The notes beneath the pieces were generated by a model, which was not told the origin of the DNA, did not search any database, and saw only the letters and a program-made list of their open reading frames with translations. A DNA stretch of 64,000 nt, from the NCBI RefSeq assembly GCF_003991155.1, contig NZ_CP031294.1; one strand, written 5' to 3'. Made by a program: the position numbers and the translations under genes. This document shows, in pieces, positions 1-64,000 of the stretch. How positions within the stretch are numbered: the first letter of the stretch is position 1; each line of letters begins with the position of its first letter. Source of the DNA: Escherichia coli. GTDB taxonomy: Bacteria > Pseudomonadota > Gammaproteobacteria > Enterobacterales > Enterobacteriaceae.

Positions 1-1198
1 AAAGATTGTCGTTAATTACACATTTTATCTTAGAAATAAACTCAGATTCATTGTCCTTGAATGAGTCACTAAAAATATCCCAAACATTGTTAACCTCACA
101 TAAAGCCTTGTGTTCTTTATATTGTTTATTTTTTTCTTCTATTATACCTCGAATATTGCTTTCAGTAGAAAGATAACCATTCTTGAGATAAAAATCTATG
201 TCATCATCGAAAGCAATTTCCGCTCGTTCATAAATAATATCAAGACTATTAATAAATGAATATACAGAATCATCCTTTTTATCATCTAACATGTAATCAA
301 ATACATGTATGTTTTTAATTGATTCTTTAAACAAGGCATAATCAACACCTGGAACACCAGAATAGTAAACCACTGAAAACAGAACCAATCTATTGATAAA
401 ACTTTCTCTAACCTTATCCTCTGCCAAGCTTAGCTCATTCCTAAGATTAACCAGAGATGTTTTTATTTTATTTAATATACGGATATTTTTAATGCCTAAG
501 TCATTTGCTAAGACTTTTAACAAAAGAAAATCAGAATCAGTTTCATAAAAAACTTTACGTAAGTTCTTCTCAGGCGTAGGATCGTATTTTATTTCGACAT
601 CAATTACTTTTTCTCTGTACTCTAAAAACTGTTTTTTTGCAGTTTCATCATGTAAATTATCTTCATTTAAAATTAGAACAACTTTGCAACCTTTTCTTCT
701 TGCTAATTCATCAATTACCCCCATAATTTCTTTAACTTCTAGCGAATTACCTTTTCTTTCAACATCATCAATACAAACCAAATAATTATTAACAAATTTA
801 TACTCAAGAGATGACAGCAGGTTATCTGTTTTGAACCCAAAAAAATCGTTCTTTCCGAAATGTATTAAAAATTTTGACAAGGAGTTGTATTTCAACCATC
901 CCCAAAACCCATTTCTATAACGAATCATAGTTCGATCCGTTTCAGATAAAATTAGTTCTTTATATTTCTTTTCATTAATTGGTGTGGCACAATGATAAAG
1001 AGTTTTTTTAATATCACCAATAGAGTTAACCCCAAACAAAGAAACATACGAATATGCATTAAAATCTAATCCTTCAGAATGCTTAGTATAAAAACTATTC
1101 CAATAATGAGTTTTACCAACGCCCCAATCTCCTTTTATGACGGCAACCCGATGATCTGAAACTAGAAAATTTTTTAGAAATGATTCTATCGATTCCAT
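1..1198 (-). CDS. KAP-like P-loop NTPase (partial; C-terminus runs off the left window edge)
   Basis: Absent from the ORF track because there is no stop in the window. Manual reverse-strand translation from ATG 1198 is open for all 399 codons: MESIESFLKNFLVSDHRVAVIKGDWGVGKTHYW... Walker A GDWGVGKT (GxWGxGKT/S form of KAP NTPases). Walker B-like LVCIDDVER. AGGA lies 9 nt upstream. Strikingly AT-rich versus its neighbours. Confidence 0.7.
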   Translation of the reverse strand, partial: MESIESFLKNFLVSDHRVAVIKGDWGVGKTHYWNSFYTKHSEGLDFNAYSYVSLFGVNSIGDIKKTLYHCATPINEKKYKELILSETDRTMIRYRNGFWGWLKYNSLSKFLIHFGKNDFFGFKTDNLLSSLEYKFVNNYLVCIDDVERKGNSLEVKEIMGVIDELARRKGCKVVLILNEDNLHDETAKKQFLEYREKVIDVEIKYDPTPEKNLRKVFYETDSDFLLLKVLANDLGIKNIRILNKIKTSLVNLRNELSLAEDKVRESFINRLVLFSVVYYSGVPGVDYALFKESIKNIHVFDYMLDDKKDDSVYSFINSLDIIYERAEIAFDDDIDFYLKNGYLSTESNIRGIIEEKNKQYKEHKALCEVNNVWDIFSDSFKDNESEFISKIKCVINDNL

Positions 1199-1219
1199 TA
1201 GTATCAATCCTTTAATTCA

Positions 1220-1248
1220 TATATTGGGCGTAACAAACGCCCAATATA
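1220..1248 (-). terminator. perfect 12-bp-stem hairpin between the partition operon and the NTPase gene
   Basis: TATATTGGGCGT-aacaa-ACGCCCAATATA lies directly after the stop at 1250. There is no clear U-tract, so it may be an insulator or processing hairpin. Confidence 0.4.
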
Positions 1249-1249
1249 A

Positions 1250-1609
1250 TCAACCTTTCTTCATCAACTCTCGTTTAATTTCATCGGTACGCATCGTAAC
1301 GTCGGCAGCTGTGATCGCCTCGTTAAGCTTCACGATGTCCTCGATTTCCTGCGGTGACTTCTCTGCCAGATGGAAAATGGCTGCTCGAATCACGTCAGAA
1401 CGAGTGAACTTCTCGAAGCGAGGGATGAACTTCATCATCTCCAGCAGTTCGAAGTATTCGTCTTCCAGTGACATTGTGCGGCTTTTAATTTTCTCTTTGC
1501 CACGAGTCGGGCGTCCCTGTGGTCTGACTGGTTGGCGCAAAGGAGTTGTGTTCTTAGCCGGTGCATCAGGCTCTTTGCGCTTTGCTAGGTCACCCATTTT
1601 CATGGACAT
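1250..1609 (-). CDS. partition centromere-binding partner (ParG/RHH-like)
   Basis: 119 aa. Basic disordered N-terminus (KRKEPDAPAKN...RPQGRPTRGKEK) plus a helical C-terminal domain. The start overlaps the parA stop. Size and position are typical of a type Ib ParA partner. Confidence 0.55.
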   Translation of the reverse strand: MSMKMGDLAKRKEPDAPAKNTTPLRQPVRPQGRPTRGKEKIKSRTMSLEDEYFELLEMMKFIPRFEKFTRSDVIRAAIFHLAEKSPQEIEDIVKLNEAITAADVTMRTDEIKRELMKKG

Positions 1610-2277
1610 TATTCTTCTTCCTCCAGACTCAACAGATAATCTACAAATTCTTCAAACTCGGCTTCCGCCTTTTTGTCGCGCTCGTTACCGGTCATTTCAA
1701 AGATAGAACGACCAGACTCTTCCGCATCATCATAGACGTTGCGGTTATATAGATTGACTGGCGCAGACTCGATGCCAAACGTCTCAACAATCTCTTTAGC
1801 CGCCAGAATGCGAGACACTTGTGATGGCAAAGCCGGGCACTGGTTCATGACCGCGCGGACCTTCACTTTATCGTTTACATTACGAACATTGTCGATAATA
1901 GGATCAATGTCACGTAAAGATTTCAAATCACGACGCTTAGGACGCAGCGGGATAATGATAACGTCAGCCATCAGCATCGCTTGTCGCTGAATTTCGGAGT
2001 CGAAGCCACCAGCATCTACCACTACAAACTCAGCTCTACCCTGAAGCGATTTTAGGTGCTTAATGATGTCATCCTGAACGTATGCAAAAGGAATCAGCTC
2101 AAGGTCTTCGTTCTGTCGACGGTCTTCACACCAGCTCGTTGTCGTGCGCTGAATATCTATATCGGTAATATAAACCTTCTTCTTCTTTTTGACTTTCAGG
2201 CAAACGGCAATTTGCTGGGCAACGGTGGATTTGCCAGGCCCGCCCTTTGTGCCGCCAACCACAAAGATCTTGGTCAT
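1609..2277 (-). CDS. parA: ParA-family partition ATPase (small, type Ib)
   Basis: 222 aa. Deviant Walker A GGTKGGPGKST (KGGxGKS/T). ParA/ParF-like length. Confidence 0.85.
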   Translation of the reverse strand: MTKIFVVGGTKGGPGKSTVAQQIAVCLKVKKKKKVYITDIDIQRTTTSWCEDRRQNEDLELIPFAYVQDDIIKHLKSLQGRAEFVVVDAGGFDSEIQRQAMLMADVIIIPLRPKRRDLKSLRDIDPIIDNVRNVNDKVKVRAVMNQCPALPSQVSRILAAKEIVETFGIESAPVNLYNRNVYDDAEESGRSIFEMTGNERDKKAEAEFEEFVDYLLSLEEEE

Positions 2278-2312
2278 TGGAGAGTTCCCTTTGCGTATAT
2301 AATTATCGTCTG

Positions 2313-2343
2313 AAACAACTTGTTTTCTTATATGTGATATAGC
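2313..2343 (-). promoter_or_regulatory. E-type promoter/leader module (copy upstream of parA)
   Basis: The plus strand reads AAACAACTTGTTTTCTTATATGTGATATAGCC. It has the palindrome AAACAA-c-TTGTTT plus a downstream ATATC(-10-like) element on the gene strand. Confidence 0.5.
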
Positions 2344-2423
2344 CTAAATGCCTACGGCTGTGGTGTAAAGGTTAAATGGTAGGTGCTGCCTTAGAATTTT
2401 TAGGCGAGAATTAATGGCTGTTA

Positions 2424-2448
2424 ACAAAAAAGGCGACCAAAGTCGCCT
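2424..2448 (-). terminator. rho-independent terminator
   Basis: AGGCGAC-caaa-GTCGCCT followed on the minus strand by TTTTTTGTT. It sits 5 nt after the stop at 2454. Confidence 0.75.
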
Positions 2449-2453
2449 GATTT

Positions 2454-3206
2454 TTAATCTTTTAGGTATAAACCTACTGGAGTTCTTGTTTTGCGGGAGA
2501 TGATAAGTACGATAAATTTCTGAACGTTAACTTGCACTTTGTTTGGGAGCCAAGAGCTTAACTCTGCATCAAGCAACAATCCTCTGTTCCACGGCAAAAA
2601 TCCGGTTTCTTTCCCCATCCCGTACTCACCTAACACATCTTCGAACGTTTCTGTTTTGGCATTGTATATACGCACATCGCCGGTTCGCATGAGAGGCCCT
2701 GCCCAGATCTTAGCACCAGGAATGGTTTGTGTATCGTCGCAGACTAAATGCTCATACCAATGAAGAAGAAAGAGATAGGTACGGTGACACAATCCTCGCT
2801 GACGACGCTCTCTGACAGTTTCGACACCAGCTACCTGGTAACATTCGATCTCATTACCGTCTTCAACAAAACTATATTCACGCAGAGCTATCCTACCAGC
2901 GATCGTATTTTTGTTTTCGTCCAGAAGCCCGGACTGGAGCACCTCTTTGATAATCTCTTCTTCAGGGGCATCTTCATCCGCTCGATCTAAGATGAATTCG
3001 CTCAGGTCGCCTTGGTCGCGCGCACCTACACGTTCCATAGAGACATACAGGCAAATGTCATCTTCTGGTTCAATGATTTCAATTTCTGAGATTTTATAGA
3101 GGTAGGCTTCATTGATAAGAAAGCCAAAACGAACAACACGAGTCTCCCCTTTATGAGGAAACTCGCTTAGATCTTTTGAATATGCGCTATCTAGTGTAGG
3201 AGCCAT
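2454..3206 (-). CDS. hypothetical protein (250 aa)
   Basis: Long ORF overlapping the upstream gene by 16 nt and followed by a terminator. No motif recognised. Confidence 0.6.
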   Translation of the reverse strand: MAPTLDSAYSKDLSEFPHKGETRVVRFGFLINEAYLYKISEIEIIEPEDDICLYVSMERVGARDQGDLSEFILDRADEDAPEEEIIKEVLQSGLLDENKNTIAGRIALREYSFVEDGNEIECYQVAGVETVRERRQRGLCHRTYLFLLHWYEHLVCDDTQTIPGAKIWAGPLMRTGDVRIYNAKTETFEDVLGEYGMGKETGFLPWNRGLLLDAELSSWLPNKVQVNVQKFIVLIISRKTRTPVGLYLKD

Positions 3207-3574
3207 TTTGTAGCAGAATCATCAGCCTTAACCGTGCTGACAATGCTACCATGATTGCGTAAGAAGCGGCGAATAGAATGTTCAATAACCTCCGAAAAAG
3301 CCTCGATAAAACGAGACAGCTCAGGGTACTGTTTAGCTGGCTTGACTACAAAACGAACACGACCATTCAGGTAAATTGCTTCAGCTAATGGCTTCACGCT
3401 TGCACCAGCGCGCTCAACATCGTCTTTGAAGGTAACGATGAAGCGTGAGTCTTCCGGTTCAATAGCGTCATTATTGAGCTTACGTACTTCAAGCTTGTGC
3501 TGATTCAGCACATGAGTCTCGATAATACTCGTGCAATCGCGAATAGTTTGTATAGAACGTTTCTCGTTCAGCAT
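3191..3574 (-). CDS. hypothetical protein (127 aa)
   Basis: ORF with RBS AAGGTGGA 5 nt before the ATG. First gene of a 2-gene unit. Confidence 0.6.
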   Translation of the reverse strand: MLNEKRSIQTIRDCTSIIETHVLNQHKLEVRKLNNDAIEPEDSRFIVTFKDDVERAGASVKPLAEAIYLNGRVRFVVKPAKQYPELSRFIEAFSEVIEHSIRRFLRNHGSIVSTVKADDSATKWLLH

Positions 3575-3609
3575 GTGTCCACCTTAGCCGTTAACACAAG
3601 TGTCATTGC

Positions 3610-3660
3610 GGCACCCCTCTCGGGGTTGAAGGCTACGAGGATGCGTAGCCTGTATGTGCC
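3610..3660 (-). promoter_or_regulatory. structured 5' leader (two hairpins closed by GGCA/TGCC)
   Basis: Minus strand: GGCA..GGCTACG-catcct-CGTAGCC..CCCC-gaga-GGGG-TGCC, about 35 nt upstream of ATG 3574. A candidate promoter TTGAAT-N17-TAGATT lies further upstream at about 3680-3710. Confidence 0.35.
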
Positions 3661-3798
3661 CACTTACGTGGATGCCTAATAAATCTACATCAAATTACTA
3701 AATGATTCAACATGAGCTTGAGTGAACAGGCGTGTATATGAGTGAAGATGCCATCTTTAGGATAAAAGGTAAACTGAGACCACTCATCAATCATCGCC

Positions 3799-4026
3799 TC
3801 AGTTCAGGTGCCCCCACTCACACAGCCTTTCACCTATCGTATTGTGGATAAGCAACTGTCGCTCCGTTTCCTCAGTCATAAAATCCTCTCTACTCACATA
3901 GATAGGATTTGCAGCATCGCAGAATAGCACGCCTGGAGCCTGCGTCTTAATCACGCACCCATTTATCAAGCAGCTCGCGATGAACACCAGAGGCATCTTT
4001 TTGCCGCACTTCATTAACCGTTTCAT
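3799..4026 (-). CDS. o-spanin (outer-membrane lipoprotein, Rz1-like), overlapping the i-spanin gene
   Basis: Within ORF 3799..4131 the sequence MKRLMKCGKKMPLVFIASC gives a lipoprotein signal with lipobox IAS|C. The frame starts inside the 3' end of the i-spanin gene. The exact start (4026, 4014 or 3996) is uncertain. Confidence 0.6.
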   Translation of the reverse strand: MKRLMKCGKKMPLVFIASCLINGCVIKTQAPGVLFCDAANPIYVSREDFMTEETERQLLIHNTIGERLCEWGHLN

Positions 4027-4198
4027 TTTTGACATCCACTGTGCTTTGAAGTCGTTTTCTGTCTTCCTGTTTTGCCTTCTCTTCCATTGCTCGTCGCGCC
4101 GCATTTCCGCCCATCGTGTAAGCGCCGACAAGAACGAAAAGAACGGCAGCCAGCGTAATCAAAGCAACTTTTAGCTTTGTCATCAGGCTGCCTAGCAT
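3947..4198 (-). CDS. i-spanin (Rz-like)
   Basis: 83 aa. N-terminal TM helix KVALITLAAVLFVLVGAY followed by a charged coiled region. The ATG lies 2 nt after the endolysin stop. Confidence 0.65.
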   Translation of the reverse strand: MLGSLMTKLKVALITLAAVLFVLVGAYTMGGNAARRAMEEKAKQEDRKRLQSTVDVKNETVNEVRQKDASGVHRELLDKWVRD

Positions 4199-4199
4199 A

Positions 4200-4892
4200 T
4201 TAGACCATCCCTTTCTGGTGTCTTCTTACCTGCGACCAGGCGATAAATCCAGCCACAACAATAGTGGCAATACCGAAGATGATGCGTACTGTATCCCCGC
4301 TAGAGATATGACCTTGTGCTTTATCCATAGCAGCGGAAACCTGCGGCATAACATCGGCCAGCTGCGCCAGACCAATACCTGCTGTAACAGTTGCGCCAGC
4401 GGTTTCTTTAGTTACAGGAACAGCCTTCACGGTTTTCACCGGCTTAACGACGCCAGCTCGACGCAGACCTTCCTCAATAACTTCTGCCGCATACCAGGTG
4501 TTCAGCGTTTTTAGTGGACCTCGACCATTCTCGTGGCGAATGATTGCCTCAACCAAAGGTCGAAGGATGTCGTAATCATGCAGATCGATGATCATGTCTG
4601 CGGTTACACCAACGGCTTTAGACACCTCATTAATGTAGGCGTCAGTGTTGTTTTCATTCGGCGGTGCCCAACGTTCAATAACTTCACGAATGGTATCGAT
4701 ACTTGAGCCGTCTTTTGCGCGACGTTTGTCGTGGTAGGTAATTAGAGTCACCGCCAGCGCACGAATCCCCCAAACAGGGTCTTTAAACGTGCAAAAGCGC
4801 GGTTCGTCTGGATTCGCAACCAGACCTTGCCACGGTGATCCTTTATCAAGATTACCGGGGTTATTATTACGAATGCCTCTCGGAGTCTTCAT
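4200..4892 (-). CDS. putative peptidoglycan hydrolase/endolysin with a C-terminal TM anchor
   Basis: Start moved to ATG 4892 (AGGAG 7 nt upstream). N-terminal GIRNNNPGNL motif family is seen in phage lytic enzymes. C-terminal hydrophobic helix IIFGIATIVVAGFIAW. Position lies between the holin-like gene and the spanins. Confidence 0.55.
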   Translation of the reverse strand: MKTPRGIRNNNPGNLDKGSPWQGLVANPDEPRFCTFKDPVWGIRALAVTLITYHDKRRAKDGSSIDTIREVIERWAPPNENNTDAYINEVSKAVGVTADMIIDLHDYDILRPLVEAIIRHENGRGPLKTLNTWYAAEVIEEGLRRAGVVKPVKTVKAVPVTKETAGATVTAGIGLAQLADVMPQVSAAMDKAQGHISSGDTVRIIFGIATIVVAGFIAWSQVRRHQKGMV

Positions 4893-4905
4893 CCTTGATC
4901 TCCTG

Positions 4906-5241
4906 TTATTGCAGTCCACTTTTTACGCCATACGCGGCTAACCCCAAAAGCAGTGCGGTAATAATGAACGACGTTATTTTAGAAACAATGCCGCCAAAGA
5001 ACCCACTTGAGATGGAATCTAACCGGTTAAGGAGTTTGTCCAGATTGGAGTGTTGAATACTATGTTGCGCCGGGGTCATATCACCAAAGTAGGTTTTCAG
5101 CTGATCATTGACCTCCTGGCCAATTTCTTCACGTAGCTCTTTACCTAATTTGCCAACAACCTCCCGAGCAACGATCGCGGCAATACGCTCAACTTGCTCT
5201 GTTGTAACGCCCGCCATCTCGTTCGACATGTTTTCCTCCAT
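4906..5241 (-). CDS. holin-like membrane protein (uncertain)
   Basis: 111 aa, hydrophilic N-terminal part plus a single C-terminal TM (ITSFIITALLLGLAAYGV). First gene of the lysis block. Confidence 0.35.
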   Translation of the reverse strand: MEENMSNEMAGVTTEQVERIAAIVAREVVGKLGKELREEIGQEVNDQLKTYFGDMTPAQHSIQHSNLDKLLNRLDSISSGFFGGIVSKITSFIITALLLGLAAYGVKSGLQ

Positions 5242-5290
5242 GAAAAGTCAAATCGGGATGGCGGATTTATATCACACTTCTCCTTTCAAT

Positions 5291-5316
5291 TATAGGTATA
5301 TACTTACCTACCTATG
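5291..5316 (-). promoter_or_regulatory. L-type dyad motif (TAAGTA/TACTTA family)
   Basis: ATAGGTA-n10-TACCTAT with an inner GGTATATACTTACC. The gene strand reads GGTAAGTATATACCTATAAT, upstream of 5241. Confidence 0.45.
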
Positions 5317-5431
5317 CATATACCGTTTAACGGCTGTTCAAATTCGTATCTAGTAACTCACTAATATATCCCTATGATTGCGGCTGTGAGATCGCATTTT
5401 AAACCTCACAGCCATATAAATAATGTCTAAA

Positions 5432-8400
5432 TCAGTTACTTGTTGCCCCAACAGTACCTGCAAATTTCAGCCATTGACCTGACGGACTTCTATTACTACG
5501 GTAATGATAAACGAGGATTGCGTTTGTAACTCCACCGTAGTCAGCTTTATGTGACGTTGTTAAACGAATTGTATAATCACCGTTAGGTAGATTAAAAACT
5601 TCGATTATAGATTCTGCTAATTCTACAGCACCAAATCCCGTTATATTGTTGATACTGCCAGCATTGAATCCCATAGCATCGCCAAAGCCAATCCAATAAC
5701 TTTTGCTAAACGCCCCATTTGATTTTAGGTGGCTAATGAATGTGGACAAACTCATGCCCATATCCCCACCTGAAACAGAGGAAGTTCGCACAGTCATACT
5801 TGGAAGAGCACTGCTCTTCACATAGGAACTTAGAAGGTTTGTTACCTCTGTTTTCGTATAGGCATTAAGGTTAGCCGCAGTCAAAGTAATATCGGCAGAG
5901 CCATCAAACGCCACACCAGCAATTTTCCTTGCTGTCTGCAATTTTGTGGCAGTGGCAGCATTACCAGTAGTGTTCTGATTACCGGTTGTATTCACACCAG
6001 GTATTGAATCCTTAGCGGTATATACCTGCGCCCACGCAGACCATGCCGCATCAGTGGTATCTCTTCGGGAGCGAATGAAAACCGGCGCATGTGCACCGCT
6101 CGTACCACTCCAGCCAATAAGCAACTCGCCCTCACCAGCAGCACTCGCACCTTTCATGTGCAATACGTTGCCATACGTGGTCGGGTAGCTATTGCTGTAC
6201 GCCTCGTACATTTGAATGCCAGCAGTACCTTGAGCAGAACCGCTTAACGCCGTAACTCGGCCACGAGATACCAATGTATTAATGTTGATATCGCCTGAGC
6301 CATCAAACTTAACACCATTGATGTTTCTCGCTGTTTGCAACTTCGTAGCTGTTGAAGCATTACCGTTCAAACTACCATTTACGCCACCAGTCACATTTAG
6401 TCCATTACCAATTGATACAGCACCGCTGGTATTATTAATTGTAATAGGTCGCAAACCGTTCCATGAACCTAATGTGTCTCCTGATGCTGTTAGCATGAAA
6501 TATGTGTTCGATCCATCATTACGGATAAAGAACCCAAAGCTACCGTAAGCAATGCGGAAACCATTTGCATATTTTGAAATGATCTCGCCAGAAGATGTCA
6601 AACCTCCAGATAATGTACCACCGGTAAGAGGTAATGCACCGACATCAGAGGCTGTTGGTTTGTTTTTCGTGTTATATACTCTTCGCCATCCTGGAGAATA
6701 ATCTGTGCCATTAAATACATAGATAAACTCCGCATTAGTGAGAGCACCAGAGACACTCGTCGTTGTGGCCGTTGTTATACGGATCGTATAATTGTTTGAG
6801 CTACTACCGTTATTAAATACCTCTATAACAGCTCCTGCCAATGGAATAACGCCACAACCAGTTTCACTATTTGGTATGGTTGCACTATTGGCATAGGCCC
6901 ACGCACATCGAGCAATCCATGACTTTGTGTTAAATGCTCCATTATTTTGCAATAACGTCACTAACTGTGCTGTTGTTATTGCTCCGCCATTACTTCCTGT
7001 AGTTAACCAACCAGTAGGAGATGCCGGGCAACCTATATTTGCTGGCGACAAGGAAATATTTGCCGAGCCGTCAAACGACACCCCATTAATAGTACGCGCA
7101 GTCTGCAACTTCGTAGCAGTAGCCGCGTTGCCCGTTGTATTCTGATTACCAGTCGTATTAACACCTGGCAAATTAATATTCGCAGTACCATCAAAGCTCA
7201 CGCCGCCGATAGTTCTTGCCGTCTGAAGTTTTGTAGCAGTTGCAGCATTACCAGTGGTGTTCTGATTACCCGTAGTATTTACACCTGGAAGGTTGATATT
7301 TGCAGAACCGTCGAAACCAACTCCACCGATAGATCTTGCCGTCTGCAATTTCGTGGCTGTACTTGCATTACCATTCAATGAACCAGTTAATCCACCTGTA
7401 ACAGACAACGGACCTGAAACTGTTCCTCCGGTTGTTGGCAGTGCTCCAATATCTGATGGTGTAGGTTTCTGATGTGAGCTATACATCGTATAAACAACAC
7501 CATCGGTAACGCTGGAAGGCTTACTCGCTGAATATGTTGGCGAGGTATAAATAGAAACTGTCGCATTTGCAGTACAATCCCAATGGATATTTACACGAGT
7601 CGCATAATTGCCAATCTCAACGTAAATATCATATGTATCGCCGGATGTGTTGATCCAGGCGAAATTCGTTAATCCGACAGCTGTACGCTTCCACAAAGCA
7701 CCTGTAATCCCTTTGGGGTTTCCATTGCCTGCTCGTAGAACCAGTTCTGAAATGCCTGCCTGATGTGGGGAGCCGACGTTGTAACCAGCGCCACCAATCA
7801 ATGCGATGTAAACGATGGAACTCGCTTGTGGCATGGTAACCGTAGCCAGTTTGAACCACCCTGCCCCGCCAGAGAAAGACATCGTTACTGAATTTAAAGT
7901 ACCAATATCTTTCGGCGTTAATGTGATATCCGCAGTCAGTGCTTTACCGTTAACTTTTCGGTTAGATGGCACCCTGCTATTCGCATTGTCATTGGCTGCT
8001 TTAACTGCTTTTGGCGTTGCGGCCAGCGATTCACTGGTGCTGTCGACAGCACTGCTAAGTTTCACAACACCTTTAGTTGTAAGGCTTGCGTCTTCCATCG
8101 CAACTGCACCGGCAATCTCTTCAGCACGATCAGCAGCAGCTTCCGCACGGGTCGCAGCGGATTCAGCAGCAGTTTTGCTCTGAGATGCTGCCGTCGCACT
8201 GCCTGCCGCCTCTGTTGCTTTCGTGGATGCCGTCGTGGCACTGCCCTTCGCTGCTGACGCCTGTCTGGTCGCCTCATCTTTTGAAGCAGACGCAGATGAT
8301 GCCGATGACGCCGCCGAACTGGCGGACGATGCGGCAGCCGTTTTTGAGGATTCTGCGCTGGTTTCCGACGCTTTCGCGTTCGTTTCGGATGTCTTCGCTG

Positions 8401-9460
8401 CGGAAGCAGACCTCGCTGCTGCGCTGGCCTGTTCAGTGGCTTCGCCAGCCTTCGTTGTGGCTGTTGAAGCAGACGATGCGGCACTTTCTGCCGATTTTCC
8501 GGCGGCGGTGGCACTGGCTGAGGCCTGCCCGGCACTTGTTGACGCGGCACTGGCAGACGACGCAGCCGCTGTTTTTGAGCCTGCCGCAGCTGAGGCACTC
8601 TGTGCTGCTGCCGTCTCAGAAGACTTAGCGTTCGTCTCGGACGTTTTTGCCGCCTTCGCGGAATTGCCTGCCGCTGTTGCCGAGGAGGCTGCACTACTGG
8701 CGCTCAAGGATGCGTTCGTTTCTGATGATTTCGCTGCCTCTTTTGAGGCCGCCGCATCCCGGACTGAGGTGGCAGCTTCTGACGCTTTCGTGGTCGCGGT
8801 GGATGCAGAAGTGGCTGCTGATTGTTGTGACGCTGCGGCATTCGTTTCAGATTTTTTCGCAGCAGTTGCACTCGCACTTGCGGCACTTTGTGAGGATGCC
8901 GCAGCGGATGCACTTTGAGACGCTTGAGAGGCTTTTTCTCCAGCGGTATTGGCGCTTTCTGCTGCTGCGGCAGCACTGGCCGCCGCCTCACGAGCTTTGT
9001 CGCCAGCAGCATCAATCGCGTCAGTGTTATTTTTATACCACTCAACGTTTTCGTTGTGCTCGTTGACGATCTGCATTAGCGGCTTAACGGTTACTTCTGT
9101 ACCGTCTTCACGCTCGATTGTCACCTCATCCAGAGCAGTCAACCAACTGCGCATAGACTTGGAATCAGCCGACATACGCGACATTAGTGCTGTAAAGCGC
9201 GCGCTAAACTGTGTTAAGTCGCCTTCATAGGTCGTAATGATTCGGCACGGAACCTCAGACTGAGTTTCGCCGGTATAAGGTTCTGAGAGAACAATATTCG
9301 TATCGCTTATTACGCGCTTGATCTCATACAGCTTATTGTCGGGGCCAATGACGATCATCCCCGGCAACACACCATTAGCTGTTACGTTCCAGGCTGTCCC
9401 TGCCCCAACCAGAGTATTGCTACCCTGTGTAAATGTGATAGTACCTTCCCTGTACCACAT
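5432..9460 (-). CDS. side tail fibre (lambda Stf-like collar, fibre repeats, two tip-like domains)
   Basis: 1342 aa. The Ala/Ser-rich segment ...AAKTSETNAAASQQSAATSASTATTKASEAATS...KGVVKLSSAVDSTSESLAATPKAVK matches the lambda Stf collar from memory. There are 5 copies of GNA(A/S)TATKLQTAR-x-I-x-GV-x-FDGS. Confidence 0.9.
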   Translation of the reverse strand: MWYREGTITFTQGSNTLVGAGTAWNVTANGVLPGMIVIGPDNKLYEIKRVISDTNIVLSEPYTGETQSEVPCRIITTYEGDLTQFSARFTALMSRMSADSKSMRSWLTALDEVTIEREDGTEVTVKPLMQIVNEHNENVEWYKNNTDAIDAAGDKAREAAASAAAAAESANTAGEKASQASQSASAAASSQSAASASATAAKKSETNAAASQQSAATSASTATTKASEAATSVRDAAASKEAAKSSETNASLSASSAASSATAAGNSAKAAKTSETNAKSSETAAAQSASAAAGSKTAAASSASAASTSAGQASASATAAGKSAESAASSASTATTKAGEATEQASAAARSASAAKTSETNAKASETSAESSKTAAASSASSAASSASSASASKDEATRQASAAKGSATTASTKATEAAGSATAASQSKTAAESAATRAEAAADRAEEIAGAVAMEDASLTTKGVVKLSSAVDSTSESLAATPKAVKAANDNANSRVPSNRKVNGKALTADITLTPKDIGTLNSVTMSFSGGAGWFKLATVTMPQASSIVYIALIGGAGYNVGSPHQAGISELVLRAGNGNPKGITGALWKRTAVGLTNFAWINTSGDTYDIYVEIGNYATRVNIHWDCTANATVSIYTSPTYSASKPSSVTDGVVYTMYSSHQKPTPSDIGALPTTGGTVSGPLSVTGGLTGSLNGNASTATKLQTARSIGGVGFDGSANINLPGVNTTGNQNTTGNAATATKLQTARTIGGVSFDGTANINLPGVNTTGNQNTTGNAATATKLQTARTINGVSFDGSANISLSPANIGCPASPTGWLTTGSNGGAITTAQLVTLLQNNGAFNTKSWIARCAWAYANSATIPNSETGCGVIPLAGAVIEVFNNGSSSNNYTIRITTATTTSVSGALTNAEFIYVFNGTDYSPGWRRVYNTKNKPTASDVGALPLTGGTLSGGLTSSGEIISKYANGFRIAYGSFGFFIRNDGSNTYFMLTASGDTLGSWNGLRPITINNTSGAVSIGNGLNVTGGVNGSLNGNASTATKLQTARNINGVKFDGSGDININTLVSRGRVTALSGSAQGTAGIQMYEAYSNSYPTTYGNVLHMKGASAAGEGELLIGWSGTSGAHAPVFIRSRRDTTDAAWSAWAQVYTAKDSIPGVNTTGNQNTTGNAATATKLQTARKIAGVAFDGSADITLTAANLNAYTKTEVTNLLSSYVKSSALPSMTVRTSSVSGGDMGMSLSTFISHLKSNGAFSKSYWIGFGDAMGFNAGSINNITGFGAVELAESIIEVFNLPNGDYTIRLTTSHKADYGGVTNAILVYHYRSNRSPSGQWLKFAGTVGATSN

Positions 9461-9504
9461 GTTGAATATGCTCCTTGATTTGGCGGGTTATCCTTGCCCG
9501 CCAT

Positions 9505-9523
9505 TAAGTAAATACTTACCTAT
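9505..9523 (-). promoter_or_regulatory. L-type dyad motif
   Basis: TAAGTA-aa-TACTTA palindrome followed by CCTAT, upstream of the tail fibre gene. A GGCGGG/CCCGCC hairpin (9482-9502) lies between it and the ATG. Confidence 0.45.
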
Positions 9524-9553
9524 TTTTACCGATATAAAATTTTTTTTCCACCA

Positions 9554-12500
9554 TCACAGACGGCCAATTCTTACTCGTAGGACGTTGTTATCGTCATAAA
9601 CGTCAATCCGCTGACCATTTATAACCAATCTCCCATTGCCGCCGCTATTACCGTTGATCTCAAGCGTTCCATTTTTGCCGAACCGCCATCCAGATCTACC
9701 GCTAACAAAATTGGTAGATTGCAGATCGCCTACTTTTGCATTGGTGATTGTGCCATCCTTGATATACGCTCCATTCATATAGGCGATACTGTTTTCGATA
9801 ACAAATGGCGTTGTGATCTTCCCGTTAACAGAGTTGACCAAACCAAACCTGTCCGCCTGAACCAAAAACTGAGATAGCCCAGTGGTGTCAATACCAAGCG
9901 CAATACCGGCAACATACTTCTGCCCTCCGCTCGTTGAAGTCTCCATTTTCAACGTCCACGCGGTTGATACTTTTTTGTTGGTATCAGCAATAGCTGTTGC
10001 CTGCTGTTGAATTGTCGCGGTATTTCCATCCACCTCTGCTTTCAGAGTATCGATTCGCCCACTCAGAGCATTATCTGCCTGCGTTCTCGCTGTCGTTTCA
10101 GTTGTGACCGCCGCAGAAATGTTGGCTGCTGTTTGAGACTCTAAGTTTGTGATTTGAGTCGCCAATGCAGCATCTTGCTCTGTACGCGTTTTCGTTTCGG
10201 TTGCTACAGCCGCTTTAATATCCTCTTTGTATTGAGAGGTCAGCTTGGTGATCTGAGACGACAACGCCGAGTCAGCATCAGTTCGAGCCTGCGTTTCAAC
10301 TGCAACGGCCGCACTAATATCTTTCGCTGTCTGTGCTTTTAAACTTGAAACCTCTTTTGTTAAAGCGGTATCACCATCTGCACGAGCCGTTGTTTCTCTG
10401 GCAAGAGACGCCTCGAGATCATTAGCTTTTGCTGTAAGAGACGTAATCTGGGTAGACAATGCACTATCGGCATCAGTCCTTGCTTTTGTCTCTACAGCAA
10501 CCGCTGCGGCAATATCAGTTCCGGTTTGTGCTCGCAGGCTGTTAATTTCTCGTGAGAGCGCCTGGTCAGCACTTGCTCTGGCCTCCTGCTCCTGAGTGAT
10601 GGCCGCGGATATATCACCGTCAACCTTTGACTGAAGCTGGTTTATTTGTTTGGCTAACGCAGAGTCCCCGCTTGCTCGGGCCTCCTGCTCACTACGTATT
10701 GCAGCAGAAATATCATCATCAACCTTTGCCTGAAGTTGGGTGATCTGGCTTGCCAGAGCCGAATCTTCCGTTGCTCGGGCTTCTTGCTCTTCCTTAATAG
10801 CTGCGACGATATCGTTGCTTACTTTCGACTCAAGCTGAGTGATCTGTGTCGTCAGAGCTTCATCGGCAGATGTACGAGCCTCCTGCTCTGTACTAATCGC
10901 CGCGCTGATATCTCCTTCAAACTTAGATTGCAGCTGAGTGACACGCTTTGCCAACGCTTCATCGCCATCGGCACGAGCGGTGGACTCTTCCAGAATACTG
11001 GCCTTAATGTCTTCGCCAATTTCTACGCGAATTTCCTCAACCTTCGTGGCCATTGCAGACATATCATCAGCAAAGGTTTTCTGTGTTGTTGCGATCTTCG
11101 CGTTATTGACCATCTGCTTGTGCTGGTCTTCATCTTGACGAAGAGCCAGGTCAATATTTGTTTTGGCTAACGCCTCAATGTTCGTAGTCAGTTCTGCACT
11201 GGCACGATCGACCTCTGCAACCGTCTTTTTCATTTCTTCAACGGCAGCGGAGCTTTCCTCTACCGTTGACTGCAACACTTCCAGTTGTTTAGCGTTTGCA
11301 GCATCGCCTTCAACACGAGCCTCGCTTTCCTTAGCAATAAGAGCCGCCGCTTCATCTCTTGCAGCCTTTATTGCCTCGACTGTATTAGCGAGAGCTTTAT
11401 CGTGTTCAGATACGGTGTTTTCGATTTCAACAATTGCAGCATCAGTAGCATCAATTTTTTCAAACGCTTCATTGACCTTGTCGATCGTTGCCGAAACCTC
11501 ACCTTTAAGCTCGGTTTGTGCGTTCTCCAAAGCATCGCTACGCTCGTTGAATTTTATTTCAAAATCCGCGAGGTTATCGCTGAACTGCTTATCTAATTCA
11601 GCTATATCTTCCTTAACGTCGTTTACCGCCCCCTCCAAAGATTCGACGCTCTGGTTGATATGCTCATTTAACTCGTCAACTGCTTCTTGAGAGGCTTTGC
11701 TGTTGATGTCCTCAAGCAGAGCCTGACCAAGCTCGGAAGATGTAATTTTGCCAGTCAGGAACGACAGTACATCGCGAGTTGTCGCCTCTGTACCCAAGTT
11801 TGAGTTCGGAGGACTTAACATACCTCGCTTGTTCGATGCTCGAACCCAGTAATACCACGTTTCGCTATCCCCAAGACCAGCATGTGTAAAGGTGGTGCTT
11901 GCAGACTCTGCGATCAGTTTCGCCGTATCCAGATTGTTGGTCTGGGATGCGTAAACATTAATGTGATCAAGGTCTACCGAATCTGGATTAACCCAATTCA
12001 GTATCACATTACGATAGTCTCCAACGGCCGTTAATGACGTTGGGGCATCCGGCGGTGTCATTGTGCCCAACACCTGATAAACGGTACTGATAATCTCTGT
12101 TTTTTTACCGTTGAATGAAACCGCATACAGCTGGAAGTCGTAGCGTCCATTCTCCGCGACATTAACGATTTCGTATTGCTCTTCGGTTACACGCGCCGAT
12201 TGCCAGTTCGATACATTGTTTTCATCAGAACGTCGCCAACTGATCCAATACTCTGGAGATTTCCCTTCCCATGTTGCAGTCAGTTTTACTGACAGGTTGC
12301 CCGGGCTTGAGAGATAAGTCCCTTCAGTGATTTGCAGATTAGATGGCTTGGAGTAAGTTGGGTCCAATACCGTCGTATTCTGCGGGATCAGCGTTGCACC
12401 ATTGTCGATTGCCTCATATTTAGACGGATTGTTCTCAACAGCGGTGATGTCAAAGCTACCCGGCGTTTCCCCTTGCGCGATGTTAACGATGCGAACGCGC

Positions 12501-14287
12501 ATAGGTTCGAGGTCTGGTTCTGTAATAGTCCAGACGCCGTTCAAAACAGGCGTTTCAGCCGAAGACAGGGCTTTTGAAAACGTAACTTTTGTTATATTTT
12601 CGCCAGTTTCAAGAACATCGCGTTCAACGATTTTGCCTTCCTGATTCAGTATTCGAATAAAGCAGCCGCCTTTGGCTAACGACACAGGCGCATCGAGTGT
12701 GACGCTGTTTTTGGTAAACGCCACAATTCGACCTGAGTTACGTTTGCCTGCGCGATATTTGTTCTGAATCAGAACGGTTTCACCAGGCATCAGAAATGAC
12801 GCGTCTAAGCCGGCAGTAAATGTAATTACATCCGACTCCATTCTGGCGGTATATAAAAGCCACAAACCAACTCGGTGAGCCTGCCCTCGGCTTGTACAGC
12901 CAAATGCTACGACTTCTGTTTTACGCTCACCATAACGGCGCATTGCGTCCTGATCTTCGACGTACTCGATGTTTTGCTTATAACCGTCCTCCTTGTTGTT
13001 GTAGGTTACGAGCGCAACGGATGGGCGATCTTTACGCGCAGAACCTTTATAGGTAAACAATCCATCTTTGACGTTAGAGTTGGTAAACATCATTACCGGA
13101 TCTGATGGGCTATCCTGCATGATGTTAACCATCCCACCAGCCCAAAACACCATGCCGCGGAATGCTCCGGCAATATCCTGAATTAGCCGGTATGCGTCCT
13201 GTCGACTGGTGATCTGCGTATTGATTGCAAAGCGTTTCTCTTTGCCACCAAAGCCATCATCGACCTCTTCGTCACAATATCGACCAATCTGGTACAACTG
13301 GCCAAGGTCAATCATAGATTCCGACACATACTGACCAAGGCCATATCGAGCATTGGTCAGCAAATCAAAGAGAATCCACGCGGGGTTCGAAGAAGACAAC
13401 AGCTTAAAAGTGCCATCCCATACCCCAGCGTAAGTGTTACTGGACTCGTTATAGTTTGAAGGTACTCGAATTTTTAGGCCACGCACCAGATAAGAGCGAG
13501 ATGGCATGGTGCTGCCGAATTGCTCAGAGTTTACCTTCAATCCAACCAAAACAGAGTTTGGATAGTTCATCGGTGTATCGACAATTTCCCCGATTGAATC
13601 CACCCATGTATCGTTATAGAGATACTGGCTACTGTTATCATCGGTAATACGGACCACACGAACCTTGTATGCTCGTCCAGGCTTAGGCAGCTTCAGCTCA
13701 TAGCTACGGTAATAAACGCCGGTCTTCTTTGCTGTTAGCTTAATGCCAACGCTTTTTTCACCTTCAGCGACCACATCTACAAATGTTGAGTCGCCATTTG
13801 CTATCTGGAACTTGTACTCAACAGTCGTACCGTTCGTGTCACCAGTTTTTTTATCTATGCTTCGCAAAGAAGGAAACTTCATGATGACACGAACCCGATC
13901 AGCTTCATCGTTATCGATTGAAACCGTTACATAATGTGTTTTTTTTAACTGGATATTGACGGATTTAGGCGTTTCAACGAAATCAAAGCCAGACATTGGA
14001 GTCTGGTCTTGTGAACCGTCGCGAAAATCCCATGTGATTCCGCTGAAGTTGGAGGAACCGTCTTCATTTACAATCGGCAGATCGTCGATAAAAATAGATC
14101 TTGCGCCATTTACTAAGCCGCCAATTACCCCTTCCCCAAGAAGATCGAGGATAGCGGCCATTGCACGAGAATTTACGGTATCGTCGGCTTCAACCGGTGT
14201 ACGGCTGGAGCTTTTGCTGCTTTTTTTACCACCCGCACCGGCAATAAACAGCGGTAGCTTTTTCTTCTTGAACTGTTCCATGTTCAA
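9554..14287 (-). CDS. central tail fibre/host-specificity protein (lambda gpJ-like) with a long coiled-coil insertion
   Basis: 1577 aa. N-terminal two thirds are colinear with lambda J (e.g. YPNSVLVGLKVNSEQFGS, FGCTSRGQAHRVGLWLL, fibronectin-like region). The C-terminus keeps the KYVAGIALG...SQFLVQADRF block but lacks the lambda receptor-binding end. Confidence 0.9.
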   Translation of the reverse strand: MNMEQFKKKKLPLFIAGAGGKKSSKSSSRTPVEADDTVNSRAMAAILDLLGEGVIGGLVNGARSIFIDDLPIVNEDGSSNFSGITWDFRDGSQDQTPMSGFDFVETPKSVNIQLKKTHYVTVSIDNDEADRVRVIMKFPSLRSIDKKTGDTNGTTVEYKFQIANGDSTFVDVVAEGEKSVGIKLTAKKTGVYYRSYELKLPKPGRAYKVRVVRITDDNSSQYLYNDTWVDSIGEIVDTPMNYPNSVLVGLKVNSEQFGSTMPSRSYLVRGLKIRVPSNYNESSNTYAGVWDGTFKLLSSSNPAWILFDLLTNARYGLGQYVSESMIDLGQLYQIGRYCDEEVDDGFGGKEKRFAINTQITSRQDAYRLIQDIAGAFRGMVFWAGGMVNIMQDSPSDPVMMFTNSNVKDGLFTYKGSARKDRPSVALVTYNNKEDGYKQNIEYVEDQDAMRRYGERKTEVVAFGCTSRGQAHRVGLWLLYTARMESDVITFTAGLDASFLMPGETVLIQNKYRAGKRNSGRIVAFTKNSVTLDAPVSLAKGGCFIRILNQEGKIVERDVLETGENITKVTFSKALSSAETPVLNGVWTITEPDLEPMRVRIVNIAQGETPGSFDITAVENNPSKYEAIDNGATLIPQNTTVLDPTYSKPSNLQITEGTYLSSPGNLSVKLTATWEGKSPEYWISWRRSDENNVSNWQSARVTEEQYEIVNVAENGRYDFQLYAVSFNGKKTEIISTVYQVLGTMTPPDAPTSLTAVGDYRNVILNWVNPDSVDLDHINVYASQTNNLDTAKLIAESASTTFTHAGLGDSETWYYWVRASNKRGMLSPPNSNLGTEATTRDVLSFLTGKITSSELGQALLEDINSKASQEAVDELNEHINQSVESLEGAVNDVKEDIAELDKQFSDNLADFEIKFNERSDALENAQTELKGEVSATIDKVNEAFEKIDATDAAIVEIENTVSEHDKALANTVEAIKAARDEAAALIAKESEARVEGDAANAKQLEVLQSTVEESSAAVEEMKKTVAEVDRASAELTTNIEALAKTNIDLALRQDEDQHKQMVNNAKIATTQKTFADDMSAMATKVEEIRVEIGEDIKASILEESTARADGDEALAKRVTQLQSKFEGDISAAISTEQEARTSADEALTTQITQLESKVSNDIVAAIKEEQEARATEDSALASQITQLQAKVDDDISAAIRSEQEARASGDSALAKQINQLQSKVDGDISAAITQEQEARASADQALSREINSLRAQTGTDIAAAVAVETKARTDADSALSTQITSLTAKANDLEASLARETTARADGDTALTKEVSSLKAQTAKDISAAVAVETQARTDADSALSSQITKLTSQYKEDIKAAVATETKTRTEQDAALATQITNLESQTAANISAAVTTETTARTQADNALSGRIDTLKAEVDGNTATIQQQATAIADTNKKVSTAWTLKMETSTSGGQKYVAGIALGIDTTGLSQFLVQADRFGLVNSVNGKITTPFVIENSIAYMNGAYIKDGTITNAKVGDLQSTNFVSGRSGWRFGKNGTLEINGNSGGNGRLVINGQRIDVYDDNNVLRVRIGRL
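10025..11010 (-). repeat. ten in-frame tandem repeats of 99 nt (33 aa) inside the J-like gene
   Basis: Units such as DISAAISTEQEARTSADEALTTQITQLESKVSN, DIVAAIKEEQEARATEDSALASQITQLQAKVDD and DISAAVAVETQARTDADSALSSQITKLTSQYKE. Confidence 0.85.
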
Positions 14288-14298
14288 AAAATCCTTGT

Positions 14299-14892
14299 TT
14301 ACATTAGCTGGTCAATCGTGATTGAAGAACTCACAACCTGTGAGCCAACCAGAATTTCCTCGCCATAGATAAGTTGTACTGGGTTGCCCTGGTTTTCTGT
14401 ATTTTGAGGGCCGTCGAAATAATAAGAGTTCGAGTTATCTGCCTGTCTCACACTTTCGTTAGTGGCTTGCGGCGATATGATTTGTGATATGCCGCCCATC
14501 ATCAGTGACAAACCGAGAGGTGCTAAAGCAGGCATCACTACCGCCGATACAACCAACAAAGCGGCCCCTACTACCGTCTGAAACCACCCAAAAGCAGATC
14601 CACCGCTTCCTCGCGGAACAGGTGTAATGCGGATTTTGGCAATGTTGTCAGACTGCCCCATCATCTGATATTCACTTTCGTCAACAGACCACTTGTGGCC
14701 CTGTTTATTGGTGATCTGGATGTGGTAACGGTCATAGGTTTTGATATTGCGCTTCATCCATGCTTTAAACCCAGGCTTGTTGGCCTCAATTAAATCCAGA
14801 GCCTGTTTTGTATTGCGCACCTTTAGATGCCAGTGGCGGCCAAAATGTTTGGCCATAGGGCCGCCAAGCTGCACATGAACTAACTCAGACAC
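14299..14892 (-). CDS. tail assembly protein (lambda gpI-like)
   Basis: 197 aa, GTG start overlapping the gpK-like stop. A central hydrophobic Gly/Ala stretch and the C-terminal NPVQLIYGEEILVGSQVVS resemble the lambda I motif VLPVLYGEMRVGSRVVS. Confidence 0.8.
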   Translation of the reverse strand: MSELVHVQLGGPMAKHFGRHWHLKVRNTKQALDLIEANKPGFKAWMKRNIKTYDRYHIQITNKQGHKWSVDESEYQMMGQSDNIAKIRITPVPRGSGGSAFGWFQTVVGAALLVVSAVVMPALAPLGLSLMMGGISQIISPQATNESVRQADNSNSYYFDGPQNTENQGNPVQLIYGEEILVGSQVVSSSITIDQLM

Positions 14893-15677
14893 GTCTCATC
14901 TCCCTTGAGCAAGTCTCTGTGACGCAAGTGATGCGTCGTATGTTTCTGATACATTCCGCCGTAATAAGCACGACAACTAAGACGGTCGATCTGGTGATGA
15001 AGAATCATTCCATCGCCGATATAAACCGCGCAGTGATCTGGCATTTTCCCGTATTGAATAAAGAAGACGTCCCCACGTTGAGGCTCTGTTCCAGGTGCAA
15101 GCCGTACCAATCCCTCGTTTCGGTAGTTCTGGTCGAGAATGTCGTTATCGCCGGTGTACCACGATGGAATATGCAGGTGTGCGTTCGGGTTAAGCTCGAC
15201 GTTAAACTCACGCTTCAAATAGTCCCGACACAACATCCAGCAATCGAATACGCCAAATACATACGGTCTACCCAGGTATGGCATTTCGAAACCATCAGGT
15301 GTGATCACATTCATCTCGCTAAAATGGAAAGGGGCATCTCCCTCAACATTCTTGCGAATAGCCAGAATCATCCACGGAACTTCCGTCGCTTCACAGCCTG
15401 CACGATCGGCATCAGATGCTTCTGCTGATTCATCAGTATGTGAATGCCAGATTGCGATTACGTCACCTGCATCCTCTGCCGCCATAATGTCGTCAACGTG
15501 CATTACAAAAGTGTTCTGCGGGTTCTCCGAAACATTTCGCGCTTCCATAAAGCGATATTTGTCGCCATTAGTTCTCACCAGAAAGCCACACGCTTCATTA
15601 GGGTAGCGATTTATGGCGCAGAGATAGATTTGCTGCATAACATCAGAGCCAAGCTCAGGGATTGCTTTATTACCCAT
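14880..15677 (-). CDS. tail tip assembly protein (lambda gpK-like; JAB/MPN + NlpC/P60)
   Basis: JAMM motif HSHTDESAEASDAD (HxHx7SxxD) followed by a Cys-containing NlpC/P60-like half (FDCWMLCRDY). The ORF-track start is TTG; the ATG at 15677 (GGAG 9 nt upstream) overlaps the gpL-like stop. Confidence 0.8.
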   Translation of the reverse strand: MGNKAIPELGSDVMQQIYLCAINRYPNEACGFLVRTNGDKYRFMEARNVSENPQNTFVMHVDDIMAAEDAGDVIAIWHSHTDESAEASDADRAGCEATEVPWMILAIRKNVEGDAPFHFSEMNVITPDGFEMPYLGRPYVFGVFDCWMLCRDYLKREFNVELNPNAHLHIPSWYTGDNDILDQNYRNEGLVRLAPGTEPQRGDVFFIQYGKMPDHCAVYIGDGMILHHQIDRLSCRAYYGGMYQKHTTHHLRHRDLLKGDETCLS

Positions 15678-16368
15678 ATCGCGTAGCTCCAATAAACCCG
15701 CCAAAATGGATCACTCCGTTGGCAAAATAATTCCGACGCGCATTACAGGCGTCATAACGTTTTGTGCAGTAATCAGCACCAGACATAGACGTCTGCTGGT
15801 TATTTTTGTCGAAATATGGACCGGTATAGCCGCATTCTGGCCCTCGGTATTTCCACGGGCAGGTGTTTTTAATGATCTGACGATACGGCAGTTGCACCCC
15901 CATCAAATCGAACACACTGGACAATTCAAACTCGACAACCTGATGAGTTTCGAGAGTTTTCTGTTCGATAAACCACATTTCATCCGGGAAATGTTGGTTT
16001 GGATCTGCTGTTGGGTTGCCGTCTTTAAAATTAACGGCATCGAGGAAGCGAGCCAGCGTCATCTTGCGAATAATGCGGCAGCCAACAAGATCGTCGTTCG
16101 CCTGAACTTCCGCAGAGACGGTTCCGGCAAAGTTCGATACCTGAATTTTTGGACGTGGCAACGTTCCCTGGCCAGTTTTGTCAAAGCCTGATGCTTTGAT
16201 TGGCCACGGCTCGTATGTCACTCCTTGCCAGACGACCGGTTGCATCAGTTCGTTTGTTCCGGCGTGGAAGAATAACTTCCCCCCTGAAGTTGTGTTCGAC
16301 ATATCCAGTACGAACAACTCAATGAGTGCAGAGGGAGATAAGCTCTGAATATCAGCTTTAATTCCCAT
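15670..16368 (-). CDS. minor tail protein (lambda gpL-like)
   Basis: Shares ARFLDAVNF, NTCPWKYRGPECGY and a C-terminal Cys cluster with lambda L. Start set to ATG 16368 (AAGGA 7 nt upstream). Confidence 0.85.
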   Translation of the reverse strand: MGIKADIQSLSPSALIELFVLDMSNTTSGGKLFFHAGTNELMQPVVWQGVTYEPWPIKASGFDKTGQGTLPRPKIQVSNFAGTVSAEVQANDDLVGCRIIRKMTLARFLDAVNFKDGNPTADPNQHFPDEMWFIEQKTLETHQVVEFELSSVFDLMGVQLPYRQIIKNTCPWKYRGPECGYTGPYFDKNNQQTSMSGADYCTKRYDACNARRNYFANGVIHFGGFIGATRYG

Positions 16369-16418
16369 TGTTTCATCCTTGAAATAAGTAGGCGCTAACA
16401 TCCTGTCAGCGCCACAAT

Positions 16419-16445
16419 GATAGTAAATTAGTACTTACTTATCCA
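16419..16445 (-). promoter_or_regulatory. L-type dyad motif
   Basis: The gene strand reads GGATAAGTAAGTACTAATTTACTATCAT, upstream of the gpL-like gene. Confidence 0.4.
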
Positions 16446-16450
16446 GATAC

Positions 16451-16786
16451 TTAAGCCTCAAATACTTGTCTGAATGTAGCAGTTAAGACACAGTACCCCT
16501 GATATCGCTTGACCGTATGACTGTCACATACAACTACAATCCGTTTTCCTCTTGGATTAACCCAATAGAACGACTCAACGCCTGCTCGCTCAGTCAGGAA
16601 GTCATCGATTGCATTAATTTCGTTGTATGATCTGGTAAAGGTTAACGACCATTCTTCTTTAATACGATTAAGACCTTGAGCCTGTCGCTGCTCGTAGTCA
16701 TCACCAAAATTAAGTACCGTTACATTCGGTTTTACGCTTTTTTCAGATTCGTAATCTGGATACCAATTAAACGTTTGTCTTTCCAT
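16451..16786 (-). CDS. minor tail protein (lambda gpM-like)
   Basis: 111 aa. FGDDYEQRQAQGLN matches the lambda M motif FGDGYSQRAPAGLN. Confidence 0.8.
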   Translation of the reverse strand: MERQTFNWYPDYESEKSVKPNVTVLNFGDDYEQRQAQGLNRIKEEWSLTFTRSYNEINAIDDFLTERAGVESFYWVNPRGKRIVVVCDSHTVKRYQGYCVLTATFRQVFEA

Positions 16787-16828
16787 CTCACATCCTTGTG
16801 AGACTGCCCCGGTCGGGGCAGTCGATAG

Positions 16829-19800
16829 TTAGTTACGTTGAGTGTTTGGGTTGAGTGATCCGCCAGGGCGTTTCTCTTGAGCGATAGTCTCAAGCGCGAT
16901 TGCTTTCATCCGTTGAGCGGCATTGTTCCATATGCTTTCTGTATCGCCGGATTCAGTTGTGCTACCGTCACTATGGACGTTGATCTCAATTGATACAGGA
17001 GAAAGAACATTTCCTCCTCCACTCATACCATCGGTACTGAGCGTTACAGGGATTGTTCGACCATCAGGCAATGGAACATACGCCTCATTCATATCGCCTT
17101 CCCCAAACAACGCCAATTGAGGTGAGTTGGCGATACCGCCTTTCTGGTATGCCCGGAGCGGGATCACGCCGTCTTTTCCGAATATGCCACCATTTGCAAA
17201 CTTCGGAATTGCAGGAATACCATTCGTGCCATCGGCAGCAGAACTGGTCAGATTGTTGAACCCGGAAGTTGAGCCAGAAGAACCGGACATCAATCCATCG
17301 AATCCACCACCAGCCCATACTGAAACCAAACCAGATGCAACTGTCGCGCCGAAATTCAACCACTTATTACCAGAGCCGGAAGCATTAGCTCCAAGCATTG
17401 CAAACGCGGCAGACAGAGCGCCGGTAACAGAGCTGAGGTTCTGCATCGAGAAGATGGAGTCCTTCACTGCTTTTGTCTCAGCATCTTTGGCTTCGGTGCT
17501 ATTAAATAGCCCTGATACCCAGCTACCAATCGCATTTGTTGCTGTGCCAATTGCGCTGGTGGTCTGCTGTGTCGTTTGCCCCAATCCAGTTACCGAACTG
17601 GACGTCTCCTTCGTGGCTTCTCCTACCGACTTGTCGCCATTAACAGTGTTGCTTATGCGCACACCTTGATTGGCAACTGCGGAAGCAACCCCGGTGAGCA
17701 AATTACCACTCTGTGAACTACCAGCTGCGGTGGTTCCCATCCCCAACATGTTCATTAGAGGCAGCGTGATCTGCGACTTCACGACCATATTGGTGATATC
17801 TTTCAAAATGGACTGAGATAGGCTGGAGAAGCTCATCTTCCCGTTAATAACGAAATCAGTCAGGACATCAGTTAAGCCACTAAACAAATCAGTCCAGGTG
17901 CTTTCGATCTGCTCTGCCAGATTTTCGTATTCCAGTGCCAACTTCTGCGTCGCAGTCCCCGTCTCTTTAATAAGCGCGGTATTGCCAGCAGCAATCAGTT
18001 GATTGATTTTCTTTGTATAAAGCGCCACAACTTTAGGATCAGACGCCTTATCACGAAGTTCTATCAACGCTTTGAGATTGCGGTTGTAGGTGTCTTCGAA
18101 ATCAGCAACTTTCTCTTCGCGAGACGGCGTATAGCCAGCACTAATAATGGAATCCGCCTCCGGTGCCCAAGTGGAGATCATCTGCTCAACATTGCGGCGA
18201 TTAAACATCTCACGATATTCAGGTGTCGCATTTTTGAGGTCTTCAAGACGTTTTTTCGCCTTGTCGATCATCTCTTGAGTGATGAACTCGTTAGGAACCG
18301 CATTAGCCAAATCTGTCAGCGATTTCGTTGTATCGCGAAGAGACTGATCAAACGATACCGTAGCCTTAGAGCTTTCACCCATTTGCCCCATAAGCTGATC
18401 GGCTTTGTCCAGAGCCTTCTGGTATCCGGCTGCCAGTTTCTGTTGCGCTGCCTGTTCCTTCTTGGCCGCACGCTGCGAGGCGTTAGCTGATCGTTGGGCT
18501 GCTTTCTCGGCAGCTGCTGCATCCTGTTCACGAGCTTTAGTAAGTGCGGCAATGGCTGCGGCACGCTCTTCATCGCTCATTTTCTCCAGAGAGCTGGCAC
18601 TGGATGCTTTCTGCAAATTAAGCTGCGTCTTGAGTTGTTTAGGCCCAATAATCGGCTTACCTTCGAAGTCCATCATCGGAGTGCCGTCAGGCAAAGTACG
18701 CTGATAAGTCGCAGAATCCATCTGGTTTCGCATATATTGCGCCAACGCCTTCTGAGCAGCTTTATCAGTTGTACCTAACCCAAGAACAGTCCCCTGGTTT
18801 GACATTACGCCCTTACCAGTTTTGGCCGCGTTATCTCTCTCGAACTCTGCCTGAGTAAGTTCCTGAGCAACGGCTTCCAAATGCTCCTGATAACCACGAA
18901 TACTGCCTTGCAGTTTCTGGATTTGCTCGGTATTGCCATCCTTTTTGGCTTTTTCAAGCTGATCATTAAGAGTCGCGATTTGCTTCTCGGTCGCATTCTT
19001 ACGAGAAGAAAGTGAATCAACCAGTTTTTGCGCAGGCTCCAGATAGCTTTTGTTTACCGTTTCACGTAACGGTGCCAATAGCTTGTTCTTTTCGTCATCT
19101 GAAAGTGAACCGTCATCATTGATTTTCTGGATCTTATCCAGAGCCTCCTGCCGGGCTTTCACGAATGTTGCCGCGAAAATCTGGTTTTCCGCTCGAATTT
19201 TCTCAATCTGAGATTCGGCAGCCTCTTTAGCCAAACGCTTTGCTACAGCGCCGTCACCAAGAGCTATCGTGCCGGTTATCTTTTGATACTCTTCCTGATT
19301 TTTTTTCAGGCGTGCTTCGATGTCAGCCTTCGACTCTTTGTGAGTAATAACACCGGCAGAGTTAGATACGTAATTAACACCCTCACCAGTTTTTAATGCT
19401 CGTTGATCAGCAAGAATCTGCTTTTCGAGCTTTTCTGCGCGGTCGGCCATTTGTGCACGTTTGGCCGCCGTCATCGCCTCTGGTATTTTCCTAATCTCGT
19501 CAACGACCTTTGAAGTTTCGCTGCGGAGCATGGTCATGTACGTGATTAGGCCAGCAACAGCTACAGTGGCAACTGTAAATGCTGCCCCTATAGGGTTTGC
19601 TGCAATGAACGCCGTTAATCCAGCAAAAGCGCCTTTAAGCCCCGTAATCGCCCCACGGATGGCGAAAATAAGAGAGGGGATCGGAGCCAGCCCCATACGT
19701 GCCGCACGATTGAATCGGGTTACTGCTGTAGCGCCGAGGTTAAATGGAGTCTGTATGGCGGTCGCCATCGTGGCAAAGGTGCTAACCATCTGGCTGCCTG

Positions 19801-21421
19801 CGCCAACTACCCCCATGATCCCTGCTCGCATCAGTTTGAACGCAACCATCGCGGCCACGACCTTACCGAGATTAATTACCAGCTCTTGGTTCTTTGCTAA
19901 CCATTGAGCAAGCTGACGCAACCCATCGATTGCCGTCGTTAACCCCGAGCCTAAAGAATTGGCAAACGAAATCCCTTCGGCGCTATTCATGATTGAAGCC
20001 AGTTCTTTCATCCCCTTCGATAGAGAATCCAGATATCCGGCCTGACCAACCCGATCAGCAAATAACGTGAATGACGTCTGAAGTTGCGCCAGCGCACCTG
20101 TGTAGGTTTGCATCATGTCTTTCGCTGCGTTCTCATTCTCCGCACGCAGACCAACAAACATCAGAGACAACGCCTGTTTTGCCTCAACCGTACCGCTGGC
20201 AACGGCTTTAGTCAGTTCCCCCATAGTGATGCCTGCGGCGTCTGCCATTGCCTGCATCGCGTTAGGAACGGCTTCACCTAATTGCTGACGTAGCTCTTCC
20301 ATTGACACAACGCCCTTACCGGACATCTGCTGAACGGCCACAGCCGCACGTTTCAACAGCTCACTATCACCACCAAAACGAGCAACGGAGTCCACCAGCG
20401 CCTTCAGAGAACCATCGGTTGGATCTAAGCCAGCAGAACGAAACTTCACGAAGGAATCTGTTAACGCCTGCATCGCGAACGGCGCATTTTGCGCCATGTC
20501 TACGATGTACTTCATATCATCAGCGGCAGCCTGGCCCGGGTTGGACTTCTCCTTATTCAACCCTCGAAGCATCACCCGCATACGTTCCATTTCGGCCGCA
20601 GCTTCAACAATAGGCTTCTGCCACCCAAACATGATGTCAGTAACCGTTCTGGCTGCATCTCCGATCTCGCCAAGCAGGAAAATGTTGCCACGAAGGCCAG
20701 AGAACATACCTCCTTCGTTACTTTTACCGCTATGGCCAGAAGCGCCGCTACGCCGCCCGCTACCACCATCGCCACTTCCAGATGTACGAACGCGTACCGG
20801 CTTGCTAATCAGTTGCTGACGTCCGATAACTTCGTCCATCTGCTCACGAACCTTTTTCAGTCCCTCGGCAGCCTGACTCGTTGTGACACCCCAATTACTG
20901 AGTCGCTTCGTCGTGGTATTAAGGCGCGTATTCATGCCACTCACGGACGCAGAGGCTTCTTTGGCCTCCGTACCAAAGCGGCTTGCGCTTTTGCTTGCAT
21001 AGGTCGCCCAATCAGAGAAATCATTTAGCTCTGATTGCACTTTACGTAATGACGCGGTGAGTTTATCTACTGAAGAAGTTGTCGTATCGACGCGCTCAAT
21101 CAGGGCTTTAAGACCAGAATTGAGGCTGGTGATGTTGCCACGCATTTTACGCGTAGCATCTGAAGCAAGCTCAAAACCGGCAGCTACATCCTGTAGTTTA
21201 TCTGCCGTAGAATCGAGCTTGCTTTCCAGAACGCCAATGATACGGGCGACCGAACCCAAAGAGCGTTCAAAGGTTTGGATTTTTTGAGCAGGCTTTGTTA
21301 CCTGCTCACCAAATCGAGTAAGCAGTTTCCCCGCACGATCGATTGACGCTGTAAACTGTTTGTCTTCCAGCGACAGGATAAACTCTACGTTTTGTGACAT
21401 TCCCTTGTCATCCTCTGCCAA
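16829..21421 (-). CDS. tail tape measure protein
   Basis: 1530 aa, helical, with hydrophobic central segments and a Gly-rich C-terminus. Position lies between the G/GT and gpM-like genes. Confidence 0.9.
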   Translation of the reverse strand: MAEDDKGMSQNVEFILSLEDKQFTASIDRAGKLLTRFGEQVTKPAQKIQTFERSLGSVARIIGVLESKLDSTADKLQDVAAGFELASDATRKMRGNITSLNSGLKALIERVDTTTSSVDKLTASLRKVQSELNDFSDWATYASKSASRFGTEAKEASASVSGMNTRLNTTTKRLSNWGVTTSQAAEGLKKVREQMDEVIGRQQLISKPVRVRTSGSGDGGSGRRSGASGHSGKSNEGGMFSGLRGNIFLLGEIGDAARTVTDIMFGWQKPIVEAAAEMERMRVMLRGLNKEKSNPGQAAADDMKYIVDMAQNAPFAMQALTDSFVKFRSAGLDPTDGSLKALVDSVARFGGDSELLKRAAVAVQQMSGKGVVSMEELRQQLGEAVPNAMQAMADAAGITMGELTKAVASGTVEAKQALSLMFVGLRAENENAAKDMMQTYTGALAQLQTSFTLFADRVGQAGYLDSLSKGMKELASIMNSAEGISFANSLGSGLTTAIDGLRQLAQWLAKNQELVINLGKVVAAMVAFKLMRAGIMGVVGAGSQMVSTFATMATAIQTPFNLGATAVTRFNRAARMGLAPIPSLIFAIRGAITGLKGAFAGLTAFIAANPIGAAFTVATVAVAGLITYMTMLRSETSKVVDEIRKIPEAMTAAKRAQMADRAEKLEKQILADQRALKTGEGVNYVSNSAGVITHKESKADIEARLKKNQEEYQKITGTIALGDGAVAKRLAKEAAESQIEKIRAENQIFAATFVKARQEALDKIQKINDDGSLSDDEKNKLLAPLRETVNKSYLEPAQKLVDSLSSRKNATEKQIATLNDQLEKAKKDGNTEQIQKLQGSIRGYQEHLEAVAQELTQAEFERDNAAKTGKGVMSNQGTVLGLGTTDKAAQKALAQYMRNQMDSATYQRTLPDGTPMMDFEGKPIIGPKQLKTQLNLQKASSASSLEKMSDEERAAAIAALTKAREQDAAAAEKAAQRSANASQRAAKKEQAAQQKLAAGYQKALDKADQLMGQMGESSKATVSFDQSLRDTTKSLTDLANAVPNEFITQEMIDKAKKRLEDLKNATPEYREMFNRRNVEQMISTWAPEADSIISAGYTPSREEKVADFEDTYNRNLKALIELRDKASDPKVVALYTKKINQLIAAGNTALIKETGTATQKLALEYENLAEQIESTWTDLFSGLTDVLTDFVINGKMSFSSLSQSILKDITNMVVKSQITLPLMNMLGMGTTAAGSSQSGNLLTGVASAVANQGVRISNTVNGDKSVGEATKETSSSVTGLGQTTQQTTSAIGTATNAIGSWVSGLFNSTEAKDAETKAVKDSIFSMQNLSSVTGALSAAFAMLGANASGSGNKWLNFGATVASGLVSVWAGGGFDGLMSGSSGSTSGFNNLTSSAADGTNGIPAIPKFANGGIFGKDGVIPLRAYQKGGIANSPQLALFGEGDMNEAYVPLPDGRTIPVTLSTDGMSGGGNVLSPVSIEINVHSDGSTTESGDTESIWNNAAQRMKAIALETIAQEKRPGGSLNPNTQRN

Positions 21422-22075
21422 ATATTTGCATCAGTTGCTCTTTGGCGTCAGGGTCTGCCTTATCCTGGCTTGGATCGTAGACTTTATCTGTTACGACTGG
21501 TCTTCCAATCCTGAGTTGCAAACCCTCCATGAACGCCTTCACAGCCTCGCCATCCGCCTGGGACGCACGAGCGACTTGTAAGTTGCGGACATCCTCTTCC
21601 GCACGCAGACGGTCTATATTGCGACTGAGCATCCAGAACATCGTGAGAGGAACGTTCAGTAGCTCTAATGGCGACACGGCGTAGTGAGCAACTACACGAC
21701 TGAAATAGAATCCGAGATCTATTGAGACGGTCCTTGTCCCGGATTCATCGCGGGAAATTACTTTGCCCCTTCGCCAGCCGCTTTTTCGTTTTCTTCATCA
21801 ATCACTTCCATAGCGAAGGTGAAGATCTGCTGGAGTTGCGGAACAGTCAGTTTTTCAAGAACTTCGTCAGGTACTGAAGGGATAACCTTACGAACCAGAT
21901 CTGCATAAGCTGTCACTTGCTCAACAGGAGACATGTTCATGAGATCTTTGCCTTCCATCTGCTTGATGGAAACGAACAGACCTACCGTCATTTCAACGAT
22001 GGGATATTCCTGACCGCCAAATTTGATGCTTTTCTTCGGAGGCAGAATGGAATCGAGATCGAGTAATTTGGTCAT
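21408..22075 (-). CDS. tail assembly chaperone fusion (gpGT analogue) via a -1 programmed frameshift
   Basis: The -1 frame is open from about 21790 through the G stop to 21408. Candidate slip sites GAAAAAG (21781-21787) or CAAAG just before the TAA (21761-21765). Confidence 0.55.
21758..22075 (-). CDS. tail assembly chaperone (gpG analogue)
   Basis: 105 aa acidic protein immediately upstream of the tape measure gene, ending ...EENEKAAGEGAK. Confidence 0.75.
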   Translation of the reverse strand: MTKLLDLDSILPPKKSIKFGGQEYPIVEMTVGLFVSIKQMEGKDLMNMSPVEQVTAYADLVRKVIPSVPDEVLEKLTVPQLQQIFTFAMEVIDEENEKAAGEGAK

Positions 22076-22089
22076 TGGTTAAAATCCTT

Positions 22090-22118
22090 TTAAAAGAGAG
22101 GCCCATCCTGAGCCTCTG
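22090..22118 (-). terminator. attenuator hairpin after the major tail gene
   Basis: AGAGGC-n9-GCCTCT followed by CTTTTAAAA on the minus strand, 13 nt after the stop at 22131. Confidence 0.45.
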
Positions 22119-22130
22119 CTTAATTACTGA

Positions 22131-22877
22131 TTAATCTGCGGGGTTAATCGTTACTGACTTAGTTGCCTTCTTACCACCGCTATTGCTGGTGAAGGAGATA
22201 TTTGTAGAACCCTGCGCCACACCACGTACCAGACCCGTTTGATCTACCGTGGCCTTTTCCTGGTCTTCGGATTCCCAAACACCGGTTTTGTCTGCGGCAT
22301 CAGCTGGAGTGATTTCGGCTGTCAGTTGCACAGTTTCTCCAGCTTTTACGGTTGGAGATTCCGGTGAGATCGACACAGTTTTTACCGGTTTAGGACCGCT
22401 CATTTTGCCCAGAACGCCTTCATCATCCGGGTATGCGCTGAACTGAACAGAGAACACACGAACATCATCAGACTGGTAGGTCATAGTGAAGTTGCCCGCG
22501 GTTGCCGCTTTCGGGATGGTCAACACATAGTCGGTGGTGTCCTGCGGAGTCAGAACCAGCTCCTTCGCCACATCAATCAGGTTAACGCCCTGTGCAGATG
22601 TGATCGTGACAGAGTTGTCATCTTCGCTCAGAGTAGAACCAGGCATCAGGTCAACCATGTTTTGGAGTACAGACTCAGCCAGAGGCGCGGTGATGGTAAT
22701 GTTGCGCCCCTGAACTAATTCGGAAATTACGGTCTGCCCCAACTGATCGACGGTGACTTTCAGCGTTTCAGTGGCTACTTCAACCTGAACACCACCTTTG
22801 GTGTAACCCAAATCCACACCACCAAACGACACCTTACAGGCACCAAGTTTGATGTTTTTTACATGGGTATTAGACAT
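22131..22877 (-). CDS. major tail tube protein with a C-terminal Ig-like (Big_2) domain
   Basis: Start set to ATG 22877 (AAGGAG 10 nt upstream). C-terminal VSISPESPTVKAGETVQLTAEITPADA...KATVDQTGLVRGVAQGSTNISF is a Big_2-type repeat, as on lambda gpV. Confidence 0.8.
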   Translation of the reverse strand: MSNTHVKNIKLGACKVSFGGVDLGYTKGGVQVEVATETLKVTVDQLGQTVISELVQGRNITITAPLAESVLQNMVDLMPGSTLSEDDNSVTITSAQGVNLIDVAKELVLTPQDTTDYVLTIPKAATAGNFTMTYQSDDVRVFSVQFSAYPDDEGVLGKMSGPKPVKTVSISPESPTVKAGETVQLTAEITPADAADKTGVWESEDQEKATVDQTGLVRGVAQGSTNISFTSNSGGKKATKSVTINPAD

Positions 22878-22926
22878 TGATGGAAAACTCCTTTTTCCGT
22901 TAATTCTACGCATTCATTGCGCTAAT

Positions 22927-22944
22927 AGTAAGTATATACTTACT
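22927..22944. promoter_or_regulatory. L-type dyad motif, perfect 18-bp palindrome
   Basis: AGTAAGTATATACTTACT is its own reverse complement, 50 nt upstream of the tail tube ATG. Confidence 0.5.
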
Positions 22945-22951
22945 AATTGAG

Positions 22952-23335
22952 TTAATTCAATAAATAGCCAGCAAATTCAACAGGAATGCCTGCTTCTATT
23001 AATGCCCCATCATTTTTGGGATAAATGATTGGCATCGCCATCGGTCGTACAAGTCGAAAATAAACACCACCAGATTCCGTTTCCTCTACTGGAAACATCT
23101 CAATGATTTTATGGGCTTTCTCAACCGTCGTAGTAATTGACGAACCACGCACAATGATTGTGAATGATTCGTGATAAAAGCCCTGTAGCTCATGATCGAT
23201 GCTGATGCCGGTATTTGGGTTAATAAGCAGGACGCCAGATTTCACATTGGCAGGCAAGTAGTGACAGAAAATGTCAGTCCCGACCGTGCCAATCTTTGCC
23301 TTCTGCATCAAACTTGCAAACGCTTCAATAAACAC
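22952..23335 (-). CDS. tail terminator-like protein (gpU position)
   Basis: ORF trimmed to GTG 23335 (GAGAGG 5 nt upstream, 1 nt after the upstream TAA). Assigned by position only. Confidence 0.5.
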   Translation of the reverse strand: MFIEAFASLMQKAKIGTVGTDIFCHYLPANVKSGVLLINPNTGISIDHELQGFYHESFTIIVRGSSITTTVEKAHKIIEMFPVEETESGGVYFRLVRPMAMPIIYPKNDGALIEAGIPVEFAGYLLN

Positions 23336-23336
23336 A

Positions 23337-23810
23337 TTAACCTCTCGTAAATCCGGCTTTTCTGGCAGCCTCAAGAATCGCTTCTGAGAACTGCTTCTCG
23401 CTAATTTCCACCGCTCTTTCCAGAAAGTGTGGCCCAACACGGGGTTTAACACCGGCAATTGGTGGGTTTGTCACGTTCTTCATTCGAGAAAGATAACCGA
23501 GTCGGTATTTACCCAGCTCCATGTACTTAGCATAGTCACCTACTTCTACGCCCGGATGCCCCTGACGTGGTTTTGCTCCAGACACAGAAAGCTCAATACG
23601 CAGCCCTGAATAACCTTCTTTAATCACCCTGGCAAAGATGGCTGTCTCCAGAGATCCGGTTTCCAGCGGGGCCATTGCACGGCTGAGACGCTCAACCAAA
23701 CGCGCCAGCTTTTCCATGTCCCGGATAAGATATCGCTTAAATGCTTTCTGGCTGTTGTTGAGTCGATTCCCCGCACGTTTGAACTGATGCGCATCGTATT
23801 TCAGACCCAT
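23337..23810 (-). CDS. HK97 gp10-like tail/neck completion protein
   Basis: 157 aa. The motif APLETGSLETAIFARV resembles the P-x-x-TG-x-L-x-x-SI signature of the HK97 gp10 family. Confidence 0.6.
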   Translation of the reverse strand: MGLKYDAHQFKRAGNRLNNSQKAFKRYLIRDMEKLARLVERLSRAMAPLETGSLETAIFARVIKEGYSGLRIELSVSGAKPRQGHPGVEVGDYAKYMELGKYRLGYLSRMKNVTNPPIAGVKPRVGPHFLERAVEISEKQFSEAILEAARKAGFTRG

Positions 23811-24145
23811 ATATTCGCCCCTACTTCAAGATGCCCAGGTCTTCCTCGTAGCCCCCAGCGGCGATGAACACTGGACACCTTTAATTTTTGACCTTCAAGG
23901 ATCAGCACATCATCAAGTTGTACAGCCGCTTCTAAAGGGACAACTAACACAGCATCAAACAGCTCCAGACTCGCCTTACCACGACTACCAGAGCTATCAG
24001 CACGAACTGACGATTTCTCATTACTCTGTTCGAACTTAACCACGCCGACATTCGTCTTCCTGACGAATTGTAATTGCGCCTCGCCGTAAACGTTCTTTGC
24101 GCCAAAGCGGTAGATCGCAATTTCTGTTTGCCACGAAATATTCAT
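23801..24145 (-). CDS. head closure/head-tail adaptor protein
   Basis: Start set to ATG 24145 (GAGAGAGAG upstream). 114 aa. Assigned by synteny. Confidence 0.5.
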   Translation of the reverse strand: MNISWQTEIAIYRFGAKNVYGEAQLQFVRKTNVGVVKFEQSNEKSSVRADSSGSRGKASLELFDAVLVVPLEAAVQLDDVLILEGQKLKVSSVHRRWGLRGRPGHLEVGANIWV

Positions 24146-24224
24146 GCTCTCTCTCTGTTGTTGTCGGTCGCTCTCATTACTGGCCAAAAACCCTTTCGAC
24201 CAAAAGTAAATAATGCGACTGGCG

Positions 24225-25058
24225 TTACGCACGGCGAACAATCATACGGTTGTTGATGTAACTGACCAGCAAGCGCCAGGTACTGCGAGCCACATGAACG
24301 TTTGCAGCTTTACCGGTACGGTACATGTTGGTTGTTTCACCGATTGACTCTGACAAAATGCCATCCTCTCGTGCTGCGGCAACATCATTGCCATTTGCGA
24401 TCTCACACGCTTCGTTGACAACGGCAAGCATCAACGCTTCTTTGAAGTAGTCAGGGAACTCTTCAAACTTCTCCTGCGTCATCTTTTCCCAATCGACTAA
24501 ATCATGCCGGTACGCTCCATCTGCTCCCCACGGAATGTCATACACATTCAGCATATTTTGAGGGCGATCGTATCGGTCAAAGTCGATACGTAGAATTTTG
24601 CGGATTGAGAACGGTAAAGTTTTAATTCGTCTGGTAGCCTCAATGAGACGCTTGCGCATTAAGCCTTCACCATCCGACAGCAAAGTGTCCCCATTCAGCA
24701 TATCGATCGCCTGCATTTGAGCATCAGCGACAGTTGCAAACGACTGTTCTGGTATCGACAGTTCAAAACTATTCAGCAGAACATACATTTGCCGCTCTTC
24801 ATGCGTCAGACCCGATGCAACAGCCTTCACAATGACGTACCGCAGATCGCGTTCTTTCTCAGAGAGCTGGTTATATTCAGCCGACACGACAACCGGAATC
24901 GACATTTGACCGCTGGTAATTTCTAGCGGCTCGCCATCAACGAGAATAGCCCCGGTGCTGTCCTTTACTGTGTAGGTAGCAGATTCGATATCCAGCACGT
25001 TGAAGGCAAATGAAAGGGAAACAGCTTCACCGCTACGATACGAGTCGATCTGCGCCAT
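24225..25058 (-). CDS. head-tail connector/head completion protein (277 aa)
   Basis: TAATG overlap with the upstream gene. Assigned by synteny only. Confidence 0.45.
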   Translation of the reverse strand: MAQIDSYRSGEAVSLSFAFNVLDIESATYTVKDSTGAILVDGEPLEITSGQMSIPVVVSAEYNQLSEKERDLRYVIVKAVASGLTHEERQMYVLLNSFELSIPEQSFATVADAQMQAIDMLNGDTLLSDGEGLMRKRLIEATRRIKTLPFSIRKILRIDFDRYDRPQNMLNVYDIPWGADGAYRHDLVDWEKMTQEKFEEFPDYFKEALMLAVVNEACEIANGNDVAAAREDGILSESIGETTNMYRTGKAANVHVARSTWRLLVSYINNRMIVRRA

Positions 25059-25492
25059 TACTCACCGCCTTGTGCTTTCAGGATGCCTTCAATCATCTCG
25101 ACAATTCCTTTCGCTTTGACACCAACCTGATTACCAATCACACGTAGACCGGCAATGCCTTCATTGTCTGCAATTGACTCCAACTCTTCTCGTGTGAAAG
25201 TCTGGATCTGTTTGGCCGGTTCATCTGGTGTCCCACGTTTCATTGGCACAATGTCAGGTGCTGCTGGCTCGGTAATCAGGTCTGCGGTCAACTCGCCACG
25301 ATCACTGTATGCGGCAGACGGAGAAACATTTTTGCCCTCGACTGTTGATGCTCGCATTGAGGCACAAATCCTTTGCTGATCGATAAAAGGCAACTCCGCT
25401 ACGGACACCCCGTTCTCGAACTGAACGCCGCACAACATTCCCGAATAACCGGAAAATTGCGGTTCTAATAAAACAATTTTTGCTGGTTTCAT
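25058..25492 (-). CDS. structural-module protein (144 aa), paralogous N-terminus with the Big_2 protein
   Basis: The N-terminal FSGYSGMLCGVQFENGVS resembles FSDFTGHMCRAGFTNSIS of 25537..26457. Confidence 0.5.
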   Translation of the reverse strand: MKPAKIVLLEPQFSGYSGMLCGVQFENGVSVAELPFIDQQRICASMRASTVEGKNVSPSAAYSDRGELTADLITEPAAPDIVPMKRGTPDEPAKQIQTFTREELESIADNEGIAGLRVIGNQVGVKAKGIVEMIEGILKAQGGE

Positions 25493-25536
25493 AACGCATT
25501 CTCTCTACATGGGCGGCTTTCGCCGCCCAATATTGA

Positions 25537-26457
25537 TTATTCCTGTGCAGCAGTGACTTCTACGGTCGCTGTCGCTTTGTGGCTACCATCTTGGGTAGTA
25601 ACCTCGATTGTGGCAGTACCAGCCGCAACGCCAGTTACAACACCGGTTTCGCTATCCACCGTTGCAAACTCGGTATTTTTGGATTCCCAAGTAACGGTTT
25701 TATTTGTTGCTCCTGCCGGCTCGACATTTGCGGTCAGCTGAACAGTTTTGTTTGCCTCAACGGTTGTGCTATTTGGGTCGATTTCGACGCCGGTAACAGC
25801 CACAACAGGCGCAGTTACTTCCACCGTTGCAGTTCCCTTTTTGCTGCCATCTTGGGAAACGATCTCAATCGTCGCAGTGCCAACTTCTACACCAGTAACG
25901 TTCCCGCTCTGGTCTACCGTTGCCTTGTCTTCATTTTTGGAAGACCAAGTAACTGCCTTATTCGTCGCATTTGACGGCTGAACATTCGCTTTCAGACTGA
26001 CTGATTTCCCTTTCTCAACAGAGGTTGAGTCTGGCGTTACCGTTACGGATTGAACGGCTACCGGATTTACGGTGACTTCCACTGACGCGGAAAGCTGGGT
26101 TTCCTGATCAGTTGCGGTAATTTTCACTTTGCCTGGTGCTACGCCAGTTACTAATCCAGTGCCGTTGACGGTTGCAATTTGATCATTGGCTGACTTCCAG
26201 GTGAATGAACTGGCACTCTTACCCATAGTAATACCTGCACTAAGTTGAACAGTTTTCCCAACCAAAACTGACGGTGAAGCCGGGGTTATGTTTACGGATT
26301 GGGAGAAGGGAACCGCCTGCAAACAAGCAGATAGCTGACTTTGTTGTCGCTCGGTTAAAGGTTCATCGGAGATAGAATTGGTAAATCCGGCACGGCACAT
26401 ATGCCCCGTAAAATCCGAAAATGCCTCTTCCGTAATCTTCATCTTTTGTTCTGGCAT
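25537..26457 (-). CDS. Ig-like (3x Big_2) capsid decoration/accessory protein
   Basis: Three repeats of V-x-V-x-P-x-S-x-x-V-x-x-G-K-(T/S)-V-Q-L-(T/S)-A-x-V...ATVD..G.VTGV..G.A.I. Confidence 0.7.
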   Translation of the reverse strand: MPEQKMKITEEAFSDFTGHMCRAGFTNSISDEPLTERQQSQLSACLQAVPFSQSVNITPASPSVLVGKTVQLSAGITMGKSASSFTWKSANDQIATVNGTGLVTGVAPGKVKITATDQETQLSASVEVTVNPVAVQSVTVTPDSTSVEKGKSVSLKANVQPSNATNKAVTWSSKNEDKATVDQSGNVTGVEVGTATIEIVSQDGSKKGTATVEVTAPVVAVTGVEIDPNSTTVEANKTVQLTANVEPAGATNKTVTWESKNTEFATVDSETGVVTGVAAGTATIEVTTQDGSHKATATVEVTAAQE

Positions 26458-26470
26458 TTCTCGCTCCTAC

Positions 26471-26498
26471 AAAAAGGGTGGGCGTATAGCCCACCCTT
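26471..26498 (-). terminator. rho-independent attenuator after the major capsid gene
   Basis: AAGGGTGGGC-tatac-GCCCACCCTT followed by TTTTG on the minus strand. Confidence 0.7.
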
Positions 26499-26502
26499 TA
26501 AC

Positions 26503-26520
26503 ATAGATAATTACTTATCT
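26503..26520 (-). promoter_or_regulatory. L-type dyad motif
   Basis: AGATAA-ttac-TTATCT. The gene strand reads AGATAAGTAATTATCTATGTT. Confidence 0.4.
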
Positions 26521-26530
26521 ACTTCACTGA

Positions 26531-27406
26531 TTAAATTTTTACATTGGTCAGTGCAGCGATAGCCTTATCGTGCTTATTCGCCAGAGAGCAGTACCACTTC
26601 ACACGGGTACGTACTGCGTCTTTGTTCTGTACAGTACCAATGTTTTCAACAACGATACCTGCGTTGTCGCCGCCATACAGACCAGTAACGCCGTTCTCTT
26701 CTGACAGATGCAGGCAGTAGATGCTTGCTTTGCCAGAATCGGTCGGGATGAAGTCGTTGATGATGAACGGAACGCCGTTATGACACAGCATCGGACGACC
26801 GAAGTTCTCCATCATGATTTCAGACGGACCTACGTTTACTGTACGCAGCAGCGCACGGTAAGCACGCAGGTGCTCTGAACGCATCATGATGCAGTCAGCA
26901 CCAAGATCTTTCACCGCATCGACCAGTTCGTCGAACATAGAGAAAGTCATAGATGCACCGGCGATATCGATCTTCTGATCTGCGTGCATCAGGCGTGGAA
27001 TGCCGTCAAACGCCTTGTTGTTGGAGCTGGAGTCACCCAAAATCAGGTTGCGACGGAACGCACGAGCCAGACCTTTAACTTTCTGACGAACCTGAATAGC
27101 CAACTGGTTGTTGGTGTCGGCCATAGTGGTCGCCAGGAATTTATCAACGTCTACGTCACCAGCCAGAATACGCAGTTTCGCAACGCATTCTTCGAAGGTT
27201 GCTGCACCTTCAGGGATGGTGTCGTTAACGTCGATGAAGGTAGCTTCACTCAGCGTTTTTTCACGGTTGTACAGATATGCCTTTGAATTAATTTTCATAA
27301 AAGGCAGGATGGCAAACAGGTCATCGCGATCGATGATAGTTTCGATCACACCCTGTTCAAGTTCGTTGTTAGACAGCTTTTCAGCTTCTTCACGCAGTAA
27401 TGGCAT
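26531..27406 (-). CDS. major capsid protein
   Basis: 291 aa, highly biased codon usage. Follows the scaffold gene and is followed by an attenuator terminator. Confidence 0.7.
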   Translation of the reverse strand: MPLLREEAEKLSNNELEQGVIETIIDRDDLFAILPFMKINSKAYLYNREKTLSEATFIDVNDTIPEGAATFEECVAKLRILAGDVDVDKFLATTMADTNNQLAIQVRQKVKGLARAFRRNLILGDSSSNNKAFDGIPRLMHADQKIDIAGASMTFSMFDELVDAVKDLGADCIMMRSEHLRAYRALLRTVNVGPSEIMMENFGRPMLCHNGVPFIINDFIPTDSGKASIYCLHLSEENGVTGLYGGDNAGIVVENIGTVQNKDAVRTRVKWYCSLANKHDKAIAALTNVKI

Positions 27407-27431
27407 CTATCAATTCCCTTTGATTTAGATG

Positions 27432-28319
27432 TTACTTAAGTCCAATTTTCCCCAGACCGGAGGCCAACTTATCCATAGTCGACTTGTTCTTCGGTTGGGA
27501 TATTGTGTAGGTCGATTTGGAATGTGAGCCTACACCCTGCTTGGCTTCGCTACGCATCAATGCGTCAGCTTCCGGATCTGCCCGCACAATGCGTTCAATC
27601 GCGGATTCAAACGGCAACGGCTTACCTTCACCGTCAACCAGAACAGCTCGTTCTTTGTGACCTGCCGGTTTGTCATAACCCACTACGCTACCGTCTTCAC
27701 CCACTTCAAAATGAGAACCGTAGATCACGCGGGCTTTTGCCGGGGTCATCAGAACTTTGTCACGTAGGAAGAGAGAGTTACTGAAGGAAGCGCCCACGGT
27801 CATCTCGACTAATTGAGATTTCAGTGATGCGTTTTCACTTTCCAGTGCTGCATAACGTTCGTCACGCTGTGCCAGCTCTGCCTGGTGTGCTTCGATCATC
27901 TGTTTTTTAACAGCATCGAACTCACCACGACGCTCCAGTTCAGCTTGCTCCGCCTCACGACGTGCGTTTTCTGCGGCCTGTTCAGCTTCTAAAAGCTGGC
28001 GAGCACGAGCCGGATCGATATCACCGTACTGAGCAAGCTGATCGGCCAATGTGCGCTCTTTCTCTTTGCGCTTCATGTTCTCCTTCAGCAGTTCAGCACC
28101 AGCTTTCTTGGTTTTACGAAGTTCGGCCAGTAACTCTTCCTGAGTCATGCCAGCGTATTCGTCATCGCCCTTCGGCTGCTCTTTTTGTTCACCCTGTTTG
28201 TCAGGATCTTGTGTACTCTGCTCATTATCAGCAGCTACACCGCCAGCGCCTCCACGCTCATGCGCTTCAGCGACATCCATCAGACCACGACGGGCCAAAA
28301 GCATTTGCCACAGATTCAT
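27432..28319 (-). CDS. scaffolding protein
   Basis: 295 aa, Glu/Ala/Gln/Arg-rich coiled coil (EAEQAAENARREAEQAELERRGE...), between portal and capsid. Confidence 0.65.
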   Translation of the reverse strand: MNLWQMLLARRGLMDVAEAHERGGAGGVAADNEQSTQDPDKQGEQKEQPKGDDEYAGMTQEELLAELRKTKKAGAELLKENMKRKEKERTLADQLAQYGDIDPARARQLLEAEQAAENARREAEQAELERRGEFDAVKKQMIEAHQAELAQRDERYAALESENASLKSQLVEMTVGASFSNSLFLRDKVLMTPAKARVIYGSHFEVGEDGSVVGYDKPAGHKERAVLVDGEGKPLPFESAIERIVRADPEADALMRSEAKQGVGSHSKSTYTISQPKNKSTMDKLASGLGKIGLK

Positions 28320-28340
28320 AAAAATTCCTTTTGTTACTTA

Positions 28341-29915
28341 TCACTCGTTCTCTTGAGTAGATGAGTCCCCATTCCCTCGGGGTTGATCTTGCCCGCTTTC
28401 TTGGGCTGCACCACGATCATAAGTAAGTACTGACTTATTTTCAAGGGTATTTAGATCATTTTTTGGAGGAAAATTCAAGAGATCTTTATCAAATTCCTTT
28501 TTCATCGCCTCAGTAATGTTCGGGAAAATCTTCTCAATAAGCATTTCCATCTGGTGACGACGTACAGAGTCCGGTGCCTGAAGTAATGACAGTTTCTCGG
28601 CAACAGAAAATTCATCAGTAAGGCCACGAATATCGAAACTTTCTGGATATGCAATTAAAGAGTGGTCTTCGTCCAGATCTACCCCCATCCATTTCGCAAC
28701 CAGTAGCATGATTTGGCGTTCAGCCCTTTCCAGACGCTCTGCTTTTGTGACAAGCAAGCTATTTACACGCTGGAAGTCATACATTTTTGCGGCACCAGAT
28801 GAATTATCGATTCCCTGTGCGTTGTCCTGCTTCGTTCGCTCACCAGCTACACCAACTGAATGGTAGATTTCGTTAATCACCGTCTTAATCGTAGTGATGA
28901 TCATCTGAGCTTGTTTCGGGTCTGGTGACAGATAAAACGGCTGGTTTCCACCTTCAGAATCGTAGGTGAAGACTCGCTTTGTGCCCATTTCAAGCACTTT
29001 AGTGTGGTTTTCATCACCAGGTAAAAGCGACTGTACCGGTATAGCCAACTGGCTAAATGTCTGATCCTGAATAATGGCATCAAGGTTTGACAGATAGTTT
29101 GCAACCGCACGATCAAGATAAGCGATATCATCGATCAACGATGGGCTGAAATACGGTGATTCACTTTCTCCAATACAATCAACAGGAAACACAGGAACTA
29201 CGCCGAGATTATGCTCACCGCTATCCTCTAAAATAACTTTTGCCTGACGGCGACCTGCTCCACCAGCGCCCTTCTTCACTTCCTCACGGAACAGATACCA
29301 CTCGTTTTGTGTCCACAGACGATAACGTTGGTATTCCTGACCTGTAGAAGTAAAAGGATCTGCGTCATCACGAGCGACTTCCACAATTAACGCCCACAAC
29401 ATATTCCCGTCGTCGTCCCATGCCACATCCAGCATTTGCTGAGGTGAAATCCAGTAGGCGTAGGCGCGAGCATCTTTCTTTTTCTCGTCAGCTACTGACT
29501 CAACATCACCACTCATCGTGCTATCGACAACAACCCATATGCGACCGTAAATAGACGACTGCAAATCAATAGCGGCCATAAATGAGTCAATAGAGGCATT
29601 CTGGCGAGTCGCACGTTTCCAGAAATTGCGGATCTGCTCTGGTGCCTCTTCGATATTTCTATGAATGTCTTCTTTAAAGAGATATTTGTTGATGAGGTTT
29701 ACCACCTCACGAGTGTGGTTGAAGCGATAAGCACGTTCAACTCGCTCCTTAAACTCCTGATCTCCCTCTTTAAAGTAACGAAAGATATTGTCTGTAAACC
29801 AACCACGCCCGCCAGCGTAAGTGCTGGCGAGGAAGTCCCAATGTTCTTTTTTCTTTTCGTATTCCGGGTGGCGTCGCGCCACCAGATCCTTAATTTGTTT
29901 GTCGTTCAATTCCAT
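28341..29915 (-). CDS. portal protein
   Basis: 524 aa, immediately downstream of the large terminase. Assigned by size and synteny. Confidence 0.7.
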   Translation of the reverse strand: MELNDKQIKDLVARRHPEYEKKKEHWDFLASTYAGGRGWFTDNIFRYFKEGDQEFKERVERAYRFNHTREVVNLINKYLFKEDIHRNIEEAPEQIRNFWKRATRQNASIDSFMAAIDLQSSIYGRIWVVVDSTMSGDVESVADEKKKDARAYAYWISPQQMLDVAWDDDGNMLWALIVEVARDDADPFTSTGQEYQRYRLWTQNEWYLFREEVKKGAGGAGRRQAKVILEDSGEHNLGVVPVFPVDCIGESESPYFSPSLIDDIAYLDRAVANYLSNLDAIIQDQTFSQLAIPVQSLLPGDENHTKVLEMGTKRVFTYDSEGGNQPFYLSPDPKQAQMIITTIKTVINEIYHSVGVAGERTKQDNAQGIDNSSGAAKMYDFQRVNSLLVTKAERLERAERQIMLLVAKWMGVDLDEDHSLIAYPESFDIRGLTDEFSVAEKLSLLQAPDSVRRHQMEMLIEKIFPNITEAMKKEFDKDLLNFPPKNDLNTLENKSVLTYDRGAAQESGQDQPRGNGDSSTQENE

Positions 29916-29926
29916 TTGAATAACCT

Positions 29927-29945
29927 TAGATAATTACTTACCTAT
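29927..29945 (-). promoter_or_regulatory. L-type dyad motif
   Basis: The gene strand reads ATAGGTAAGTAATTATCTA. It spans the TerL stop/portal start junction. Confidence 0.4.
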
Positions 29946-31198
29946 CGAGAACCACCAAGAATAACACGGTTTTTGACTGGATACCTACGATGTACTGGAT
30001 AGCCCAATGCGTCTGCACTATGCTCAATGCCACCTGTCTTATCCATATCTCGTGTTCCAGGCTTGTAGATGACTTTTTCCAGTGAATCAATCAAATGCTT
30101 GCACTTCGGATCGATATACAGCCGGATATCTCCAGATGCGGTCATCAGCATTCGGTTAACAGCATTAACACGATCCGCAATTGGCGGGTGCTTTTTCGAA
30201 TAATCGACACGTAAGAATCCCTTCTCTTTGAATATGTCGACGTCAGACTCCCCGCGAGCATGTTGGCGATAAGCACCTGCCGGATCTGGAAATACCGTTA
30301 TCTGTGATTTCCAGCGCCAGAAGCGTCTCTCAAGCTCATCACAAACCTCTGCCGTGTTAGAGGAAAAGAGCACCAATTCATCAATTGCCCATAGCTCACC
30401 ATTTGGCTGAGGTTGCAAAATTACTGAAGACATCGGGTCAATGTTGAAGTCCTGCCCTACCCATATAGGCAACCGAGGGTTGAACTGAAGCGGTTTTACA
30501 TGCACGTTACGATCGAACGGGTAGTAAACGCGCCCGGACATGTTCTCAAAGCTCGCCAGGTACTCCTGAGCGAACGATTTCGGGTCCATATCGTTCTTAG
30601 CAGCTTCAATTTCCGCCGTAGGTACAAACGGAGAATCGGCAGTTACAAACTGCCAGCTCTTCCACTGTCCCTTTCTTTGCAGCTCTACGTTCTGGCCTAT
30701 AGTCCACAGTTTGTGAAATTCCGAGAAGCCTTTTGGCGTACCAATGATCAGTGCACCGCCGCGTGTCGATGAAAGAGTAGGTCGTAACACCTTGTACCAG
30801 GTGTCAGCCTTCATATCCTGAAATTCATCAAGCACTACAAAATGCAACGCTACGCCGCGCAGAGTGTCAGGCTTATCAGCACCTTTGAGGGCGATCTCCG
30901 AACCGTTCTTCAACACGATTGTCATCGTGGTGTCGTTCTTTTTCCTAACCCACTTACGAGGCAGAACTTCCTGTAGATCGTCCCACAAAATCTGGCGAGC
31001 CATCTGGTAAGTAGGAGCGACATACCAGACTCTTTGCTTTTTTTCCTTTGCCGCCGCACGAATAATAGTGGAGATCGACAACCGGGATTTTCCCCAGCGT
31101 CGACCAGCACAAACAACTTTAAATCGATGCGGAGACTGGAAGACTTTCATCTGTCCAGAATGCAGTTGCACAAGACTGAGCGAGGACGGGATTGCCAT
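29942..31198 (-). CDS. terminase large subunit
   Basis: 418 aa. Walker A CAGRRWGKS, Walker B HFVVLDEF, C-terminal nuclease half. Start overlaps the TerS stop. Confidence 0.85.
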   Translation of the reverse strand: MAIPSSLSLVQLHSGQMKVFQSPHRFKVVCAGRRWGKSRLSISTIIRAAAKEKKQRVWYVAPTYQMARQILWDDLQEVLPRKWVRKKNDTTMTIVLKNGSEIALKGADKPDTLRGVALHFVVLDEFQDMKADTWYKVLRPTLSSTRGGALIIGTPKGFSEFHKLWTIGQNVELQRKGQWKSWQFVTADSPFVPTAEIEAAKNDMDPKSFAQEYLASFENMSGRVYYPFDRNVHVKPLQFNPRLPIWVGQDFNIDPMSSVILQPQPNGELWAIDELVLFSSNTAEVCDELERRFWRWKSQITVFPDPAGAYRQHARGESDVDIFKEKGFLRVDYSKKHPPIADRVNAVNRMLMTASGDIRLYIDPKCKHLIDSLEKVIYKPGTRDMDKTGGIEHSADALGYPVHRRYPVKNRVILGGSR

Positions 31199-31830
31199 TA
31201 TTCGTCCTCCCCTTCACTTCCATCATCTGTCGCATCAAATTCGCTTAGAGCTTCTTCTTCCAACGTCTCAAGCAATTCGTCATCGATGATTTCAGGCTCG
31301 TCGTCTTCCTGACGTAATTTCGCCACCTGGGAAGGCGTAAGCTCACCAAATACCAGGTTCGGAATTTCTTCCTCGTCATTTTCCGCATGATCCATGCCCA
31401 ATGCTTTGGACGAAACTTCAAAGCATTTTGCAAGGGTATTACTGGCTCTCTGTAAGCTCTTGAGAGAATCCTCAATCGCCCCTAAAGGCTTACCCTCACG
31501 TTTGGCCGTAGTGACTTCGACCATCACCATCTGCCCCAACGCATACGCCCAGCCGTCATAACGTGTACGACGTTCTTCTATCTTTTCCGCACGGGCTTTA
31601 GCGCGAAGCTCTGCGTCAGATTTAAGAGACTCACGAACCATCTTCCCAACAGAGTCCGCGCCTTTCTCTAATCCTCGCTTTTTGAAATGTCTGGAGAGTG
31701 TTTCACGACGAATGCCGTACTCTTCCTCCAGCTTTGAGAGTGTATATTCGCCTGACGTCCATTTGGCTTCAGCTTCGGCCCACTCCGCTGGTGTCAGGCG
31801 AGTTTTTACCTCGTCTTTTTCGACCGTCAT
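31198..31830 (-). CDS. terminase small subunit
   Basis: 210 aa. N-terminal HTH (YTLSKLEEEYGIRRETLSRHFKKRG), acidic C-terminus, directly upstream of TerL. Confidence 0.7.
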   Translation of the reverse strand: MTVEKDEVKTRLTPAEWAEAEAKWTSGEYTLSKLEEEYGIRRETLSRHFKKRGLEKGADSVGKMVRESLKSDAELRAKARAEKIEERRTRYDGWAYALGQMVMVEVTTAKREGKPLGAIEDSLKSLQRASNTLAKCFEVSSKALGMDHAENDEEEIPNLVFGELTPSQVAKLRQEDDEPEIIDDELLETLEEEALSEFDATDDGSEGEDE

Positions 31831-31870
31831 AGATCCCTCTAAAACACACAGAGCGCGTCCATGCGCTCTA

Positions 31871-31913
31871 AAACAACTTGTTTACTGCATCTGCTAACCA
31901 ACTTGTTTTCTGG
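31871..31913 (-). promoter_or_regulatory. E-type module, two half-degenerate copies upstream of terS
   Basis: AAACAACTTGTTT at 31871-31883 and CAACTTGTTTTCTGG at about 31898-31913. Confidence 0.4.
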
Positions 31914-31945
31914 GGTGTTTAATTAGGTCTGGCATGTCTTACGAA

Positions 31946-32002
31946 GCCTGCTTCCGTATATATTTAATAAGTTACTTATTATTTATATATACAGATGCAG
32001 GT
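31946..32002. repeat. 57-bp inverted-repeat element, copy 1
   Basis: Arms GCCTGCTTCCGTATATA / TATATACAGATGCAGGT (14/17 complementary) around an AT-rich spacer that holds the palindrome AATAAGT-T-ACTTATT. The left arm is identical to copy 2 at 62239. Confidence 0.8.
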
Positions 32003-32025
32003 CTTTAAATAAGCTCCCAGACCGA

Positions 32026-32292
32026 TTACATCACCAGTAACTTCGCTTTGGCTCGACCTAAAGTGGTTAACCCAAGAGTCCGGCGGTGATAGCGATTGTC
32101 ACTGCGTTGGCGCGTATGCCCTTTCTCCACCAGCCCCTTTTTTATCAGAGCGCGAATTGAGAACTGGATACTTTGCTTGGTTGTCTTGTACGGCAAAACT
32201 TCAAGCAATTCGTCCAGGTCAAGTAGATGACCTCGCTCATAACCGAGATTGAGCGTTTTGATGATGTCCTTTTGTTTGTCGGTTAACGTCAT
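32026..32292 (-). CDS. small winged-HTH protein (operon gene 5)
   Basis: 88 aa. TKQSIQFSIRALIKKGLVEKG is a recognition helix plus wing. RBS AAGGA. Confidence 0.6.
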   Translation of the reverse strand: MTLTDKQKDIIKTLNLGYERGHLLDLDELLEVLPYKTTKQSIQFSIRALIKKGLVEKGHTRQRSDNRYHRRTLGLTTLGRAKAKLLVM

Positions 32293-32301
32293 GGCAAATC
32301 C

Positions 32302-33192
32302 TTATGCCGGTAAAGCAATTTCTAACGGTTTATCCAAAGGTTGTTTGTCGAATGCCAGCAGTGGCAGCGTGTCAGGCAGTCGACGGCCAAAGTCAGGGTT
32401 TCGGTACACACCATACAACGGAGACGTAAAGCTCAGGTTGTGAATGTCCTTGAGCAGCTTCACAATGCTGGCCTCGTCCACCAGACTGTCGGCAATGTCC
32501 TGAATCGTCGTGCCACGATTCCGCCCAGCTTTTGCCAGGGAACTGTTCTTATGGTAGTCCGCCACCAAATCGCGCAGCGCACGGCGACGACGAGACTCGC
32601 TCATAGCGAACAACTCTTTGACGATCGCCTCGTTATCACCCGGGTCGGAGCGGAAATGGCGCTGGAACACACGCAGTGCACTTTCATAGCTCTTCGGTCG
32701 CTCAGGGCGGATGAACTTAAACCCTGCTTTCATGGCGAAGGGATTGTATTTGCTCATCGAGGACTGGATCTCAATGATTGGCCGGTCATGCATCCTGCTA
32801 ACCAGGTTAATCATTCTATAAGAGACGCCTACGCCACGATACTGAGTATCCACAACTGAGCGACTGATCACCGCAAAGTTGTTATTCACGTACCGACCCC
32901 AGTACTGGTTAGCCACGGTGGTATTAGTGGTTGGTTTCAACTTAGGAAACATGCGGTGGCGAGGTGCCAACAGTAGTTTCGGGTAAGCCATAACCACGAC
33001 GCCCACCAGACGGTCATCAAGTTCGCAGCGATAGTAAGTTGGCGCGAAAGGTTTGCCGTCTGTTTTGTAGTGAAGCGACTTAAGAGCGTGCCAGTCCTCT
33101 ACAGTTCCCTTTGTAACAGTCATTCGCTCCAGAAAGTCCAGATGACGCGGAAACTCTTCAGGGCGGTAGCGTTTAATGATGATGTCCGTCAT
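32302..33192 (-). CDS. GNAT-fold acyltransferase fused to an uncharacterised C-terminal domain (operon gene 4)
   Basis: 296 aa. GNAT motif A-like VVDTQYRGVGVSYRMINL. ATGA overlap with the upstream ATPase gene. Confidence 0.6.
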   Translation of the reverse strand: MTDIIIKRYRPEEFPRHLDFLERMTVTKGTVEDWHALKSLHYKTDGKPFAPTYYRCELDDRLVGVVVMAYPKLLLAPRHRMFPKLKPTTNTTVANQYWGRYVNNNFAVISRSVVDTQYRGVGVSYRMINLVSRMHDRPIIEIQSSMSKYNPFAMKAGFKFIRPERPKSYESALRVFQRHFRSDPGDNEAIVKELFAMSESRRRRALRDLVADYHKNSSLAKAGRNRGTTIQDIADSLVDEASIVKLLKDIHNLSFTSPLYGVYRNPDFGRRLPDTLPLLAFDKQPLDKPLEIALPA

Positions 33193-33854
33193 GAATGGAC
33201 CTCATCATGACTACCATTGTGATATTCCACCTTCACGCGTTCTTTGTAGTGCTTGGTGATCTGCATATCAGGGCGCAGCGCGTTCTTCAGGTCTTCGTGA
33301 GTCGTCGCCACCATTACCGTCGCACCAACCTTTCGAGCGGCACGCTGGAGGTTAGACGCCACAACCTGAGCGGTTACACGGTCGAGAACAGCGCCGAACT
33401 CGTCAGCAGCCCATACTTTAGCGCCTGACTCAATCAGTTTGGCAATCTTGAGACGATATTTCTGGCCGTCTGACATTTCAGAAGGCTTGCGAACAAACAG
33501 ATATGCATCGTTCAGACCAGCCATAGATAACAACCCAAGCGCATCACTGGTCGTTTTGCCCAACTGATCGATGACGTTAACCTCATTATCGAAGGTAAAA
33601 TCATCGATGGAGGCTACAGACAGCCCTTCATCCTTCATCTGTCGTTGCAACTCGCGCAGCACAACGGATTTGCCGGAACCGGATTGGCCGGTGATGTACA
33701 CCACATCGCCCTGCTTCACTTCCAGCTCCAGATTGTCGTAAAGCGTCCACTCTTTTTCGTCCAGGCCAAGCCCGAACGACTCAGCGATTTCCAACGTGCG
33801 CGTGGTTTTATTTACGCGTGTCTGAAACGATACGTTGATGATGTATTTGCTCAT
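33189..33854 (-). CDS. soluble ABC-type ATPase (operon gene 3)
   Basis: 221 aa. Walker A GQSGSGKS, signature-like MSDGQKYRL, Walker B VWAADEFGAVLD, H-loop TTHE. No membrane partner. Confidence 0.8.
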   Translation of the reverse strand: MSKYIINVSFQTRVNKTTRTLEIAESFGLGLDEKEWTLYDNLELEVKQGDVVYITGQSGSGKSVVLRELQRQMKDEGLSVASIDDFTFDNEVNVIDQLGKTTSDALGLLSMAGLNDAYLFVRKPSEMSDGQKYRLKIAKLIESGAKVWAADEFGAVLDRVTAQVVASNLQRAARKVGATVMVATTHEDLKNALRPDMQITKHYKERVKVEYHNGSHDEVHS

Positions 33855-34519
33855 GCAGCCATCTCCCCGGAAGAGATCTTCTCCGCATATGCCACAAATG
33901 CGTCTACCCCGCTTTCTCCCGTCATTTCTTCCATATGGGCAAGCAAATCACCAACAACAATGGCAGAGCCAGCAGGGAGCGTTTTAAAGCCCAATACGTC
34001 GACAACACGTACTTCTTCCGCTGCAACTTCACGACTGATCTCGGTGTGTTCATCCTTCTGTCGTTTAGTTTCTTCGCCAAGATCGATAACTAGCGAGTCG
34101 GTGTCCATTTCTTCTGTCATACTGCCAACGAGAACATTCAACTCACGCTCTTCAAAGCCGAAAACCTCGATATCGTCCAGAACAAGCGACTCAAGCTCTT
34201 TCTGTAGCTTAATTGCATCGTAATCAATGCTGGCAAGTCGGTTATCTTCAAGGCGCTTCGCACGAACCTCGTCATCACTGAGATCATCGCGAACAATAAC
34301 CGGTACGCGCTCAAGTCCAGCAAAAATTGCAGCCTCACGGCGGCCGTGGCCAGTAATAATTACGTCGTTCTTATCGACCGTAATTGGCTGGTCAAATCCG
34401 CGCTTTTTAATGGCTGCGGCTAGATCTCGGATCTGCTGTTCATCATGCTTTTTGGCATTCATCTCATAGGGAATAAGATCTGCCGGGTCGCGATATACGA
34501 TTTCAAACTTTTTGGTCAT
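33851..34519 (-). CDS. ParB/Srx-like nuclease-domain protein 2 (operon gene 2)
   Basis: Start set to ATG 34519 (AAGGAG 8 nt upstream, TAATG overlap). The motif IITGHGRREAA is the ParB-box-like GxxRxxA. Acidic C-terminal half. Confidence 0.7.
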   Translation of the reverse strand: MTKKFEIVYRDPADLIPYEMNAKKHDEQQIRDLAAAIKKRGFDQPITVDKNDVIITGHGRREAAIFAGLERVPVIVRDDLSDDEVRAKRLEDNRLASIDYDAIKLQKELESLVLDDIEVFGFEERELNVLVGSMTEEMDTDSLVIDLGEETKRQKDEHTEISREVAAEEVRVVDVLGFKTLPAGSAIVVGDLLAHMEEMTGESGVDAFVAYAEKISSGEMAA

Positions 34520-35199
34520 TACATACGCTCCTTGTAGTAGTCGACCAGCCACACCAGAGCCTCACCAGCGTTCTCCATTTCATTACCGGTGTTAATAGCC
34601 TGCTCTTTGATGATGTTTTTTATGGTTTCTGCAACACGATCTGACGCATCGAAAGTTACTTTGAAGCGCATGGTCTGATGTTCCGCACCCACACGTTCGG
34701 TTTTCTCTCGTTTGTCGGTATCGACAGGCTCATCACTACCACGAGACAACGCCTCCAGTGCTTCAAGGTCGATTGCCGCCTCTTTTGCTAAAACCATCGA
34801 GATTTCGTCGTCATACGGAGCGATTTCAGACAGTTGATAGTCAAGTTCTGACTGAATTTCTTCAATGAAGCGTTGCAATGCGATTTGGTCGTCTTCACCG
34901 TATCGCTCGTTGTCCACCAGTGACATCTGTTTAGCTACGACATCGCTAATTTTGCCCACAGAAAGCACCGGAACCGTTGAAATTCCTTGCTCAATAGCAG
35001 CACGCCAGCGATGTTCGCCGCCGAGGATTTCAAAAAATCCATCTTCAAGTTCACGAGCCAAAATTGGCTTAAAAAAGCCCAATTTTTCGATAGAACCTTT
35101 CAGTTTTTCAAAATTCTGCGCACCAACCGAATTGGTGTTCCAGGTATTCGGGCGAAGGTTGGCAACATCAACCTGCAAAATCGTGATTTTTACATCCAT
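34519..35199 (-). CDS. ParB/Srx-like nuclease-domain protein 1 (operon gene 1)
   Basis: The motif ILGGEHRWRAA is the ParB GERRxRA box. The start could be ATG 35199 or GTG 35217, and neither has a strong SD. Confidence 0.7.
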   Translation of the reverse strand: MDVKITILQVDVANLRPNTWNTNSVGAQNFEKLKGSIEKLGFFKPILARELEDGFFEILGGEHRWRAAIEQGISTVPVLSVGKISDVVAKQMSLVDNERYGEDDQIALQRFIEEIQSELDYQLSEIAPYDDEISMVLAKEAAIDLEALEALSRGSDEPVDTDKREKTERVGAEHQTMRFKVTFDASDRVAETIKNIIKEQAINTGNEMENAGEALVWLVDYYKERM

Positions 35200-35216
35200 T
35201 TTATTGCTACAATCCA

Positions 35217-35236
35217 CTAAGTAATCACTTACTTAT
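35217..35236. promoter_or_regulatory. L-type dyad in the divergent control region (ParB operon / helicase)
   Basis: CTAAGTAATCACTTACTTAT is followed by TATAAT (plus strand) and overlaps TATTATAAT on the minus strand. Confidence 0.45.
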
Positions 35237-35281
35237 TATAATAGCCAAATAACATACAAAAGGCACTAAGGAAAGAGGTTT

Positions 35282-36841
35282 ATGACTGTTCGGATTGTAT
35301 CTAACGCAGTAAATGCGCTTATTTCTGGCGCAGATGACAAGGTAAAGCAACTGGTGCAGCAAATGTTGAGCTACGAAGTCGAGACTGGCGACTGGAAGGG
35401 CACAAGCACGATGTTCAACTGGAGTAAAAACTCGTTCCCTGCTGGCTTTGCCAAGCCTGTAGCGGCGAACTTGAACAAGGCGGGCATCAAATGTGTTCAT
35501 ATCCGCAAAGACAAAGCCCCGGCGCTTGGTAAACCAAATCCTGCGGTTAACCCATTCCCATACAATCCTGATTATGCGTATCAGGATCAGACTGTGGAAA
35601 CACTGGTTCGAGAGGGAATGATGATTGCGCAGATCGCTACTGGTGGCGGGAAATCTAACGTTGCCTGCAAAGCAGCTGCACGTATCGGTCGAATGACATT
35701 ATTTTTAACAACCCGCTCTGTTCTGATGTTTCAAATGGCCGAAAACTTCCAGAGATCCATCGACTACCGCGCCGAAAATGGCGAACCGTGGTTAAAAGAC
35801 CAAAAGGTTGGAGTCATTGGCTCGGGTGAGTTCCAGGTATCACGACATATCAACGTCGCTACAGTTCAAACTCTTGCAAGTTTCCTCGAAGAACCACCAC
35901 GCGATGCAACACCAGATAAGAAAAGCTACCACCTCAAACGTCGGGAGTTGGTGAAACGCTTCCTTTCAAGTGTCTCTCTTCTTATTCTGGAAGAGGCGCA
36001 TGAGTCTTCAGGCTCAAATTTCTATGACATCGCCAGATTATGTGTGAACGCAGACTATCGTCTGGCGCTTACAGCCACGCCGTTCATGAAGGATTCGACG
36101 GAAGCCAACATGCGCCTGATGGCGGTGGCCGGGCGAATTGAAATTAAAGTCACAGAAAAGTACCTGATTGATCGAGGCATTCTGGCAAAGCCGTACTTCC
36201 TTTATCATAAAGTTGCCTACAAGCCAGACGAGGCCAGAATCAAGGCCGAACTTGCCAACAAACACCTCAATTTTAGAGTTGGTATGAGCACCGCCTACCA
36301 AAAGGCTTATCAGTTGGGGATCGTGTATAATTTGGGACGTAACGAGGCCATAGTGCGCGAGGCATTGCTTTATAAGCAACATTCACTCAACTGCATGACT
36401 CTGGTTCGTCTTAAACGCCACGGGCAAATCCTGATGGAGATGATGAAGGAGTCAGGTCTTAAAGTTGATTTCATCTATGGGGAATCTAACCAGACGACAA
36501 GGCAAGCAAAGCTGAATAGTTTAGCGTCTGGTGAAATAGATGTTTTAATAGGCTCGACTATTCTGGATGTTGGTGTTGATGTGCCAAGCGTTGGTGCGGT
36601 CATTCTTGCTGGTGGTGGGAAAGCAGAAGTTGAAATGAGACAGCGTGTCGGTCGTGGCTTACGAGCCAAAAAAAATCAGGCAAACGTGTGTTTTATCACC
36701 GATTTCATTGACATTAGCAACAAATACCTGTTGTCTCACTCTTATGAGCGAAAACACATCATCGACACCACACCTGGCTTTGCAGAAGGTGTATTGCCTA
36801 TTGATGGAGCATTCGATTTTGGAGTTCTGAAACGAGATTAG
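35282..36841 (+). CDS. SF2 DEAD/DEAH-like helicase (type III restriction Res-like fold)
   Basis: 519 aa. Motif I ATGGGKSNV, motif II LILEEAHES, motif VI QRVGRGLR. Confidence 0.85.
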   Translation: MTVRIVSNAVNALISGADDKVKQLVQQMLSYEVETGDWKGTSTMFNWSKNSFPAGFAKPVAANLNKAGIKCVHIRKDKAPALGKPNPAVNPFPYNPDYAYQDQTVETLVREGMMIAQIATGGGKSNVACKAAARIGRMTLFLTTRSVLMFQMAENFQRSIDYRAENGEPWLKDQKVGVIGSGEFQVSRHINVATVQTLASFLEEPPRDATPDKKSYHLKRRELVKRFLSSVSLLILEEAHESSGSNFYDIARLCVNADYRLALTATPFMKDSTEANMRLMAVAGRIEIKVTEKYLIDRGILAKPYFLYHKVAYKPDEARIKAELANKHLNFRVGMSTAYQKAYQLGIVYNLGRNEAIVREALLYKQHSLNCMTLVRLKRHGQILMEMMKESGLKVDFIYGESNQTTRQAKLNSLASGEIDVLIGSTILDVGVDVPSVGAVILAGGGKAEVEMRQRVGRGLRAKKNQANVCFITDFIDISNKYLLSHSYERKHIIDTTPGFAEGVLPIDGAFDFGVLKRD

Positions 36842-36843
36842 TT

Positions 36844-37122
36844 ATGAGTGAAAAGAAAACAACTTACTGTCAGGTAGCATTGTCTGATAAGGCCAATGAC
36901 AAACTTGGAAAGTTTCAAGTGAAACTAAAAGAAAAAAATATCAAAATGTCTAAGGCTGAAGTCATAAATACCATTCTGGAACAATTGACAATGGCCGACT
37001 TTGACAAGGTTATATCTTCTGTCGGGGCTTCCGCTAAGACTCGTGAGAAAATCATGCGTATCTATGAGAACTCTAATATGACAAAGGAAGATCTCAAAAC
37101 GCTATTAAGCAGATTAAAATAA
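36844..37122 (+). CDS. small RHH-like protein
   Basis: 92 aa. The pattern TYCQVALSDKANDKLGKFQVKLKEKNIKMSKAEVINTILEQL fits strand-helix-helix. Confidence 0.45.
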   Translation: MSEKKTTYCQVALSDKANDKLGKFQVKLKEKNIKMSKAEVINTILEQLTMADFDKVISSVGASAKTREKIMRIYENSNMTKEDLKTLLSRLK

Positions 37123-37148
37123 TCACGCTATCAATTAGGGAGACAAAG

Positions 37149-37613
37149 ATGAAGTCTCCCATACTGTTCACTTTCTGTTCTAAAACTATCATGAAATACT
37201 CGCTTCTCCCTCTACTAACGTTACCAGTGTTGATGCTTGCCGCGTGCCAATCACACCCAATATCAATCCATGACGCCAAACCAGCACCGCAGGCCAAAGT
37301 GTTCAAGTATCAAAGCGCAGCGCCAGCTACGTTGGTGGTAATGAGAGACACAGGTTTTGTAGGAGCTGGATGTGATGCTTCCATTTTCATCAACGGCGAA
37401 ACTGTCGCAAAACTGGCTACAGGCGAAAAAGCGACTTTCCATTTAAATGCCGGAGAATTAATTGTGGGTGCATCTCTTGAAGGTGCAGGTTTATGTGCTC
37501 TAAACCCCGCTCGTCAAGAGCGAGAAACGACTCTGAAGAATGGAGACACAAAAGCGTTCAGGGTGTTTACCAGCAATTCTGGTGACATCGACATTCTGCC
37601 AACAACTCTGTGA
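37149..37613 (+). CDS. lipoprotein (possible surface/exclusion function)
   Basis: Signal with lipobox LMLAA|C (..LLPLLTLPVLMLAAC). RBS GGGAGA 5 nt upstream. An alternative start lies at 37191. Confidence 0.65.
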   Translation: MKSPILFTFCSKTIMKYSLLPLLTLPVLMLAACQSHPISIHDAKPAPQAKVFKYQSAAPATLVVMRDTGFVGAGCDASIFINGETVAKLATGEKATFHLNAGELIVGASLEGAGLCALNPARQERETTLKNGDTKAFRVFTSNSGDIDILPTTL

Positions 37614-37617
37614 TGAC

Positions 37618-38142
37618 ATGACAACCAAAGATATTACCTACGGTATCCAAGCTGAACTCTGGCCGCGAGATTACACTAACGTTGAAAAACTACTGATGTT
37701 CTGGCGCAGAGAACAAATTCCTGTAAGGGTCACTCTCGAAGATGGCCAGGCGTTTTGCATGTACGTTTATGGCCTCATGCCATCTCGTAACAAAGTTGAC
37801 CTTTGCCCAGCCCCTTTTGACAAAGAAAATCGTATAAGGCTCCCACTTGAACGCATTAGTACAATTGAATCAGGTGTGGTTGACAGTATCGCTCACGATT
37901 TCAAAGGTCGACTAACAGTTCACCCTGATTATGTCGATAATCGGCCATCACGCCGCGATTTTTTTGCAATTTGCAACCAAGCCTACAAAGCAAACAAATC
38001 TATAAGGGTGTACATGGCGGATGGCCGTGAAATTGAGGGGGTGTCAGCAGGCGCAGATGCTTGTCAGGTTACACTACGTGTCGAGAACGGTAGAAAAATA
38101 GTTGTTTTGTTCGATTGGGTTGAACGAATTTTGCCTTTTTGA
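37618..38142 (+). CDS. hypothetical protein with two Rof-like/Sm-like repeats (tentative)
   Basis: Start set to ATG 37618, 4 nt after the upstream stop. Two segments fit the pattern (I/V)xVxxxDGxxxxGxxxxxxxxxxVxLxxxxxxxxxxLxxIxxI. The Rof assignment comes from memory and is weak. Confidence 0.4.
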   Translation: MTTKDITYGIQAELWPRDYTNVEKLLMFWRREQIPVRVTLEDGQAFCMYVYGLMPSRNKVDLCPAPFDKENRIRLPLERISTIESGVVDSIAHDFKGRLTVHPDYVDNRPSRRDFFAICNQAYKANKSIRVYMADGREIEGVSAGADACQVTLRVENGRKIVVLFDWVERILPF

Positions 38143-38145
38143 GTT

Positions 38146-38454
38146 ATGAAATCGATATTGTTACCACCATTATTTTTACTTTGCTCAGTTGCGGCAAATG
38201 CAATGGACTATAAGCCTGTCATTCAGTCGCTGATGAATGACGTGTGCTCAACGTCTCAGAATGTATCAGTTTGCATGTATCAATTTTCGGCAGCCGTAAA
38301 AGCAGGAAAAGCGATAGGCGAGAATGTGGAACTGTGTAAGAAAGTGGCAAATGAAGAACGGGCAATGTTGGATTGCGAATCTAGCGAGTCATCGGCACAG
38401 TTCGTTGATGCGCTATTTGACACCAATCGTAAGGCTGTAGAGTCTGTTCAATAA
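38146..38454 (+). CDS. secreted small protein
   Basis: 102 aa. Sec signal MKSILLPPLFLLCSVAANA|M. Four Cys. Confidence 0.55.
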   Translation: MKSILLPPLFLLCSVAANAMDYKPVIQSLMNDVCSTSQNVSVCMYQFSAAVKAGKAIGENVELCKKVANEERAMLDCESSESSAQFVDALFDTNRKAVESVQ

Positions 38455-38466
38455 ATCTATAAGGTT

Positions 38467-38496
38467 AATAACCGGCTAAGTCCGGTTATTATTTTT
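38467..38496 (+). terminator. rho-independent terminator
   Basis: AATAACCGG-ctaagt-CCGGTTATT followed by ATTTTT. Confidence 0.8.
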
Positions 38497-38645
38497 CACA
38501 TCACTTCTTTATATCTACAAATCAAATAACCTAAATATATATAAGGTCTAAAGCCGCAATCAATTATTTATTTAGGGAACACCTTCGACGATCTCGCTTT
38601 TATTTCTAGGACTTTCATCCCTGCAAAAAATTTAAAAAAAAACAC

Positions 38646-38673
38646 TTGCAATCTTTTTTCGCATATCGATAAT
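38646..38673 (+). promoter_or_regulatory. sigma70-like promoter of the AT-rich three-gene cassette
   Basis: TTGCAA-N16-GATAAT, about 65 nt upstream of ATG 38739. Confidence 0.5.
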
Positions 38674-38738
38674 TGAACTCGTCGAAAGCGAAGACGCTAA
38701 CGACAATAAATTTTAAATTTACATAAGGAAAAATTATC

Positions 38739-39389
38739 ATGGCTAACATTATCATTTCTAAAAAATCCATCATTGAAGCTGCTTCCATTGTATCCGATGA
38801 ACTGCGCGAAAAAGCAGATCTGGCAACTCAAACATATAACGAACATTATAAAAATGGTACGCACACTAAAGCAGACAAAGCAAATATGCAAGCTGCGACC
38901 ACTAAACTTGCTTACTTCATCAACAACGTCGTAAACGCAGTAGAAGACGAAAAATTATGCTCTGTTTTCTACTATGCGATTAAAGCAAGCAAACAAGCGC
39001 CAGAAGTATTTTTCCGTGATGCAATGACTAATAGTTATTCTCTGGAAAAACTGGTTTATCTGGTTAAATCAATTAAATCTGGTAAATGCGTTTATTCCAT
39101 CGCTGATATGTCTGGATCTCGTGTATTCGCTTTAATCGATATGATTAACGACGAGATCGACACGTTCACTAATGGCGCTGTTTTCGATTTAATGAATGAA
39201 GCTAAAAAAGCGTGTGAAATTAAATTGGACGCTGGTTATACTCAAGCCAACCAGTTGATCAATCTTTGCGAACGTCTTGGACTTGTTGAAAAAGTCAAAG
39301 GAGCTGGGAGCGCGAAAGCTGGTACTCAGCAATATCGCTTCATTAAAAATGATTTCTACAATTATTTAGCTGATGCTTTCAAAGCGTAA
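38739..39389 (+). CDS. hypothetical protein (216 aa), possible C-terminal wHTH
   Basis: AT-rich gene with codon usage different from its neighbours. RBS AAGGAAAAA. Confidence 0.6.
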   Translation: MANIIISKKSIIEAASIVSDELREKADLATQTYNEHYKNGTHTKADKANMQAATTKLAYFINNVVNAVEDEKLCSVFYYAIKASKQAPEVFFRDAMTNSYSLEKLVYLVKSIKSGKCVYSIADMSGSRVFALIDMINDEIDTFTNGAVFDLMNEAKKACEIKLDAGYTQANQLINLCERLGLVEKVKGAGSAKAGTQQYRFIKNDFYNYLADAFKA

Positions 39390-39401
39390 TTAATGGAATC
39401 A

Positions 39402-39420
39402 AGCGCCCACTATGGGCGCT
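39402..39420 (+). terminator. hairpin AGCGCCC-actat-GGGCGCT (copy 1, weak U-tract)
   Basis: Identical hairpin sequence to 39898-39916. It sits between genes 1 and 2 of the cassette and may act as an attenuator. Confidence 0.4.
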
Positions 39421-39437
39421 TTAAAGGAGCTTTGAAA

Positions 39438-39641
39438 ATGGTCAGCTATGACAAGATCCGCGCGGAATATCGCGCAAAGTATCGCGCTTATAAACTAGAA
39501 TTAATCGATGATTTAATCGCGCAACGCGACCAATTAAATTTTACGTTTTCTGATTTGCTTAACAGCAAGCGAGATTGCAAGCGCAAACGTGAATACTTAC
39601 GTTTAAGCGCATTAATCGGAAAACTTCAAAATTCTATTTAA
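39438..39641 (+). CDS. hypothetical small protein (67 aa)
   Basis: Start set to ATG 39438 (AAAGGAGC 9 nt upstream). Basic helical protein. Confidence 0.5.
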   Translation: MVSYDKIRAEYRAKYRAYKLELIDDLIAQRDQLNFTFSDLLNSKRDCKRKREYLRLSALIGKLQNSI

Positions 39642-39661
39642 TTTTTTTAAGGAGCTTAATC

Positions 39662-39892
39662 ATGTTTGTTCTTATCGCTGGCGTTAACGTCCATAACGAA
39701 TATTATGTTAATCGCATCGCTGGGATCGCTGGTTACGCTGGGCGCGCAGTCGAGTTTATCGATGAAACAACGCGTAAAATTGATTTATTGAGCGACCAGG
39801 AGCGAAAAAAAGCAGACGTGAACGACGCTGATATATTTTTAATGTTAAAAGCGTTTGTAGAAATGGGATTTAAAATCAGTTTACACAAATAA
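39662..39892 (+). CDS. hypothetical small protein (76 aa)
   Basis: RBS TAAGGAGC has the same context as the previous gene. Confidence 0.5.
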   Translation: MFVLIAGVNVHNEYYVNRIAGIAGYAGRAVEFIDETTRKIDLLSDQERKKADVNDADIFLMLKAFVEMGFKISLHK

Positions 39893-39897
39893 AATCG

Positions 39898-39922
39898 AGC
39901 GCCCACTATGGGCGCTTTTTTC
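39898..39922 (+). terminator. rho-independent terminator
   Basis: AGCGCCC-actat-GGGCGCT followed by TTTTTT. Confidence 0.8.
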
Positions 39923-39940
39923 GTTTCCAATACTTCCACA

Positions 39941-40087
39941 ATAACGCGCCATTGATGGCGCGTTTTTTATTGTCTTTAACTCACTCCAACAACATAAAAA
40001 TAAGCGCCAAAATAACGCCATAAACGCGCTTTTATATCCTTACCAGTACATACCCATTACTTAACACATTAACGCGCTTAAAACGCG
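39941..40087. repeat. cluster of ATAA(N)CGC(G/C) repeats, including three tandem 11-mers
   Basis: aaATAAGCGCC/aaaATAACGCC/ATAAACGCGC at 39998-40029. Further copies at 39941, 40068 and 40078. Confidence 0.6.
39943..39969 (+). terminator. second tandem terminator
   Basis: AACGCGCCA-ttga-TGGCGCGTT followed by TTTTAT. Confidence 0.7.
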
Positions 40088-40210
40088 TTATATTGCGCTA
40101 TAGCGTATGGTTAATCATTGGCTTTTAGTCTTGCTATGTGATCCGCGTTTATTTGTCGGCGCGGATCGGCATTTTGTTTTGTTCCGTATCCGCTCGCGTA
40201 TTATGTGCGC

Positions 40211-40256
40211 GTGATTTTTCACATAATCACACCACTTAATCACGTATGTGATTATG
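40211..40256. repeat. operator-like set of four GTGATT/AATCAC hexamers
   Basis: GTGATT(40211) AATCAC(40225) AATCAC(40238) GTGATT(40248). The outer 9-bp inverted repeat is CATAATCAC/GTGATTATG. A GATC-bearing inverted repeat GATCCGCG-n12-CGCGGATC lies nearby at 40140-40167. Confidence 0.55.
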
Positions 40257-40380
40257 CTACGAAAGAAATCTGGATGTCTCAGGCGACGAAAGTCATCATA
40301 ATTTTCCCCGCTCGCCTGTCCGACAACCGCTGGTTGGATTCCACCAGCTTCCCGATGTTTTTTTCTACATAAAGGCGAAT

Positions 40381-40500
40381 GCAGCCGTTTCCCGAAAAAA
40401 TCCTGGCCGTTTCCCGTCGGCTCATGAATACGTTCCTCGCCGTTTCTGAAAATTTCCCTGCGGCAGCTGGTGGCTATAGAGAAAGGGCCGTTTCTGGCCC
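40381..40500 (+). repeat. iteron-like array A (core GTTTCCC / CCGTTTC)
   Basis: aGCCGTTTCCCGaaaa, gGCCGTTTCCCGtcgg, aCGTTCCTCG, CCGTTTCTGaaaa, TTTCCCTGcgg and gGCCGTTTCTGG. The first copies are spaced 22 bp apart. Confidence 0.6.
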
Positions 40501-40509
40501 TCTTCTCAG

Positions 40510-40992
40510 TTACACGCCATCAAGGATGTGGATGCGGTTGCTTGCGTATACATTCAGCATAAAGTTAGCGCAAAACAGTTTCCATGTATCAACGCCAGCG
40601 GTATACGTAATGTTTTTGCATTTAATCGCATTGTTGGCGATCCGCATCCCCTGCGATACTGCTTCATCGTCGGAAAATTTGAACGACGATTGAGTTTTAA
40701 TCCAGACAGAAATCTGCGTAGCGAACTCAATCAGCTTGGACTGGCAGAATCGCCCGGAGCGCACCGGAAAGACGAACGTTCCGAATCCAGAATTTACCAC
40801 ATATGCTTTCTCAAATACCCGCGAGTAACGACGATTGCCAATGATGTCGCGTGCAATAATGCATTTTTCTTGTGCTGACAGTTCTACCGTCTCATTGTCG
40901 CGCCATGCACCAAGTACTCGTTTTTCAATGTCAGAGAACGTTACAGCGATATTGCCATGTGCGGGTGCGTTTACAGTAGCGATAAAATTCAT
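40510..40992 (-). CDS. hypothetical protein (160 aa)
   Basis: ORF preceded by an E-type module and RBS AAGGAA. Flanked by iteron arrays. Confidence 0.6.
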   Translation of the reverse strand: MNFIATVNAPAHGNIAVTFSDIEKRVLGAWRDNETVELSAQEKCIIARDIIGNRRYSRVFEKAYVVNSGFGTFVFPVRSGRFCQSKLIEFATQISVWIKTQSSFKFSDDEAVSQGMRIANNAIKCKNITYTAGVDTWKLFCANFMLNVYASNRIHILDGV

Positions 40993-41010
40993 GATTAATT
41001 CCTTATCGTA

Positions 41011-41046
41011 AATAACAAATTGTTTTCTTGTTGGTGTTAATTATCG
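41011..41046 (-). promoter_or_regulatory. E-type promoter/leader module
   Basis: The gene strand reads CGATAATTAACACCAACAAGAAAACAATTTGTTATT...AAGGAATTAATC-ATG. Confidence 0.55.
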
Positions 41047-41077
41047 TTGTACGAATAAGGCGTCAAAGTGGAAAGTT

Positions 41078-41160
41078 GCGGTAGCCGGACGGGAACAGGT
41101 GGGTTTGTCGGTTGCCTGGAGGTAAGAGGTTGGTGTTTTTAGCCTGCGGGAAACAGGATG
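41078..41160. repeat. about 70-nt module (copy A of a duplicated segment) with two inverted GTT(T)CCCG cores
   Basis: gCGGTAGCCggaCGGGAACAGGTGGGTttgTCGGTtGCCTGgaggtaAGAGGTTGGTgTTTTT aligns at about 75% by eye with 44712-44790. CGGGAACAGG and CGGGAAACAGG are reverse complements of the iteron core. Confidence 0.55.
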
Positions 41161-41167
41161 GTCATTT

Positions 41168-41191
41168 AAGGCCACCAGCATTGGTGGCCTT
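41168..41191 (-). terminator. 10-bp-stem hairpin containing a Chi octamer
   Basis: AAGGCCACCA-gcat-TGGTGGCCTT lies just downstream of the stop at 41197. It contains CCACCAGC. Confidence 0.55.
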
Positions 41192-41196
41192 AATCT

Positions 41197-41478
41197 TTAG
41201 TGGAGCAGACCGATGTCGATGGTATCCCCTGAATCATCCACACGGATCATCAGCATGGCAAAGGCGTTTAGTGGATAGCTTGCGTGCCATTCAGGGAAGC
41301 GGTCATCTCGCATGAAGTCGGCAATGTCGTAAACGCATCCCTCAAAGTGGAAGAATCGCGTGCTTACCTGCTCGTCATAATCCACATGATCCATTTCTTG
41401 CTGTTCTGTTTCCGGCAAGTCCAGCCATGATTCAAGAAATACATTTTGTGCTTTAGGGGTAATGGTGAAATCAGTCAT
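41197..41478 (-). CDS. hypothetical acidic protein (93 aa)
   Basis: Trimmed to ATG 41478 (GAGGA 8 nt upstream), because the E-type module lies inside the longer ORF-track call. Confidence 0.6.
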   Translation of the reverse strand: MTDFTITPKAQNVFLESWLDLPETEQQEMDHVDYDEQVSTRFFHFEGCVYDIADFMRDDRFPEWHASYPLNAFAMLMIRVDDSGDTIDIGLLH

Positions 41479-41497
41479 GAGCATATCCTCACTGCGT

Positions 41498-41530
41498 AAA
41501 CATGTTGTTTTCTTGTTGGTGTAATTATCG
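41498..41530 (-). promoter_or_regulatory. E-type promoter/leader module
   Basis: The gene strand reads cTGCGATAATTACACCAACAAGAAAACAACATGTTTAC (extended -10 TGcGATAAT). Confidence 0.55.
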
Positions 41531-41638
41531 CAGTGTAGATAAGGCATAAAAGAAGTTAATACAGGCTGAATACACAAGAAAGGTTCTGGAAGTTGATAGC
41601 CAGGTTTCAAACTAACCTTCGGTTATTAAAAGTCATTT

Positions 41639-41662
41639 AAGACCACCAATGCTGGTGGCCTT
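41639..41662 (-). terminator. hairpin, sequence-related to 41168-41191, containing a Chi octamer
   Basis: AAGACCACCA-atgc-TGGTGGCCTT. It contains GCTGGTGG. Confidence 0.5.
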
Positions 41663-41667
41663 AATAA

Positions 41668-41811
41668 TTATCGCCCGATTACGCTAAGGATCTTTTCCTC
41701 AACTGATTTGTTGTTGCGACTAAACTGCCTTGCGTATCTGATGACAGAAGAGGCGTTTTGCTTTCTGACCATCTCGGCTCTTTCCTTCAGGCGTTTCTTG
41801 AAATCGCCCAT
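41668..41811 (-). CDS. small basic ORF (47 aa), below the ORF-track cutoff
   Basis: MGDFKKRLKERAEMVRKQNASSVIRYARQFSRNNKSVEEKILSVIGR. The ATG lies 2 nt after the stop of 41814..42188, so the two are coupled. Confidence 0.35.
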   Translation of the reverse strand: MGDFKKRLKERAEMVRKQNASSVIRYARQFSRNNKSVEEKILSVIGR

Positions 41812-41813
41812 AT

Positions 41814-42188
41814 TTACCACCAGGCGCAGAAGGTCAGTCTGTTATTGTGAAAGTCGTGGTTCTTAATCAGATCTTCCACAAGCTCTTTCAACTCCCCCAC
41901 ATCATGCCAGTAACCTTCATCGTACTCCTGACTGCCGAAGAAAAAACCTTCCCGGGTAGGCAAGTACTCTTCGCAATTACTTTCGTTTATGTGCATCAAA
42001 TGAGCCTTCAGAAAACAAATGTCATTCATCGTTAATTCTAAAAGCTCACAATTTTCGACTTCACCTACGTTGCGCTCCATCCACCCAACGAGCGCATTGA
42101 ACTTACGGAAGTAAGCAACCTGCTTTCTGGATGCCTCGTTATTCAGATCGTTTTTAGGCTGTGTCTCGATATAGATATCAAGTCCCAT
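41814..42188 (-). CDS. hypothetical protein (124 aa)
   Basis: Trimmed to ATG 42188 (AAGGAAACC upstream): MGLDIYIETQPK... Confidence 0.55.
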   Translation of the reverse strand: MGLDIYIETQPKNDLNNEASRKQVAYFRKFNALVGWMERNVGEVENCELLELTMNDICFLKAHLMHINESNCEEYLPTREGFFFGSQEYDEGYWHDVGELKELVEDLIKNHDFHNNRLTFCAWW

Positions 42189-42244
42189 GATGGTTTCCTT
42201 ATTAAGTTGCTTCAGTGAAATCATTTTCACAAATCAGATAAGGC

Positions 42245-42261
42245 AGAAAACAAATTGTTAT
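42245..42261. promoter_or_regulatory. E-type palindrome core (opposite orientation)
   Basis: AGAAAACAAATTGTTAT on the plus strand. The flank AAGGCAGAAAAC resembles 46311-46335. Confidence 0.4.
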
Positions 42262-42305
42262 CGGGCATAAGAAAATGGCGCGGTTTACGCGCCATTCAAA
42301 GAGGA

Positions 42306-42701
42306 TTAAGCGAATACGCTTTCAGGGATTAAGGTGTCAGCAGGAATGCCGGAGGTAATGCGCAGGCCGTACTGACCAATCCAGGTAGTGTTGGTATTCA
42401 GGCTGGAGGCGAATACGGTGTTAACCATATTCATCATGGTTTCAAACACCTCTTCATCAACCTGGCGGAAGTAGTTCTCGATTTTCAGCAGCAGCGGGTC
42501 AGTTGCATCGAAAATAGACTGGTATTGAGTCGCGTACTCGCCGCCGGAGGCATCACCTTTACGCACGATCGTACTGGCCTGGACTTCGGCACCAGTTTCG
42601 GTGTTGTACGTAACAACGGTGATTTTTGCCACATTCTTACCTTCGGCGGTTTCAGAGGCATAGTAAACATCAACTGTCAGTTTTTCGCGTTTAACGGTCA
42701 T
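42306..42701 (-). CDS. hypothetical protein (131 aa), highly expressed look
   Basis: Trimmed to ATG 42701 (GGAGAGTGAA upstream). Preceded by an L-type dyad and an upstream terminator. Confidence 0.6.
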   Translation of the reverse strand: MTVKREKLTVDVYYASETAEGKNVAKITVVTYNTETGAEVQASTIVRKGDASGGEYATQYQSIFDATDPLLLKIENYFRQVDEEVFETMMNMVNTVFASSLNTNTTWIGQYGLRITSGIPADTLIPESVFA

Positions 42702-42744
42702 TTCACTCTCCGTAGTGTTTTGGTTATTTTTATATTCTATGATC

Positions 42745-42760
42745 GTAAGTATGTACTTAC
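42745..42760. promoter_or_regulatory. L-type dyad motif
   Basis: GTAAGTA-tg-TACTTAC. Confidence 0.45.
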
Positions 42761-42763
42761 AAT

Positions 42764-42793
42764 ACAAAAAAGCCCCGTAAGGATGGCGGGGCT
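42764..42793 (-). terminator. rho-independent terminator
   Basis: AGCCCCG-n9-CGGGGCT followed by TTTTTTG on the minus strand. Confidence 0.75.
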
Positions 42794-42827
42794 GTCGTAC
42801 TGTCGACTAATTACCACTTGCACATTA

Positions 42828-43139
42828 TCAGGCTATTGCCATCACTGATGCTCTCTGAATCTCTTGCTGGGCCACGCGGTTAACTTCCATCAAAGCCAGT
42901 TCGAGCTGATGTTCCGGCCACATTCTTTGAAATGCCACCCAGCCTTTTCCACGCTGGCGACGAACATTCATTACATAACGAGTAAAGGTGTATTTATCGA
43001 AAGACACCGCTGTTTCACGGAACAGACGAATAGAGGTTCCATTGGCAACGATGTCCAGCAAAGTTAATTGAGCAACCAGCGCAGGCTTCTCTTTTCTCTT
43101 CTGGTCTTTGTCCAGACCAAGAACCAATGATTTTTTCAT
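42828..43139 (-). CDS. hypothetical protein (103 aa)
   Basis: Trimmed to ATG 43139 (ACGGAG upstream): MKKSLVLGLDKDQKRKEKPALVAQL... Confidence 0.55.
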   Translation of the reverse strand: MKKSLVLGLDKDQKRKEKPALVAQLTLLDIVANGTSIRLFRETAVSFDKYTFTRYVMNVRRQRGKGWVAFQRMWPEHQLELALMEVNRVAQQEIQRASVMAIA

Positions 43140-43150
43140 CACAACTCCGT

Positions 43151-43185
43151 AAACAACTTGTTTTCTCAATGGCGTAAATAATACC
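43151..43185 (-). promoter_or_regulatory. E-type promoter/leader module
   Basis: The gene strand reads GGTATTATTTACGCCATTGAGAAAACAAGTTGTTTACGGAG. Confidence 0.55.
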
Positions 43186-43292
43186 AGTAAGAAAACGGCT
43201 ACAAAGCATATTGATCAGGTGCATGAGCGATATGCAGGTTCTTCCCTGCGGCTATAGAGAAATTAAGCCAGCATTGCTGGCTTTGGTTAGGT

Positions 43293-43622
43293 TTACTCGA
43301 ATACTTCAAGAAACTCCTGAACGTCCCAATGCTGGACAAGGTGAAGATAGACCTTAGAAATAACATCATTCTCGCTATCGCATGTGAAGTAGTACTTCTG
43401 GCTGCGGTTGTATGTGTCCACACAAAATTCGCTCATATCCATAAAGTCAGCATCTTCACCCATGTCGCAAATCATCAAAGCAGGTGCGTCATCACGAGTC
43501 ATCAGCTCAAGCACCCACCGCGAATTGATCAGAGTGGAAGACCAACCTTCTAACTCATAAAACTGATCAAACTCTTTTTGAGTTAATTTCTTGATTTGGT
43601 TGATGTCGATATTTGCAAACAT
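43293..43622 (-). CDS. hypothetical acidic protein (109 aa)
   Basis: Trimmed to ATG 43622 (AAGGA 7 nt upstream): MFANIDINQIKKL... Confidence 0.55.
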   Translation of the reverse strand: MFANIDINQIKKLTQKEFDQFYELEGWSSTLINSRWVLELMTRDDAPALMICDMGEDADFMDMSEFCVDTYNRSQKYYFTCDSENDVISKVYLHLVQHWDVQEFLEVFE

Positions 43623-43634
43623 AAAGCAATCCTT

Positions 43635-43667
43635 AAACAACATGTTTTCTTGATGGTGTTATTATCG
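43635..43667 (-). promoter_or_regulatory. E-type promoter/leader module
   Basis: The gene strand reads TGCGATAATAACACCATCAAGAAAACATGTTGTTTAAGGA. Confidence 0.55.
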
Positions 43668-43985
43668 CAATAACGCACAGGTGAAAAAGGATTTTATTCC
43701 GGTGAATGTGGTTTTGGCAGTGAGTTTTCAGGTTCAGTACCGAGTACACTTTTTACATTATTCTGATTTAGTGGCCGAAGGTGGCTGGTGGGCAGAATAA
43801 TCCTCTCCCCGAAAACCTACTGAAATCGATTGTGACCCGTTGGCTGTCTGGCACAATTACGCTGTAACTGGGCATTCAGAGGGAATCCAGCGGTAAGTAA
43901 GTTCGCCTGCACGTGAGCGCCTCTCTTCTTCCCGCACATTACAGGTGGGTAGCCGCAACTCTCCCTCTCGCTATACCGGTACGCC

Positions 43986-44121
43986 GCCGTTCCTGAACCG
44001 GCATCGAGCCTTCTCCCGAAATCCACACAGGCAACTCGACCGTTTCCCTGAAAACCTCCAGCCGTTCCCCGAAGGCAACCCAGCCGTTTCTGTAGCGGGA
44101 TGCAACCTTTTCCCTGTATGG
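43986..44121 (+). repeat. iteron-like array B: six direct repeats at about 22-bp phasing
   Basis: GCCGTTCCTGAAcc, gCCTTCTCCCGAAAtcc, gaCCGTTTCCCTGAAAAcc, aGCCGTTCCCCGAAgg, aGCCGTTTCTGtagc and aaCCTTTTCCCTGtat. Starts at 43986, 44008, 44039, 44061, 44083 and 44105. Confidence 0.7.
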
Positions 44122-44175
44122 ACCGAAGGCTGACCGTAGGGGTGTTACGGGGGATAAAATCAGGAGTTGAATAAA

Positions 44176-44203
44176 TACGAAAAAGGAGGCGACACCCCTC
44201 CTT
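44176..44203 (-). terminator. rho-independent terminator ending the non-coding unit
   Basis: Minus strand: AAGGAGG-ggtgtcg-CCTCCTT followed by TTTCGTATTT. Confidence 0.7.
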
Positions 44204-45035
44204 CTCTCCCCACTTATACATACCTGGCTTCTTCGCTATACATGTTGTGTTTTATTCGTGTTTTATCTGTCTCAACCTCTCTATGGACGTTAATACTCAC
44301 TCCTTCCAGAACGTTCTATACGGCGACTAATTCTGTTGGTGAATTGGGTGTGTTGTTCTCTCTGTCGGTGTATGTGGTTTCGTTCGTTTTGCGGTGGTTC
44401 TTCTATGGGGTGTTCTCGTCGTTTTGGTGATTGTTCTTCTCCGTGTATGGAGTAATGGCAGGTGGGCGATTCCTTTCGTTATTGTGTTTGAGTTGTTTGT
44501 CTGGAGTGCGTGAAGGGCTTTTGTAGTTATTCGTGTGTTGGGTAATGGCGTTTCCCGTGATTGTTCTGTTTCGTGTCTTTTGGGATTGAGAGAAACCTTG
44601 CGGTTACAGGCTTCGTTGGGGTTTCAGTGATTCTGGTGTTTCTTCGCTGTTTGGGTAATGGCGTGTCGTGGGTATCGCGCGTATGGAAGTTTCGAATTGC
44701 CTGTGAAAGTTAGGTTGGTTGTCCGGTAGCCTGAGAAGAAGAGGTGGGTCTTTTCGGTAGCCTGCCATAAAGAGGTTGGTTGTTTTTGGTAATGGCATAT
44801 GTGTTATTTAGTTGTTTTGTTATGCCTGAAAATAAGTTGTTTATATGGTTATGTAACGCAACGGGAACGATTTTGAGCGTGTGTTTTTGTTGGTAGTGTG
44901 TTGGGTCGTCTGTGGTGAAAATTGGACGCTGTGGCGCTGTCTGCTGCGTAGAATTACGGGTATAAGCAGTGATGTGTGAAAACGTCAATTTTTTAGACCA
45001 AATCGGGTGAAAGCGTTGATGTTTCGTTGATCTGT
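44204..45035 (-). ncRNA. candidate about 830-850-nt A/C-rich non-coding transcript
   Basis: Bounded by an E-type module variant (45041-45069) and a terminator (44176-44203). The plus strand is about 70% G+T by eye, so the RNA would be A/C-rich and G-poor. No ORF has an SD. Internal degenerate repeats are present. Confidence 0.4.
44452..44796. repeat. dispersed GGTAATGGC repeats within degenerate 90-130-nt units, plus copy B of the 70-nt module
   Basis: G(G/A)GTAATGGC at 44452, 44541, 44654 and 44788. GTGATT(G/C)T.. recurs three times. 44549-44557 carries a GTTTCCCG core. 44712-44790 aligns with 41078-41150. Confidence 0.6.
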
Positions 45036-45040
45036 TATTC

Positions 45041-45069
45041 AGTTGTTTTCTTATTGGTATAAACAACTG
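45041..45069 (-). promoter_or_regulatory. E-type module variant with a split palindrome
   Basis: CAGTTGTTT-tcttattggtat-AAACAACTG (9-bp perfect inverted repeat). It shares TTGTTTTCTTATTGG with 59088-59119. No CDS follows. Confidence 0.4.
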
Positions 45070-45176
45070 TAACCTATTGATATTTAAGGATGTGATTCCA
45101 GGCATGGAAGGGGAGTAGTGGCGATCAACGGATTCTTATAGAAAAGAATCAAATTGTGACCGCCATTATCAATGTT

Positions 45177-45911
45177 TTACTTAGTTTTGTTTAGCAGAGA
45201 GAGAATTTCATCACTAATTTCACTCGCCTGTTTGATAGCCAATGCAGTTACCTCTTCTATGGTTGGTGACTGTTGATGCTCATATTTGGTTTCGGTTATG
45301 ACAATGTGTTCTTCACCAGAATTTGCGCATAGTGCCGCATTGACGATAAGGTTTGAGTAAGAATTTAGCAGAGCACTGTTGATGAACGCTTTCACGGTAT
45401 TACTGTCTGCACCAAATACATCTTTTCTGACCGCTTCAGCCTCACAGCGAACCCCTGCAGCAACATCGTGAAGAACATGTATGGCCTTGGAGCTTGTTTG
45501 TTCACAGTACTCAATCATTATTGTCGAATTGTTCTGTTCAACAAACGATCTGATGCCTGACGATTTACCCATAGCATCGAAGGCAGCGTGACCCGCACTA
45601 GTAGAGATATCTTCATAGAGTTCTTCATCGCTATCTTTTTCTTCAGGTGTCGAGGTGTCTTCATCGTCGTAATAGATATTGCCTTTAATCAGTGTCTTGG
45701 ACACTTGATATAAACAATAAGAAACGAGATTTAAGCATTGGATTTTAGCTGTATTGTCCTTTGTCGCCTCGCTATTCAGTTCTTTCGCTTCTTCAGTAAG
45801 GCTGTTGATAAGACTTTGTATTTTTTCCAACGCGTTAGGTGCACACTCCGCGTTGTCCATAAAGAATTTATAACCAGTCCCAGGGATTTCTAAACTTTTC
45901 AACTTTTTCAT
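45177..45911 (-). CDS. hypothetical protein (244 aa), lower GC
   Basis: Long ORF with a degenerate E-like sequence upstream (45926-45952). No motif recognised. Confidence 0.6.
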   Translation of the reverse strand: MKKLKSLEIPGTGYKFFMDNAECAPNALEKIQSLINSLTEEAKELNSEATKDNTAKIQCLNLVSYCLYQVSKTLIKGNIYYDDEDTSTPEEKDSDEELYEDISTSAGHAAFDAMGKSSGIRSFVEQNNSTIMIEYCEQTSSKAIHVLHDVAAGVRCEAEAVRKDVFGADSNTVKAFINSALLNSYSNLIVNAALCANSGEEHIVITETKYEHQQSPTIEEVTALAIKQASEISDEILSLLNKTK

Positions 45912-45956
45912 TTCTTTGATAATCCTAAAAACAAACTACCAATGCTTTAATATCTG

Positions 45957-46256
45957 TTACCAGTTCCAGCACTCAAGCCCTTCAACGACCGGCGCACCAC
46001 AATCAAAATGTACAGAGTCAAAGCCTACATCAAGTACTTTCTGAATGTTAGCAATCGCGCCTTCGGATATACCATATCGACGCAAGTCCTCTTTCCAGAC
46101 ATCATCCTGTAACCCAGCGTGGACAATACAACCGCCGTCAATTTGTGAAACCCAATCCAGCTCATTGCTTGCGATCATGAATCGGCGAGCATCTTCCTCT
46201 GATGTATGAGATGAGCTGATCAATGCCACCTGGTAGGCTTGGGTAATGTTCAACAT
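45957..46256 (-). CDS. hypothetical protein (99 aa)
   Basis: ORF with RBS CGGAG and an E-type module upstream. Ends ...PVVEGLECWNW. Confidence 0.55.
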   Translation of the reverse strand: MLNITQAYQVALISSSHTSEEDARRFMIASNELDWVSQIDGGCIVHAGLQDDVWKEDLRRYGISEGAIANIQKVLDVGFDSVHFDCGAPVVEGLECWNW

Positions 46257-46270
46257 TTCAACAACTCCGA

Positions 46271-46304
46271 AACAATTTGTTTTCTTATGTGGCTTATTAT
46301 CTCA
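46271..46304 (-). promoter_or_regulatory. E-type promoter/leader module
   Basis: The gene strand reads TGAGATAATAAGCCACATAAGAAAACAAATTGTTTCGGAG. Confidence 0.55.
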
Positions 46305-46318
46305 ATCAACAAAAGGTA

Positions 46319-46335
46319 GAAAACAAATTGTTTTA
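46319..46335. promoter_or_regulatory. E-type palindrome core (opposite orientation); last phage-type motif before metG
   Basis: AGAAAACAAATTGTTTT on the plus strand. Confidence 0.4.
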
Positions 46336-46369
46336 GGGTTTGTTAAAGTCAGAAGGGGTTGTGTCTATA

Positions 46370-46399
46370 TGAAAATGCCCAGCGTGTTGCCGGGCATTG
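46370..46399 (-). terminator. metG rho-independent terminator
   Basis: Minus strand: AATGCCCGGCA-acac-GCTGGGCATT followed by TTCATAT, 19 nt after the stop. Confidence 0.7.
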
Positions 46400-46417
46400 C
46401 GAACAGAGGTTGTTTAA

Positions 46418-48451
46418 TTACTTAACCTGGTGGCCTGGTTTAGCACCAGCATCCGGGCTTAACAGGAAGATATCTTTCCCGCCGGGGCCAGCAGCCATCA
46501 CCATGCCTTCGGAGATACCGAAGCGCATTTTACGCGGAGCCAGGTTAGCCACCATAATGGTGTGACGACCAATCAGTGCCTGTGGGTCTGGATAAGCAGA
46601 ACGGATGCCTGAGAAGACATTACGCTTTTCACCACCGAGATCCAGTGTCAGACGCAGCAGTTTGTCAGAACCTTCGACAAACTCCGCGTTTTCAATCAGC
46701 GCCACACGCAGGTCAACTTTGGCGAAGTCGTCAAAGGTGATGGTTTCCTGAATCGGGTCGTCAGCCAGTGGGCCAGTTACCGGTGCAGCTGTGGCTTTCA
46801 CTTCTTCTTTGGATGCTTCCACCAGTGCTTCCACCTGTTTCATATCGATACGGTTATACAATGCCTTGAACGGATTCACTTTATGGCCCAGCAGCGGTTG
46901 CTGGATACCATCCCAGGTCAGTTCTGTATTCAGGAATGCTTCTGCACGTTCAGTCAGTTTCGGCAGTACCGGTTTCAAGTACGTCATCAGCACGCGGAAC
47001 AGGTTAATGCCCATAGAGCAAATCGCCTGCAGATCGGCATCGCGTCCTTCCTGCTTCGCCACCACCCACGGAGCCTGTTCATCGACATATCGGTTAGCCA
47101 GGTCAGCCAATGCCATGATTTCACGGATAGCTTTACCAAATTCGCGGCTTTCCCATGCTTCGCCAATCACTTCAGCGGCATCAGTAAAGGTTTTGTACAG
47201 TTGCGGGTCAGCCAGTTCGCTTGCCAGCACGCCGTCAAAACGCTTGTTGATAAAGCCTGCATTACGGGAGGCCAGGTTAACCACTTTGTTCACGATATCG
47301 GCATTCACGCGCTGAACGAAATCCTCCAGGTTGAGATCGATATCATCAATGCGCGAAGAGAGTTTCGCAGTGTAGTAGTAACGCAGGCTGTCGGCGTCAA
47401 AATGATTCAGCCAGGTGCTGGCTTTAATAAAGGTGCCGCGAGACTTGGACATCTTCGCGCCGTTCACCGTCACATAGCCGTGAACAAACAGGTTGGTCGG
47501 CTTGCGGAAGTTGCTGCCTTCCAGCATGGCAGGCCAGAACAGGCTGTGGAAGTAAACAATATCTTTACCGATGAAGTGGTACAGCTCGGCTGTGGAGTCT
47601 TTCTTCCAGTATTCATCGAAGCTGGTGGTATCGCCGCGCTTGTCGCACAGATTCTTGAAGGAACCCATGTAGCCAATCGGCGCGTCCAGCCAGACGTAGA
47701 AATATTTGCCCGGCGCGTTCGGAATTTCAAAACCGAAGTAAGGCGCATCGCGGGAGATATCCCACTGTTGCAGGCCGGATTCAAACCACTCCTGCATTTT
47801 GTTCGCCACCTGCTCCTGCAACGCACCGCTGCGGGTCCATGCCTGCAACATTTCGCTGAAAGAGGGCAGATCAAAGAAGAAGTGTTCGGAATCACGCATT
47901 ACCGGGGTAGCGCCAGAAACCACCGATTTCGGCTCGATCAATTCAGTCGGGCTATATGTTGCGCCGCAGACTTCACAGTTATCGCCGTATTGATCTGGCG
48001 CTTTACATTTCGGGCAGGTGCCTTTCACAAAACGATCCGGCAGGAACATGCCTTTTTCCGGGTCGTACAACTGAGAGATAGTGCGGTTTTTAATAAAACC
48101 GTTCTCTTTCAGGCGAGTATAGATAAGCTCAGACAGCTGGCGGTTCTCTTCGCTGTGCGTCGAGTGATAGTTGTCATAGCTGATGTTAAAGCCTGCGAAA
48201 TCAGTCTGGTGTTCCTGACTCATTTCGCCAATCATCTGCTCCGGTGTGATACCAAGCTGCTGTGCTTTCAGCATGATCGGCGTACCGTGGGCATCGTCGG
48301 CACAGATGAAATTAACCTCGTGGCCGCGCATTCGCTGGTAACGAACCCAGACATCAGCCTGGATGTGCTCCAGCATATGGCCGAGGTGGATTGAGCCGTT
48401 AGCGTACGGCAGCGCGCACGTCACCAGAATTTTCTTCGCGACTTGGGTCAT
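46418..48451 (-). CDS. metG: methionyl-tRNA synthetase
   Basis: 677 aa from [29 protein letters not shown]. Has KMSKS and the C-terminal tRNA-binding domain. Near-identical to E. coli/Salmonella MetRS from memory. The ORF-track start at 48580 is an upstream in-frame extension. Confidence 0.97.
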
Positions 48452-48608
48452 AGTAGGCATTACTTCTTTGTAGTGAAAAGGGGCTTGATAGTAACAAAAT
48501 GGCCTTATGTCTGCCATGTGATAACAGCATTTCTCATAAATGATTAAATGTCGTAGCTGGAGTACACTACAAGGCGACAATTGCGCAAATTAAAATAAAG
48601 GAGACGGG

Positions 48609-49709
48609 ATGAGCGAGTCCAAATCGCCGGATGCCCTGAGAGCAATGGTAGCCGGTACGCTGGCTAATTTTCAGCACCCAACCCTGAAACACAACCTGAC
48701 TACGCTTAAAGCGTTACACCATGTTGCGTTGATGGATGACACACTGCATGTCGAACTAATCATGCCTTTCGTGTGGAATAAGCCTTTTGAAGACCTGAAA
48801 GAGCAATGTAGTGGTGATCTGCTCCGTATCACTGGCGCAAAGGCTATTGACTGGAAGCTGTCGTACAACATTGCCACGCTTAAGCGCGTCAAAAACCAAC
48901 CAGGCATTAATGGCGTTAAGAACATTATCGCCGTCAGCTCAGGCAAGGGCGGCGTGGGTAAATCCTCCACGGCGGTAAACCTGGCACTGGCGTTGGCTGC
49001 TGAAGGTGCGAAAGTTGGTATTTTGGATGCCGATATCTATGGTCCATCAATTCCAACCATGCTGGGCGCGGAAAACCAACGTCCAACCTCACCTGACGGT
49101 ACTCACATGGCACCTATCATGTCTCATGGCCTGGCAACCAACTCTATTGGTTATCTGGTCACCGACGACAATGCAATGGTGTGGCGTGGACCGATGGCCA
49201 GCAAGGCGCTGATGCAGATGTTGCAGGAAACTCTATGGCCTGATCTGGACTATCTCGTTCTCGATATGCCGCCGGGCACTGGTGATATTCAGTTGACGCT
49301 GGCGCAGAACATTCCTGTAACTGGTGCGGTTGTGGTAACTACGCCGCAAGACATCGCGCTGATCGATGCGAAGAAAGGCATTGTGATGTTCGAAAAAGTC
49401 GAAGTGCCGGTACTGGGTATCGTCGAAAACATGAGTGTGCATATTTGCAGTAACTGCGGTCATCACGAGCCAATTTTTGGCACCGGTGGCGCACAGAAAC
49501 TGGCCGAGAAATACAACACGCAGTTGTTAGGCCAAATGCCACTTCATATCTCTCTTCGTGAAGATCTGGATAACGGAACACCAACCGTTATTAGTCGTCC
49601 AGATAGCGAATTTACGGCTATTTATCGTGACCTCGCAGATCGCGTTGCCGCCCAAATGTATTGGCAAGGTGAAGTAATACCTGGCGAAATCGCATTCCGC
49701 GCAGTGTGA
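48609..49709 (+). CDS. apbC: Fe-S cluster carrier ATPase Mrp/ApbC
   Basis: 366 aa. P-loop SSGKGGVGKS and the CSNCGHH motif. Divergent from metG, as in enterobacterial chromosomes. Confidence 0.95.
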   Translation: MSESKSPDALRAMVAGTLANFQHPTLKHNLTTLKALHHVALMDDTLHVELIMPFVWNKPFEDLKEQCSGDLLRITGAKAIDWKLSYNIATLKRVKNQPGINGVKNIIAVSSGKGGVGKSSTAVNLALALAAEGAKVGILDADIYGPSIPTMLGAENQRPTSPDGTHMAPIMSHGLATNSIGYLVTDDNAMVWRGPMASKALMQMLQETLWPDLDYLVLDMPPGTGDIQLTLAQNIPVTGAVVVTTPQDIALIDAKKGIVMFEKVEVPVLGIVENMSVHICSNCGHHEPIFGTGGAQKLAEKYNTQLLGQMPLHISLREDLDNGTPTVISRPDSEFTAIYRDLADRVAAQMYWQGEVIPGEIAFRAV

Positions 49710-49710
49710 T

Positions 49711-49737
49711 AAAAGGCGGTGCATTGCACCGCCTAAT
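49711..49737. terminator. bidirectional hairpin between convergent apbC and humD
   Basis: AGGCGGTGCA-t-TGCACCGCCT flanked by AAAA and TAAT. Confidence 0.6.
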
Positions 49738-49745
49738 CAGTTCTC

Positions 49746-50135
49746 CTACATCACGGGACAATCATCAAACTCGCCACTTCTTGCGTCGTTGATAATGTGA
49801 GTGATCACACCAAACACGGCATTGCTGCCCGTGCATCCATCGTCATCCTTTGGCAATGCTTCCTTCTTACCGGTTCTTAAATCCTCCAGATGCTGACGTG
49901 GGTACTTCCGGTATCTTTTTACGCGATATTCCCCATCCAGAGCGCATACAAGCAGAGAACCATCAACCGGGGTAAGTGAGGAATCGACCACCAGCAATGC
50001 ACCCTGTAATATTCCCTCACGATGATGACTATCAGCTGCCCTCATGAAGTAGGTCGCTGAAGGATGTCTAATTATCTGCTGATCAAGAGAAATACGGCTC
50101 TCAGCATAATCCGCCGCAGGAGAAGGGAAGCCCAT
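49746..50135 (-). CDS. humD: pre-processed UmuD'-like protein (P1 HumD-like)
   Basis: 129 aa, starting M-GFPSPAADY. This is exactly at the residue after the UmuD Cys24/Gly25 self-cleavage site. Retains the Ser (AADS) and Lys (VKRY) region. No umuC follows. Confidence 0.8.
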   Translation of the reverse strand: MGFPSPAADYAESRISLDQQIIRHPSATYFMRAADSHHREGILQGALLVVDSSLTPVDGSLLVCALDGEYRVKRYRKYPRQHLEDLRTGKKEALPKDDDGCTGSNAVFGVITHIINDARSGEFDDCPVM

Positions 50136-50153
50136 AGCGTTTTCACCTCAGAG

Positions 50154-50173
50154 TACTGTTTATCCATACAGTA
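50154..50173. promoter_or_regulatory. LexA (SOS) box
   Basis: TACTGTTTATCCATACAGTA matches TACTG-N10-CAGTA, 19 nt upstream of the humD ATG. Confidence 0.85.
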
Positions 50174-50233
50174 TACATTAAAGATGCTTGAAGTGTGCAA
50201 TAGCGCGATGCTTTGCGCTCGTCTGGTGGCGCG

Positions 50234-50485
50234 TTATTTTTTGGCTATATCTTCTTTCTGATATACCGGATCGTTTCCTTTTGGCAGCAGGAGGCTTAAC
50301 TGCCGGTAGTGCCGTAGCCGTTCCATGAAATAGGTGCGCAGGTTCTCAGGTTGCTCACGGGCTACCTGTTCCGCTATGACGGGTATGTTCAATCGCTCTT
50401 TGTAGGCAACCCCCCTGGCAGCCAGGTCAACGTTAACTTTATTCCTTTCTTCCTGGCTTTTGGCTGCTATGTTCCAGTTGCTCAT
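50234..50485 (-). CDS. hot: DNA polymerase III theta-subunit homologue (P1 Hot-like)
   Basis: [43 protein letters not shown] aligns with the E. coli HolE segment [43 protein letters not shown], recalled from memory. Confidence 0.8.
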
Positions 50486-50487
50486 GT

Positions 50488-50676
50488 TTAAGGCTCACAT
50501 TTCCAGATGGTATTCTGAACACCCGTACCAGGCGCAAGATGAGGGTTAGCGTTCGCGCTATGCAGATATACAGCTTTAGACTTTCCGTATTGCTGACAGG
50601 CTTTATCTGCGTTTTTTGGCAGGCTATCCAAGCCAATACCAGCCATCGAACTGGATGCTAACCTTTTCACCGTCAT
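50488..50676 (-). CDS. hypothetical small protein coupled to hot
   Basis: Its stop lies 2 nt before the hot ATG. The start is uncertain (ATG 50676 or GTG 50694) and the RBS is weak. Confidence 0.35.
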
Positions 50677-50837
50677 TGTATTGCACCATCGCACACCCAG
50701 ACATAGCTAAAATCGCACCGACAATACCGCTTTTCCAAAAAGCTCTAATTAGGTCATTCGTTACCTAATGTCCGAACTGCTAAAGCATCCAAGTTGCTGT
50801 AGAATCACATCCAATTACTTAAACCTGAAATAAGTGG

Positions 50838-52396
50838 ATGAAAATGACAAGTATTCAACAACGTGCAGAGCTTCATCGCCAGATCTGGCAAATTGCTAAC
50901 GATGTCAGGGGTTCAGTCGATGGATGGGATTTTAAGCAGTACGTTTTGGGCGCGCTTTTTTACCGTTTTATCAGCGAAAATTTTTCCAGTTATATTGAAG
51001 CCGGTGATGACAGTATCTGTTATGCGAAACTGGATGACAGCGTAATTACTGATGACATTAAAGACGATGCCATCAAAACTAAAGGCTACTTCATCTACCC
51101 CAGTCAGCTTTTCTGCAACGTAGCTGCGAAAGCAAATACTAATGACAGACTGAATGCAGATTTAAACAGCATCTTCGTTGCTATCGAAAGTTCTGCTTAC
51201 GGTTATCCTTCAGAAGCTGACATCAAAGGTTTGTTTGCTGATTTCGATACCACCAGTAACCGCCTGGGTAACACCGTTAAAGATAAAAATGCCCGCTTGG
51301 CTGCGGTTCTGAAAGGGGTTGAAGGGCTAAAACTTGGTGACTTCCATGAACATCAGATTGACCTGTTCGGTGACGCCTATGAGTTCCTGATTTCTAACTA
51401 TGCGGCGAATGCCGGTAAGTCCGGCGGCGAGTTCTTTACACCGCAGCACGTCTCTAAGCTGATTGCACAACTGGCTATGCACGGGCAGACCCACGTTAAC
51501 AAAATCTACGACCCGGCAGCAGGCTCCGGTTCGCTGTTGTTGCAGGCGAAAAAACAGTTTGATGACCATATCATCGAAGAAGGTTTTTTTGGTCAGGAAA
51601 TCAACCATACGACCTATAACCTGGCGCGTATGAACATGTTTTTGCACAACATCAACTACGACAAGTTTGATATCAAGCTGGGTAATACACTGACTGAGCC
51701 GCACTTCAGAGATGAAAAACCGTTTGATGCCATCGTTTCTAACCCGCCGTATTCGGTGAAATGGATTGGCAGCGATGACCCGACGCTGATTAACGATGAA
51801 CGTTTTGCCCCGGCTGGCGTTCTGGCCCCCAAATCCAAAGCTGACTTTGCGTTTGTATTACATGCGCTGAACTATCTTTCGGCCAAAGGTCGCGCTGCGA
51901 TTGTCTGCTTCCCAGGCATTTTTTACCGTGGCGGCGCGGAGCAGAAAATCCGTCAGTATCTGGTCGACAATAACTATGTCGAAACCGTGATTTCACTGGC
52001 ACCGAATCTGTTCTTTGGCACCACTATTGCCGTCAATATTCTGGTGCTGTCTAAACATAAAACGGATACCAAAGTTCAGTTTATTGATGCCAGCGAACTG
52101 TTCAAAAAAGAGACTAACAACAACATTCTGACCGATGCTCATATCGAACAGATTATGCAGGTATTTGCCAGCAAGGAAGATGTTGCTCATCTGGCGAAAT
52201 CTGTTGCGTTTGAGACTGTTGTCGCGAATGACTATAACCTGTCGGTGAGCAGCTATGTGGAAGCGAAAGATACTCGCGAAATTATCGATATCGCTGAGCT
52301 GAATGCTGAGCTGAAAACCACGGTCAGCAAAATCGACCAGTTGCGTAAAGATATTGATGCGATTGTTGCTGAGATTGAAGGTAGCGAGGTACAGGC

Positions 52397-52400
<4 letters not shown>
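50838..52400 (+). CDS. hsdM: type I R-M methyltransferase subunit, type IC (EcoR124 family)
   Basis: 520 aa. [25 protein letters not shown]..., SAM motif DPAAGSGS, catalytic NPPYS. Essentially EcoR124I HsdM from memory. Confidence 0.95.
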
Positions 52401-53656
<1,256 letters not shown>

Positions 53657-53777
53657 TTGACCATTGCTACCGACCGGATCACCTTAACATCCGGTCTATA
53701 TAGAGACTATTTTTTACACGCCGGAAGTCGCCCTTAAAGCCCTTCCGGCCCTTGCCAGACGGCACAAAGGATGCGCT

Positions 53778-56700
53778 ATGACTCATCAGACACACACCAT
53801 TGCTGAATCCAATAACTTTATCGTTCTTGATAAGTACATCAAAGCCGAGCAAACAGGCGACAGCTACCAGAGCGAATCGGACCTGGAACGTGAACTGATT
53901 CAGGATCTGCGGAATCAGGGCTATGAATTTATTTCCGTAAAATCTCAGTCGGCGATGCTGGCCAACGTTCGGGAACAGCTTCAGAGCCTCAATGGTGTGA
54001 TGTTTAATGACAGCGAGTGGCGGCGCTTCACGGAGCAGTATCTGGACAACCCCAGCGATGGTATTCTGGATAAAACCCGTAAAATCCATATCGACTATAT
54101 CTGCGACTTTATTTTTGACGACGGGCGACTTGAGAACATCTATTTGATAGATAAAAAGAATCTCATGCGCAATAAGGTGCAGATTATCCAGCAGTTTGAA
54201 CAGACGGGTTCTCATGCTAACCGTTATGACGTCACGATCCTGGTTAATGGTTTACCGCTGGTGCAAATCGAACTAAAAAAACGCGGGGTGGCGATTCGTG
54301 AGGCTTTCAACCAGATACATCGTTACAGTAAAGAGAGTTTTAACAGCGAAAATTCCCTGTTTAAGTATCTGCAACTGTTTGTCATTTCTAACGGCACCGA
54401 TACCCGTTATTTTGCCAACACGACAAAGCGCGATAAAAACAGTTTTGACTTCACCATGAATTGGGCGAAATCAGACAACACGCTGATTAAAGACCTCAAA
54501 GACTTTACCGCTACCTTTTTCCAGAAACATACTCTGCTGAATGTTCTGGTGAACTACAGCGTTTTTGACAGTAGTCAGACGCTACTGGTGATGCGACCGT
54601 ACCAGATTGCCGCCACCGAGCGCATTCTGTGGAAAATTAAGAGTTCCTTTACAGCGAAGAACTGGTCAAAACCGGAAAGCGGTGGGTATATCTGGCATAC
54701 TACCGGTTCTGGTAAAACCCTCACCAGCTTTAAAGCCGCGCGTCTGGCAACAGAGCTGGACTTTATTGATAAAGTCTTCTTTGTGGTCGACAGGAAAGAC
54801 CTCGATTACCAGACCATGAAGGAATATCAGCGTTTTTCGCCAGACAGCGTCAACGGCTCGGAAAATACCGCAGGCCTTAAACGAAATCTGGATAAGGACG
54901 ATAACAAAATTATCGTCACTACTATTCAGAAACTCAATAACCTGATGAAAGCAGAAAGCGACCTGCCTGTATATAATCAGCAAGTGGTGTTTATATTTGA
55001 TGAATGCCACCGCAGCCAGTTTGGAGAAGCGCAGAAAAACCTGAAGAAGAAATTCAAACGCTATTATCAGTTTGGTTTTACCGGCACCCCTATTTTCCCG
55101 GAAAACGCTTTAGGCTCAGAAACGACCGCCAGCGTATTTGGTCGTGAATTGCATTCGTATGTAATTACCGATGCGATTCGTGATGAAAAAGTGCTCAAAT
55201 TCAAGGTGGACTACAACGATGTGCGGCCACAGTTTAAATCTTTAGAGACAGAAACCGACGAGAAAAAACTGAGTGCGGCTGAAAATCAGCAGGCATTTCT
55301 TCATCCCATGCGTATACAGGAAATTACGCAATATATTCTGAATAACTTCCGCCAGAAGACCCACCGTACTTTCCCAGGTTCCAAAGGCTTTAATGCCATG
55401 CTGGCAGTGAGTAGCGTGGATGCCGCGAAAGCCTATTACGCGACGTTTAAACGGTTACAAGAGGAAGCAGCTAATAAATCGGCTACCTATAAACCGCTGC
55501 GTGTTGCAACAATCTTCTCCTTTGCCGCCAATGAAGAACAAAATGCCATTGGTGAAATTTCCGATGAAACTTTTGATACCAGCGCAATGGACAGCAGTGC
55601 TAAAGAGTTTCTTGACGCTGCAATTCGTGAGTATAACAGCTATTTTAAAACTAACTTCAGCACCGACAGTAACGGTTTTCAGAACTACTATCGTGATTTA
55701 GCCCAACGGGTTAAAAATCAGGATATCGATCTGTTAATTGTCGTTGGGATGTTTTTAACCGGCTTCGACGCTCCAACATTGAACACGCTATTCGTCGATA
55801 AAAACTTGCGTTTTCACGGCCTGATGCAGGCATTCTCCCGTACCAACCGCATTTATGACGCTACTAAAACCTTCGGTAACATCGTCACTTTTCGGGATCT
55901 GGAACGCTCAACCATTGATGCCATAACGCTGTTTGGTGATAAAAATACTAAAAATGTGGTGTTAGAAAAGAGTTATGCTGAGTATATGGAAGGCTTTACA
56001 GATGCTGCCACTGGTGAAGCTAAACGCGGCTTTATGGCAGTAGTTTCAGAACTGGAACAACGGTTCCCTGACCCTGCCAGTATTGAAAGTGAAAAACAGA
56101 AGAAAGACTTCGTAAAACTGTTTGGTGAATACCTGCGTGCCGAGAACATCCTGCAAAACTATGATGAATTTGCCACGCTGAAAGCCCTGCAACAAATCGA
56201 TCTTAGCGATCCTGTTGCGGTAGAAAAATTCAAAGCAGAACATTATGTGGATGATGAAAAGTTCGCTGAATTGCAAACAATTCGTCTCCCTGCTGAACGC
56301 AAGATTCAGGATTATCGTTCTGCCTATAACGATATTCGCGACTGGCAGCGCCGTGAGAAAGAAGCTGAGAAAAAAGAGAAATCAACCACTGACTGGGATG
56401 ACGTAGTTTTTGAGGTCGATTTGCTGAAGTCTCAGGAAATAAACCTGGATTATATCCTTGGACTGATTTTCGAACACAACAGACAAAATAAAGGCAAGGG
56501 CGAAATGATCGAAGAGGTCAAACGCTTAATTCGTTCAAGCCTGGGGAACCGGGCGAAAGAGGGCCTGGTGGTCGATTTTATTCAGCAAACGAACCTGGAT
56601 GATTTACCAGACAAAGCCAGTATCATTGAGGCATTCTTTACGTTTGCTCAACGCGAACAGCAACGTGAAGCAGAAGCATTGATAAAAGAAGAAAATCTCA

Positions 56701-56894
56701 ATGAAGAGGCGGCGAAACGCTATATTCGCACGTCTTTAAAACGCGAATACGCCACCGAAAATGGCACAGAATTAAACGAGACATTACCAAAACTTAGTCC
56801 GTTAAACCCGCAATATAAAACGAAAAAACAGACCGTTTTCCAGAAAATCGTCACGTTTATTGAAAAGTTCAAAGGAGTAGGTGGGCAGATATAG
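53778..56894 (+). CDS. hsdR: type IC restriction/translocase subunit
   Basis: 1038 aa. Motor motifs TTGSGKT and FDECHRS. Has its own promoter region after a 121-bp gap, as in EcoR124. Confidence 0.95.
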
Positions 56895-56952
56895 TGTATT
56901 AATCTGAACCAGATCTGGCAGACATCTGTGCAAATTGCAGATAGCTGTCAGA

Positions 56953-57363
56953 TCAAACCATCGTAGGGATGTTTGTATCCACTTTGAACTCAGGTACACC
57001 AACGAACTCTTTAACCTTCATCTGGTAGCCGGTTCTGTCAGTTTTGATGACTTCCTGTTTGCCCTCTATAAACTGCTCACGCCACTCGTCGCGACGGGAA
57101 GCTGGCATGATCAGCAAAACGTTAGTCATATCCGTGACCTTCCTCCAGTACTCGGCCCAAATATTCTGTTTCACCCATTCCAGATCGACTTTATCCAGCC
57201 AAGCTCGATTCAAACGTGAGCGTTCTTCATCTGGTCGATGGTTTAGTCTCAGCAGGCGATTAATCATGTTGTGGCGTTCGTCGCCATAAACGAAGTCGTG
57301 TACCTGATACATGAAGGCGATCTCTTTCTCGCACTCGGCCACGATTTCGTGGATGACATTCAT
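56953..57363 (-). CDS. hypothetical protein (136 aa)
   Basis: ORF convergent with hsdR. RBS AGGAA. No motif recognised. Confidence 0.55.
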   Translation of the reverse strand: MNVIHEIVAECEKEIAFMYQVHDFVYGDERHNMINRLLRLNHRPDEERSRLNRAWLDKVDLEWVKQNIWAEYWRKVTDMTNVLLIMPASRRDEWREQFIEGKQEVIKTDRTGYQMKVKEFVGVPEFKVDTNIPTMV

Positions 57364-57370
57364 TTCCTGC

Positions 57371-57398
57371 CGATAGTCGATAGTCGATAGTCGATAGC
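57371..57398. repeat. heptanucleotide tandem repeat (CGATAGT)x3 + CGATAGC
   Basis: Direct read. It starts 8 nt upstream of ATG 57363, immediately 5' of the RBS. Confidence 0.9.
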
Positions 57399-57443
57399 AG
57401 CGTTTGAGTTGGGATCGTCGATGATGGAAAGGGCTGTATTCAT

Positions 57444-57483
57444 AATAGCACCATTAAGAAGTGATTTGTTTAATGGTGCTATT
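57444..57483. terminator. perfect 14-bp-stem hairpin
   Basis: AATAGCACCATTAA-n12-TTAATGGTGCTATT, between 57547 (stop) and 57363 (start). Confidence 0.5.
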
Positions 57484-57546
57484 ATTTCAAAAATGAAAAG
57501 GTACTAAATAGAAATAAACAGGCAATCCTTCAAATAAAGGCATTGG

Positions 57547-58161
57547 CTAATCATACTTGGAGGTATTTATCACCAGAATTTTGTTTGTATAAATCTTCTT
57601 AATATCCCATGTGACATTACCGGAATACCATTGACCGTTATATACTTGGTTTCCAGTTGCACCTGTCATTGTTACATAGACAGGTCTGTCGTAATCGGTT
57701 CGTCTATAGTTATATACTCCAACCATAGCAGGCATTACCGCACATGGATACCCCATATCTATTGTAAATTGAGGGTCAGAAATAGTGATAAGTTTCGCAT
57801 CAAGGGGCATCATCTCACCGTGATACACCATTGCGCCTGCGCTGTTATACATGGCAATGCCATAGCCAGAATGTGGTAACACCATATCAGAAAAAGCATA
57901 AACTGTTATTGTTCCGGGGCTACCATTTACCTGATGCAATCTGAGAGCATTGTATCCGTTACTATGTTCATGAATAAACATCATGTTCGCCTTATTACTG
58001 CTTTTTATGAAAAAAAAACATGATTTGTTTGATGGGATTGATGTTTGAAAAACAGAACCTTTAGATGTAGACATTGTCCCTTTATTAATCAGATTTTGCG
58101 GAGTAAATTCAGGACTCATCCACAAACTTCCATCTGATTGAGTAATTGACATCCCGAACAT
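57547..58161 (-). CDS. hypothetical protein (204 aa), AT-rich, paralogous motif with the upstream gene
   Basis: Trimmed to ATG 58161 (GGGGATAA upstream, 2 nt after the upstream TAA). Contains SGYGIAMYNSAGAMVY, compare MAYGTGIYNNKGINV. Confidence 0.55.
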   Translation of the reverse strand: MFGMSITQSDGSLWMSPEFTPQNLINKGTMSTSKGSVFQTSIPSNKSCFFFIKSSNKANMMFIHEHSNGYNALRLHQVNGSPGTITVYAFSDMVLPHSGYGIAMYNSAGAMVYHGEMMPLDAKLITISDPQFTIDMGYPCAVMPAMVGVYNYRRTDYDRPVYVTMTGATGNQVYNGQWYSGNVTWDIKKIYTNKILVINTSKYD

Positions 58162-58163
58162 AA

Positions 58164-58445
58164 TTATCCCCAGTATGTGTATATGTAAGAACCAAGCCCC
58201 GTATATAAATTTGACCAACTAACCGTATTTCCATTAATAGTAACATTTGGAACAGGTAAATTGATGTAGTTGTCGTTGTTAAGAGGCATTAATGACCACA
58301 CGGCATGTAGTGATTTACCCGGTGGCGGATTAGAGTACGTCTTAGAGCCTGATGACGCCGTAAATCGATCAAGAAAAAAAATAGGTGTAAGGAAGCCAGT
58401 AACGTTAATTCCTTTATTGTTGTAAATCCCTGTACCGTATGCCAT
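58164..58445 (-). CDS. hypothetical protein (93 aa), AT-rich
   Basis: Starts MAYGTGIYNNKGINVTGF. Coupled to the downstream gene. Confidence 0.55.
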   Translation of the reverse strand: MAYGTGIYNNKGINVTGFLTPIFFLDRFTASSGSKTYSNPPPGKSLHAVWSLMPLNNDNYINLPVPNVTINGNTVSWSNLYTGLGSYIYTYWG

Positions 58446-58499
58446 TTTTCACCCTTGTTTTTATCAACACAATATGGCCGATCATGCGGCCATATCAGA

Positions 58500-59069
58500 T
58501 CAATTAGAGCTTTGAAAGACTTTGTGTGGTTGTGTTGCGAGGTTATGTCGATGGCTTAACTCACGCATCATGTCTTCAAGGCGACTCTTTGTGTCGTCGA
58601 GTTGGTCGGCCATTGCTCCCAAAAGCTGACGAACGGCCATAGGATCATCGCTGTTTAGTGATGGCATTTTATAACCCGCCTGAGAAGACATAAGATTGAA
58701 CGCAGACATCAACATCGTTAGAGAGGATTTAAGCCCAGCAATTTCACGATCTTTGCTGGCAATAATCGTCTCACTCTTGTTAGTGTCATCAGTTCGTTGA
58801 GTCTCGCTCACCATATCCAAAGTCGCCTGCAACTTATCAGCGCGCTCTTTTTCAGCAAGATAATGAACACCGAAATGATGTGCTAAAGCTACAACCTGAG
58901 TTGGCTCTTCAAAGGTGGACTCAAAATTAAGTGCTGTAACCACTCTCTCAAATATGGAAACGTCTTCTATTCCTCGAAGAATGGCTAACATTTTGACCAG
59001 TTCATTAGCATCCATTTCTTCGAATAAGGCGTTTTGTTCATCAGCTATCGCTTTGCATTTCTTGCACAT
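58500..59069 (-). CDS. hypothetical protein (189 aa)
   Basis: ORF with an E-type module upstream. Helical/coiled. Confidence 0.55.
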   Translation of the reverse strand: MCKKCKAIADEQNALFEEMDANELVKMLAILRGIEDVSIFERVVTALNFESTFEEPTQVVALAHHFGVHYLAEKERADKLQATLDMVSETQRTDDTNKSETIIASKDREIAGLKSSLTMLMSAFNLMSSQAGYKMPSLNSDDPMAVRQLLGAMADQLDDTKSRLEDMMRELSHRHNLATQPHKVFQSSN

Positions 59070-59087
59070 GTGTTTTTCCTAATTCTT

Positions 59088-59119
59088 AAACAAGTTGTTT
59101 TCTTATTGGCTTTATTGTG
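59088..59119 (-). promoter_or_regulatory. E-type promoter/leader module (right of the metG-hsd block)
   Basis: The gene strand reads CACAATAAAGCCAATAAGAAAACAACTTGTTTAAG. Confidence 0.55.
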
Positions 59120-59208
59120 ATGTGGCATAAAAGGGGAGCAAGCTAAACGTAAAGGTGCAAACTCTCTATTTCGGTCAACGAAACACAAGGGCCATTTGGC
59201 CCTTGTTA

Positions 59209-59367
59209 TTAACACGTTGCTTTACGGACTAGCGGATAAGCGAAGTAGATCGCCAGACCAATGAGGACGCCATCAGAAATGACAGACATCATCTTTCCCG
59301 TAAAATCCACCAACACCGCCATCACCAGAAGAGCAATGACGATCACAAGCCGGAATCTCTCAAGCAT
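59209..59367 (-). CDS. small membrane protein (52 aa), below the ORF-track cutoff
   Basis: MLERFRLVIVIALLVMAVLVDFTGKMMSVISDGVLIGLAIYFAYPLVRKATC. TAATG overlap with the TerB-like stop. Two hydrophobic helices. Confidence 0.45.
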   Translation of the reverse strand: MLERFRLVIVIALLVMAVLVDFTGKMMSVISDGVLIGLAIYFAYPLVRKATC

Positions 59368-59792
59368 TAGAGATAAGCATCCAGTGACAACTGAAGCGCC
59401 TGGGCGATCTTTTTCAGTGCCTGCTCTTCTTGTTCACCAATGCCATCCTGATCGGCAATATCAAGGCACAGACACAGAACATCGACCGCCTCTGGAGTAC
59501 CCGCAATATCAGACAGCTCACGAATAGCCTGTGCATTAGCAGAACGAGGGGACGCTTCGTAACGAGCACGGATATTGGCGCTCATTTGGGCAATTTCACC
59601 AGCAAACGGAGAAAACGCAGGCAGAGCTGCAATTGTCTTCTCAAGAATGGCAATTTCTTTTGCGTCACATGTGCCGTCGGCATAGGAGATCATGTACGCG
59701 CCCCACACGGTGGCCTCAACCGCATCACGGTTCTCCATTTTTTTGACTTCGATAACTGCTTTACGAGTTTTCTTTTTGAAGAAACCTAACAT
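59367..59792 (-). CDS. TerB-family (tellurite-resistance-like) protein
   Basis: 141 aa. Architecture and motifs (ISYADGTCDAKEIAILEK..., DIADQDGIGEQEEQALKKIAQAL) resemble TerB repeats (ADG-x-x-x-x-E). Assigned from memory. Confidence 0.55.
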   Translation of the reverse strand: MLGFFKKKTRKAVIEVKKMENRDAVEATVWGAYMISYADGTCDAKEIAILEKTIAALPAFSPFAGEIAQMSANIRARYEASPRSANAQAIRELSDIAGTPEAVDVLCLCLDIADQDGIGEQEEQALKKIAQALQLSLDAYL

Positions 59793-59816
59793 GTGTTTTC
59801 CTTTTGTTATTTGTCA

Positions 59817-59847
59817 AAACAAGTTGTTTTATAGTTTCATAAATTGC
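59817..59847 (-). promoter_or_regulatory. E-type promoter/leader module
   Basis: The gene strand reads AATTTATGAAACTATAAAACAACTTGTTTTGAC. Confidence 0.5.
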
Positions 59848-59885
59848 TTACGCAAAGATGGTCAATGCATATGCACTAACAGCCG

Positions 59886-60074
59886 TCAGAAATAACCAAG
59901 TACCGAACCGACTGGAAAAACAAAAATCCCAACTACACGAGCCAAGGTCATGCCAGCCTGAAACTGGAGATCGCCAGAGCAAACAAGTTTTATAATGTTC
60001 GATACCCAACCGGCGGCCATGAGGGCAAGAATTGCCAGCCAAATTTTTCCAAAGTGATTTGAAAACCAGTTCAT
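59886..60074 (-). CDS. small membrane protein (62 aa)
   Basis: Two TM helices (IWLAILALMAAGWV, VVGIFVFPVGSVLGYF). ATGA overlap with the upstream ORF. Confidence 0.5.
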   Translation of the reverse strand: MNWFSNHFGKIWLAILALMAAGWVSNIIKLVCSGDLQFQAGMTLARVVGIFVFPVGSVLGYF

Positions 60075-60322
60075 ACAACCGCCTTAGTCACAGCATGATC
60101 CTGAGTAACCGGATGAACTTGAGGTATCGCATCCACCGTCATCCCATCCAGAGTGACAGGACGCTCTACTGGAGTGGTGGTAATTGTCGTCGACGGAGGT
60201 GTGGTGATGGATGAACCCGGCATCAAAAGGCTCTGGCCGGCTGGAACGGCTACCGTCGCCAGTGAAACTATAATGAGAACGTAGGCCATTGGTTTCAGCC
60301 TCTTTCTTTGAAAATTTTCCAT
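60071..60322 (-). CDS. secreted Thr/Pro-rich small protein
   Basis: Signal-like MENFQRKRLKPMAYVLIIVSLATVAVPAGQ. Coupled (ATGA) to the downstream membrane protein. Embedded in another frame of 60084..60578. Confidence 0.45.
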   Translation of the reverse strand: MENFQRKRLKPMAYVLIIVSLATVAVPAGQSLLMPGSSITTPPSTTITTTPVERPVTLDGMTVDAIPQVHPVTQDHAVTKAVV

Positions 60323-60578
60323 TCGAACTGTCCTTGTTGTTTTTCTCCTTCACTAAAGGCCGTGTACTTTTCGCTTCGCGTGAAGAACCAGAGGCAACAA
60401 TCGCCCCCACGTTCGCAACAACTGACGCTTGATTATCTAAACGTTCATTCAGCAACCGAACGGTAGTCTCTAGTTCATCAAGACGTGACATAACACGACC
60501 GCTAAACAATTCGGCCAAAATTTGACGTAAAGAACGAGGACGTTTAGTTGCAGAAGTGAAATAGGTTTGACGTGCCAT
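60084..60578 (-). CDS. hypothetical protein; only the N-terminal ~80 aa look protein-like
   Basis: The N-terminal part is coiled (SRLDELETTVRLLNERLDNQ). The C-terminal half (S/H/G/D-rich) overlaps the better-supported 60071..60322 frame. The true 3' end is unclear. Confidence 0.35.
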   Translation of the reverse strand: MARQTYFTSATKRPRSLRQILAELFSGRVMSRLDELETTVRLLNERLDNQASVVANVGAIVASGSSREAKSTRPLVKEKNNKDSSNGKFSKKEAETNGLRSHYSFTGDGSRSSRPEPFDAGFIHHHTSVDDNYHHSSRASCHSGWDDGGCDTSSSSGYSGSCCD

Positions 60579-60706
60579 GTGGACTCCATCCAGTGTCAGA
60601 AAGAGTTGCGGCTGGCGATTGCCAGCCGCCTTTCTCGTTCCATCCTGGAACTGTGTCTTACCGACACATTGTCATCCTGACGCTGATAAGATACATGATT
60701 TAAAAT

Positions 60707-60728
60707 GATAGGTAAACACTTACTTACC
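60707..60728 (-). promoter_or_regulatory. L-type dyad motif (right of the metG-hsd block)
   Basis: The gene strand reads GGTAAGTAAGTGTTTACCTATCAT. GGTAA/TTACC arms. Confidence 0.4.
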
Positions 60729-61317
60729 ACTTGTTATAAACAAAACCAATATCTTTCTTGTGAGGCATATCTGCTGCTGAAAAAGCTGCGATCTTCGCGA
60801 GTCGATCACATATTTCATTTTCACGATGCCCGGCGTGACCTTTAACCCACTTCCAGCGAACATTATGTCGACTTGCGGCCTCATCCAGACGTTTCCACAG
60901 ATCAACATTCTTTACCGGTTTTTTATCAGAAGTCATCCATCCATTACGTTTCCACCATTTCATCCACTGTGTCATGCCGTTTTTCAGATACTGGCTATCA
61001 GAGTACAAAATAACGTTGCATGGATATTTCAAACGCTCCAGCCCGATAAGTGCGCCCATCATCTCCATGCGGTTATTGGTGGTGCTATGAAAACCATCTG
61101 AGAACTCGCGTTCCTCACCACGATACTGGAGAACGATACCGTAACCGCCCGGGCCACCCGGATTTTTAAGGCAAGAGCCATCACTAAAGATTTTCACGGT
61201 TTTGAGCTGGGGATTGAACTCTACGACAGGCGTTGTGGGATTGGTGCGGGGAGAATTTTTGTTTTTGGCTTTTTTGCGAGTTTTTGCTTGCGATCGGGCT
61301 GGTGTCTTCGTCGTCAT
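60724..61317 (-). CDS. rnhA: RNase HI with a basic N-terminal extension
   Basis: Trimmed to ATG 61317 (CAGGAG 5 nt upstream). RNase H core FSDGSC...GGYG...TNNRMEM...SDSQY...W..H.GH..NE..D, preceded by about 45 aa rich in K/R/P/T. Confidence 0.85.
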
Positions 61318-61355
61318 ATAAACTCCTGAATCAAGCGCCGCGCCGATTTTTTCCT

Positions 61356-61380
61356 CGCGCGTGCGCACACGCGTGCGTGT
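61356..61380. repeat. 25-nt perfectly alternating pyrimidine-purine tract (Z-DNA-prone)
   Basis: CGCGCGTGCGCACACGCGTGCGTGT. Contains the 8-bp palindromes GTGCGCAC and CACGCGTG. Confidence 0.85.
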
Positions 61381-61403
61381 TAATAATTATTAAAATAAAC
61401 AAA

Positions 61404-61783
61404 TTACTTCCCAGAACAGGTTTTTTATAAACCTGAACTGAACGAACGAAGTGAGTGAAGTTCACCTCGAACGAAGTGAGAGGTTGTCTTTTCAGGTAAT
61501 ACTCTCCCAGGGAGGTGAGTATAAAATTCCTCACCAACCTGGTCGTTTCATAACCTGAAAAGCTATGGTCTAAGTCTACTGCCAGCTTAGACTTGGGAAG
61601 TTATGGATGACAGCACCCCAGAACCGAGATCTTCCCACACTTTATGAAGGGGAGTACTGGATTCAACCTCTCGAAACACCCCAGACTCGACAATCATAAA
61701 GTGACCCTTGTCTCTGCTCACTTTGGTTCCCCCTTCCCCGACACCTAAACGGCACCGGTTCTACGCTGGTAGTGAGCTTTTTT
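61404..61783 (+). ncRNA. candidate about 345-nt structured RNA (orientation tentative)
   Basis: Promoter-like TTACTT-N16-TATAAA (61404-61431). Direct repeats CGAACGAAGTGAG x2. Nested helices: GTCTAAG/CTTAGAC, GGGAAG/CTTCCC, ACTTTATGA/TCATAAAGT enclosing GGGG/CCCC, and GCTCACT/AGTGAGC followed by T6 (61778-61783). No credible ORF. Confidence 0.4.
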
Positions 61784-61882
61784 AAACCTGACGCCAGTGA
61801 CGCTTACCCCCACCCATCAGGTCGAGTCTCCAGTCTACGACTGGAAACTATCAGATCTTAGCACTTACAATTCACTTTATGA

Positions 61883-61901
61883 ATAGTTTGTACTTATCTA
61901 T
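61883..61901 (-). promoter_or_regulatory. L-type motif (degenerate)
   Basis: The gene strand reads ATAGATAAGTACAAACTAT. Confidence 0.3.
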
Positions 61902-62131
61902 CATTTCGATTGATTATTTTTTCGACCATGTAGTTGAACATTCAAGGCAAACACCTCGTTGATCAACTCACCTAAAAGCTGTTCAACAAGTTCGCGATGC
62001 TCCCCAAGATGCAAGCACTTAATTGCCCATTCGTACAAGTTGAAAGCCTGCTCACGATCTTTCATCATTTCACGAGCCTGGGCCAGAAAATCGCTCTCTA
62101 CGAGCGCAACGACATTAGTCGGATATGACAT
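61901..62131 (-). CDS. hypothetical small protein (76 aa)
   Basis: Trimmed to ATG 62131 (AAGGAAACC upstream): MSYPTNVVALVESDFLAQ... Confidence 0.5.
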   Translation of the reverse strand: MSYPTNVVALVESDFLAQAREMMKDREQAFNLYEWAIKCLHLGEHRELVEQLLGELINEVFALNVQLHGRKNNQSK

Positions 62132-62238
62132 GTTGGTTTCCTTAAAGTGGTTCATAAAATCGATTTTAAAGCGTCTGGGAAGGGGTTCTAGTGGATTCTG
62201 TAGTGGTGTTCAGGTCTGGGAGTCTCTGATATAAAACA

Positions 62239-62295
62239 GCCTGCTTCCGTATATTAATAATTAATATGTAGTTATTTATATATACAGAAGCAGGC
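62239..62295. repeat. 57-bp inverted-repeat element, copy 2
   Basis: Arms GCCTGCTTCCGTATAT / ATATACAGAAGCAGGC (15/16 complementary) around an AT-rich spacer. Same context as copy 1 (gene stop, then element, then next gene). Confidence 0.8.
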
Positions 62296-62317
62296 TAATT
62301 ACAGACGCCAGAACAAA

Positions 62318-62911
62318 CTAAGCAGCCTTCTTTGATGGTCTTTTTTTCCTGATCACATTCGCAGGATCATACCCTCCCAGACTTTTCATGACGTCCAAAG
62401 GGATCTTGCTTATAGAGTGCCCAGCGTCCTGACAGAATCCTCGAAAAACAACGAGCATACTGCCACCGGGGTTGATGTTTACTTCTACCTGACCCAAATT
62501 GACGTCAGGCTCGACAAACGCTACGCGGCCACCAGACAGAATAATCGTCTCATTCGCACACTCTGTTGCACGCTCATACCACTTTGTATCGAGGGATTGA
62601 GGAATTAGCATCACTGTTGTAACTCCGCGAGCCTGCTCACGTATAGCCGCATCAATCCAGGGGGAGATTTTGGAGTAGGGTGGATTGAGGAAGGCAATTG
62701 TACCTGGCTGTCCCCATTCAGATTTCAAAGCATCACGCTCAACGCCTATGAAATTAGGCAGCTTCGCATTGTCCTTGTTGCAGGCAACGTCAACATCAAA
62801 TGTCACTCCAAGATAACGTTGAATGGCAGAAAACAGCCAGTCAGGTGTTCTCCAGAGGTCACGAAGAGAGTTGTCGCGCTTTCGCTGTTTGATTTTTTCG
62901 GCTGCAATCAT
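62318..62911 (-). CDS. phage-type DNA N6-adenine methyltransferase
   Basis: 197 aa. WRTPDWLF...FDVDVA...AFLNPPYS layout of the phage Dam family. Confidence 0.8.
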   Translation of the reverse strand: MIAAEKIKQRKRDNSLRDLWRTPDWLFSAIQRYLGVTFDVDVACNKDNAKLPNFIGVERDALKSEWGQPGTIAFLNPPYSKISPWIDAAIREQARGVTTVMLIPQSLDTKWYERATECANETIILSGGRVAFVEPDVNLGQVEVNINPGGSMLVVFRGFCQDAGHSISKIPLDVMKSLGGYDPANVIRKKRPSKKAA

Positions 62912-62922
62912 CTTCTTTCTCG

Positions 62923-62942
62923 ATAGGTAAGTGATTACCTAT
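62923..62942. promoter_or_regulatory. L-type dyad motif, perfect 8-bp arms
   Basis: ATAGGTAA-gtga-TTACCTAT, 12 nt upstream of the methylase ATG. Confidence 0.5.
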
Positions 62943-62975
62943 TTTTGCATTTGATTTTATGTCTGACAATCAAAT

Positions 62976-63020
62976 AAAACGCGCCAGAAATGCAAACGAG
63001 AAGCTCTCTGGCGCGTTTTT
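62976..63020. terminator. bidirectional rho-independent terminator
   Basis: AAAACGCGCCAGA-n18-TCTGGCGCGTTTT with T-runs on both strands. Confidence 0.7.
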
Positions 63021-63094
63021 GTGGTGCTGGATATGTGATTGGCTTACCCAGCACTATAAAGCTCTCTATGGGCTTTATTTTCAGTAGGGGGACG

Positions 63095-63904
63095 TCATCC
63101 AATAGTGTACTCCGCTACAAACTTCTTAACGATCGGTGATTCTTCGTTCAATGTTAGATTTCCACCGTCTCTAACGGCAATTCCTGTCGCTGGAAATACA
63201 GCCATCATTTGCCCAGCCTGAGTTGACGCAGTGTTAAGCGGATACGGTTTTTCTGGATTGCTCATTAAAGCAATCTTAATACTATTACTTGTAGCCTTCT
63301 TTTCTGTGAGAAGGTGTCTCATGGAAATTACCGTGTAAACACTAATATCTGGACCTCCGCTAAACCAATTAAGAAGGTTTAATATCTTATCCTTTGCTTT
63401 GACAGGCGCGTTTTCGTAAGCGTCTAAGAAAATATCTGTTTCTAAGCCTGCTTTATTGAAAAACGAATCATCTTTATCACTTAAAGTAAAACGAGGACCT
63501 CTTGCAGTACGCGCTTTTTTATTTGTGTTGCTATCATTTGACTGTTGAACTTTTAATTCATCATTAACATCAACACACTCTTCAACCTCAATCAATCCCA
63601 ATTGTTCTGGCTCGTTTTCGGCAGATTCAACACTTTCAGCGTTAATTACGTTTATAGGCTCATGCGCTAACTCCAACTCATTTAAAGCAGAGCTGAAATC
63701 ACCTGCTTTTTCTTCATTGAACAGTTCTTCGGCAACATCATCAGAACTCATGGCTACGCCAGCATCGAGGCCGAGCAGCAGATCGTCAATATCATCAGTA
63801 TTTTCAACCTGTGCGGCTTTTTTTACTGGCTCATCAAGTGATTGCAACATGGCTGTCAGCTCGTCCAGATCATCATTTGCCATTACATTTTCAACCGAAC
63901 TCAT
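63095..63904 (-). CDS. hypothetical acidic protein (269 aa)
   Basis: Long ORF. The N-terminal half is extremely acidic (D/E-rich) and the C-terminal half is globular. No motif recognised. Confidence 0.55.
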   Translation of the reverse strand: MSSVENVMANDDLDELTAMLQSLDEPVKKAAQVENTDDIDDLLLGLDAGVAMSSDDVAEELFNEEKAGDFSSALNELELAHEPINVINAESVESAENEPEQLGLIEVEECVDVNDELKVQQSNDSNTNKKARTARGPRFTLSDKDDSFFNKAGLETDIFLDAYENAPVKAKDKILNLLNWFSGGPDISVYTVISMRHLLTEKKATSNSIKIALMSNPEKPYPLNTASTQAGQMMAVFPATGIAVRDGGNLTLNEESPIVKKFVAEYTIG

Positions 63905-64000
63905 GTAAGTCTCCTTCTGCTTGGTTACATTTGCGTTTCGATAGCTACATTTTGACTAAACCTATCAGGCGGAAAAGTATTAAATACAGGCAGGAAATGA

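Follow-up and report, generated by a model that had tools for sequence, protein, structure and literature searches.

Which kind of replicon carries a methionyl-tRNA synthetase gene and an Fe-S carrier gene of chromosomal type between sequences of phage character, and what do these genes do there? This is the question raised by the 64,000-nucleotide stretch of Escherichia coli DNA analysed here (the window), in which a divergent metG-apbC pair is bordered on both sides by the same dispersed motifs. The initial annotation offered two readings, either capture of a chromosomal segment of about 3.4 kb with an extra methionyl-tRNA synthetase (MetRS) by a phage-plasmid, or a chromosomal islet lying between two related elements. 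Along its whole length the window matches, at 100%, a circular plasmid of 110,667 bp (E. coli isolate 162 plasmid P2; the record coordinate minus 32000 gives the window coordinate), and the islet between two prophages is rejected on this ground. The pair is also a second copy, as judged from the complete E. coli genomes searched: essentially all of them carry metG-apbC on the chromosome (5429 matches in about 5425-5426 genomes, at ~90% identity), and a further 232 matches, at 95-100% identity, lie on plasmids in the same genomes. The circular plasmid and the chromosomal second copy together exclude a chromosomal contig, a sole copy or two independent prophages, and with the same element on both sides of the pair, capture by an SSU5-like phage-plasmid stands. 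The features of the locus are collected in Table 1.

Table 1. Features of the metG-apbC module and its surroundings, in window coordinates.
Feature	Position	Strand	Remarks
metG, methionine--tRNA ligase, 677 aa	46418..48451	-	full length
Divergent metG/apbC promoter-leader region, 157 bp	48452..48608		holds a candidate extended -10-like element of metG (TGnTACTAT)
apbC (mrp), Fe-S cluster carrier P-loop NTPase, 366 aa	48609..49709	+	intact
Terminator hairpin 3' of metG	46374..46398	-	10-bp stem then UUUU; dG -20.1 kcal/mol, z -5.1
GC-rich hairpin between convergent apbC and humD	49714..49734		9-bp stem; dG -19 kcal/mol, z -6
humD	49746..50135	-	219.8 bits on HumD model; ~87% nucleotide identity to P1 humD
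hot, Pol III theta homologue	50234..50485	-	context, outside captured segment
DUF5983 gene	45957..46256	-	next minus-strand gene beyond metG terminator
Two AAACAANTTGTTT copies	46270-46282, 46321-46333		between metG terminator and next minus-strand gene
E-type sites left of module	41013, 42248, 43151, 46270, 46321		AAACAANTTGTTT match
E-type sites right of module	59088, 59817		AAACAANTTGTTT match
Further E-type sites	2313, 31871		AAACAANTTGTTT match
L-type sites left of module	5293, 9505, 26504, 29927, 35218		TAGGTAAGTGATTACCTA match
L-type sites right of module	60709, 62924		TAGGTAAGTGATTACCTA match

The replicon encodes repA, dnaE, a primase, a helicase, tape measure, tail, capsid and portal proteins, and a terminase. 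It thus combines a circular form with plasmid replication genes and a full siphovirus structural set, as in the related elements SSU5, pHCM2 and pMT1, and its portal and terminase are 80-83% identical to those of SSU5-type plasmids from Salmonella, Yersinia and Klebsiella. In the region analysed the plasmid is 98% identical to phage Cyrano/pLF82. The elements pLF82 (phage Cyrano, OV696614), pECOH89 (NC_023916) and PhiR41_1 are the same element with the same module in the same place (95.7-98.5% nucleotide identity over the module), so that the window represents another member of this group with no difference in kind. Both genes are already annotated in these three records; in the literature searched on these phage-plasmids we found no discussion of the module. 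Virions of matching dimensions have been described for Cyrano, with provisional attribution (PMC9928086).

The motifs that border the module are far more frequent than chance predicts. For the E-type palindrome AAACAANTTGTTT, 16 strand-matches were counted where 0.27 were expected, and the L-type dyad TAGGTAAGTGATTACCTA, searched with up to 3 mismatches, gives 7 matches against 0.01 expected; both occur to the left and to the right of the pair, as had been noticed initially. The 57-bp inverted-repeat element described along with the dyads was not found again as such; only a pair of 30-nt arms (46256-46285 and 46318-46347) was detected. Beyond the module lie phage early genes, humD and hot, and a type I restriction-modification system, and the placing of a P1-like humD directly beside apbC is borne out by its model score and its identity to the P1 gene. 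The right boundary of the module falls 10-17 nt past the apbC stop codon. Hairpins are present at both ends, as claimed. The metG-side hairpin is conserved across plasmid copies, and the one between apbC and humD shows a compensatory change among plasmids (GGCGGTGC/GCACCGCC versus GGTGGTGC/GCACCACC). For neither did a comparison with the chromosomal terminators of the species sampled (10 for the metG side) reveal homology, and their description as native terminators is therefore unproven. Moreover, the U-tract of the 49714-49734 hairpin is found on the minus (humD) strand only, so this hairpin would serve as a terminator for humD no less than for apbC.

The plasmid metG encodes what is by all sequence measures an ordinary MetRS. 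On the NCBIfam model NF001100 the product reaches 1019.8 bits, against a cut-off of 587, over residues 4-677 of 677, and it contains the catalytic, zinc-knuckle, anticodon-binding and C-terminal tRNA-binding/dimerisation domains, the last of these matching PF01588 (87.3 bits over residues 581-674) and TIGR00399 (163 bits). The motifs HLGH22, KMSKS333, CPKC146 and CEVC159 and the residue W462 (W461 in mature numbering) are all present. The enzyme shares 98.8% of its residues with K-12 MetG (93.8% at the nucleotide level, and 93-94% for Escherichia as a whole), and this similarity, together with the solved enzyme (1F4L, 1QQT), leads us to infer that it charges both tRNA(Met) and tRNA(fMet). Its 8 differences from the K-12 protein are all natural Escherichia polymorphisms, and none of them touches W462 or the HIGH, KMSKS or zinc-knuckle motifs. 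The gene itself is a mosaic that has been overwritten repeatedly by the host-chromosome metG through gene conversion: it carries tracts of 200-500 nt from chromosomal alleles, with identical runs of 62-97 consecutive polymorphic sites spanning 334-514 nt, values reached in 0 of 2000 permutations. The repeated overwriting explains why the product is indistinguishable from host MetRS.

These properties bear directly on the proposal that the element-borne MetRS is a resistance or immunity enzyme of the mupirocin ileS2 type, which would shield cell or phage when an inhibitor blocks MetRS or a toxin attacks tRNA(Met) or Met-tRNA. Comparison of 12 plasmid copies with 7 copies from Escherichia chromosomes shows zero fixed amino-acid differences, and hence no resistance substitutions; a MetRS without any fixed difference from the host enzyme does not support a resistant or immune variant. 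The MupA/MupB models fit the protein only marginally (33 bits, cut-off 1900), the gene is repeatedly replaced by chromosomal alleles, its transcription in lysogens is near background, and the replicon annotations include neither an inhibitor biosynthesis cluster nor a cognate toxin. Points that would speak for protection are that the gene is element-borne, retained throughout the lineage and under selection, and that the element family has precedents in tRNA defence: PaSpo, encoded by SSU5, undoes a tRNA modification installed by a toxin, and cells exposed to P2-OLD are rescued by a phage tRNA-Thr(UGU). Simple over-dosage of the target is also conceivable at the ~5.5 plasmid copies per cell found for Cyrano (PMC9928086). 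A related idea, self-protection from a GNAT (KacT/AtaT-like) toxin of the element itself, was rejected; Cyrano and an E. albertii derivative have this toxin, but it is not annotated on the window's plasmid, and it cannot explain universal retention of the module. On balance we regard a protective MetRS as very unlikely.

The conversion tracts show that plasmid and chromosome recombine at metG, which raises the alternative that the gene serves as a homology anchor for cointegration, Hfr-like mobilisation or allele exchange. The slight excess of chromosomal matches over genomes given above is compatible with such events. Recombination is, however, the expected by-product of two ~94% identical copies, and an anchor leaves the protein-level constraint on metG or apbC unexplained. 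We thus consider this function highly improbable.

A different history emerges for apbC. Its product is a clear family member (759.3 bits on NCBIfam NF008669, cut-off 348; closest solved chain, 8ZKC), with the deviant Walker A motif GKGGVGKS112 and the cluster-binding CXXC motif CSNC280. At 94.8% protein identity to K-12 ApbC, and with a near-invariant P-loop domain, it is predicted to bind and transfer Fe-S clusters. Its gene is only 82% identical to those of Escherichia at the nucleotide level, and the plasmid copies form a single clade outside Escherichia. More than 20 fixed substitutions relative to Escherichia are located in the N- and C-terminal parts of the protein, the central P-loop domain being almost invariant, and on this basis ApbC is a distinct orthologue. 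A test for conversion found just 50-70-nt runs within the invariant P-loop domain; conversion was rejected as their source, and they were attributed to rate heterogeneity.

The initial annotation took the pair for ordinary core DNA. Both genes are intact, but as regards the present host they are not ordinary core DNA: nucleotide divergence from every Escherichia species amounts to 6% for metG and 17-18% for apbC, and recent capture from the present host is rejected on these values. A donor outside Escherichia is the source of apbC and the intergenic promoter region. The intergenic region is closer to the C. freundii group (75% identity) than to Escherichia (67%), and it contains a ~25-nt segment found in Citrobacter and Salmonella that Escherichia lacks. 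Faster evolution of apbC is rejected as a substitute for foreign origin; the gene is about equally distant from Citrobacter (17.5%) and K-12 (17.7%), which are themselves 15.9% apart, indicating little excess branch length, and the intergenic indel is of the Citrobacter/Salmonella type. With one genome per GTDB species searched, no ApbC exceeded 95% protein or ~84% nucleotide identity, and no extant donor was found. Independent capture by other phages was rejected, as the only other matches in phage databases (Pseudomonas phage Y5, Acinetobacter MD-2021a contigs and Salmonella S.Kent fragments, 68-84% identity) resemble host sequence included in predicted prophages. The extended -10-like element assigned to metG was picked out by visual inspection of the minus strand, and a consensus promoter scan gave 5 matches against 5.2 expected, with none in the intergenic region, so we infer rather than observe the promoters of the two genes.

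The module is a constant part of its lineage. It was found at >=95% identity (at least 95%) in 189 Escherichia/Shigella plasmids of PLSDB, close to the 185 plasmids that carry the portal and terminase of the lineage at the same threshold, and relatives from Klebsiella, Enterobacter, Salmonella and Yersinia are without it; nearly every member of the Escherichia lineage thus has the module, and the sister lineages do not. Its flanks vary, with other genes in place of humD and hot in some sister plasmids and der captured next to apbC in two of them. Among 12 plasmid copies, dN/dS was 0.016 for metG (mean dS 0.216), equal to the chromosomal value, and 0.010 for apbC (mean dS 0.131), and between the apbC copies of the window and PhiR41_1 there are 25 synonymous changes but not one nonsynonymous change. 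Both plasmid genes are under purifying selection as strong as that on the chromosome, with the proviso that conversion imports already-purified chromosomal alleles and so would lower the metG ratio even under weaker selection on the plasmid. These data weigh on the idea that the segment is neutral passenger DNA, acquired by illegitimate recombination and persisting by descent with no function for the element. Its position in a variable accessory region and the low transcription of metG in lysogens would suit a passenger, but a dS of 0.13-0.22 at dN/dS 0.01-0.016, without a single disrupted copy found, cannot be reconciled with neutrality, at least in the case of apbC, as this gene receives no conversion, and the module persists while the DNA around it is exchanged. 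Neutral persistence consequently seems a poor explanation and decidedly improbable.

Expression separates the two genes. In published transcriptomes of LF82 lysogens, the normalised counts for Cyrano are ~16 for metG, ~92 for apbC, ~148 for humD and ~7-10 for structural genes, placing apbC ~9-fold above background and metG near it. It is possible, though we think it unlikely, that apbC alone is selected and that metG is a linked passenger, tied to it by the shared promoter region and kept intact largely by conversion. In keeping with this, most plasmid copies encode one and the same distinct ApbC, although the genes differ at 8-25 synonymous positions and receive no conversion from the host, and the module is kept in a derivative without virion genes. 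Against it, metG is full length in 12/12 copies examined and annotated as an intact CDS in every plasmid listed, and its constraint equals that on the chromosome. Furthermore, a 2-kb passenger could be deleted without harm to apbC, and no metG-only deletion occurs among the plasmid matches listed (of 207).

The explanation that we judge probable is that metG and apbC constitute a host-derived two-gene module, captured once long ago and kept by the phage-plasmid lineage as an auxiliary or back-up function. The two genes and their shared divergent promoter region would have been taken up by the ancestor of the Escherichia SSU5-like lineage (pLF82/Cyrano, pECOH89) and maintained since then as a fixed part of the element. 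The plasmid MetRS would be an ordinary, fully active enzyme that provides the element with Met-tRNA(Met) and Met-tRNA(fMet) charging of its own, that is, an auxiliary or back-up translation factor and not one of altered specificity or resistance. As metG is almost silent in the lysogen transcriptome, this enzyme would matter chiefly outside quiescent lysogeny, in lytic growth, under stress or during attack on the host translation apparatus; its use in lytic growth or stress is our guess. Such a role is consistent with the host-like self-sufficiency genes of the element (nrdAB, thyA, folA, dnaE, ligase, grxA, RNase H and Hot) and its four tRNA genes, which include Thr-UGU and Tyr-GUA. ApbC is expressed constitutively in the lysogen and probably serves there as an additional carrier of Fe-S clusters. 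A 63.8-kb E. albertii derivative without annotated virion genes retains both genes intact, and retention in this defective element favours a benefit in the plasmid state rather than in lytic growth.

A more specific version, which we find rather improbable, holds that the module is a spare part for counter-defence, in which MetRS and/or ApbC, along with the tRNA genes (and der in relatives), restores translation that has been disabled. An effector of the host or of a rival element would act during infection on Met-tRNA charging, on the initiator tRNA or on steps that depend on Fe-S clusters, and recurrent conversion would keep the phage copy matched to the current Escherichia host.

The carrier is a common and clinically relevant E. 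coli phage-plasmid lineage, present in ~4% of complete genomes, some members of which carry CTX-M-15. There is at present no pointer to a new resistance mechanism. The second metG copy can confound metG-based typing, calls of tolerance mutations and read mapping. The locus also offers a natural contrast between apbC, whose silent sites have drifted 17% away from the host, and the co-captured metG, held host-like by conversion. This contrast can inform work on how plasmids and chromosomes recombine, how old phage-plasmid lineages are and why mobile elements retain housekeeping duplicates.

Aminoacyl-tRNA synthetases borne by viruses or plasmids are usually diverged resistance genes, or else features of giant viruses and jumbo phages, and the host-identical MetRS described here is of neither type. 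MupA/IleRS2, the LeuRS AgnB2 of Agrobacterium and MetRS2 of S. pneumoniae are second synthetases that have diverged from the housekeeping enzyme and are insensitive to its inhibitor. The plasmid MetRS resembles them in being a second synthetase on a mobile or accessory element beside a housekeeping copy; unlike these strongly divergent enzymes, it has no fixed difference from that of the host. Giant viruses (as with the mimivirus MetRS) and huge or jumbo phages carry host-type synthetases as auxiliary translation genes, and the present element likewise combines a host-type synthetase with tRNA genes, presumably becoming less dependent on host translation. Here, however, the carrier is a 110-kb temperate phage-plasmid and not a giant or jumbo lytic virus, and its metG arrived as one of two neighbouring chromosomal genes that brought their promoter region along, and is nearly identical to, and recombining with, that of the host. 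A further parallel lies next to the module, as humD (UmuD') and hot of P1-type phage-plasmids are also small host-derived housekeeping homologues on a phage-plasmid; these are diverged phage versions common to P1, whereas metG has been held host-identical by conversion.

The replicon that carries the metG/apbC pair is a phage-plasmid, as the initial annotation had suspected. The 8-kb stretch around the two genes matches at 100% plasmid P2 of E. coli isolate 162 (NZ_OW849379.1), a circular molecule of 110,667 bp, whose positions are converted to window positions by subtracting 32000. It encodes plasmid and replication functions (repA, dnaE, a primase, a DnaB-like helicase and a ligase), a full siphovirus structural set (tape measure, tail, capsid, portal and terminase) and nucleotide-metabolism enzymes (nrdAB, thyA, dihydrofolate reductase and grxA), and around the two genes it is ~98% identical to Escherichia phage Cyrano (= plasmid pLF82). 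We assign the element to the phage-plasmids because of these combined gene sets and this identity. Cyrano, an SSU5-like phage-plasmid, is produced spontaneously and is present at ~5.5 copies per cell; its virions are a provisional attribution, made from particles of matching dimensions (PMC9928086). The features discussed here are listed in the table. They include two host-like accessory genes, encoding RNase H domain and TerB-domain proteins, an FljA-like protein that might affect flagellin expression in the host, and an hsdS gene whose 12-nt repeat encodes three copies of TAEL in the central region of the specificity subunit. The number of TAEL copies determines how long the recognition-site spacer is in type IC systems of the EcoR124 family.

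Positions of the features discussed (window coordinates unless another record is named)
Feature	Position	Strand	Remarks
metG	46418..48451	-	677 aa, intact
apbC	48609..49709	+	366 aa, intact
Hairpin 3' of apbC	49714-49734		between apbC and humD
Palindrome AAACAANTTGTTT	41013, 42248, 43151, 46270, 46321, 59088, 59817; also 2313, 31871		
TAGGTAAGTnnTTACCTA-like dyad	5293, 9505, 26504, 29927, 35218, 60709, 62924		
FljA-like gene	37540-38139	+	200 aa; Pfam PF03614 'repressor of phase-1 flagellin' (FljA), 281.7 bits
hsdS	52397..53656	+	type I R-M specificity subunit
Tandem repeat in hsdS	52944-52988		12-nt unit
TerB-domain gene	59370-59792	-	
RNase H domain gene	60727-61368	-	214 aa; 155.5 bits
tRNA cluster	NZ_OW849379.1, 21251-21808		beyond the window; Ser-TGA, Thr-TGT, Tyr-GTA, Asn-GTT
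der	NZ_CP148383.1, 6551-8023		~91% nucleotide identity to the E. coli chromosome

The two products score far over the curated cut-offs of their respective NCBIfam equivalog models and contain all signature motifs of MetRS and ApbC. The genes are a second copy, fixed in one phage-plasmid lineage. A search of 5426 complete E. coli genomes for the chromosomal copy whose existence the initial annotation had left to be checked returned 5429 chromosomal matches (~90% identity) and a further 232 on plasmids (95-100%). The data support the annotation's view of the structure as a phage-plasmid that has captured an extra MetRS. The module (metG, apbC and their shared divergent promoter region) is matched by 207 PLSDB records (189 at at least 95%), nearly all of them plasmids of E. 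coli, Shigella and E. albertii that are 100-120 kb long and non-mobilizable, and the lineage's portal-terminase segment is found at at least 95% in 185 plasmids. None of the relatives with 80-83% portal-terminase identity (Klebsiella, 305 records; Enterobacter, Yersinia pestis, Salmonella and Citrobacter) was among the metG matches, nor was SSU5 itself among the phage-database matches to the module.

Across sister plasmids the module is constant and the genes on either side vary, with DUF5983 or DUF1380 genes on the left and humD, der, a polysaccharide deacetylase gene or others on the right. Two sister phage-plasmids (NZ_CP148383.1 and the E. marmotae plasmid NZ_CP072690.1) have der, the gene for a ribosome-biogenesis GTPase, immediately 3' of apbC, where humD lies on the window plasmid; a housekeeping gene of translation has thus been captured here for a second time. 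The 63.8-kb E. albertii plasmid p2014C-4015-1 (NZ_CP034165.1) is a degraded derivative that has no annotated structural (virion) genes, a dnaE annotation that is cut short and precedes a gene for an HNH endonuclease, IS elements, acquired hdeAB and a GNAT/DUF1778 toxin-antitoxin pair; its metG and apbC are still intact.

On the window plasmid, the P1-like humD reported on the right flank is present and is followed by hot, and both dispersed motif classes do occur on both sides of metG/apbC, far above chance. The palindrome AAACAANTTGTTT has 16 strand-matches (0.27 expected), frequently continues as ..TTGTTTTCTTnTTGG and recurs beside the starts of small minus-strand genes; it resembles an operator or promoter-leader module serving early or accessory genes. 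The second dyad, TAGGTAAGT..TTACCTA, has 7 matches (0.01 expected). Of the supposed native terminators, both hairpins are real, but neither resembles the chromosomal terminators of the 10 species sampled. In the hairpin 3' of apbC the U-tract lies on the humD strand, and sister plasmids differ by a compensatory double change (GGCGGTGC/GCACCGCC vs GGTGGTGC/GCACCACC); in pM160133_p3, the left arm is unchanged but pairs with another right arm that lies further away.

The two genes have had separate histories. Plasmid metG is 93-94.4% identical at the nucleotide level to every Escherichia species, a divergence equal to the depth separating those species from one another, and 87% identical to Citrobacter. 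Plasmid apbC is 82-84% identical to Escherichia and ~82% to Citrobacter, and Escherichia species are 89-92% identical to each other in this gene. The gap in dS between plasmid and K-12 (metG 0.32, apbC 1.56) is abnormal, because the corresponding K-12-Citrobacter values are 0.74 and 1.18. Neighbour-joining trees group the plasmid apbC copies into a single long-branched clade outside Escherichia and intersperse the plasmid metG copies with Escherichia chromosomal copies. Single plasmid metG copies contain tracts identical to given chromosomal alleles over 62-97 consecutive polymorphic sites, as in a Shigella sonnei plasmid (K-12, 334 nt) and pM-199-4197 (E. ruysiae, 514 nt); such lengths were reached in 0 of 2000 permutations. 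The intergenic region contains a ~25-nt segment common to Citrobacter and Salmonella that is missing in Escherichia. The simplest model would be that the two adjacent genes were captured once, long ago, from an enterobacterial lineage not yet sampled, and that plasmid metG then underwent recurrent gene conversion by the chromosomal copies of its hosts. Conversion would be limited to the metG coding sequence because its flanks have no homologue, and apbC is probably too diverged to recombine with the host copy. A donor search using one genome per GTDB species found none.

Both genes are under strong constraint. Among 12 plasmid or phage copies, dN/dS is 0.016 for metG (mean dS 0.216) and 0.010 for apbC (mean dS 0.131), as compared to 0.018 and 0.013, respectively, in Escherichia chromosomes. 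Most plasmid ApbC proteins are identical, though their genes have 8-25 synonymous differences; together with the dN/dS values, this excludes, for apbC at least, that the DNA is a neutral passenger. Plasmid ApbC is three residues shorter at the N terminus and carries more than 20 fixed substitutions, which are confined to its N-terminal part, as far as residue 89, and its C-terminal part, from 299 onward; its P-loop core is almost invariant (three singleton changes over 19 copies). Eight of the 677 MetRS residues differ from those of K-12 MetG, and each of the eight states is seen in some Escherichia chromosome. Since no fixed plasmid-specific residue was found relative to Escherichia chromosomal copies, the plasmid MetRS is, judging by its residues, an ordinary host-type enzyme.

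Expression was taken from the LF82 transcriptomes (S1 Table of PMC9928086). Cyrano metG has ~16 normalised counts, most of which should map uniquely at ~94% plasmid-chromosome identity, and lies at the floor of the scale in the remaining tabulated conditions; the structural genes have ~7-10, the apbC orthologue, classed by the authors as a 'moron' 9-fold above background, ~92, and humD ~148, with still higher values in macrophage samples (PMC9928086). The resistance or immunity MetRS proposed initially does not fit an enzyme that is indistinguishable from the host's, has been overwritten time and again by host alleles, shows hardly any expression in lysogens and is not linked to toxin or inhibitor genes on the window plasmid. 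We favor an auxiliary or back-up role for the module, which would suit an element with many host-like genes and four tRNA genes. The der capture can be cited alongside it, as can an SSU5 hydrolase that repairs toxin-modified tRNA (PMC11559606) and the Thr-UGU and Tyr-GUA tRNAs, which are attacked by known tRNA-cleaving defence nucleases and can be replaced by phage tRNAs (PMC12445682). The main rival to such a role holds that selection acts on apbC, with metG as a neighbor maintained by conversion; the LF82 expression data and retention of the module in the virion-less E. albertii derivative favor it, but the perfect state of preservation of metG counts against it.

Both genes are already annotated in ~200 database records of these plasmids, Cyrano included, and no discussion of them was found in the literature searched on these plasmids. 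The evolutionary behavior of the module is unusual and informative; its significance, at present moderate, would grow should a role in counter-defence or the lytic phase be demonstrated. The module belongs with the host-derived translation genes carried by viruses or plasmids, among which it is an uncharacterized case.

Follow-up and report, generated by a model that had tools for sequence, protein, structure and literature searches.

On balance we favour the reading that the gap upstream of rnhA, in the 64,000-nucleotide stretch of Escherichia coli DNA analysed here (NZ_CP031294.1; hereafter the window), holds an autonomous RNA gene on the minus strand, whose non-coding product of ~455 nt is large and compactly folded. 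This DNA is part of an SSU5-type phage-plasmid of Enterobacteriaceae, and the RNA belongs to a previously undescribed family; our best guess is that it works as an autonomous protein-binding or self-folding RNA. The features of the locus are as follows, with pairs counted as changed where both partners have been substituted in a compensatory manner.

61878-61883, minus strand: promoter -35 element, TTCATA here; other clades have TTTACn or TTTAAA at the aligned position.
61855-61864, minus strand: extended -10 element GTGcTAAGAT (TGnTAnnAT), 17 nt from the -35 element, with a predicted start at ~61848.
61392-61848, minus strand: structured non-coding RNA gene of ~455 nt, its ends placed from the promoter and from the stem and U-tract.
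61826-61848, minus strand: H0, the 5'-terminal hairpin; 4 of 7 pairs changed.
61785-61823, minus strand: H1, CCUGAUG...CGUCAGG; 5 of 15 pairs changed.
61778-61784, minus strand: A-rich single-stranded linker (UUUAAAAAA) between H1 and H2, conserved and 5-8 A long.
61716-61777, minus strand: H2 domain, closed by GCUCACU/AGUGAGC; 3 of 7 closing pairs changed.
61638-61703, minus strand: long hairpin H8/H9, CACUUUAUGA/UCAUAAAGUG and GAGUCUGG/CCAG.ACUC; 11 of 20 pairs changed.
61664-61672, minus strand: 5' arm of the probable pseudoknot, GAGAGGUUG, in the apical region of H8/H9.
61594-61637, minus strand: H11 (GGGAAG/CUUCCC) with inner hairpin H12, containing the conserved GAUCUYGRUUCUGGGG.
61568-61592, minus strand: hairpin H13, GUCUAAG...CUUAGAC; 5 of 10 pairs changed, 100% canonical.
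61549-61567, minus strand: possible competing small hairpin, CAUAGC/GUUAUG; one compensatory change.
61488-61562, minus strand: long irregular hairpin H14/H15, CUUUUCAGGU/ACCUGAAAAG and CCAGG..GGUGAG/CUCACC..CCUGG; 2 of 11 pairs changed in H15.
61478-61486, minus strand: 3' arm of the probable pseudoknot, CAACCUCUC.
61403-61480, minus strand: 3' domain, with closing stem H16 (CUCACUUC/GAAGUAAK) around H17 and H18; 4 of 8 pairs changed in H18.
61385-61402, minus strand: U-rich tract directly after the closing stem, a likely intrinsic termination site.
61335-61380, no strand assigned: conserved GC-rich tract, outside the RNA proper.
60724-61317, minus strand: rnhA (RNase HI, 197 aa; Pfam RNase_H, E = 1.2e-45, residues 40-178).

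The fold comprises about 15 helices, most of which show compensatory double changes. In an alignment of 53 sequences, 99.7% of the cells of the 134 pairs are paired, compared with 35-48% in slid controls, and the covariation score (0.088 versus 0.057) was reached by none of 500 shuffles. With divergent homologues added, double changes were seen in 39 of 116 pairs. Four helices read earlier from the letters of this single stretch, GTCTAAG/CTTAGAC, GGGAAG/CTTCCC, ACTTTATGA/TCATAAAGT and GCTCACT/AGTGAGC, prove real, with covariation support, while a proposed GGGG/CCCC pairing gives way to the covarying helix GAGUCUGG/CCAG.ACUC.

At the 5' end, the sequence of H0 is wholly different between clades, yet it always forms a hairpin from the predicted +1. 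H1 encloses the conserved motifs GGGUGGRGG and CUGGC, and H2 encloses hairpin H4 (61738-61758) along with a conserved segment, UACCAGCG, and a G-rich one, GGGGARAGGGRGAAYCAAAG; depending on the clade, the H4 loop is GUUUA, GAAA or UUCG. Double changes occur in 3 of 7 pairs of H11 and 1 of 5 pairs of H12, with canonical pairing at 100%, and H14 shows an A-U to U-A swap in the divergent homologue L085. The 3' domain contains both copies of a 13-nt repeat noted earlier at 61443 and 61468, as well as a TATAAA inside the H18 loop; the second repeat is absent in the divergent L085 and L087, which have a simple YCCNR-UUC-UGGGN hairpin instead. Three copies of AACCTGA, also noted earlier, are present. 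A long-range pseudoknot between GAGAGGUUG and CAACCUCUC is probable from the alignment, where the pairing is 99.3% canonical and L093 has a single compensatory change (G to U, matched by C to A). Two resemblances were dropped: that of GGGUGG...UACCAGCG to a T-box, because there was no T-box match and the organisms are Gram-negative, and that of UCACCUCC to 16S rRNA, because conservation of this sequence breaks down in the divergent clade.

Conservation of the locus exceeds that of the genes around it. A comparison of 109 distinct homologues, including a divergent clade only ~68-70% identical, places the structured RNA on the minus strand. The conserved unit spans ~61385-61883, and the RNA core is 89-95% identical between clades, compared with 74-82% for the flanking genes; it is better conserved than rnhA, a 76-aa gene and dam. 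Every ORF of at least 25 aa between 61300 and 61900 is interrupted by a frameshift or a stop codon in other clades, indels across clades are not multiples of three and no frame survives, in agreement with the earlier view that the gap holds no credible ORF. The annotation of phage Cyrano places a 44-aa ORF in the region, that of SSU5 extends the RNase H ORF into it, and PGAP labels rnhA 'frameshifted'. Present annotations are wrong here in drawing ORFs across the RNA, over-extending RNase H and flagging rnhA as a frameshifted pseudogene.

Several observations favour transcription from the minus strand, in the sense of the flanking genes. Half-changes are compatible with G.U at 45 sites versus A.C at 22 sites when read on the minus strand (p = 0.003), and 14 pairs are G.U by default in that reading. 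Apical loops interchange between GAAA, UUCG and other sequences from clade to clade, and the GAAA and UUCG loops read correctly on the minus strand only. Fold z-scores point the same way, both in the window (-3.26 for minus, -2.41 for plus) and in a 68%-identical homologue (-2.77 and -1.32). Additionally, a conserved promoter-like TTTACn/TTCATA-17-TGnTAnnAT sits exactly upstream of the 5' hairpin, amid otherwise variable sequence; TGnTAnnAT is kept in all clades but the Klebsiella type (TTGTAGAAT), although the sequence surrounding it is not conserved. A promoter scan of SSU5 gave TTTAAA-17-TAAAAT with an upstream TG, again on the minus strand.

The 3' end is less canonical. The U-tract forms part of an AT-only, sequence-variable spacer (61380-61403). 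A U-rich window, defined as at least 6 U in 8 nt, starts no more than 7 nt from UUCUGGG in 77 of the 109 distinct sequences and at 5-7 nt in 71; in most of the others, the pattern UUCUGGG hit a copy at an internal position. With two hairpins inside the closing stem, the end is not a canonical GC hairpin followed by U8, and the terminator scan of the window lists none; weak terminator-like calls were obtained for L085.

The GC-rich tract between the RNA and rnhA consists of an alternating pyrimidine-purine run (61356-61380), CGCGCGAGG (61353-61361, in the RNA sense), a poly-A/T stretch (61347-61352, 5-9 nt) and GCGCCGCG. The tract forms a GC hairpin whose loop is A-rich, a short way upstream of the Shine-Dalgarno sequence of rnhA (61323-61327). 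The motif YGCGCGAGR is kept in all clades, those without rnhA included, and homopolymer length in the tract differs even among relatives more than 98% identical. As described earlier, the run is a perfect 25-nt alternation with palindromes GTGCGCAC (61361-61368) and CACGCGTG (61368-61375), for which we estimate a chance expectation of ~0.01 runs per 64 kb, and the Z-DNA-prone tract is real and conserved. The run represents an expansion around the conserved GCGCGAG motif and GC hairpin.

The rnhA product carries the unusual basic N-terminal tail already remarked upon, which measures ~39 aa rather than ~45. The gene adjoins the element in the main clades, and L085 and L087 lack it within 3 kb downstream. 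Downstream of the element in the divergent clade lies a different protein gene, with its own TTGATC-16-TATGAT promoter in between; since this gene is not an RNase H, the link with rnhA is not obligatory, and rnhA is a neighbour of the RNA rather than a required partner. Host RNase HI could substitute where rnhA is not adjacent. No sigma-70 promoter of rnhA's own was found by promoter scan in window-type clades.

Around the element lies a DNA-metabolism module, with an exonuclease and Dam in the window and, in a related plasmid, nrdAB, thyA, a ligase, dnaE, a primase and a DnaB-like helicase. Outside the locus, the window is not collinear with NZ_CP080149. Neither Pfam nor PHROGs revealed an RNA-binding or reverse-transcriptase partner among the neighbour proteins. 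Complementarity to the RNA of 13 nt or longer was not found in ~118 kb (the window plus 54 kb of a related plasmid), the longest being a single 12-mer, at chance level; pairing through a short seed would be compatible with this result. GC skew tracks gene orientation only, with no switch at the locus.

The family is narrow, occupying a single genomic slot in a single phage-plasmid group. A distant blastn search found the element in 686 PLSDB plasmids, 676 of them typed as non-mobilizable; among the PLSDB records listed, all are phage-plasmids of ~100 kb and none is a small ColE1-type plasmid. It also occurs in 12 SSU5-type phage records and in 231 of 5,426 complete E. coli genomes (~4%), at 231 places on plasmids and 2 on chromosomes, and none of the matches listed has an annotation overlapping it. 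Scanning a genome collection with a 33-nt motif gave matches only in two Kluyvera contigs, a degenerate clade-spanning motif found only SSU5-type contigs in IMG/VR, with no new context, and a covariance model of the central domain matched family members only. No second copy (paralogue) was found in the window. The best-conserved non-coding locus of SSU5-type phage-plasmids is an unannotated RNA of ~455 nt.

By nhmmer and covariance model, the element was not found at the RNase H homologues of other phages (L066, L067, L075-L082). In a sister clade (L089-L091) the same slot is filled by an unrelated structured sequence, with no homology to the element by nhmmer or covariance model, both with filters off; this replacement in L089 hints at a position-dependent (cis) role. 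One candidate divergent homologue, L092, was rejected as a bisulfite-converted assembly. Rfam 15 at gathering thresholds gave no match anywhere in the window, and its sensitive mode, applied to 61000-62300 and four homologous loci, returned only sub-threshold chance matches to miRNA, HCV and sRNA families. ARAGORN found no tRNA or tmRNA gene in the window, in line with the earlier failure to recognise tRNA, tmRNA or RNase P. No description was found in the literature on SSU5/pHCM2 RNAs, the element's sequence, phage-plasmid R-loop origins or large phage RNAs.

Taken as an autonomous gene, the locus suggests the following course of events, read from its sequence signals. Host sigma-70 RNA polymerase would start at TTTACn-17-TGnTAnnAT; the transcript would open with a protective 5' hairpin, fold into three multi-helix domains joined by the GAGAGGUUG:CAACCUCUC pseudoknot, and end at the closing stem and the U-tract behind it. 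The terminator is probably leaky in rnhA-bearing clades, and therefore some transcripts may read into rnhA. With low confidence, we suggest that the RNA may act by its folded shape and not by long antisense pairing, either as ligand or scaffold of a protein from phage or host, or else as a particle made of RNA only. Equally tentatively, it may serve the DNA-metabolism or accessory gene region, and it is always located at the border of that region. More tentatively still, it may represent a new class of large self-folding RNA of SSU5-type phage-plasmids, with a shape-dependent activity (ribozyme, ROOL/GOLLD-like RNA-only assembly or RNP subunit) that would control replication, the plasmid-to-lytic switch or anti-defence; in a variant of this idea, it would be the first R-loop/preprimer RNA origin of a tailed phage-plasmid, with processing by the phage RNase HI.

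We consider it unlikely that the RNA serves a (lytic) origin as a replication preprimer or R-loop RNA, by analogy with ColE1 RNA II or the mitochondrial LSP/CSB transcript. A G-rich transcript would then hybridise persistently to its C-rich template, the AT-rich spacer would melt, and RNase HI would trim the primer for the phage DnaE replisome. The G-runs GGGUGGRGG and GGGGARAGGGRG are conserved even in the divergent clade and are followed by the AT-only spacer, conserved in composition and free in sequence, and then by the conserved GC motif; however, the G-runs lie near the 5' end, away from the putative melting site, and the RNA appears to terminate in a stem and U-tract ahead of the AT-rich region. 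The adjacency of rnhA in most clades and the location within a DNA-metabolism module would suit such a role, but in the divergent clade no RNase H gene follows the element. As with RNA II, some helices could be mutually exclusive, and the RepA replicon is far from the element, so a second origin is conceivable; against this, GC skew does not switch at the locus and the plasmids carrying the element are typed as ~100-kb phage-plasmids, with no ColE1-type among the records listed. A simple consensus scan found no plus-strand promoter-like site facing the RNA's 5' ~110 nt, and RNAI (RF00106) was not matched. The likeness to ColE1 RNA II drawn in the preliminary description is thus weakened by the divergent clade without downstream RNase H, the lack of an RNA I-like promoter and the terminator-like end.

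We also doubt that the element is a cis-acting leader or attenuator of the rnhA operon, in which alternative folds or a bound factor, possibly the basic-tailed RNase HI itself, would choose between termination and read-through or translation. Because rnhA has no separate sigma-70 promoter in window-type clades, the RNA could be mainly a leader there; the stem and U-tract are atypical and may be leaky, and the conserved GC hairpin abuts the rnhA Shine-Dalgarno sequence. Competing helices are conserved as well (CAUAGC/GUUAUG versus H14, and the pseudoknot versus a GAGA/UCUC helix), and in the sister clade another structured sequence fills this slot. On the other hand, the RNA is kept in the divergent clade despite an unrelated downstream gene with a good promoter of its own, and no riboswitch, T-box or leader family was matched. 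A length of 455 nt far exceeds that of any leader known to us, which we count against this explanation.

It is highly improbable that the locus acts as DNA without a functional RNA, whether single-stranded (a primosome or ssi-type site) or double-stranded (a protein-binding array, pac site or Z-DNA switch). Primary-sequence conservation is very high, loops included, the Z-DNA-prone tract and the AT-rich block are conserved, and covariation alone does not separate RNA from single-stranded DNA. Yet the conserved promoter is precisely positioned at the first hairpin, loops of the UUCG and GNRA kinds are motifs that stabilise RNA, and a double-stranded DNA site would not keep its pairing via G.U-type intermediates confined to one strand. 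Iterons were not found, and DnaA and IHF boxes were dropped because they are not conserved by eye.

Very little credence can be given to the transcript originally proposed, a plus-strand RNA of ~345 nt, antisense to the flanking genes and running from TTACTT-16-TATAAA (61404-61431) to the GCTCACT/AGTGAGC stem and T6 (61783). Its motifs exist, its Watson-Crick helices are present on both strands, and it folds better than shuffles (z = -2.41). As a promoter, TTACTT (61404-61409) matches the -35 consensus at 2 of 6 positions, TATAAA (61426-61431) falls in the variable, non-conserved loop of a covarying hairpin, and the promoter scan does not list the pair; the conserved promoter is on the minus strand. 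The supposed terminator T6 (61778-61783) is the A-rich linker between two domains of the minus-strand RNA, and conservation and the covarying helices H1 and H0 reach 45-70 nt past the proposed 3' end. Half-compensated and default G.U pairs favour the minus strand, on which alone the GAAA and UUCG tetraloops can be read. The proposal of a structured non-coding RNA is borne out, while strand, ends and size change to a sense RNA of ~455 nt on the minus strand. Finally, a decayed protein-coding gene or small-protein gene, to which the Cyrano and SSU5 ORFs and the PGAP label might point, is effectively refuted by ORFs broken across clades with indels that are not multiples of three, by pair-compensating substitutions and by conservation above that of real genes.

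SSU5-type phage-plasmids are common in clinical Enterobacteriaceae and can carry resistance genes such as dfrA51. Plasmid-like replicons have yielded very few large structured RNAs so far, the ~455-nt RNA being one of them. Control of replication, copy number or the lysogeny-lysis decision by this RNA, if it exists, would provide a new regulatory principle of phage-plasmids and a handle on how they spread; should the RNA be a ribozyme, RNP or RNA-only particle, a new class would be added to the short list of large bacterial RNAs.

Among known systems, the C4 RNA of P1/P7 and the CI RNA of P4 are likewise phage-plasmid-encoded non-coding RNAs transcribed in the sense of their operon. They differ in being ~70-80 nt long, processed from a leader and pairing within the same transcript, and here neither C4 or C4-a1b1 matches nor complementary sites were found. 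With RNAs of the 6S and CsrB type, the element would share its own sigma-70 promoter, a 5' hairpin and an end in a stem and U-tract, as well as conservation beyond the needs of target pairing, but it has no 6S central bubble, no repeated GGA loops and no Rfam match to them.

ColE1/pMB1 RNA II is also structured, several hundred nucleotides long and encoded by a plasmid-like replicon, with G-rich segments, and the resemblance extends to the RNase HI gene adjacent in most clades and an AT-rich block downstream. In contrast to RNA II, the RNA described here showed no RNA I-like antisense counterpart in the consensus promoter scan and the Rfam search, and no homology to ColE1 origins among the PLSDB records listed. 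Its end is terminator-like, it persists in a clade that lacks an adjacent RNase H, and its replicon already has RepA together with its own DnaE, primase and helicase.

ROOL and GOLLD, the large ornate RNAs of phages and prophages, show no sequence or structure match to the element; both are in Rfam 15, and nothing scored at E up to 10. The RNA here is smaller, is confined to SSU5-type phage-plasmids of Enterobacteriaceae and sits in one fixed slot that is not beside tRNAs. In general character it resembles them all the same: it is carried by a temperate phage element, has no obvious antisense target, and at more than 400 nt it has a multi-domain architecture supported by covariation.

The window belongs to an SSU5-type phage-plasmid. 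Over the 801 bases around the candidate structured RNA element it matches E. coli plasmids such as NZ_CP080149 at 100% identity, and phages SSU5, Cyrano and PhiR41_1 and several Klebsiella phage-plasmids at 87–99%. Two genes flank the element, with the phage Dam methylase and exonuclease genes upstream of the pair.

Genes flanking the element (window coordinates)
60724–61317, minus strand: rnhA (Pfam RNase_H, E = 1.2e-45)
61901–62155, minus strand: 76/84-aa gene, function unassigned (phrog_5343)

The phage-plasmid also carries as cargo a full-length methionyl-tRNA synthetase (46418–48580, minus strand), an Mrp/NUBPL-type ParA-like ATPase (48609–49709, plus strand) and a complete type I restriction-modification system (hsdM, hsdS, hsdR; 50838–56894, plus strand). 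In the gap between the Dam and 76-aa genes lies a long AT-rich near-perfect inverted repeat (62208–62300), which may be a bidirectional terminator or operator; Rfam gives only sub-threshold ‘miRNA’ matches here, and likewise at the same place in the related loci L089 and L093.

No reading frame is conserved in the interval between rnhA and the 76-aa gene, which the preliminary description had read as gene-free: each ORF of at least 25 aa is broken by a frameshift or stop in one or more related clades. All the sequence features that it listed were found in place, including an exact 25-nt purine-pyrimidine alternation (61356–61380) holding the palindromes GTGCGCAC and CACGCGTG. Since these features are present and no reading frame is conserved, the region is truly non-coding and truly helix-rich. 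Two 13-nt repeats are likewise real, but are a lineage-specific duplication, missing in a divergent clade. The interval is present in 686 PLSDB plasmids (676 typed non-mobilizable) from Klebsiella, Escherichia, Enterobacter, Salmonella, Citrobacter, Cronobacter and others, and in 12 phage records. Of 5,426 complete E. coli genomes, 231 carry it, with 231 matches on plasmids and two on chromosomes; no annotation lay beneath any of the E. coli genome matches listed. Between clades, its core (61404–61826) retains 89–95% identity, compared with only 74–82% for the coding sequences of rnhA, the 76-aa gene and dam; the flanks (61380–61403 and 61827–61900) are variable.

Homologues were gathered via the RNase H protein, the upstream 76-aa protein and conserved motifs, which yielded 109 distinct sequences among 132 near-complete copies. 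Over the aligned core the divergent clade (L085, L087, L147–L150) shares ~68–70% identity with the window; locus L093 is an intermediate. RNAalifold on the minus strand of close relatives predicted 134 pairs in 18 helices; 99.7% of cells at these positions are paired, against 35–48% with partners slid, and the covariation score was reached by none of 500 shuffles. When divergent members were included, double compensatory changes appeared at 39 of 116 predicted pairs, in keeping with the structured RNA first proposed.

Predicted pairs with double changes, by helix
H0: 4 of 7
H1: 5 of 15
H2: 3 of 7
H8/H9: 11 of 20
H11: 3 of 7
H13: 5 of 10
H15: 2 of 11
H18: 4 of 8

These data show a non-coding sequence under strong selection, with pairing maintained on the minus strand. 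In addition, a long-range 9-bp pairing of GAGAGGUUG (61672–61664) with CAACCUCUC (61486–61478), which is 99.3% canonical and has one compensatory change, in L093, would form a pseudoknot. One apparent divergent relative, L092 (Logan contig, SRR8137545), was discarded: it was assembled from bisulfite-converted reads and shows the window-type sequence with T at essentially every C position.

The predicted RNA strand is minus. At mostly Watson-Crick pairs, G.U-type minorities on this strand occur at 45 sites and A.C-type minorities, which would be G.U if read on the plus strand, at 22 (binomial p = 0.003), in a test with a slight bias for the strand on which the folding was done; a further 14 pairs are G.U by default. 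Clades differ in the H4 apical loop, which reads GUUUA, GAAA or UUCG; these are RNA-type capping loops only on the minus strand and so support this reading. Fold z-scores were −3.26 (minus) versus −2.41 (plus) for the window and −2.77 versus −1.32 for the divergent locus L085.

Ahead of the first helix, a −35-like TTTACn is kept in every clade amid unconserved surroundings (TTCATA in the window, 61883–61878, minus strand), and is followed 17 bases on by an extended −10 TGnTAnnAT (GTGcTAAGAT, 61864–61855, minus strand; TTGTAGAAT in the Klebsiella type); a consensus scan detects this promoter in SSU5. The predicted start, ~61848, is the first base of H0, a hairpin that is always kept while its sequence is free. 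At the other end, the stem CUCACUUC/GAAGUAAK (61480–61473 with 61410–61403) closes two hairpins directly before a U-rich run; the divergent clade instead has a simple YCCNR-UUC-UGGGN hairpin and U-run. We thus infer an RNA of ~455 nt, from ~61848 to ~61392. The plus-strand −10 TATAAA assigned previously falls in the variable loop of H18, the supposed T6 terminator corresponds to the A-rich stretch linking H1 to H2, and covarying H1 and H0 extend past the proposed 3′ end. Separately, GATAAGTAC with at most one mismatch has 24 copies in the window, versus 9.4 expected (0 of 100 shuffles reach 24); an exact copy (61890–61898), conserved there as TAAGTAC, lies just upstream of the −35 element.

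A link between the RNA and RNase H had also been suggested, as a speculation. In the divergent clade, an unrelated 200-aa protein without RNase H motifs, PHROG match or above-threshold Pfam match takes the place of RNase H, and the element is absent beside RNase H homologues in other phages. The element is therefore not tied to rnhA, and instead sits where a conserved module (exonuclease, phrog_5235, Dam, phrog_5343) gives way to a variable accessory region. After the 200-aa gene come a Tad2-like (anti-Thoeris) gene, in L085 at 4605–4916, ~0.9 kb downstream of the RNA (31.6 bits; Pfam cut-off 25), and a TerB gene; the Tad2-like gene suggests that the variable stretch beyond the RNA is an accessory or anti-defence island. 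Where rnhA is present, the general character of the basic N-terminal extension of RnhA (60724–61317), ~39 aa before the RNase_H domain, is conserved. The Z-DNA-prone run has expanded around the motif YGCGCGAGR, which lies ~50 nt downstream of the last helix in all clades, including those without rnhA. In the RNA sense this GC tract forms a GC hairpin, capped by an A-rich loop, immediately ahead of the rnhA Shine-Dalgarno sequence; the loop homopolymer (61347–61352, poly-T; poly-A in the RNA sense) ranges between 5 and 9 nt in relatives >98% identical and may be hypermutable. Public annotations are misled by the RNA: PGAP calls rnhA of NZ_CP080149.1 (92415–93075; L232 4416–5076) a frameshifted pseudogene extending into the GC tract, the SSU5 RNase H ORF (L001 2415–3179) is prolonged into the RNA, and a 44-aa ORF is called inside it in Cyrano (L002 3388–3522).

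The preliminary description was largely correct as an observation; its reading was right in kind, a structured RNA, and erred on strand, ends and rnhA dependence. The element is probably transcribed autonomously by sigma-70 polymerase into an RNA that begins with a hairpin and stops at a putative (leaky) terminator. Our best guess, held with moderate overall confidence, is that this RNA works through the shape into which it folds. It would act as a ligand or scaffold for a protein, or as a particle made of RNA alone, in service of the DNA-metabolism or accessory region. Position-dependent (cis) models stay alive because a sister clade (L089–L091; 76-aa protein 70% identical) has in the same slot 713 nt of unrelated non-coding sequence (L089 2226–2937), followed by two tandem RNase H-like ORFs. 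Neither nhmmer nor the covariance model found homology of this slot sequence to the RNA family, and it folds even better than the element (z = −5.25 on the same strand as the RNA, −2.16 antisense). A role as R-loop or preprimer RNA at a second (lytic) origin is rather doubtful, and a search for an RNA I-like countertranscript signal gave none. Window-type clades showed no separate promoter for rnhA, so read-through from the RNA’s promoter may feed rnhA; the 200-aa gene has its own promoter (TTGATC-16-TATGAT), and a giant leader or attenuator for the downstream genes seems unlikely. A purely DNA-level element is very improbable; a plus-strand antisense RNA, disfavoured by the G.U/A.C asymmetry, the H4 loops and the fold z-scores alike, is more improbable still, and a decayed gene is barely credible.

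The Rfam scan proposed earlier, run with Rfam 15 on the window and divergent homologues, matched no family; no tRNA or tmRNA was found, nor any complementarity of at least 13 nt to ~118 kb of phage-plasmid DNA, and literature searches, including for the sequence itself, returned no description of the RNA. A covariance model of its central domain matches family members only. The element defines a well-supported RNA family that has no description in Rfam 15 or the literature searched, and we rate it as new at the family level.
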